From Vicinamibacteria bacterium (lineage in GTDB: Bacteria; Acidobacteriota; Vicinamibacteria; Marinacidobacterales; Marinacidobacteraceae), in NCBI GenBank assembly GCA_963555995.3, contig OY821641.1:3392001-3456000 (forward strand): 64,000 nucleotides of DNA, given 5' to 3'. How positions within the stretch are numbered: the stretch's first letter is position 1; each line of letters begins with the position of its first letter. The notes beneath the pieces are model-generated. The model saw nothing but the letters and a program-made list of their open reading frames with translations. It had not been told where the DNA came from and did not search any database. Below, in pieces: positions 1-64,000 of this stretch. Both the position numbers and the translations under genes were made by a program.

Positions 1-35094
<35,094 letters not shown>

Positions 35095-35590
35095 ACCCCG
35101 GAAGGACGAACCGGGAATCTTCCGGTGGAGACCCTCGACCCGTGATGGAGAGGGTGTGGCCGCGGATGGCGCGGTCTCTTGTTCTTCGGTCTGCCGCGAA
35201 CCGGCCCTATCGGAGCCTCGCAAAACCGAACCCACCGCTGCTGTTACCCCGGCAAGCCATCATGGCACACCCCAGGAGCAAGCGCTACCACAGGCGAACT
35301 CCGGGCCGGAACGGCTCCGGGAACCCGGGGACGGACTCCGGATCAGATAATTCATCTTCGTGACAATTTCGCAGTTCGACCCAATTGTGTGCATGAAAAC
35401 CACACGATCCGCCCCGACCCACGGCACCGCCATCCTGGATTCGCGGGGTCTCCTCCAGGCTACGAAACGCGGATCCGGCAGGTCCACACGACCGCCCGGC
35501 GCCACGAGTTCCGGCTCGCCGGCCGGCAAATGGAGACCGGCAGTCCGCCCCCCCGTTGCCTCCGACGCTCGTCCCCCGCGGAGGTCGAGA

Positions 35591-36508
35591 TCAGGGAAGA
35601 ACCAGGCCGCATCTGGCCGCGAAGGCCCGAATCCGGGCTGCGCAGACGTCCGGTTTCTCGAGGAAGAGCAGGTGGGTCGCCTCCGGGATGAAGTCGTAGT
35701 CGCACTCGACGAGAACGCGCAGATTGAAGCTGGGAATGAACGAATAGGGCAGCGTCGGATCCGCCCCGAGCACTCGGACGGGACATTGCAGCCGCGTGAG
35801 CTCCACCACGACTCCGAAGGCGCTGACGTACTCGGCGATGTGCGCCTCGTACTCACGGGGACAGCGGAGCACCCAACCGCCGTCCGGCTCCTCCCCAAAC
35901 GTGCTTCGCCCCAGGAGCTCCCACCCACCGGCGACCGGCTTGAAGAACGTCCCTCCGACGACCTCCATCATCCAGACGAATTTCTCAAGACTCTCGAATC
36001 GAACCGTGCGACGCCGAGCACGGCGGGCCATCCAGGCGCCGCTGGCGTCCAGCCGCGCATACGTGATACCCGGTTTGCAGAGCGGCGGATCCAGCAGGAA
36101 GAGGCCTTCGTACCCCTTGGCGAGGGAGGGGGAGAGGCAGGCCGCGAGCGCCGAGGTGGAATGGAACACCCCGAGCGTCGGTTTCTGCCCAAAATGGCTC
36201 CGCACTTCGCCGGTGACGTAGTCAAGATCCTTCGCAAACTGCGGCACGTTGTGGCGCATCACGTTGCCTACGCCGTTCCAGCCGTGGTTTCGGAGGTCGA
36301 AGACCATGACATCGAACTCATCGAGCAACCTGCCCCAGACCAGGTAGTAGCTGTCCGCCGCGAATCCGTTTCCGTGGCTGAGCACGATCCGCGGACCATC
36401 CGGATTCCCGTGACGCCGCACCGTGACCCCGTCGCCATCGGGCAGCCGCACCTCATGAATGGCTGTCGGCGGCGGGACCGTGAAGGGCGGATCCGATACG
36501 AGGGTCAT
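35591..36508 (-). CDS. Alpha/beta-fold hydrolase, PKS-associated (SupD/SupE-like)
   Basis: SHGNG, FDLRNHG, nucleophile elbow variant VFHSTSA, LLDPP, C-terminal THLLFLEKP; co-oriented directly upstream of the PKS. Confidence 0.85.
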   Translation of the reverse strand: MTLVSDPPFTVPPPTAIHEVRLPDGDGVTVRRHGNPDGPRIVLSHGNGFAADSYYLVWGRLLDEFDVMVFDLRNHGWNGVGNVMRHNVPQFAKDLDYVTGEVRSHFGQKPTLGVFHSTSALAACLSPSLAKGYEGLFLLDPPLCKPGITYARLDASGAWMARRARRRTVRFESLEKFVWMMEVVGGTFFKPVAGGWELLGRSTFGEEPDGGWVLRCPREYEAHIAEYVSAFGVVVELTRLQCPVRVLGADPTLPYSFIPSFNLRVLVECDYDFIPEATHLLFLEKPDVCAARIRAFAARCGLVLP

Positions 36509-36763
36509 GCGCTCCCCGGGAGGCGGCGAACGCCGCAGCGCCCTACCGGCACGCGACCGTCCGACAGGACTCCGTGTTTCTCATGCGGAACCACCCGACA
36601 TGCGGGCGATTCCACCAACTCCGGCAGCGGGGGACGGATGATCGGCGAGCGGAACCCCGCCGCCCGTTCCCGGAGGACGTGGACTTGATCGCCACCGGGC
36701 GCCCGCGCGGGATGGCCCTCCCGCCTCCGTCTGTCCTGGTCCGGATGTTTCCGGACTGCCGGG

Positions 36764-37024
36764 TCAATCCGAATTGGGCCAGTCCGGATCAATAATGGCC
36801 ATCCAGTTGAACGCGGGCGGATCCTGGTCCGCGCTGGAGACCGCGAAGTCGTCGGCGCTGAGGTTGAGGCCGAACTCGGCATTGACGCTCGTCATCAATT
36901 CAGCTTGCTGAAGCGAAGAAAGCCCCAATGCATCATTGAGCTTCTCGACGTCGATGGTGGCGTTCGGGCCGATCTGCGCCACCAACAACTCGAAAAATCG
37001 TGCGACTCGTTCCTGTCTGGTCAC
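36764..37024 (-). CDS. Stand-alone acyl carrier protein (SupB-like), 86 aa
   Basis: AGGAGG 7 nt before GTG at 37024; LGLSSLQQAELMTSVNAEFGLNL resembles the phosphopantetheine site and helix II; acidic. Confidence 0.75.
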   Translation of the reverse strand: MTRQERVARFFELLVAQIGPNATIDVEKLNDALGLSSLQQAELMTSVNAEFGLNLSADDFAVSSADQDPPAFNWMAIIDPDWPNSD

Positions 37025-37312
37025 GGCAACACCTCCTGCATCTCGGGTGGATTCGTTGCGTTCTTCATGGGCGGTACCCTCTGCGACAGCACCGGAAGAG
37101 ATTCCCAAGCTGTCGTTAACAACATTAACAGTGTCACCAGCGAATCCTGGGAGCAAGACCCAATACGTACGAGCCCCCCTTGGGGGGAGGGACCGAGGAA
37201 ACGGCGCGGGTTGCGAGCGCTTTCCCCGAGGTCTCGCCGAGCGCGGCGACGAGATCCAGTCCGGTCCGGAAAACCGGCTCCGCTGGCCGGCGCCGCGAGG
37301 GAACCCCGCGCG

Positions 37313-40300
37313 TCAGACGCGAAGATCCGTCCGCCGCGGCGGCGATCCGGTAAGCCCGGCACCGGGCATCCGGCCGGCGCTCGCCAGGTCGTAGAGGACC
37401 GGCACCACAAAGAGGGTCACGAGCGTGGCGAACGCGACCCCGAATGCGAGCGACGTGGCCATCGTGACGAGCAGTTCGGCCTGGAAAGCCCGTTCGAGGA
37501 TCAGCGGCCCGACGCCCGCGCAGGTGGTGATCGTGGTGAGGACCACCGGGCGGAAACGCCGCGGCGCGGCCGACAGCGCCGCTTCCCGGGGAGACCGGCC
37601 GGCGCGGCGGCTCCGGTTCATGGAATCGAGCAACACCAAGGCGTCGTTCACCACGATGCCGACGAGCGGCGCCAGACCGAAGGCGCTCATGGGATCGAAA
37701 CGCAAACCGAGCAGCAGATGTCCGAACACGGCGCCGGCGAGACCGAAGGGCACCGCGGCCATGACGACGAACGGCTGGACGAAGGATCCGAGGGGCACCG
37801 CGAGGAGGACGTACACCACCATCACGGCCAACAGGAGGTTGCGCACCAGCACCGGGTTGGCCCTGGCGTGTTCGCCGGCGAGTCCGGTGATCTCGAAGCG
37901 GGCGTCGGGAAAGCGGTCCCGCAACTCGGGAAACACCCGGCGATGCGCTTCGGCGAGCACCGCCTCGGGGAGTGCGTGCGTGGAGTCCACGTTCGCAAAC
38001 ACCGTGGCCGCGCGCGCCGAATCCACCCGGCGGACCACGGAGTCCCCGCTGTCGCTCACGATCCGGGCCACTTCCCCAAGCGGTATCGCGGCGCCGTCCG
38101 GGCGGCGAACCGGGAGGGACGCCAACCCGAGAGCGCCGCCCGACTCCCCACGAGGAGCCCGGAGGACGATCCGCAGTTCCTCGCGGCCGCGCTGGACCCG
38201 GCGCACCTCCTCCCCATGAAATGTCTGACGAAGCTGCCTTCCCGCGGCGCCGGCGTCAAGGCCGAGACCCGCTCCTCCGGACCGGGTGCGCGCCACCAGT
38301 CCCGGCGCCACGGACTCGAAGTCGTCCCAGACGGATGTGACGCCGGGGAGGACCCGCAACCTTTCCGCCAAGGCGGTGGACGCGGCGCGGACCGTCCCGG
38401 GGCTGGGGCTGCGGACCCGGATGGAAACATCCGACTGCTGACCGAGGCCCTCGCCGACCACGGTCACGTTCGCACCGGCGGGCGCCGGCGGCATGCGGGC
38501 GCGCAGCCGATCGGCCACGTCCCGGTTCGTAAGGAACGGGCGGTCCGAAGGCGATGCGAGCCGCCAGGTGATCTGGCCGATCTCGGCGGCCGCACTCCCT
38601 CCCGTCGCGCCAAGGGACTCTCCCAGACCGAGCGGAAACTGCTGTCCGACCAGCACCGCGCGGCGTCGCTCCAAGTCCACGCCGAACTCGGTTCTGATCT
38701 CCTCCCGGAAGCGGTCCACCACTCCGTTGAGGCCGGCGATCACGTCGCGCGTCGCCTCCGGCGGGGAGCCCGGGGGAAGCCGTACCAGAACGTGAACCGT
38801 ATTGTCTTCGAGGGGCACCTGCGTCACGACCGGGACCCAGCCCCCGGCGAGCAGCCCGACCGCCAGAGCGAGCGAGGAAACGGCGATCCCCAAGGTCATG
38901 AGGCGATGGGCGAGCGTCCACCGGAGCGCCGGACGGTAGATGCGGCGCACCGCGGCGTCGAAGCCGCGGCGGCATGACGCCCGCACCCGCGCGAGCCCGC
39001 GGTTCGGGCGCACCGGGAGACCCCCCTGCGCCAGGTGGTGGGGCAGGACCCAGGCCACCTCCAACAGGGAAAACGCCAGGACCGGAATGACGACCCGGGG
39101 CAGATCGGCGACGAGTTCACCGAAGACGCCCGGGATGCCGAGGAGCGGGGCGAAGGTCACCATCGTGGTGAGCACCCCGAAGGCGGCGGGGAAGAACACC
39201 TGCCGCGTACCGCGGATCGCGGCCTCTTCCGCTCCGTCGCCGCCAGCCTCGATCCGGTGCTGGATGCTCTCGCCCACCACGATGGCGTCATCCACCACGA
39301 CGCCGAGGGCCATGATGAAGCCGAACAGGCTGACCATGTTGAGGGTAATCCCGAGTCCGGGCATCAACAGGAAGGCGCCGAAGAACGTGAAGGGCAGTCC
39401 GGCCGTCGTCCAGACGGCGAGACGGGTCGAGAGGGTGAAGAACAGCACCAGGAAGATGAGGCCCAGACCCAGCAATCCGTTCCGGATCATCAGCGCCAGG
39501 CGGTCCGTGAACACCTCGGCGGCGGAGTACCACGGAGTTGCGGTGAGTCCGTCGGGCAGCGGGAGATTCCGAACCACCGTCACGACCCGGTCCGTCGTCT
39601 CCCGCAGGCGACCTCCCTCCGGGAGACCCACCGTCAGGAAGACGGCGGGCTCGCCGTCCATCCAGGCCTGCCGTCCGGTGACGTCGAAGCCGTCCTTCAC
39701 GGCGCCCACGTCGCCCACCCGGACCACGCCCCCGTCCGGAGCGACGATCAACGGAATCCGTGCAACATCTCCGGCGCGCGCCGCGGCGCCTTCGCTGCGC
39801 ACCCGGAGTCTGCTCGTTCCGCTCCGCATCGCGCCGGCCGGGACGTCCGCAGTCGCCTCCCGAAGGGCGGCCGCCACCCGGTCGAAGGTCAGCCCGAACC
39901 GGGTCAGGTTCTCCTGAGGGATCTCGATCGCCATCTCGAAATCCCGGCCGGTGAGCCGTTCTGCGCCCAACACCCCGGGAACGGCCGTCACGGCGTCCTG
40001 CACCAGCCGGGCCGCTTCCCGCAGGCTTCGTTCGTCGGTGCGCCCGTGCACCGCGATCCGCAGGATCTCGCGTGATGCCGTTACCTCGGACACCACCGGA
40101 TCCTCCGCAGCCGCCGGGAGAGTCTGGAGCGACGCGACGCGCTCCCGCACGATGTCACCGACCCGCCGCGCGTCGGCGTCTCCATCGAGCACGAGCAGGA
40201 ACACCGCCGCTCCGTCCGTGGCGACCCCGCTCGTTTCGGTGACTCCCGCGATCCCCTGCAGGGCTTCCTCCAGACCGAGCAGGACCCGTTCTTCGACGAG

Positions 40301-40510
40301 GGTTGCCTCGGCCCCCGGAAGCGCCACACCGACACGGATGGCCGACGGCGTCGTCTCCGGGATGAGCTGGTGGGGAATCTCTCCCAGCGTGAGGTAACCG
40401 GCCAGGCAGACGCCGAAGAAGACGAGGTTCGCCGCCACCCGGTTCCTGACGAACCAGGCAATCACCCCGCTCGAACGACCACTTCCGCCCGCGGGCGGTT
40501 CCGCCGTCAC
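37313..40510 (-). CDS. RND-family (AcrB/AcrD/AcrF) efflux permease
   Basis: 1065 aa; WFVRNRVAAN, LGVVVDDAIVVGE, GIVVNDALVL, RFRPVVLTT; two hydrophobic TM clusters. Confidence 0.92.
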   Translation of the reverse strand: MTAEPPAGGSGRSSGVIAWFVRNRVAANLVFFGVCLAGYLTLGEIPHQLIPETTPSAIRVGVALPGAEATLVEERVLLGLEEALQGIAGVTETSGVATDGAAVFLLVLDGDADARRVGDIVRERVASLQTLPAAAEDPVVSEVTASREILRIAVHGRTDERSLREAARLVQDAVTAVPGVLGAERLTGRDFEMAIEIPQENLTRFGLTFDRVAAALREATADVPAGAMRSGTSRLRVRSEGAAARAGDVARIPLIVAPDGGVVRVGDVGAVKDGFDVTGRQAWMDGEPAVFLTVGLPEGGRLRETTDRVVTVVRNLPLPDGLTATPWYSAAEVFTDRLALMIRNGLLGLGLIFLVLFFTLSTRLAVWTTAGLPFTFFGAFLLMPGLGITLNMVSLFGFIMALGVVVDDAIVVGESIQHRIEAGGDGAEEAAIRGTRQVFFPAAFGVLTTMVTFAPLLGIPGVFGELVADLPRVVIPVLAFSLLEVAWVLPHHLAQGGLPVRPNRGLARVRASCRRGFDAAVRRIYRPALRWTLAHRLMTLGIAVSSLALAVGLLAGGWVPVVTQVPLEDNTVHVLVRLPPGSPPEATRDVIAGLNGVVDRFREEIRTEFGVDLERRRAVLVGQQFPLGLGESLGATGGSAAAEIGQITWRLASPSDRPFLTNRDVADRLRARMPPAPAGANVTVVGEGLGQQSDVSIRVRSPSPGTVRAASTALAERLRVLPGVTSVWDDFESVAPGLVARTRSGGAGLGLDAGAAGRQLRQTFHGEEVRRVQRGREELRIVLRAPRGESGGALGLASLPVRRPDGAAIPLGEVARIVSDSGDSVVRRVDSARAATVFANVDSTHALPEAVLAEAHRRVFPELRDRFPDARFEITGLAGEHARANPVLVRNLLLAVMVVYVLLAVPLGSFVQPFVVMAAVPFGLAGAVFGHLLLGLRFDPMSAFGLAPLVGIVVNDALVLLDSMNRSRRAGRSPREAALSAAPRRFRPVVLTTITTCAGVGPLILERAFQAELLVTMATSLAFGVAFATLVTLFVVPVLYDLASAGRMPGAGLTGSPPRRTDLRV

Positions 40511-40688
40511 GCCGCCGACCGCGCCGGTGTCCGGCAGCGGAGGTCCGGCGCCGACGCGCGCGAAGACGCACGAGCCGGCACCGACGACGACCGTACCAAG
40601 GTTGACCCGGTTGACATGGTCGAAAACAGGAACGTGGAACGAGTGTACCGGGCGCCCGGCGCCGCCCAGCGGACTCCCAACGCCTCGA

Positions 40689-41843
40689 TCAGCGGCCCAG
40701 CACCGCGGTCAGAGCGGCTGCCACTTCGTCCACCTGGGCCTCGGTGATCACGAGCGGGGGCAGCAGCCGGATCACGGTGGACCCGGCCGGCAGCGCCAGC
40801 ACCCCGTTCGCCATCAGCCGCTCCAGCGTGGGGCGGCATCGCTCCCGCAGCTCGATCCCGATCATCAGGCCCAACTGCCGCACGGCCCGCACCCGAGCGG
40901 GGGGCTGCAGGGAGAAGCGTTTGCGGAACCGGGCGCCGCGCCGCTCCGCGCGCTCGGCCAGCCGTTCGTCCTCCATGAACCGGATGGCGGCGAGCGCCGC
41001 CGCGCACGCCAGGGGGTTGCCCCCGAAGGTGGTGCCGTGCTTGCCGACGAGCGGCGGCAGCCGTTCGCCCGCGAGCACCGCGCCCATCGGCACCCCGCCG
41101 GCGATGGCCTTGGCCACGCACATGAGGTCCGGCTCGACCTCGTAGCGTTCGCAGGCGAACATCCGGCCGGTGCGGCAAAAACCCGTCTGCGATTCGTCCA
41201 GGATGAGCATGGCGCCCGCTTCGTCGCAGGCGGCGCGAACGGCCTGGAGATACTCCGGCTCGGCGGGCCGCACGCCGCCCTCCCCCTGCACCGGTTCCAG
41301 CAGCACCGCCGCCGTGTCCTCGCCGACCGCGGCGCGCAGCTTCCCGGCGTCGCCGAACGGCGCGAAGGAAAAGCCGGGGACCAGCGGCGCGAAGGGTTCG
41401 CGGTAGTCCTTCCTGAACGTCGCGCTGAGGGCGCCCATGGTGCGGCCGTGGAAGCCGCGCATCGCGGAGACGATCCCCGTGCGGCCGGTGGCGAGACGGG
41501 CGAACTTGAGGGCCGCTTCCACCGCTTCGGCTCCCGAGTTGCAGAGGAAGGCCCGGGTGAGCCCCCGCGGTGCGATGGAAACGAGCTTCTCGAGGAGCTC
41601 GGCCCGGCGGTCGTTGTAGAAGATGCCGGGGCAGGTCACCAGGGTCCGCGCCTGGTCGCTGATCGCCTGCGCCACCGCGGGATTGGCGTGCCCGACGCTC
41701 GCCACGCCGATCCCGCCCACGCAGTCGAGATAGCGGCGTCCCCGGTCGTCCCAAACCTCGGCGCCGCTGCCGCGCACCAGCGTCAGGTCCCGCTTGGGAT
41801 AGACCTCGAGCCCCCGGGTCCGCTCGACCTCCTGGAAGTTCAC
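40689..41843 (-). CDS. lysJ: [LysW]-aminoadipate semialdehyde transaminase (class III PLP aminotransferase)
   Basis: [48 protein letters not shown]; operon context. Confidence 0.9.
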
Positions 41844-42649
41844 TCGATCACCGTCCCCCGTCCCGCGAGCGCGTCCCGGAGGGGGTGCTCCCCGCGCCCG
41901 TCGGCGATCACCACCCGGGTGCCGCCCGTCGCGACCAGCCGCTTGAGGGCCAGCATCTTCCGCTTCATGCGTCCCGAGACCTGCGCTTCGCGCCGTTCCA
42001 CCTCGGCGCGGGACATCCGGGGGACGATCGAGGCGGGGTCGTCCGGGTCTTCCAGAAAACCGGGGGCTTCGATCAACTGGACGACCAGCTCGGCGCGGAG
42101 TGCGTCGTTGAGGACCGTCAGGATGTCGTCGTTCTCCGAATTGATGGCAGCGCCCTGCTCGTCGAGGATGGGGACCGTCAGGACCGGCGCCAGCCCGCGG
42201 TCAAGCAGGAGGCGCAGCAGCCCCGCATCCACCTCCGCCGGCTTGCCCGACAGGTCGCGCCGGATCAGGGTCTTGCCCCCCTCCCGGATGCGGATGCCGC
42301 GATTCCGGCGGCCCCGGATCAGGGCGCCGTCGAGGCCGGTGAGGCCGATGGCGTTCACCCCGCGCCGCTGGAACATCTCCACGATCCGCTTGTTCCTGAG
42401 GCCGGCGTAGGCCATGAGGATGAGGTCCACCGCCTCGGCGTCGGAGTACACGCTGTCGTAGCCGGAGACCGAGGTGAGCACCTGCTTCCGGATGCCGAGG
42501 CGCTCCCCCAGTTCGTCGCGCAGCGCGTTGGCGCCGTGGACGACCACGAACGGCTTCCCGATTCCCGCGAGATCGCCGGTGATCCCCTCCAGGTTGACCG
42601 ACGCGCCCCCGCCGATCTTGATCAGGAGCACGGTGTCACGCGGTGTCAC
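41840..42649 (-). CDS. lysZ: [LysW]-aminoadipate kinase (start GTG 42649 or 42631)
   Basis: LLIKIGGG, VVHGAN, GLTGLDG, INSEND, GRMKRK; amino-acid kinase family. Confidence 0.88.
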   Translation of the reverse strand: MTPRDTVLLIKIGGGASVNLEGITGDLAGIGKPFVVVHGANALRDELGERLGIRKQVLTSVSGYDSVYSDAEAVDLILMAYAGLRNKRIVEMFQRRGVNAIGLTGLDGALIRGRRNRGIRIREGGKTLIRRDLSGKPAEVDAGLLRLLLDRGLAPVLTVPILDEQGAAINSENDDILTVLNDALRAELVVQLIEAPGFLEDPDDPASIVPRMSRAEVERREAQVSGRMKRKMLALKRLVATGGTRVVIADGRGEHPLRDALAGRGTVIE

Positions 42650-43304
42650 GTCCGGAGCCGAACGGGCTGATGGTCCCGTTCGGGACGGGCGTCCACCCGG
42701 CGGGGCCGGCCGGCGGCGGATACCTCTCCGAGCAGAGGACGCTCGCGCCGCCGACGGTGGCGCGGCGCATCTGGAAGTAGTCGGGGTCCTCGTTGAAGCG
42801 GCTCGCCACGGTGACGCGGAACGAGGCATCGGTGACGACGACGTTCATGGCCCGCAGGTAGCGGGTGCGTTTCTCGATCAGCGGGAGGCCCCGTTCGAGG
42901 GCGCGGCGCAGGTCGCCGCGGTCGAACCGCTTCACGAAGTTGAAGACCTTTTCGGCCCCGATCCGGCCGCGTTCCCGGATTCGCACCCCGCGGAGTTCGC
43001 CGTTGAAGAGGAACATCCGCTCCCCGTCGAAGAAGGGCATGTTGTTCGCCACCCGGATCCCTTCGTTGCGGAAGGCGCTCCGGGCGTGCGCGAGCAGGAG
43101 GCGGGTGCGGCCCCGGGGCCGGTGGCGGTCTTCCCAGATCGGGGTGATGTTGCGGTAGATCCGCCAGCGGCCCGCTTCGAGCCAGGCGCAGCCCCAGCCG
43201 TGTCCCTGGAACTCGCGGCTGTTCCTCGCGACCTCGGTGAACGCCTCCAGGTGTTCTCCCAGGTCGAACGGTTCGTCGCCGCGGACGCAGAGCAGCCGGC
43301 ACAT
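42636..43304 (-). CDS. Class II glutamine amidotransferase / Ntn-hydrolase (EgtC/YafJ-like)
   Basis: N-terminal MCRLL (Cys1 nucleophile), HGWG, LAHAR, NNMPF, FNGEL, CSE. Confidence 0.85.
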   Translation of the reverse strand: MCRLLCVRGDEPFDLGEHLEAFTEVARNSREFQGHGWGCAWLEAGRWRIYRNITPIWEDRHRPRGRTRLLLAHARSAFRNEGIRVANNMPFFDGERMFLFNGELRGVRIRERGRIGAEKVFNFVKRFDRGDLRRALERGLPLIEKRTRYLRAMNVVVTDASFRVTVASRFNEDPDYFQMRRATVGGASVLCSERYPPPAGPAGWTPVPNGTISPFGSGRDTA

Positions 43305-43335
43305 GGGGGGATTCTGTCGCTGCGGGGACCGGTCG

Positions 43336-44361
43336 TCAGATGGGATGGAGACCCGCGAACTCGAGTCCCAGCGTCTCCTCGAACCCGCACGCCAGGTTGA
43401 ACGCGTGGACCGCCTGCCCCGCGGCGCCCTTCATCAGGTTGTCGAGGGCGCTCATCGCCACCACCCGCTTCGTGTCCGGGTCCCGTTCGAACCCCACGTC
43501 GCAGGTGTTCGTGCCCGCGAGGATCCCGGGTTCGGGATAGCGGTGAATTCCGCTCCGGCCCTTCACGATCCGCACGAAGGGCTCCCCGGCGTAGGCGTCG
43601 CGGTAGATCCGCCACAGCTCCCGGTCGTCGAGGCCGCGGTCCGCGAAGACGTGACAGGTGGCAAGCACCCCGCGCACCATCTCGATCGAGGTGGCGGAGA
43701 AGTGGAGGTCCTCCACGCCGAGCGCTGCCGCGATCTCCCCCAGATGACGGTGCCCGGTGGGCCTGAACGCCCGGGCGGCGCCGCTGCGTTCCGGGTGATG
43801 GCTCGCCGCGGTCGCCTGGTTGCCGGCTTCGCTGGAGCCGACCAGCACCTCGATGACCGCCGATTGGACCACTCCCGCGTCGCACAGCGGCTTCATGGCG
43901 AGAATGGCGGCCGTCGCGTTACAGCCGGCGCAGGCCACCAGATCCGCGTCGCGGAGCGCCTCCCGGTTCAACTCCGGGATTCCGTAGACGAAGCGGCCCA
44001 GGAGGTCCGGGCAGGGGTGCGGCCCGCCGTACCAGCGCTCGTAGGCGGCGGGGTCCCGCAGCCGGAAGTCGGCGCCCAGGTCCACGATCCGCCCGGCGAC
44101 CCGGCGGAAGTCATCCATCCGGCGGGCCGACTCGCCGTGGGGAAGACAGACGAAGAGCGCGTCGCAGCCGGAGAGCTCGTCCAGCGGGCGGAAGCGGAGC
44201 CGGGTGGCGCCGCGCAGGTTCGGGTGCGCGCCGTGGGCGAACTTCCCGGCCAGGCGCTCGGAGGTGATCTCGGCCACCTCGACCTCCGGATGGCCGAGCA
44301 GCAGGCGCAGCAGTTCGCCGCCCGCGTAGCCGGAGGCGCCGGCGATGGAGGCCCGGATCAT
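43336..44361 (-). CDS. lysY: [LysW]-aminoadipyl-phosphate reductase (ArgC family)
   Basis: [42 protein letters not shown]. Confidence 0.92.
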
Positions 44362-45194
44362 GGGTCCGCGGAAAGGAGGTAGGACACGATCCGTCCCGGG
44401 ATGTCAACGCCGGTGACCCCGATGCTGTTGCGGAACTCCATCGTGTAGTTGACCTCGTTGACGAGCAGCCCGTCAGCGGTCTCGAAGAGGTCCACGGCGA
44501 GGACGCCGCCGCCCACCGCCTCCGCGGCCCGGAGCGACAGCTCGGCGAGGTCGGCGGTCACCGGGCGGTTGGAAGTCGTCGCTCCCCGCGCGGTGTTCGT
44601 GATCCAGTGGTCCGAGGTCCGATAGACGGCGGCGATGCACTCGTCCCCGACCACGAAGCTGCGGATGTCCCGGCCGCCCTTCTCCACGTACTTCTGGGCG
44701 AAGAAGATGGAGTGGTGGTAGCTGCCGAGGATCGCCTTGTGCTCCAGCACCGTCTCCGCCGCCTGCCGGTCGTTGATCCGGGAGAGCAGCCGCCCCCAGG
44801 AGCCGACCGCCGGCTTCAGCACCACCGGGTAGCCGAGTTCCTCGATGGCTTCGAGGCTGGAGTCTTCGGTGAACGCAACCCGGGTTTCCGGTTGCGGCAC
44901 TCCGAACTCCGAGAGTGCGACCGCGGTCAGGATTTTGTCGCCGCACTTCCGCGAGACCTCGTAGCGGTTGACGCACCGGATGCCCATGCTCTCGAAGAGC
45001 CGCAGGGCGTGCATCGCGCGGGAGTGGTTGATGGAACGCTCCAGGATGACGTCCACCGCGGGCGGAGTCCGCAGGTCGAACACCAGCTGCCGGTCGTCGA
45101 GGAGGACCAGCTCGACTCCGGGGCGCCTCCGCAACTCCCGGATGAGGAGCTTTTCTTCCGGACGGATCAGCGAATGAAGGAACCCGACCCTCAT
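44358..45194 (-). CDS. lysX: Alpha-aminoadipate--LysW ligase (RimK/ATP-grasp)
   Basis: [31 protein letters not shown] (TM signature as in LysX, not ArgX); ATG at 45194 overlaps the lysW stop (ATGA). Confidence 0.92.
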
Positions 45195-45355
45195 TCGCCC
45201 CAATCCTCTTCGGCGGCCGGAGCCTCACCCAGGGCGACCGGATCGAGCGCCAGGATCTCGAGTTCACTGCCGCATTCTGCGCACTCGAAGACTTCGCCCT
45301 CGACGGGGTCGTCGGAGATCTCGACGGCAGCGCCGCACAGCGGGCAATCGGTCAT
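45191..45355 (-). CDS. lysW: Amino-group carrier protein LysW, 54 aa (not in ORF track)
   Basis: Hand translation [54 protein letters not shown]: two CxxC motifs and C-terminal EDWGE. Confidence 0.96.
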
Positions 45356-45410
45356 CGCTTCCCCCGGGGCTCCCCGAAACGGGGCGCAATGTACCCGATC
45401 CCCCGCCGGA

Positions 45411-45790
45411 TCAGACTCGCCGGGACTCCGCGCTCGACGGGGCGAGGGAGTTGGGGCCCACTTCGATCACGTCCCGGGACATCTGTCTCAACTCGGCCAG
45501 GAACCGGTCACGGTCAGGGCAGCGGCGCCAGCGAATGGTGTCGAAGCGCGCTGGAGGGAAGCCGCGGATCAAGTCCGCGAGATCGGACGTGGCCATCTGC
45601 GTGGCGAACCCGTCATCACGGTTCACGAACAGGTCCGGGATGTCCGAGTGGCGGTCCCGAAGGTGGCGCCTTTGGAGGGCGGTGGCCAGCGGTCAGACAG
45701 AAAGGTGTCCTGGAGGCGGCGGACGTACTCGGAATTCCAATCCAAAGGCGGCACAGGATCGTCTCGTAGCAGTACTGCGGACTCGGGCAT
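45411..45790 (-). pseudogene. Degenerate AbiEii/AbiGii-type nucleotidyltransferase toxin
   Basis: Across frameshifts: PFCLTAG / TALQRRHLRDRHSDIPDLFVN resembles the family motif FYLxGGTAL...HRxSxDLDLF. It joins directly to a C-terminal-like segment and is far shorter than an intact gene. Confidence 0.6.
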
Positions 45791-46046
45791 AGCTTTCCCT
45801 CAGGCCGGGCGGCCAGAGCATTGCGATGACTTCGGGGGTGAGGAGCCGCTTGACTTCTTCGATACCGAGCGCGGTGACCGTCCGGTGCCAGGGCAGCCGC
45901 GTCAGCATCCGGACGAAGAGCCGCTGCTTGTCGAATTGGCCAACCCGTTCCCGCTCTCCGGAGAGCACCTCGGCGAGCTCCTCCGGGTCGTGCTTGTAGT
46001 GCCACACGATCGTCTTCGCGATCCGGACGAGTTCGGGATCGGCCAT
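45693..46046 (-). CDS. Small hypothetical protein, probable antitoxin partner of the AbiEii-like remnant (C-terminus possibly altered)
   Basis: IVWHY...LFVRML..LPW resembles small proteins I recall upstream of AbiEii genes; it overlaps the remnant's start. Confidence 0.55.
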   Translation of the reverse strand: MADPELVRIAKTIVWHYKHDPEELAEVLSGERERVGQFDKQRLFVRMLTRLPWHRTVTALGIEEVKRLLTPEVIAMLWPPGLRESYARVRSTATRRSCAAFGLEFRVRPPPPGHLSV

Positions 46047-46083
46047 GGAGCGAGTGTAGCCGCCGCGTCGGGCGGCAGTTGGC

Positions 46084-46743
46084 TCAGCCGCCGCGCAGGA
46101 TCCGGCAGGCGCGGGTGGTGTTGAAGATCCCGCAGGAGCAGAAACGCGCCATCGCCTCGGCGCAGTCCTCCGGAGATCGCCGTCCGGTCCGCACCCAGTC
46201 GAGCATCTTGCGGGCGAACCCGAACGAGAGCATCCCGTGCCCGCACATCGTGGAGAGCTGGAGCGTCGCCCGGTCCGGGAGCCGGTCCAGGTTCCCGAAG
46301 AAGCCCAGGCTGTACTCGACGCTGTGCCGCACGATGCCGGCCTGGCGCGCGAGCTCGGCGGCCCGCTCGGTCAGCCCGCTGATATTGATGCTGATCCCGA
46401 GGTCGGCATGCTTCAGATCGCCGAGGAACGCGACCAGCGCCGCTTCGGTGTCGAAGACCGCGGAGACGACCGTGGGGGCGTCCACCCCCGTCCGGATCGA
46501 GTCGGCCGCGAGCCGCTTGCGCCGCCTCCAGTGCGCCAGGGGATTCAGCCGGGAGGAGCGGAAGATCCCGCCCTTGGTGGCGTCGCCCAGGTTGATCGGC
46601 CCGTGCCGCAGCGCGATCTCGGTGAACCGGCGCAGCTTCTCGGGGGAACCCTCGTCGTTGATACCCCGCGCCGCCATCGCGAAGACGATGTAGTCGTCCT
46701 TCAGCGTCTCCGGAGCCCCGTAGCGGTGGAGGGTGTTCGTCAT
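46084..46743 (-). CDS. Conserved hypothetical protein with Cys-rich C-terminus
   Basis: Start MTNTLHR (ATG 46743); HSVEYSLG, TMCGHGM, C-x6-CSCGIFN. Confidence 0.75.
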   Translation of the reverse strand: MTNTLHRYGAPETLKDDYIVFAMAARGINDEGSPEKLRRFTEIALRHGPINLGDATKGGIFRSSRLNPLAHWRRRKRLAADSIRTGVDAPTVVSAVFDTEAALVAFLGDLKHADLGISINISGLTERAAELARQAGIVRHSVEYSLGFFGNLDRLPDRATLQLSTMCGHGMLSFGFARKMLDWVRTGRRSPEDCAEAMARFCSCGIFNTTRACRILRGG

Positions 46744-46808
46744 GCGAGGCGGGAAGCATACGGGCGCGGGCCGCCGAAGGTAGGGCGCCGGTCCGTAGAA
46801 TCGGCGCC

Positions 46809-48239
46809 ATGGCAACGCTGACCCGCGGGGAGAGCCTTTGGACTGCCTGCCCCGCAGCGCATTCATCCGACGGGCGCGGACCATCGGTAGTCTCGGCGGC
46901 AAACGGTTGGCCTGCTCACCGGCCGCCGTCGGGAGGAGGGCGCTGGCGGCTTCTGCTCAGTGCGGACGGGGAAACCGCCCGGACCGCGGCGAGTCACGTT
47001 GCGTCCGGGGACAACGGGCGCGTGACGCCGGCGCCCGCGATGGAAGACCTTCCGCTCCGCCTGCACGAACTGGACCCGGTTCCGGACGGCGCCGGGGCCG
47101 TCCTGCTCGCCGACTTCCATCGCGCCTTTCCCTGCCGGGACCCGATTCGGCGGCGGGGCAGGCTCGAGGAAACACCGCCCCTGCCGGCGCTCGCCACACC
47201 GGGTTACGTACTCGCACGCCTCAGCCGGCTCGGGGCCGGAAGCCGTTCGCTCATTGCTTCGGCGGAGGAGGGTGAGCTGGTGCGGCGCGCCGCCGACCTG
47301 CTCGCCGGCCGCGGGGCGGCCTGCCAGTTCGAGGTCGCCCGGGAACCGGCGCCGCCCGCGTCTCCGGCCGCAGTCACCGGACCGGGAGAGCCCGAGTTGG
47401 AGAATACCGGAAGCGCGGCGGAACTCAGGCGCATCGCGCTCCACGCACCGGCGGGGAGCGTGCGCACCCGGGCGGCGGCGGCGGCCACGGATGCCGACCC
47501 GGACGATCCCGTCGGCCATCTTCTGGCCGGCTGTGCAGCGAACGAGCGGAAACAGCCAGCGGAGGCCGCCGAGGCTTTCCGCAGCGCCATCGCGCGGGAT
47601 GACTCACTGGCCGCGGCCCACTTCGAACTCGGCAAGACGATGATCATCCTTGACGACCTGGAGGCGGCCCTCGACTCGTTCCGCCGGACGACCGAGACCC
47701 TCCCGGAGTTCGCTCCCGGATGGGCGAACGCCGGAGCGGCGCTCGGCGAACTGGAGCGGCCGGACGAGGCGCTGGCCCCGCTCGAACGGGCCAGCGATCT
47801 GGACCCCCTCAGCCATTCCCTCGCCTCCAACCTCGGCGTCACCCTCCGGGACCTGGGCCGCCTCGAAGAGGCCGAAGCCGCCTTCCGGCGGGCGCTCGAC
47901 CTGGCGCCCGACTTCGTGTTCGGGCACTACAACCTGGCGAACGCGGTCTATCTGCAGGGCCGCCACCGGGAGGCGGTAGGGCTGTTCGAGAAGGCGCGGG
48001 CGATGGACCCCTCGGGCTCCGACCGGCAACGGCTGCTGCTGGCCGCTGCCCGACTGGCCGCGGGAGACACGGACGGATCGCTCCGGGACTACCGCGCTGT
48101 CTTTGAGTCCCTGGAAGGCCAGATGCGCCTCGATATGCGGACCGTCGCCCAGTGGGATCTCCGGAGGCTCGCGGAGCGCACCGGGATCAGCCCCGGACTC
48201 CGGCGCGCCGCCGAGTTCGTGCGGTCCGTCCGGGCCTGA
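46809..48239 (+). CDS. Tetratricopeptide repeat protein
   Basis: About five TPR units (AHFELG, GWANAG, ASNLG, GHYNLA) in the C-terminal half; start uncertain. Confidence 0.85.
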   Translation: MATLTRGESLWTACPAAHSSDGRGPSVVSAANGWPAHRPPSGGGRWRLLLSADGETARTAASHVASGDNGRVTPAPAMEDLPLRLHELDPVPDGAGAVLLADFHRAFPCRDPIRRRGRLEETPPLPALATPGYVLARLSRLGAGSRSLIASAEEGELVRRAADLLAGRGAACQFEVAREPAPPASPAAVTGPGEPELENTGSAAELRRIALHAPAGSVRTRAAAAATDADPDDPVGHLLAGCAANERKQPAEAAEAFRSAIARDDSLAAAHFELGKTMIILDDLEAALDSFRRTTETLPEFAPGWANAGAALGELERPDEALAPLERASDLDPLSHSLASNLGVTLRDLGRLEEAEAAFRRALDLAPDFVFGHYNLANAVYLQGRHREAVGLFEKARAMDPSGSDRQRLLLAAARLAAGDTDGSLRDYRAVFESLEGQMRLDMRTVAQWDLRRLAERTGISPGLRRAAEFVRSVRA

Positions 48240-48622
48240 CCTCTGCGGGAAGCGGCGTCATGGACGCGGATTTGCTGTGAATATGCAGTCGGGAGCGCCG
48301 GTCTTCAGACCGGCATCGCCCGCGCAGCGGGCGAAACTCCCGGTGTTACGTGGCCGCATGGCGCTGCACCTATCCGCGTGGCGTTGCACCATACGGCGTG
48401 TCGTTCCGCCATCCGGCAAATCAGCGATGGGAGTTTCGCTCCCCGCTGGGGAGCGATGCCGGTCTGAAGACCGGCGCTCCCGCCGTTTCCACCGTTTTCA
48501 TCCCCGGCGGGTGAGCAGGAGGACACGCGCATGACCGTTTCGCGCTTCCGCGCGATGCCGGTCTGGAGACCGGCGCTCCCAGCCGGCGCGCCGCCGAGTT
48601 CGTGCGGTCGGTCCGGGCCTGA
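48200..48622. repeat. 40-bp direct repeat (48200-48239 / 48583-48622) enclosing three REP-like palindromes
   Basis: ccggcgcgccgccgagttcgtgcggtc(c/g)gtccgggcctga occurs twice. gggagcgccggtcttcagaccggcatcgc lies at 48291-48319, with inverted copies at about 48453-48481 and 48552-48580. Confidence 0.88.
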
Positions 48623-48639
48623 AATTCCCCGAATTCCAT

Positions 48640-48669
48640 TTGACTTGGACCCCCCTTCGGCCATATAAG
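48640..48669 (+). promoter_or_regulatory. Putative sigma70 promoter
   Basis: TTGACT-N18-TATAAG in a locally AT-rich patch 66 nt upstream of the ATG at 48736. Confidence 0.5.
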
Positions 48670-48735
48670 GGCTAGTCCCGCTACGCGGTTTGTCCGGCGT
48701 GGCGGTCATCCCCCGGCGAACGGAGAAATCCCCTT

Positions 48736-50211
48736 ATGCCCAGCCAATTCAGTAACGCCAAACACTTGGCGGTCGGCCTGCTTGCGGCCGGCGTCGCGCT
48801 CTTCCTTCTCGGGGGTTTCGCGGCGGCGCAGGAACAGGAGGCGGAGCCCAAGCCTCCTGAGGGCCAGACGCATCCGCTCCTCGAGCCGCACGACGTGCTC
48901 AACGAGTTCGGGGTGATCAGCTCCAGCGGACACGACGACGGCGGCTGGGGGCTCGAGCCCGAGCTGCGGGTGCCCGAGCAGTACCAGTACCGGCGCCGGG
49001 ACCAGCAACTGAAGGAAGTGGACCTCACGGGGAACCAGCTTCCGCCGATCCTCACCGAGATGCGGGTGCTCAGCAAGGAAGTGGCGCCCGGCGACGAGGT
49101 CCGCGCCATCGCGCGGGTCGTCTCGCCCTACAACGAGGCCCAGTCGTTCGTCTCCCTCTTCTACAACCGGGAACTCGGCCGCGCGGCCACCATGTACATC
49201 AACTTCCAGCCCCACGAGAGTGACGACACTCTCTTCCTCGGCCGCGGGAAGCTGTCCCGCTTCGCGGCGCCGGGGCGCTACGTGGTGGGGACCACGATCA
49301 TCGCCGACAAGGTCGGCGACCGGAAGGCGTACTGGGCCGATTTTCACAAGGCGATGCAGGAGGAGGACGGCTCGCCGGTCGGCTTCCAAGTCACCGAGAG
49401 CGACAGCGTGGACATCACCGCGCCAACCCTCAAGTCCGTCAGCGTGGAGACCGAGCGCGTGCGGGCCGGCGGCGGCCTGATCAAGTACAGCGTGGTCGCC
49501 GAGGACGATGTGTCCGGCGCCACCGAGGCGGAGACGATCTGGGTGTCGCCGAGCGGCTACCACCAGATCCGCTCGACCATGGTGATGGTGGGCGGCCAGC
49601 CGGGCCTCTTCAAGGGCGTGCTCCAGATTCCGCAGTGGTACGAGGGCGGCGAGTGGCAGCTCATGCGCATCACGCTCAAGGACAACGCCACCAACATCCG
49701 CTACTACTTCAACCGGACCGAGCCGATGATGGAGGCCGCGACGGTCCAGGTGGACCAGGAAAAGGAAATGGTGGACCAGGTTCCGGCGAAGATCCTGGCG
49801 GCGCAGTTCACCAAGAAGCAGGCGAAGCTGGGCGAACGGGTGGGGCTGACCGTCCTCGCCGAGGACAACCTCTCGGGCGTCTTCAGCATCGAGGGCTACG
49901 TCCGGTCGCCGAACGGCGCCGACGCGCTCAAGGTCAAGCTCAAGAGCATGACCCCCGAGGCCGGCGAGTTCGTGGACGTGAACCGTCCGTCCAAGCTGCC
50001 GGAGCCCAACATCTGGACCGGGAACTTCACGGTGACGGACACCATGGAGTGGGGCGAGTGGGAACTCGTCCGGCTCGGCGTCTCCGACGAAGCCAGGAAC
50101 TTCTACACCTACTACGAGGATCGGGATGCCGAGATAGACGGAATCACGGTCAACTTCTACAATGAAGACACCGAGACCGCCGAAGAAGGCGGCAAGGAGG
50201 GTGCGCGATGA
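48736..50211 (+). CDS. Secreted protein with three beta-rich (Ig-like) repeats, unknown function
   Basis: Sec-type signal ending FAAA; repeated P..S/A-V...A-E-D-D/N-x-S-G...G-E-W-x-L...D-x-A-x-N units; strong coding codon bias. Confidence 0.85.
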   Translation: MPSQFSNAKHLAVGLLAAGVALFLLGGFAAAQEQEAEPKPPEGQTHPLLEPHDVLNEFGVISSSGHDDGGWGLEPELRVPEQYQYRRRDQQLKEVDLTGNQLPPILTEMRVLSKEVAPGDEVRAIARVVSPYNEAQSFVSLFYNRELGRAATMYINFQPHESDDTLFLGRGKLSRFAAPGRYVVGTTIIADKVGDRKAYWADFHKAMQEEDGSPVGFQVTESDSVDITAPTLKSVSVETERVRAGGGLIKYSVVAEDDVSGATEAETIWVSPSGYHQIRSTMVMVGGQPGLFKGVLQIPQWYEGGEWQLMRITLKDNATNIRYYFNRTEPMMEAATVQVDQEKEMVDQVPAKILAAQFTKKQAKLGERVGLTVLAEDNLSGVFSIEGYVRSPNGADALKVKLKSMTPEAGEFVDVNRPSKLPEPNIWTGNFTVTDTMEWGEWELVRLGVSDEARNFYTYYEDRDAEIDGITVNFYNEDTETAEEGGKEGAR

Positions 50212-51560
50212 CGGCCAAGACCCATAGCAGAACGCTGGACCGCCGCGATTTCTTCAAACTCGGCGCGGCCGCCAGCGCCGGCGCCGTGCTTTCCACGCGG
50301 AACGCCGCCGGCAGCCCCATCTTCGAGGCGGGGGCCGGGATCCCGCAGGGAGGCATGGTCCTTCCGGCGAACCCCGGCTTCAAGACGAAGCACCTGGTGA
50401 CGGTCATCCTGGGCAACGGCGCCCGGAAGATCGATGTCATTGACAACCCGGAGCACTCGCCCTTCCAGACGAAGATGGCCGCCGAGGGCACCGTCTTCAC
50501 CGAGGACTACGGTGAGACCGCGAACCTCCACGGCTACATGTACTCCGAGGTGCTCAGCGGCGTGGACGCTCCCGCGCAGCGGCCCCGCTACCCCACCTGG
50601 TCCGAGTACATCCGGAAGAAGGCCGGCGGGACCGCGACCGATTACTGGACCCTCCAGGGCGCGTCCTACTACCGGGCCTGGACCTGGGATGTGAAGCACT
50701 TCAGCCAGCATCCCGAGTACGGCGTGAAGCACGGCTCCACGAGTCTCACGATGAACCGGATCTTCTATCCGGAGCAGAAGCTCACCGGCGCGCAGCTCGT
50801 GGATCTGAACGTGGAGAAGGGGCTCGGGCACACGGCCAAGGAGCGGAAGCAGGTCGAGGAGTTCGTTGACTCCGTCCTGGCGTCGAAGTCCTACGTTCCG
50901 CCGTCCACCCGGGAGCCGGTCATCAACCGGGAGATCCCCTACGGCGACGCCCAGGTGCTGACCCTGGTGCCGCAGATCCTCAAGGAGTTCAAGCCGAAGT
51001 CCATCACCGCGCAGATCCTCGCCCTCGACGACGCGCACGCCGACTTCGGGTTCTGGGACTACAACACGGACTACTGGGAGTACATCAAGCACATCAAGAC
51101 CACCGATGAGCTGATCGGCAACCTGTGGCGCCAGATCCAGGCCGACGCGTACCTCCGGGACACCACCGCGCTGGTGATCCGTCCCGAGTGCGGACGCGAC
51201 GACGAAGTGAACATCTACGGACAGCTCGGGCACAGCCCGGGCAACTACTACGCCCACTACGTGTGGTTCATGGCGCTCGGGCCCGACTTCAAGAAGGGCC
51301 ACACCGTGACCGAGCGGGTGCAGCGGCGGGACGTCGTTCCGACGCTGACCTACCTCATGTCCGGTGAGAACGCCGAGTTCGCCACCGGGCACGTCCGGAC
51401 CCAGATGTTCAAGGACGAGTACAACCTGCCGAAGTACATCCTCCCGCCGACGGCCGAGGTCAAGGAGCCCGCGGTCGACTGGGAGAAGATCGTGGAAGAG
51501 CGCCGGACGGCCGAGAAGGTCAAGGAGTTCGCGCGTTCGACCGTCGGCTACGGCGACTGA
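50208..51560 (+). CDS. Tat-exported protein, probable alkaline-phosphatase/sulfatase superfamily fold
   Basis: DRRDFFKLG twin-arginine signal; LDDAH, IRPECGRD...LGH, LGPDFKKG, DVVPTL; ATGA overlap with the upstream gene. Confidence 0.75.
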   Translation: MTAKTHSRTLDRRDFFKLGAAASAGAVLSTRNAAGSPIFEAGAGIPQGGMVLPANPGFKTKHLVTVILGNGARKIDVIDNPEHSPFQTKMAAEGTVFTEDYGETANLHGYMYSEVLSGVDAPAQRPRYPTWSEYIRKKAGGTATDYWTLQGASYYRAWTWDVKHFSQHPEYGVKHGSTSLTMNRIFYPEQKLTGAQLVDLNVEKGLGHTAKERKQVEEFVDSVLASKSYVPPSTREPVINREIPYGDAQVLTLVPQILKEFKPKSITAQILALDDAHADFGFWDYNTDYWEYIKHIKTTDELIGNLWRQIQADAYLRDTTALVIRPECGRDDEVNIYGQLGHSPGNYYAHYVWFMALGPDFKKGHTVTERVQRRDVVPTLTYLMSGENAEFATGHVRTQMFKDEYNLPKYILPPTAEVKEPAVDWEKIVEERRTAEKVKEFARSTVGYGD

Positions 51561-51606
51561 CCCGAGGACCGAATCCCAAGTCAAACCAACAAGGAGACCA
51601 ACGAAA

Positions 51607-51876
51607 ATGGACGACCTGAACCGCCGCGCATTCCTCAGGAGGGCCGGCTTCGCCTTCGCGGGCGTGGTGGGCGCCGCCTCGTTCGCGGCCGCCCAGCAGC
51701 AGGAAGAGGAGAAGAAGGAAGACGAGGAGACCCAGGAAGAGATTGACTACGACGCTCTCTTCGCCGAGGACGCCGGGGACGAGGACACCCGCGCCTGCCC
51801 GCAGTGCGGGGCTCTCATGTACCGCCAGGGCCGCACCTGGACCTGCGAGAACTGCGGCTACAGCTACGTCGAGTAG
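51607..51876 (+). CDS. Small Tat-signal acidic zinc-ribbon protein, 89 aa
   Basis: AAGGAG RBS near 51591; MDDLNRRAFLRR signal; acidic linker; CPQC-x12-CENC; ends GYSYVE. Confidence 0.8.
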   Translation: MDDLNRRAFLRRAGFAFAGVVGAASFAAAQQQEEEKKEDEETQEEIDYDALFAEDAGDEDTRACPQCGALMYRQGRTWTCENCGYSYVE

Positions 51877-51994
51877 TTCTTCCTGAACCGGCGCCGCCGG
51901 AGTTGCTCCTCCGGAGCCTCCGGCGGTCGGCCCACGAGCCCGTTGCCCACCGCGCGGCAGCGGGCTTTTTGCATGATCGGCGCGGCCGAACGGA

Positions 51995-52726
51995 TCAGGC
52001 GGGCGCCGGGACGATCAGGTGGCCGAAGACGATGAAGAGGAAACACGCGGTGCTCAACATCGCGTACTCGGCGCTCGCCCGGCGATAGGTCCAGAAGCGG
52101 AACCCGGCGGCCGGAGTCCTGCCATCCAGCACCGCCCGGGTGTAGCAGATCCGCTGCGCGGCGATCAGGTTCCCGAAGACCGCGACCACGATCAGCGCCG
52201 CGTGGACGTTCCCGGAGACGAGCCCGACGACGAGGGCCACCGAGCGTTCCGGGCGCTCAAGGAAGCCCACATCACAGGCGGGAATCAGTTTCTCCGCGCG
52301 CGAGCGCGCGTACGAGGTGGCGACCGTCCCCGCGGTGGCGAGACACCAGACCGCGAGCCAGACGTTCCGTTCGGGCGTCTCGGTGGTCGCCAGGAAATAG
52401 AACAGCAGTCCGAACAGGAGCAGCATGTCCGAATAGCGGTCCATCACCGAATCGAGATAGGCCCCGAACTGCGTCACCTCGCGGGACGCGCGGGCGACCG
52501 CGCCGTCGAGGCAATCGAAGGTGATCGCCAGCAGGACCACCCAGCCGGCCGTCCACTGGTCCCCCTCGAGCAGCGGCCAGAAGACGAGCCCCATGACGAT
52601 CGGGCCCGACAGCGTCAGGGCGTTCGGGGGAACGCGCGCCCATATGATCCCGCGCGCGATGCCGTCCCGGATCCATTCGAGCACGACCTCCCAGAAACGG
52701 CCCAGGAGGGAGAAGAGCTTCTTCAT
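51995..52726 (-). CDS. CDP-alcohol phosphatidyltransferase family protein
   Basis: DCLDGAVAR...GAYLDSVMDRYSD signature; start MKKLF at 52726 preferred. Confidence 0.92.
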   Translation of the reverse strand: MKKLFSLLGRFWEVVLEWIRDGIARGIIWARVPPNALTLSGPIVMGLVFWPLLEGDQWTAGWVVLLAITFDCLDGAVARASREVTQFGAYLDSVMDRYSDMLLLFGLLFYFLATTETPERNVWLAVWCLATAGTVATSYARSRAEKLIPACDVGFLERPERSVALVVGLVSGNVHAALIVVAVFGNLIAAQRICYTRAVLDGRTPAAGFRFWTYRRASAEYAMLSTACFLFIVFGHLIVPAPA

Positions 52727-52900
52727 GTTGCCTCGGGCCGGAACGCACCCCGACGCCGGAGAGGCTCGGGGCGTGGCGAGGGGGCCGGGACGGGCGCCTT
52801 CGGAGGGGATGCGGTCAAGGGCGCTCGGACGGAACGGCGGCGGATGTCTCGCCCCGCCGCGCCGCGAGACCCGTAGCATATTCGGGATCACCCGGACGCG

Positions 52901-53848
52901 ATGAGCCGTCTTCCCCTGGTGATCGCGAACCCCGAAGCGGGAAGCGGGAGCGGTCGGGACCGCTGGCGGGCCGCCTCCGCGGCCGTCACCGAGCGGCTTG
53001 GTCCCCACGACCTGACGTGGACCGAGGAGCCGGGCCACGCGGAACGGATCGCCCGGGCGGAGGGGAACGCGCGCCCCCTCCTGATCGCCTACGGCGGCGA
53101 CGGCACCGCCTCGGAAGTGGCTCGGGGCCTCGCCGGCTCGAAGGGGGGCGCCGAGCTGGGCCTTCTTCCGAGCGGAACGGGCAACGACTTTGCCGCCGCT
53201 TCAGGAATCCCGACCCGCCTTCCGGAAGCCGCCCGGTTCCTCAGCCGAACCCCGGCCCGGGCCACCGATCTCGGCCATGTCGAGGCCGCGACCGGAACGT
53301 CCCGGTTCTTCCTGAACAGTTTTTCGCTGGGACTCGCCGCCGCGGTTGCGGAGCGAACATCCCTCGGCGGCGGCCTGGGCCGGGCCACCTACGCGGCCGC
53401 CGCGGCGCGCGAAATCGTCGCGTACCAACCGGCGCCGCTCCGCGTCGGCCTCGACGAAAGCCCCGCCCGGCCGCGCACGCTCCTGAACCTCACCGTGCTC
53501 AACTCGCGCCGGTTCGGCGCCGGGATTCCCCTGGCGCCCCCGGCCGATCCCGGGGACGGCCGCCTCGACGCGGTGCTGATCGGTCCGCTCGGCCCCCTCG
53601 CCCTGATGGACGCCGTCTTCCGGCTCACCCAGGGAACGCACTTCACGCGGCGCGAGATCGAGCACCGCGCGGTCACGCGCGTCACGGTCGGCTCGTTGCC
53701 CGGCGCGCGCGGCGCACCGGAGCTGCTGTCCGAGATGGATGGGGAGGTCGTCCGCTGGCGGGAGGCGCTCACGGTCTCGGTGGCGCCCGGCGCGGTACGG
53801 ATCAGGAGGGCGCCACCGCGTCCGCCGGACCGCGATCCCGGCGGGTGA
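52901..53848 (+). CDS. Diacylglycerol/lipid kinase family protein (YegS/DagK-like)
   Basis: NPEAGSG, GGDGT, PSGTGNDFA, MDGE. Confidence 0.9.
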   Translation: MSRLPLVIANPEAGSGSGRDRWRAASAAVTERLGPHDLTWTEEPGHAERIARAEGNARPLLIAYGGDGTASEVARGLAGSKGGAELGLLPSGTGNDFAAASGIPTRLPEAARFLSRTPARATDLGHVEAATGTSRFFLNSFSLGLAAAVAERTSLGGGLGRATYAAAAAREIVAYQPAPLRVGLDESPARPRTLLNLTVLNSRRFGAGIPLAPPADPGDGRLDAVLIGPLGPLALMDAVFRLTQGTHFTRREIEHRAVTRVTVGSLPGARGAPELLSEMDGEVVRWREALTVSVAPGAVRIRRAPPRPPDRDPGG

Positions 53849-53960
53849 ATCAACACCAAAAGACCTGATGGCGCCGCCGGTCTGAAACGCCGGCGTCAGC
53901 CGGCCCACTTGCTGTGAAAATGCCGTCCTGCGCGTTCGCCAACGGCCGTGAGGGCACCGC

Positions 53961-54123
53961 CGGCTTGGAACGCCGGCTTCAGCCGGCACGCGCTGCGCGA
54001 AGCGCAGCGCACGACGCTCTTCCACGCGATGGCGTCCGGCTCTCGGTCCATCACCGCGAACAGCGGCACGACATCCGCGAGCCTTCGGCCCGCGGTGCCG
54101 GCTGAAGCCGGCGTTCCAAGCCG
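53961..54123. repeat. Perfect 29-bp inverted repeat (REP doublet-like) between convergent genes
   Basis: cggcttggaacgccggcttcagccggcac (53961-53989) and its exact reverse complement (54095-54123); a degenerate third copy near 53884-53904. Confidence 0.85.
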
Positions 54124-54139
54124 TTGCGCCGTTCTCGGA

Positions 54140-55150
54140 TCAGGAGAGCCCCGCGTCCTTCCCCTGGAGCCAGCGGACCGTGTCCAGGAGAGTGACCCGG
54201 CCGTCGCGGGGGTCGTGGCCCAGCTCCCGCGTCGCCTTGTCGGAACGGAAGTACCAGTAGCGGCCGGCCATCTCGCGGCTGATCCGGTCCACGGCGGGTT
54301 CGCGCCCGACCTGGCGCGCGACTTCCTCCGTCAGCAGCGCCCCGACGGTGTAGAGATTCCGCGAGGGACGGAGGCGGGGCGCCGGCGTACCGGACACCTC
54401 ACCGAGCCGGGCAAAGAACTCTTCGAAGGTCCAGTTGTGGCCTCCCAGCAGATAGCGCTGGCCGCTCCGTCCCTTGACCATGGCGGCCCGGACCCCGGCG
54501 GCGGCGTCGCGGACGTCCACGAAGTTCAACCCGCCGGGGGGGATCACCCGGAATTGGCCGGAGAGGAACTGGAGCACGTCGCCGGTCGAGGACAGTCTCT
54601 CGTCGCCGGGCCCGAGCAGCAGCGACGGATTCACGATCACGACCTCGACGTCGCCCCCGGCCGCCGACAGGAGCGTCCGTTCCTGAAGCCACTTGCTCCA
54701 GTAGTAGGGCCAGCGTCCGATCAGCTCGATGGGAACGAGCGCGGTCTCGTCGGTCTCCGGCTCCGGGTCGCGCGACACCGCGATCGTGCCGCTGGTGGAC
54801 ACCAGCACGATCCGCGCGACACCGGCCTTCCGGGCCGCGTTCGCCAGGGCGCGCGTGCCCTCCACATGGACGCGCTGGAGACTGGCGGCGGCGTCCGGGT
54901 CCCGCGAGACCCGGCCGGCGAGGTGGAAGACCCTCCCCACGCCATCGAGCGCCGCTTCCAGCCCCGCGCCCGAGGCCACGTCGCCGACCACGACCTCCAC
55001 GCCGCGGGCCGCGAGGTCGGGAACGGGCTGGCGGGCGAGCACCCGAACGGGGTCGCCGTCCTCGAGCAGCAGCGGGAGCAGGTGGCTGCCGAGAAAGCCG
55101 GTGGCGCCGGTGACCAGTACCGGGGCGGTTGCGGAGGTCGCTTCGGTCAC
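54140..55150 (-). CDS. NAD-dependent epimerase/dehydratase (extended SDR), ElbE-like
   Basis: VTGATGFLG, YYWSK, NPSLLLGPGD, VDVRD; directly downstream of the ElbD-like gene; GTG 55150 preferred. Confidence 0.85.
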   Translation of the reverse strand: MTEATSATAPVLVTGATGFLGSHLLPLLLEDGDPVRVLARQPVPDLAARGVEVVVGDVASGAGLEAALDGVGRVFHLAGRVSRDPDAAASLQRVHVEGTRALANAARKAGVARIVLVSTSGTIAVSRDPEPETDETALVPIELIGRWPYYWSKWLQERTLLSAAGGDVEVVIVNPSLLLGPGDERLSSTGDVLQFLSGQFRVIPPGGLNFVDVRDAAAGVRAAMVKGRSGQRYLLGGHNWTFEEFFARLGEVSGTPAPRLRPSRNLYTVGALLTEEVARQVGREPAVDRISREMAGRYWYFRSDKATRELGHDPRDGRVTLLDTVRWLQGKDAGLS

Positions 55151-55172
55151 GGTGGGGACCCGTCGGCGTTCC

Positions 55173-58100
55173 TCAGCCAACCGGCGTCGGATCGGGCATC
55201 CGGTCGTTCGCCGGCGCGGCGGCGGAGCGCCGCGATTCCGCACCCGGCGCCGCGCCTGCGAGGATGCGCGCCGCCTCCTCCTCGAGCCGGACCGGGTCCT
55301 GGCGCCCCAGGCGCTCGACCATGGTCTGCACGAGCTCGGTCACCCGCGCTTCGGCAACCGCGGCCCGGACCCCGCCCTCGGCGAAGCGAAGCAGGAAATC
55401 GTGGGAGAGGAACGGCCCGATCCGCGCCGCCACGGTGCGCGAACGGAGCCCGACGGCGCCGGGGGGGAACGCTCCCCAGGTATCGAGATGGATTGGCAGC
55501 ACGCCGACCCGGCAGCGGTACGCCAGGTGCGCGAACCCGCGCCGGAACTTCTGGATCTGCCCGCTCCGCGACCTCGTTCCTTCGGGAAACACCAGCACGC
55601 TGTAGCCCTGGTCGAGATACCCCGCGGCCCGGTCCAGCGACTCGCGGAGCGAGCCGCGGCGTTCCATGGGGACGAGACCCGTGAAGTTGCCGAAGAAGGT
55701 GCGCTTCACCCGGTTGTCGAAGAAGTAGTCGGCGGCGGCCAGCGCCAGCAGGTTCGCCCCCGCCTCCCCGAGCGCCATCTTCACGAGCCCCATGTCGAGA
55801 TGGGAGCCGTGATTCGCCACCACCAGGTAGTTCGTGTGGTTCGGGACGTGCGCCCGGCCCGTGAAGGTGGGCGTGAGCACCTGGTGGTAGAACCAGTGCT
55901 GGACCTCGGTCAGCGCCGCACGTCCGGCCTTGGCCACCGCGGGCGGAATCTCGATCTCGTCCTCCTCCCGCTTCTTCCGGGACTCGCCGCGTCGCGGACG
56001 CCGGCCCCGGACGCCGCCCGGAGGCGTCCGCATGGCGAGCACCAGCTCCTCGATGGTGATCATGTTGGCGAGCGCCTCGGGAGCTGCCGACTCGCCGAAC
56101 TCGGACTCGAGCCCGGCCGCGAGTTCGTTGTACATGAGGCTGTCGAAGCCCAGCTCCGCGAAGGAGGACGACGTCCGGATCTCCGAGACGGGACGCTCGG
56201 CGATGGAGGCGATCAGTTCCAAAATCCGGTTCCCCGACAGCGTCTCCTCGCCGGATTCGGCGGCCGCCTCGCGGCGCCGGTCGGCGAGCCAGCGCACGAG
56301 CTCGGCCCGCTTCACCTTGCGGGTCGCGGTCCGGGGAAGCGTCTCGTCCGAGAACTCGACCGTCTTGATCCGCTTGTGCAGCGGCAATCGGGACGAAACG
56401 GACCGGATGTGGGCCTCGACGCGCTGCCGGCCCTCCAGGGTCTTCTCCTTCGGGACGACGACCGCCGCCACCTGCTCGGCCATCCCGTCGGGAAGTCCGA
56501 CCACCGCGAGTTCGGCGATCAGCTCCGGCGAGGCGTAGATCTCCTCCACTTCGTCCGGGTAGATGTTCTTGCCGCCGCTGTCCACGATCACGTCCTTGCG
56601 GCGGCCGACCAGGAAGAGGTGCCCGTCCTTGTCGAGGCGTCCCAGGTCGCCGGTGTAGAGCCAGCCGTCGCGCAGCGCCTCCGCCGTCGCCTCGTCGTTT
56701 CCGTAGTAGCCGGCCATGACGTTCGGGCCCTTCGCCGCCACCTCGCCGACCCCCGAGGCGTCGGGGTCCACGATCCGGATCTCGATCCCGGGAAGCGCCT
56801 TGCCGACGCTGCCGATGGGCACGGGTCCGTCCGGGGACGTCACCGTCAGCACGGGGGCGGCTTCGGTGAGCCCATAGCCCTGGGCGATATGGAACCCGAG
56901 GCCGCGGAAGGCCTTCCAGGTCGCCTCGGAAAGCGCCGACGCGCCGCTGATCAGGTAGCGGATCCGGCCCCCCAGCGCGGTGTGCACCGGGAGGAAGACC
57001 GCGGGGCCGATGTTGACGCCGGTGTCCTCCCGGAGGAGGTGCGCCGCGTCAATCAGGGCGGTGGCGAGGTCTTCCGCCCGCTGCGACCGCTCCGCGAAGG
57101 GCGCCAGGATGCGCCGCCGCAGGAGGTCCCAGAGCGCGGGCACTCCCACGATGCAGGTGGTGTGTCCCTTCCGCAGCTCGGTGTTGATGGCTTCGGCGCC
57201 GATCTCGTCCAGGTAGGCGATCTGGGCGCCCCGGGAGAGCGGCAGCAGGAAACCGGTGGTGAACTCGAACGAATGGTGGAGCGGGAGGATGCTGAGCGCA
57301 CCGTCCTTCTCGTCAATGTCGTAGACCGACAGCAGCTTGGCTACCAGCGAGGTGAAGTTCCGCTGCGTCAGCATCACCCCCTTGGGCGTGCCGGTCGTTC
57401 CGGAGGTGAAGAGGATGGAGGCCAGCGCGGTCGGGCTGGTACGGACGGGCTTGGGGGGAGCCGCCTCGTCCTCTCCTTCGTCCAGCGCGAAGACCTCCCG
57501 GAACGGATGGGCGGCGACCGGCGCTACCGAGCCGTTGTCGCGGGCGAGCCCGGAATGCCGGTCGAACAGCGAATCGCCCATCAGGACGGCCTTGGCGTCC
57601 CCGAGCCGGAGCAGCCGGACGATCTCCTCGCGGCGCAGGTCGCGTTCGAGCGGAATGGCGGTCGCCCCGATCCGCTGGATGGCGAAGTACGCCATGCCCC
57701 ACTCGGGGGAGTTCTCGCCGATCAGCCCGACGTGATCGCCGGCGCCCAACCCCCGGGCCGCCAGGAACGCGGCCCCCCGGAGAACGCACTCCCGGAGGTC
57801 GCCGTAGGTGTACCGCTCCTCCCGGCCGCCCCGGGTGATCCGCATCGCCACCCGCCCCGCGTGGTTCTTGGTACACGCCTCGAACAACTCGTTGATGGTC
57901 CGGTAGGTGTAGACGCGCTTCTGGGCGCGGCGCTGGCCGCGCTCTTGGTCCTCGAGCGCCGGGAACACCCACCGCTCGAGGCCCGGCAGGTGGACGTGGA
58001 GCCAGTAGTCGTACCAGTCGATCTCCTCGGGATTGAAGAAAAGCTTTCCGTCGTTTCCGTCGAGCCGGGAGAAGAGATCGTGCGTGTTGTCGGCGCGGAA

Positions 58101-59588
58101 GATGAACTCCTCGCCGGCGATGAAGGGCCGGAAGGTGTGGTACTGCCGCTCGCCCTGGGTGACGAAGTCCTCGAACGAGTCCACGTTCCGCTGGAGCGCC
58201 TCGACCACGCCGACCAGGGGACCGATGGGTTCGTCGCCGGCCCGGCCGAGCACGCCGGACAGCGCGGAGGCGGACTCCCGCATCCACTTGAGGGTGTGTT
58301 TTTCGAAGCGGTCGGCGCGGACCGCCTGCGCCTCCATCCGGGCGAGCGCCTCGTTCCAGAGCTTCATGCCGGTCGGCTTGTCGCGGAAGTGGCGGCGCTT
58401 GTAGATCCCGACGAGGTCCACGAGCCGCTCCACCCGCGCCGGGTTCCGGTCCCCGCTGGACACCTGGTACACGAGGTGGGGCTCCGACACGATCGTTTCG
58501 GCGGCGACCGCCAGCGTCGCCGAGGCGACGAGGTCCACCGGCACGACGTCCAGCACCACCCCCGGGCCGACCGGGAACAGGTTCTGCCCCCGGAGCGCCA
58601 TCCGGACGAGCGGGGCGCTGGTGGTGAAGCCCTCGTTCCAGCCGGTGTGGGGGAACGAGAGCGCGCTCTCCACCACCGCCGGGCGCACGATCGCCCGCGC
58701 GACGCCCTCCGCGCCCGCCACGAGCTGGTCCCCGAGGCTCTTCGTGTAGGTGTAGATGTTCGGCCAGCCCCAGCCCTGCGCCTTCTCGATGCCGAGGTCG
58801 CGGAGCCGGCGGCGGATCCACTCCTTCCGCTCGCGGGCGATGGCGAGCGACAGCGACCGCGCGTCGTCCGGGTCGCGGCCCTCCTCGGCGAACCGCTTGC
58901 GGGCCGCCTCCTGGAAGGCGTCCACCCGCGACTTGTCCTCCGCTTCGTCGCGCACCCGGGCGGCGAGGCGTTCGCAGTCCTCGATCTCCTTCTCGACCGA
59001 GAACTCCTGGTCTTCCCGGTCGCGGCGCGGGAAATAGCCGATCAGGGGTTCGTCCTCGCGCACCTCTCCCGATCGCATCCCCGCCACGAAGCAGGTGCTG
59101 ATGTGCACGAGGGCGGGGCGCTGCATCCGCCGGGCGAAGGCGATGGTGTTCCGGGTCCCGTGGACGTTCGTCTGGAGCGCCGCCTCGAGCGACGGGTTGA
59201 ACGTCACCCGGCCGGAACAGTTGAGGACGAGATCAATGTCGGCGGCGATCTCCGCGGCGCGTTCTTCCGGGTAGCCGAGGTTGTCGCTCGTGATGTCCCC
59301 GCCGAGCACGACGATCTTCTCGTCCAGGAAATCGCGGAGGCCGGACCCGTGGCGCTCGCGCAGCGGCGAGACCGCCGGGGAGTTCTCCCAGATGTCTTCG
59401 AACCGCACCCGGCTCTCCGCCTCGCCCGCCGCCCGCACCATGAGATAGACGCGCCGGATCTCCGGGAAGAACTCGAGGAGCATCCCGAGGCAGACCTTGC
59501 CCAGGAACCCGGTCCCGCCGAGCAGCAGGATGCTCCGTCCGGCGAAGGCTTCGCCCACGTGGATCCGGGGCCGGGCCATCTGGGTCAC
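55173..59588 (-). CDS. elbD: Multifunctional fatty acyl reductase-acyl-AMP ligase-ACP-acyltransferase (ether lipid biosynthesis)
   Basis: Reductase GGTGFLGK and YTYTK; adenylation FTSGTTGTPKG, GYGLTE, TGDLG; ACP LGFDSL; PlsC-type NHGSHLD and FPEGTRS. Same domain set as myxobacterial ElbD. Confidence 0.88.
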   Translation of the reverse strand: MTQMARPRIHVGEAFAGRSILLLGGTGFLGKVCLGMLLEFFPEIRRVYLMVRAAGEAESRVRFEDIWENSPAVSPLRERHGSGLRDFLDEKIVVLGGDITSDNLGYPEERAAEIAADIDLVLNCSGRVTFNPSLEAALQTNVHGTRNTIAFARRMQRPALVHISTCFVAGMRSGEVREDEPLIGYFPRRDREDQEFSVEKEIEDCERLAARVRDEAEDKSRVDAFQEAARKRFAEEGRDPDDARSLSLAIARERKEWIRRRLRDLGIEKAQGWGWPNIYTYTKSLGDQLVAGAEGVARAIVRPAVVESALSFPHTGWNEGFTTSAPLVRMALRGQNLFPVGPGVVLDVVPVDLVASATLAVAAETIVSEPHLVYQVSSGDRNPARVERLVDLVGIYKRRHFRDKPTGMKLWNEALARMEAQAVRADRFEKHTLKWMRESASALSGVLGRAGDEPIGPLVGVVEALQRNVDSFEDFVTQGERQYHTFRPFIAGEEFIFRADNTHDLFSRLDGNDGKLFFNPEEIDWYDYWLHVHLPGLERWVFPALEDQERGQRRAQKRVYTYRTINELFEACTKNHAGRVAMRITRGGREERYTYGDLRECVLRGAAFLAARGLGAGDHVGLIGENSPEWGMAYFAIQRIGATAIPLERDLRREEIVRLLRLGDAKAVLMGDSLFDRHSGLARDNGSVAPVAAHPFREVFALDEGEDEAAPPKPVRTSPTALASILFTSGTTGTPKGVMLTQRNFTSLVAKLLSVYDIDEKDGALSILPLHHSFEFTTGFLLPLSRGAQIAYLDEIGAEAINTELRKGHTTCIVGVPALWDLLRRRILAPFAERSQRAEDLATALIDAAHLLREDTGVNIGPAVFLPVHTALGGRIRYLISGASALSEATWKAFRGLGFHIAQGYGLTEAAPVLTVTSPDGPVPIGSVGKALPGIEIRIVDPDASGVGEVAAKGPNVMAGYYGNDEATAEALRDGWLYTGDLGRLDKDGHLFLVGRRKDVIVDSGGKNIYPDEVEEIYASPELIAELAVVGLPDGMAEQVAAVVVPKEKTLEGRQRVEAHIRSVSSRLPLHKRIKTVEFSDETLPRTATRKVKRAELVRWLADRRREAAAESGEETLSGNRILELIASIAERPVSEIRTSSSFAELGFDSLMYNELAAGLESEFGESAAPEALANMITIEELVLAMRTPPGGVRGRRPRRGESRKKREEDEIEIPPAVAKAGRAALTEVQHWFYHQVLTPTFTGRAHVPNHTNYLVVANHGSHLDMGLVKMALGEAGANLLALAAADYFFDNRVKRTFFGNFTGLVPMERRGSLRESLDRAAGYLDQGYSVLVFPEGTRSRSGQIQKFRRGFAHLAYRCRVGVLPIHLDTWGAFPPGAVGLRSRTVAARIGPFLSHDFLLRFAEGGVRAAVAEARVTELVQTMVERLGRQDPVRLEEEAARILAGAAPGAESRRSAAAPANDRMPDPTPVG

Positions 59589-59595
59589 GGCGCGG

Positions 59596-61194
59596 CTAGG
59601 AGACCTCGGGGATCATGATCGGCGGGACATGGAGCATGGTGATTTCGGCGGAGCGGCCGTGCGTGCTGCGCGCCATCGCGATCGCCTCGGTCACCGTCTC
59701 CGCCGATTCCCAGCCGAGGATCTCGGGGACGTGCTGGTTCTTCGCCCCGGCCACGATGATCCGGCCGACGTGCTGGCGCCCGTTCTCGCCCCAGTACCAC
59801 ATGAAGAAGGGATGGGCCCCGTGGTAGGCGTTCCCGTCCCGGTACATCTGCACGTAGGACGGGTTGTGCGCGAACTCCTCCTCGTACTTCGTCCGCAGCA
59901 CGAAGGGGTCCCGGGTCTCGGGGAGCAGCCGGTGGAAGAACTCGATGTAGCTGGGGTGAAACAGGGGATCGAAGTCGTCGTGGCAGGGGTGCGCCAGGAT
60001 CAGGGTGCCGCCCTTCCTGATCAGCGGCTTCCCCCGGTAGAGGTTGAAGAGATAGCCCGGACCCATGACCTGGACGAGCAGCGGGTTCAGGATCGAGTTC
60101 ACGTTGTAGGGCGAGATGTAGGGGATCCCCGAGAGCAGGATGTCGCACTGCCCCTTCACGGGGACGGCGTACTGCTGGAAGGAACGCTCGAGGGTCTTTT
60201 CGTGAACGGGCTCGGTGCGGCCCGCATAGCAGCCGATCAACTCGAAGGCGCCCGGGATGCGGTGCAGGAACTGCCGCTTCGCCGGCGCGGGCAGGCGGCT
60301 CAGCGACCAGCGCGTCCCCGCGAGCTTCAGCCGGTCGAGGTCGCTGAACTCGTCCTCGTCCTTCCCGAGGAACGAGAGGGTGTCGGAATACATCCGGTTG
60401 TTGAGCACCGTCTCCACGTGAAACACGTTCAGGTGCCGGTCCACGATCTTGCCCATCCGGTCCACCTTGCGGCTCAGTTCCGACTTGGCCGGGTCCATGT
60501 AGCCGTCGGAATCGCGGATCGTCTGCGGCTCGTGGTGCGGCCTCAGGCTCTCGTAGTCGCAAAGCCCCACGGTCACCGACTTGTGACCCCCGTCCATGGG
60601 CACCAGGTTGATGTTCAGGTAGATGACGAGGTCGCTCTCGGTCACCCGCCGGTTCACCCGGACCGGCTCGTGATGGCGGGTCTTTCCCAGCGCGACCATG
60701 CCGTTCGGATCCTCGGCATCGTGGTTGTAGTAGCGGTTCGGATAGAACGCCTTGTGGATGTCCGGCCCCACCATCCGGCGCATTTCCGATTCGGTCATCT
60801 TCCGGTGCAGCGAGTTCGCAATGACCAGGTGGATGTCGTCCACGCCGTGGTCGCCGAGCATTTCCAGCACGATCTCGAGCGCGGTCTGGCGGACGTCGGG
60901 AGTGGCCATCGGCGGCAGCGGCAGGCTGATGTCGTCGAGCGCGATGGTGACCCGCATTCCCGGCCGGAGCTGCGCGTAGAGCGGATCGCAGCCCAGCGGA
61001 TGGTTGAGCGCGTGTCGGATCGCCCCCCGCGGGTTCGGCAGGCCCCGGATCGGCGGCGGCGGATAGACCACCCGGGTGCCGACCGGCAGGTGTTCCTCGA
61101 GAAAGTCCTCGCCGTAGTGCAGAACACGCGCGGCCGAGTCATTGTCAATGAAGACGATGCCGGGATCGGTCTTGTGGCGCAGGGCGGGGGTCAT
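59596..61194 (-). CDS. DUF2088 / lactate-racemase N-terminal domain protein, ElbC-like
   Basis: [33 protein letters not shown]; position in the elb-like operon. Confidence 0.78.
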
Positions 61195-61218
61195 GCAGTG
61201 GGCTTCCTTCCGGGCGCT

Positions 61219-61935
61219 CTAGAGCGCGGGAGTGAGATTCGGCCGGCTCAGATCAATGACCGGCCAGTCGTGGTGCCGGGCCGTGCTCTTGAGGCGAACG
61301 TCCGGGTTGGCCGCGGTGGGATGGCCGACCACGCTCAGCATGGGCAGGTCGGACATGCTGTCGGCGTAGGCGTAACTATCGTTCAACGAGAGCTCCTCGC
61401 GTTCCGCGTATTCCCGGATCCAGAGCGCCTTGCTCGCGCTCGCCATCACCGGCGGCGCCAGTCGGCCGGTGGCCCGGCCGTCCACGAACTCGAGGCGGTT
61501 GGCGACGAACTCGGTGATCCCGAGGTCGTCGAGGAGGGGCCGGATGGACACCTCGAGCGCGCCGGTCACGACCACCTGCCGCAGGCCGCTCCGGCGCGAC
61601 GCCTCGATGAGCGCGCGGGTTCCGGGGAAGATGCCGGGGCGGACCACGTCCCGGTAGAGGTCCTCGGCGAGCGAGCGCAGCCGGTCGTGGGACTGGCCCC
61701 GGTACCACTTGAAGAAGAGATCGTTGAAGAGTTTGCGGCTGTAGAAATCGGTCGTGAGGAACAGCGGGATTCCGGCGAGCGTCGCCGCGGAGTTCTTCAG
61801 ACTCCGCAGGAGCCCTTGGTCGTTCCGGGCGTAATACCCGAGGACATGAACGAGATTCGTGCGAATCAGGGTGCCGTCGAGGTCGTAGAACGCCGCCGCT
61901 TTCGCCGGACGGTTCGCTGGTTCGCCGGGTGACAT
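61219..61935 (-). CDS. HAD-IB family phosphatase, ElbB-like
   Basis: FYDLDGTL, VTG, K, YADSMSDLPML, NPD motifs; ATG 61935 preferred. Confidence 0.88.
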   Translation of the reverse strand: MSPGEPANRPAKAAAFYDLDGTLIRTNLVHVLGYYARNDQGLLRSLKNSAATLAGIPLFLTTDFYSRKLFNDLFFKWYRGQSHDRLRSLAEDLYRDVVRPGIFPGTRALIEASRRSGLRQVVVTGALEVSIRPLLDDLGITEFVANRLEFVDGRATGRLAPPVMASASKALWIREYAEREELSLNDSYAYADSMSDLPMLSVVGHPTAANPDVRLKSTARHHDWPVIDLSRPNLTPAL

Positions 61936-62068
61936 CGGGGTCAGATTATCGCCGCGCGCCCGCCGGGACGGCTGTCGGGCGCGCGTCCGAAGGTGTTGTT
62001 GGCGTACCATCCACCGTCCTCTTCGAGTTCAGGACTCCCCGTTTCGCCCAAAAGGGGGCGAGAAGTTC

Positions 62069-63139
62069 GTGATTCAACTGCCAACCCCGAAAGACCCCTC
62101 GCAAGCCATCCGCCGCGTCGCAATCACGGCCGTCGGGGCCTATCTTCCGGACCGGGTGCTGTCGAACGACGATCTGGAAAGGATGGTGGACACCTCCGAC
62201 GAGTGGATCCGGGAGCGCACCGGCATCAGCGAGCGCCGGATCGTGGAGAGGGGCACCGGATGTTCCTCCCTGGCCTCCCGCGCGGCTCAGGACGCGCTGC
62301 GGCGGCGGGGAATCACGGCCGACGACGTGGATCTCATCGTGGTCGCCACCGTGACCCCCGACATGAGCTTCCCCTCCACCGCCTGCCTGGTCCAGGACCG
62401 GATCGGCGCCAGCCGCGCCTGGGGATTCGATCTGTCGGCGGCGTGCAGCGGCTTCAACTTCGCGCTCGCCGCGGGGACGCAGTTCGTCGCCAGCGGGGCC
62501 GTGGAACGGGCGCTGGTGATCGGGGCTGACGTGATGAGCTCGATCACCGACTACGAGGACCGGTCCACCTGCATCCTGTTCGGGGATGCGGGCGGCGCGG
62601 TCCTGCTCGAAGCCGCCCAGGACGGCGAGGGCATCCTCGGTTTCAACAACCAGGTGGACGGCTCCGGGTGCGACCTGCTCCAGATGCCCGCCGGGGGCAG
62701 CCTTCGCCCGCCCACCCACGAGACCGTGGACCGCAAGGAGCACTACCTCAAGCAGGAGGGCAAGGCGGTCTTCCGCTTCGCGGTGCGCAACTCGGCCGAC
62801 GCCGCCGAGGCGCTGCTGGCGGAGCTCGGCTTCACGCGCGACGACGTCTCCTTCCTCGTCTGCCACCAGGCGAACGCCCGGATCATTGATGCGGTCGCGC
62901 GGCGGCTCCAGGTTCCGCCGGAACGCGTGGTGAAGACGATCCACAAGTACGGCAACACCACCGCCGCCTCGATCCCCACCGCGCTCCGTGACGCCCTCGA
63001 CCGCTCGCTGCTCGCGCCCGGCGACCTGGTGCTGTTCAGTTCGGTGGGCGCCGGGCTGACCATCGGCACCGCCGCCATTCGCTGGGGCGGCGAACGGACC
63101 GCTCCGGCATCGGCCGGGACGAACTCCACCGGCCCCTGA
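62069..63139 (+). CDS. fabH: 3-oxoacyl-ACP synthase III
   Basis: [19 protein letters not shown] (Cys), LFGD, HQANARI (His), GNTTAAS (Asn). Confidence 0.95.
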
Positions 63140-64000
63140 CCTCCCGGACTCCTCCCGAACCTGCGGCGGCAGCCGCGGCCGGCGGCGAAAACCGGTTGGC
63201 GCTCGAAACGAGCCCGTACCTCCTCCAGCACCGGGACAACCCCGTCCACTGGCGGCCGTGGGGACCGGCCGCCTTCGAGGAGGCCGCCCGGCGCGACGCC
63301 CCGGTGCTGCTCTCGGTCGGGTACTCCAGTTGCCACTGGTGTCACGTGATGGCGCACGAATCCTTCGAGGACGCGGCCATCGCCCAGGTCATGAACGAGT
63401 CGTTCGTCCCGGTGAAGGTGGACCGGGAAGAGCGGCCCGACGTGGACGAGATCTACATGGCCTTCGTCCAGGCGACCACCGGCGCCGGCGGCTGGCCGCT
63501 CACCGTGTTCGTGGCGCCGGACCGGACCCCCTTCTTCGGCGGCACCTACTTCCCGCCGGAAGACCGCTGGGGACGCCCCGGATTCCCCCGCATCCTCGCC
63601 GCCATCGCCGCCGTCTGGAAGGACCGGTCCCGGCGGAACGAGCTGCTGCAGAACGGCGTGCGGCTTCTCGACCGCCTCCGCCAGGCGGCGGCGCTGCCCG
63701 GGCAGCTCGCCGCCCGCGGAACGCTCATCACCTCCGAGCCGGTCGGCCGCGCGGTGCGGCAGTTTCTCGGCTCCTTTGACCGCGAACACGGGGGTTTCGG
63801 ACCGGCGCCGAAGTTCCCCCCCAGCCGGCAGCTCACGCTGCTCCTCCGGCGCCACCTGGAGGAGGGGGGCGCGGAATCCCTCGACGCGTCCCGCTTCACG
63901 CTCCGGCGGATGGCGGACGGCGGGCTCTTCGACCAGCTCGGCGGCGGGTTCCATCGCTATTCCACCGATGCGGAGTGGCTGGCCCCCCACTTCGAGAAGA
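63136..64000 (+). CDS. Thioredoxin-domain protein YyaL/DUF255 (SPATA20-like), partial
   Basis: Hand translation [14 protein letters not shown]...[13 protein letters not shown]...[11 protein letters not shown]...GGWPL...APKFP...PHFEK; runs off the window; start uncertain (CTG 63136). Confidence 0.92.

Follow-up and report, generated by a model that had tools for sequence, protein, structure and literature searches.

The window analyzed here, a 64,000-nucleotide stretch of genomic DNA, contains six genes on the minus strand (40689..45355) in the order lysW-lysX-lysY-[Ntn hydrolase]-lysZ-lysJ. The first encodes LysW, an amino-group carrier protein (45191..45355; TIGR01206, 55 bits, cut-off 53.2; PF21344), which has 54 residues, two CxxC motifs, and a Glu-ended C terminus, EEDWGE. 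It is followed by genes for the ATP-grasp LysW-aminoadipate ligase LysX (44358..45194; TIGR02144, 319.5, cut-off 275.6) and for LysY, a LysW-aminoadipyl-phosphate reductase of the ArgC family assigned from a TIGR01850 match (364.5 bits) and its operon position (43336..44361). The fourth gene (42636..43304) codes for a 222-residue Cys-nucleophile Ntn amidohydrolase starting Met-Cys-Arg, here termed P0001, a candidate LysW-γ-lysine hydrolase. The LysW-aminoadipate kinase LysZ comes next (41840..42631 with a GTG start, or from a start at 42649; NF010659, 233.7, cut-off 223), and then the class III aminotransferase LysJ (40689..41843), whose best model, the LysJ profile NF042418, gives 463.7 bits where its cut-off is 700, and which passes the cut-off of TIGR00707. 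ATGA overlaps read from the sequence join lysW to lysX and lysX to lysY, and a GTGA overlap joins lysZ to lysJ; lysY and the Ntn gene are separated by 31 nucleotides, and the Ntn gene abuts or overlaps lysZ. The lysW-lysJ cluster contains no M20 gene, and a promoter and terminator scan gave no signal above shuffled sequences. The profile matches and overlaps bear out an earlier sequence-only reading, which had described this gene order, the tight packing, and an operon free of M20 genes.

The operon shares with the LysW pathway of Thermus thermophilus a LysW ending in EDWGE, an aminoadipate-type LysX, LysZ, LysY, and LysJ. It differs in that no LysK gene was found and an Ntn hydrolase is encoded instead, in that the LysW of its relatives is often Gln-ended, and in that its own genome lacks a recognizable upper half of the pathway. 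Specificity motifs have been reported as F-I-T-NS for LysX, I-Y-V-GF for ArgX, and Y-I-T-NA for bifunctional enzymes (PMC12998189). Alignment to PDB 3vpd gives F-V-T-NS here, one conservative difference from the aminoadipate type, and judged by its sequence this LysX is of the aminoadipate rather than the ArgX type. An arginine role for the operon is unlikely: the type of its LysX speaks against it, as do separate arg genes elsewhere in the genome, namely an argC-argD-argF'-argB cluster, argG, and argH (argJ is missing). Many relatives' operons also carry genes for homocitrate synthase, homoaconitase, and homoisocitrate dehydrogenase. No orthologue of homocitrate synthase or homoisocitrate dehydrogenase is recognizable in the genome studied here, where the enzyme families of the upper aminoadipate pathway are represented only by LeuA/C/D/B, isocitrate dehydrogenase, one unassigned aconitase-family protein, and one unassigned DRE-TIM enzyme (27-29% identity to operon homocitrate synthases). 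Because the upper pathway is not recognizable and both lysA and dapF are present, lysine flux through the operon in this organism is unproven.

P0001 itself has no Pfam match, no match to M20 or LysK models, and a weak match to the EgtC model TIGR03442 (37.2 bits), short of the cut-off of 218.65. Its AlphaFold model (pLDDT 92.8) finds its best structural match in EgtC (Z 25.6, rmsd 1.9, 204 residues aligned); the predicted fold of P0001 is that of an EgtC-like Ntn hydrolase, though the protein is not EgtC. EgtC, a γ-glutamyl-hercynylcysteine sulfoxide hydrolase (PDB 4zfj, 4zfk, 4zfl), is likewise a stand-alone Cys-nucleophile Ntn protein (TM up to 0.80), has the G-x-G-W-G and P-x-W motifs, the Arg of the HAR/AVR motif, and Asn-Gly in common with P0001, and cleaves a γ-glutamyl amide, as P0001 may do. 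However, the two proteins are only 19-20% identical, P0001 is surrounded by lysW-pathway genes, and its substrate would be protein-borne. The fold, the N-terminal Cys, the Arg, and Asn-Gly also recur in the glutaminase domain of GlmS and PurF (Z 21-22; 22.4 to GlmS), for which residue roles have been described in human GFAT-1 (PMC7000685), but P0001 lacks an attached synthase domain, its 222-residue open reading frame being wholly Ntn domain. Met1 and Cys2 are invariant in 25 of 25 aligned family members, as are Arg75, Asn101, and Gly102, which align with EgtC; 15 of the 25 match PF13230 at E<=0.01. The features of a Cys-type Ntn hydrolase are all present: a Cys following the initiator Met, a predicted Ntn fold, an Asn-Gly oxyanion motif, and a carboxylate-binding Arg. 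In the ESM Atlas, the matching clusters were all unnamed or labeled generically as class II amidotransferases.

One feature sets the family apart from its structural relatives. The pocket Asp of related enzymes binds the free α-amino group of the substrate. In P0001, the Asp of the T-D-S/T-E glutamine-pocket motif (GlmS/PurF type, Asp123) is absent and replaced by Gly116; in the alignment, two EgtC-like proteins place the Asp of their GSTDSE sequence opposite this residue, and PurF from the same genome has TTSDTE at this position. Among 186 full-length Met-Cys homologues, position 116 is Gly in 182 and Asp in none (4 could not be parsed), and a G-x-I-G-A sequence where EgtC-like proteins have G-S-T-D-S provides a simple marker for the family. 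Judged from sequence, the change from Asp to Gly fits a protein-borne glutamate substrate. Arg73 and Asp123 of Escherichia coli GlmS have been called key for substrate recognition (PMC9280312), and no paper on the role of the pocket Asp was found in the open literature. Net charge gives no clear signal for LysW binding: it ranges from -6 to +12 across the family, which is not consistently basic, with 17 conserved basic versus 14 conserved acidic positions. Both the pocket change and the Gln-ended carriers described below had been overlooked in the earlier reading.

We searched for LysK throughout both contigs of the genome, which is 92.95% complete. The top score with TIGR01902 is 80 bits, whereas 4 of 14 control genomes pass the cut-off of 163. 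Of 20 M20 (PF01546) matches, the ten strongest were compared with the LysK model NF003367; none passes (best 106 bits, cut-off 363), and an NCBIfam scan places all ten in other families, leaving no hidden LysK among them. The check for lysK that the earlier reading had called for thus returned nothing at LysK level. A tblastn match at C1:3593330-3594535 was rejected: its query was a mis-picked open reading frame (L147), the reading frames there yield only a BCCT transporter, and TIGR01902 has no match at that place. Extra lysK labels downstream of lysK in five other loci share this origin.

We then compared the distribution of the two hydrolases. The Ntn gene is flanked by lysW-pathway genes in 79 of 80 family loci, which according to their record titles come from several bacterial phyla and one archaeon, and this arrangement is therefore not due to chance; in the genome of the exceptional locus, lysX lies elsewhere and LysK is absent. 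Almost all loci have the gene between lysY and lysZ. In three (genomes G116, G042, and G060), it follows lysJ, the slot held by lysK in 14 loci. No LysK was detected at E<=1e-25 in any of the 50 Ntn-carrying genomes tested (50 of the 80 loci). Seven short M20 matches near six family loci (117-228 nucleotides) fall far below the length of an M20 gene and probably stem from shadow reading frames among the queries, and the absence of LysK thus rests on the genome-wide searches rather than on the search of locus neighbors. We also surveyed 72 genomes from four lineages, chosen by lysX and not by the Ntn gene. In the phylum of our organism, lysX occurs in 32 of 300 genomes (16 LysK-only, 16 Ntn-only); the corresponding figures are 19 of 201 in the phylum of G333 (2 and 17), 11 of 151 in the class of G349 (0 and 11), and 10 of 301 in the archaeal phylum of G345 (0 and 10). 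In total, 18 genomes have only LysK and 54 only the Ntn gene, with none carrying both and none neither; omitting three center genomes that had entered through the Ntn gene leaves 18 and 51 (n = 69). The mutual exclusivity of the two genes, proposed earlier as a test, is thus upheld in these samples, which consist of possibly incomplete metagenome-assembled genomes. On a LysX+LysY tree, the LysK/Ntn label requires a single change (support 68), and an independent-pairs test finds only one pair and has no power; the 72 genomes are therefore not independent trials. Of the 268 lysX-negative genomes of our phylum, one (G026) has a strong family match, a truncated copy without the Met-Cys start, and the other 16 of the 17 strong carriers in this sample have lysX. 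Other M20 enzymes of the ArgE/DapE family, which could act promiscuously, are present in most bacterial carriers, our genome included. A PF01546 match is found in none of five small archaeal carriers, however. One of the five, G888, with 1.16 of its 1.2 Mb in a single contig, encodes a complete pathway in the order lysW(Glu)-homocitrate synthase-homoaconitase-homoisocitrate dehydrogenase-lysX-lysY-Ntn-lysZ-lysJ.

These findings together suggest that the Ntn protein is probably a non-orthologous LysW-γ-lysine hydrolase acting in place of LysK. The earlier proposal that this gene replaces lysK is supported on comparative grounds by its distribution, by its EgtC-like predicted fold, and by the five archaeal carriers lacking M20 proteins. 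LysK, the [LysW]-lysine hydrolase (TIGR01902, NF003367), would catalyze the same step, and the two genes occur in a complementary pattern in the same operons; yet LysK is an M20 metallopeptidase of unrelated fold and chemistry, whereas the Ntn protein has a Cys nucleophile, is expected to need no metal, and has no sequence similarity to LysK models. The bond cut would be the amide between the γ-carboxyl of the terminal glutamate of LysW and the α-amino group of lysine. After removal of Met1, the Cys2 thiol would attack this γ-amide, with Asn101-Gly102 forming the oxyanion hole and Arg75 holding the free C-terminal α-carboxylate of LysW. With Gly116 in place of Asp, the pocket would have space for the peptide bond linking the terminal glutamate to the preceding part of LysW. 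Lysine would then leave, and attack of water on the thioester would return LysW to the Glu-ended form used by LysX.

The same chemistry could convert a Gln-ended LysW to the Glu form. A terminal Gln occurs in the LysW of 18 of 46 Ntn operons versus 0 of 16 LysK operons, and all 10 Glu/Gln changes at this position fall on the Ntn side of the tree, although only a modest bias is left when branch length is taken into account (P about 0.035). Deamidation by the Ntn enzyme would make it understandable that these operons tolerate Gln-ended carriers. An analogy exists in the Pup system, where Dop both deamidates and removes Pup. Pup is a small carrier ending in G[EQ], whose terminal Gln must be deamidated before ligation through the γ-carboxyl (PMC2588565). 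That system serves protein tagging rather than amino-acid synthesis, however, and its deamidase has a glutamine-synthetase fold. The association with Gln-ended carriers could also mean that the enzyme serves carrier maintenance only, deamidating Gln-ended LysW or removing wrongly loaded amino acids, with lysine release left to an unlinked M20 peptidase or another enzyme. The ArgE/DapE-family M20 proteins of our genome, and TIGR01902 matches of 92-117 bits, below cut-off, elsewhere in several carriers, could fill the latter role. We consider this improbable: 28 of 46 Ntn operons, including ours, keep the gene despite a Glu-ended LysW, the five archaeal carriers have no M20 match, and a pure maintenance gene should tolerate LysK, yet it is present in none of the 18 LysK genomes.

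A covalent acyl-enzyme would also permit transfer. The LysW-glutamyl thioester, formed from LysW-lysine or from new Gln-ended LysW, might be passed to the next aminoadipate, freeing lysine and reloading the carrier without ATP, much as ArgJ passes on an acetyl group in cyclic arginine synthesis; LysK would still be replaced. The gene between lysY and lysZ occupies an argJ-like slot, argJ standing between argC and argB in argC-argJ-argB-argD operons, and transamidation could load Gln-ended LysW directly. This would amount to a cyclic, ATP-saving carrier pathway run by one Cys enzyme across bacteria and DPANN archaea, a carrier-protein counterpart of ArgJ in which LysX serves only for priming, an improbable scheme. 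We also think transfer as such a long shot, as every intact Ntn gene among the strong carriers of our phylum is accompanied by lysX, the closest folds (EgtC and the GlmS glutaminase domain) belong to hydrolases, and ArgJ has a fold different from the Ntn fold. Least likely of all, and very improbable, is a small-molecule glutaminase or γ-glutamyl amidase (EgtC/Dug3-like) that travels with the operon lineage and does not act on LysW: class II glutamine amidotransferases share its fold and one origin on the operon tree suffices for exclusivity, but the gene is kept in all 54 LysK-less lysX genomes, in bacteria and archaea and at two operon positions, it is truncated in the sole carrier without lysX, the Asp of the free-glutamine pocket is missing, and the pathway of G888 would lack its last step.

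Searches of the open literature, which carries the smaller part of LysW biochemistry, found no LysK-replacing amidotransferase in the LysW pathway, and nothing on LysW with a C-terminal glutamine or on lysine biosynthesis via LysW in Woesearchaeota. If the Ntn protein is indeed the LysW-γ-lysine hydrolase, it would put a name to the last lysine enzyme that so many LysW-pathway genomes seem to lack (54 of 72 sampled), a case of non-orthologous displacement in a core pathway. It would add a new substrate class to the class II Ntn hydrolases, a γ-glutamyl amide at the end of a protein, and would account for carriers whose genes specify a blocked (Gln) terminus. The break seen in the lysine synthesis of many uncultured bacteria and archaea would prove to be only apparent, and metabolic models would err in treating these microbes as lysine auxotrophs because lysK is missing.

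The operon comprises six minus-strand genes at window positions 45355-40689, lysW, lysX, lysY, an open reading frame for the 222-residue Ntn hydrolase P0001, lysZ and lysJ. LysW, LysX and LysZ each score above their NCBIfam cut-offs, LysY falls into the ArgC family by NCBIfam, and the nearest NCBIfam model for LysJ is Thermus LysJ, with a score under that model's cut-off. The gene order proposed in the sequence-only reading, with the Ntn gene between lysY and lysZ, is thus real, and the tight packing is borne out by three junctions that overlap by ATGA or GTGA in the sequence. A transporter gene of the AcrB/AcrD/AcrF family (37313-40510, minus strand) lies immediately 3' of lysJ, and two minus-strand open reading frames upstream of lysW (45693-46046 and 46084-46746) have no Pfam or NCBIfam matches. 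We consider the Ntn protein a good candidate for a non-orthologous LysW-gamma-lysine hydrolase that likely replaces LysK. Among the other explanations, an ArgJ-like transferase is very unlikely and a bystander amidase is the least credible.

The lysK search proposed in the sequence-only reading found no LysK at model level in the 3.8-Mb window genome (two contigs, 92.95% complete): the top TIGR01902 score is 80 bits against a cut-off of 163, which 4 of 14 control genomes exceed, and none of the ten strongest of its 20 PF01546 (M20) matches passes a LysK model. Searching 50 of the 80 family-carrying genomes likewise gave no LysK match at E<=1e-25. Mutual exclusivity, another check suggested there, was assessed in genomes chosen by lysX and not by the Ntn gene. 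In the phylum of the window genome, lysX occurs in 32 of 300 genomes, 16 with LysK over cut-off and no family member and 16 with the family and no LysK; the Ntn gene lies inside the fetched operon in 14 of the latter, and in the other two, G139 and G260, the contig bearing the operon stops short of it. LysX was found in 19 of 201 genomes in the phylum of G333 (titled Gemmatimonadota; 2 LysK-only, 17 Ntn-only), in 11 of 151 in the class of G349 (titled Melioribacteraceae; all Ntn-only) and in 10 of 301 in the phylum of G345 (titled Woesearchaeota; all Ntn-only). The pooled 72 genomes comprise 18 with LysK only and 54 with the Ntn gene only (three of them, G333, G349 and G345, having entered via the Ntn gene), none with both and none with neither. 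Several LysK-negative genomes have M20 matches under the cut-off (92-117 bits) outside the operon, and five archaeal genomes selected from those without a TIGR01902 match contain no PF01546 match. Among 268 lysX-negative genomes of the window phylum there are one strong family match (G026) and three weak ones near E 1e-9, two of these EgtC-like with GSTDSE. The G026 copy (L224:9920-10441) is 5'-truncated and lacks the Met-Cys start; the operon is present in its congeners G042 and G139, and this copy apparently decayed after pathway loss.

A FastTree phylogeny was built from joined LysX and LysY sequences. Its 65 rows are 47 of the 62 bacterial genomes picked by lysX, as separate loci, plus 17 family-search loci and the window, with nine further archaeal loci left out. 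On this tree LysK and Ntn types are separated by one change (support 68), giving one independent pair. With a single change, exclusivity may derive from one or two ancient swaps, and its weight lies not in genome count but in the fact that all LysK-less descendants, in phyla far apart, have retained the Ntn gene.

P0001 begins Met-Cys-Arg, has no Pfam match and hits the EgtC model weakly (37 bits, cut-off 218.65). The best structural match of its AlphaFold model (25-row alignment, pLDDT 92.8) is EgtC (Foldseek TM <=0.80; Z 25.6, rmsd 1.9, 204 residues), with the GlmS and PurF glutaminase domains next (Z 21-22). Cys-2, Arg-75, Asn-101 and Gly-102 are invariant across the aligned family. In human GFAT-1, Met is removed, Cys2, Asn123 and Gly124 are hydrolytic and Arg95 lies in the glutamate pocket (PMC7000685); judged by motifs, these roles may transfer to P0001. 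Two EgtC-like proteins read GSTDSE, and the PurF of the window genome TTSDTE, at a site where family members show G-x-(I/T)-G-(A/S). Of 186 full-length homologues that start with Met-Cys, 182 carry Gly at the pocket-Asp position and none carries Asp; the other four were unparsed. The pocket Asp of GlmS-type enzymes binds the substrate alpha-amino group, and we take GlmS Asp123 to be the Asp of the TDSE-type motif. Asp123 is listed among the glutamate-binding residues and, with Arg73, as key in substrate recognition in one paper (PMC9280312). A retained Arg and a lost Asp would be expected for LysW-gamma-lysine, where a peptide bond ties up the alpha-amino group and leaves the alpha-carboxylate free, and the pattern thus fits this substrate. 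A protein search returned 2194 homologues from 2963 candidates, the best 120 of the 2194 being unnamed or generically named. Three distant, longer matches, P0161 (477 aa), P0224 (356 aa) and P0229 (987 aa), contain part of the family domain and are possible fusions or assembly artefacts.

The window LysX reads F-V-T-NS at five signature sites, close to F-I-T-NS, the form specific for aminoadipate, and different from both ArgX (I-Y-V-GF) and the bifunctional type (Y-I-T-NA), as these are given in PMC12998189. Many relatives carry a homocitrate-synthase-like gene within the operon (TIGR02146 best or second-best model, under cut-off), and the window genome, G000, has a separate acetyl route to arginine, an argC-argD-argF'-argB cluster (contig C1:759262-763669, L235) including N-acetylornithine carbamoyltransferase (NF003384 above cut-off). 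Together these make lysine the likely product. No argJ was found in this genome. Against a simple lysine picture, neither homocitrate synthase nor homoisocitrate dehydrogenase is clearly recognisable in the genome, and lysA (C1:1844017) and dapF (C1:2909785) occur there but dapB does not, nor does any dapA that passes its cut-off; an unassigned DRE-TIM enzyme (C1:1835020) and an aconitase-family gene (C1:1918826) are present. These two half-pathways, a lower LysW half without a clear upper half and a partial diaminopimelate set, could be explained by uptake of aminoadipate or diaminopimelate, or by unrecognised enzymes.

In the sample from the phylum of the window genome, 8 of the 14 Ntn operons that could be read encode a Gln-ended LysW, versus 0 of 16 LysK operons; such carriers also occur in 6 of 75 readable family-search loci and in 3 of 8 readable archaeal loci. 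Among tree rows the counts are 18/46 Ntn versus 0/16 LysK, with 10 changes, every one on the Ntn side (P ~0.035 when weighted by branch length). By ATP-grasp ligase chemistry, LysX requires a free gamma-carboxyl, so Gln-ended carriers need a deamidase. An enzyme cutting the LysW gamma-amide would supply this role, and the candidate hydrolase probably also deamidates Gln-ended LysW. Carrier maintenance as its only function is very unlikely. The window LysW ends in Glu, leaving release as the sole evident task of the enzyme here. G888, almost one contig, has one run of lysW(Glu)-homocitrate synthase-homoaconitase-homoisocitrate dehydrogenase-lysX-lysY-Ntn-lysZ-lysJ; its Glu-ended carrier needs no deamidation, and a PF01546 scan found no M20 enzyme able to free the product. 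Four small archaeal genomes (G794, G850, G754 and G951; L279, L276, L280 and L281) have a tandem lysX-like pair with a single Ntn gene and lack LysK; if the downstream-acting specificity of the pair includes an ArgX-like second member, the Ntn enzyme may also release ornithine.

Pathway genes adjoin the Ntn gene in 79 of 80 loci found by searching with it, most commonly as lysW-X-Y-Ntn-Z-J, the nearest loci (91-95% identity) being titled Acidobacteria or Vicinamibacteria. The sole exception is in G318, which has lysX elsewhere. There, an intact family gene (L051:8001-8640) has, by eye, glycoside-hydrolase-like and Rieske-oxygenase-like flanks, with lysX distant and no LysK in the genome. In G116, G042 and G060 the Ntn gene lies 3' of lysJ, a slot held by lysK in 14 loci. 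The pertinent passages of a 2025 paper name LysK as last-step hydrolase and mention no alternative (PMC12998189), and searches of open-access full text yielded no account of such an enzyme. The operon is a variant of the known LysW pathway, and the variant itself is new relative to the open-access literature.
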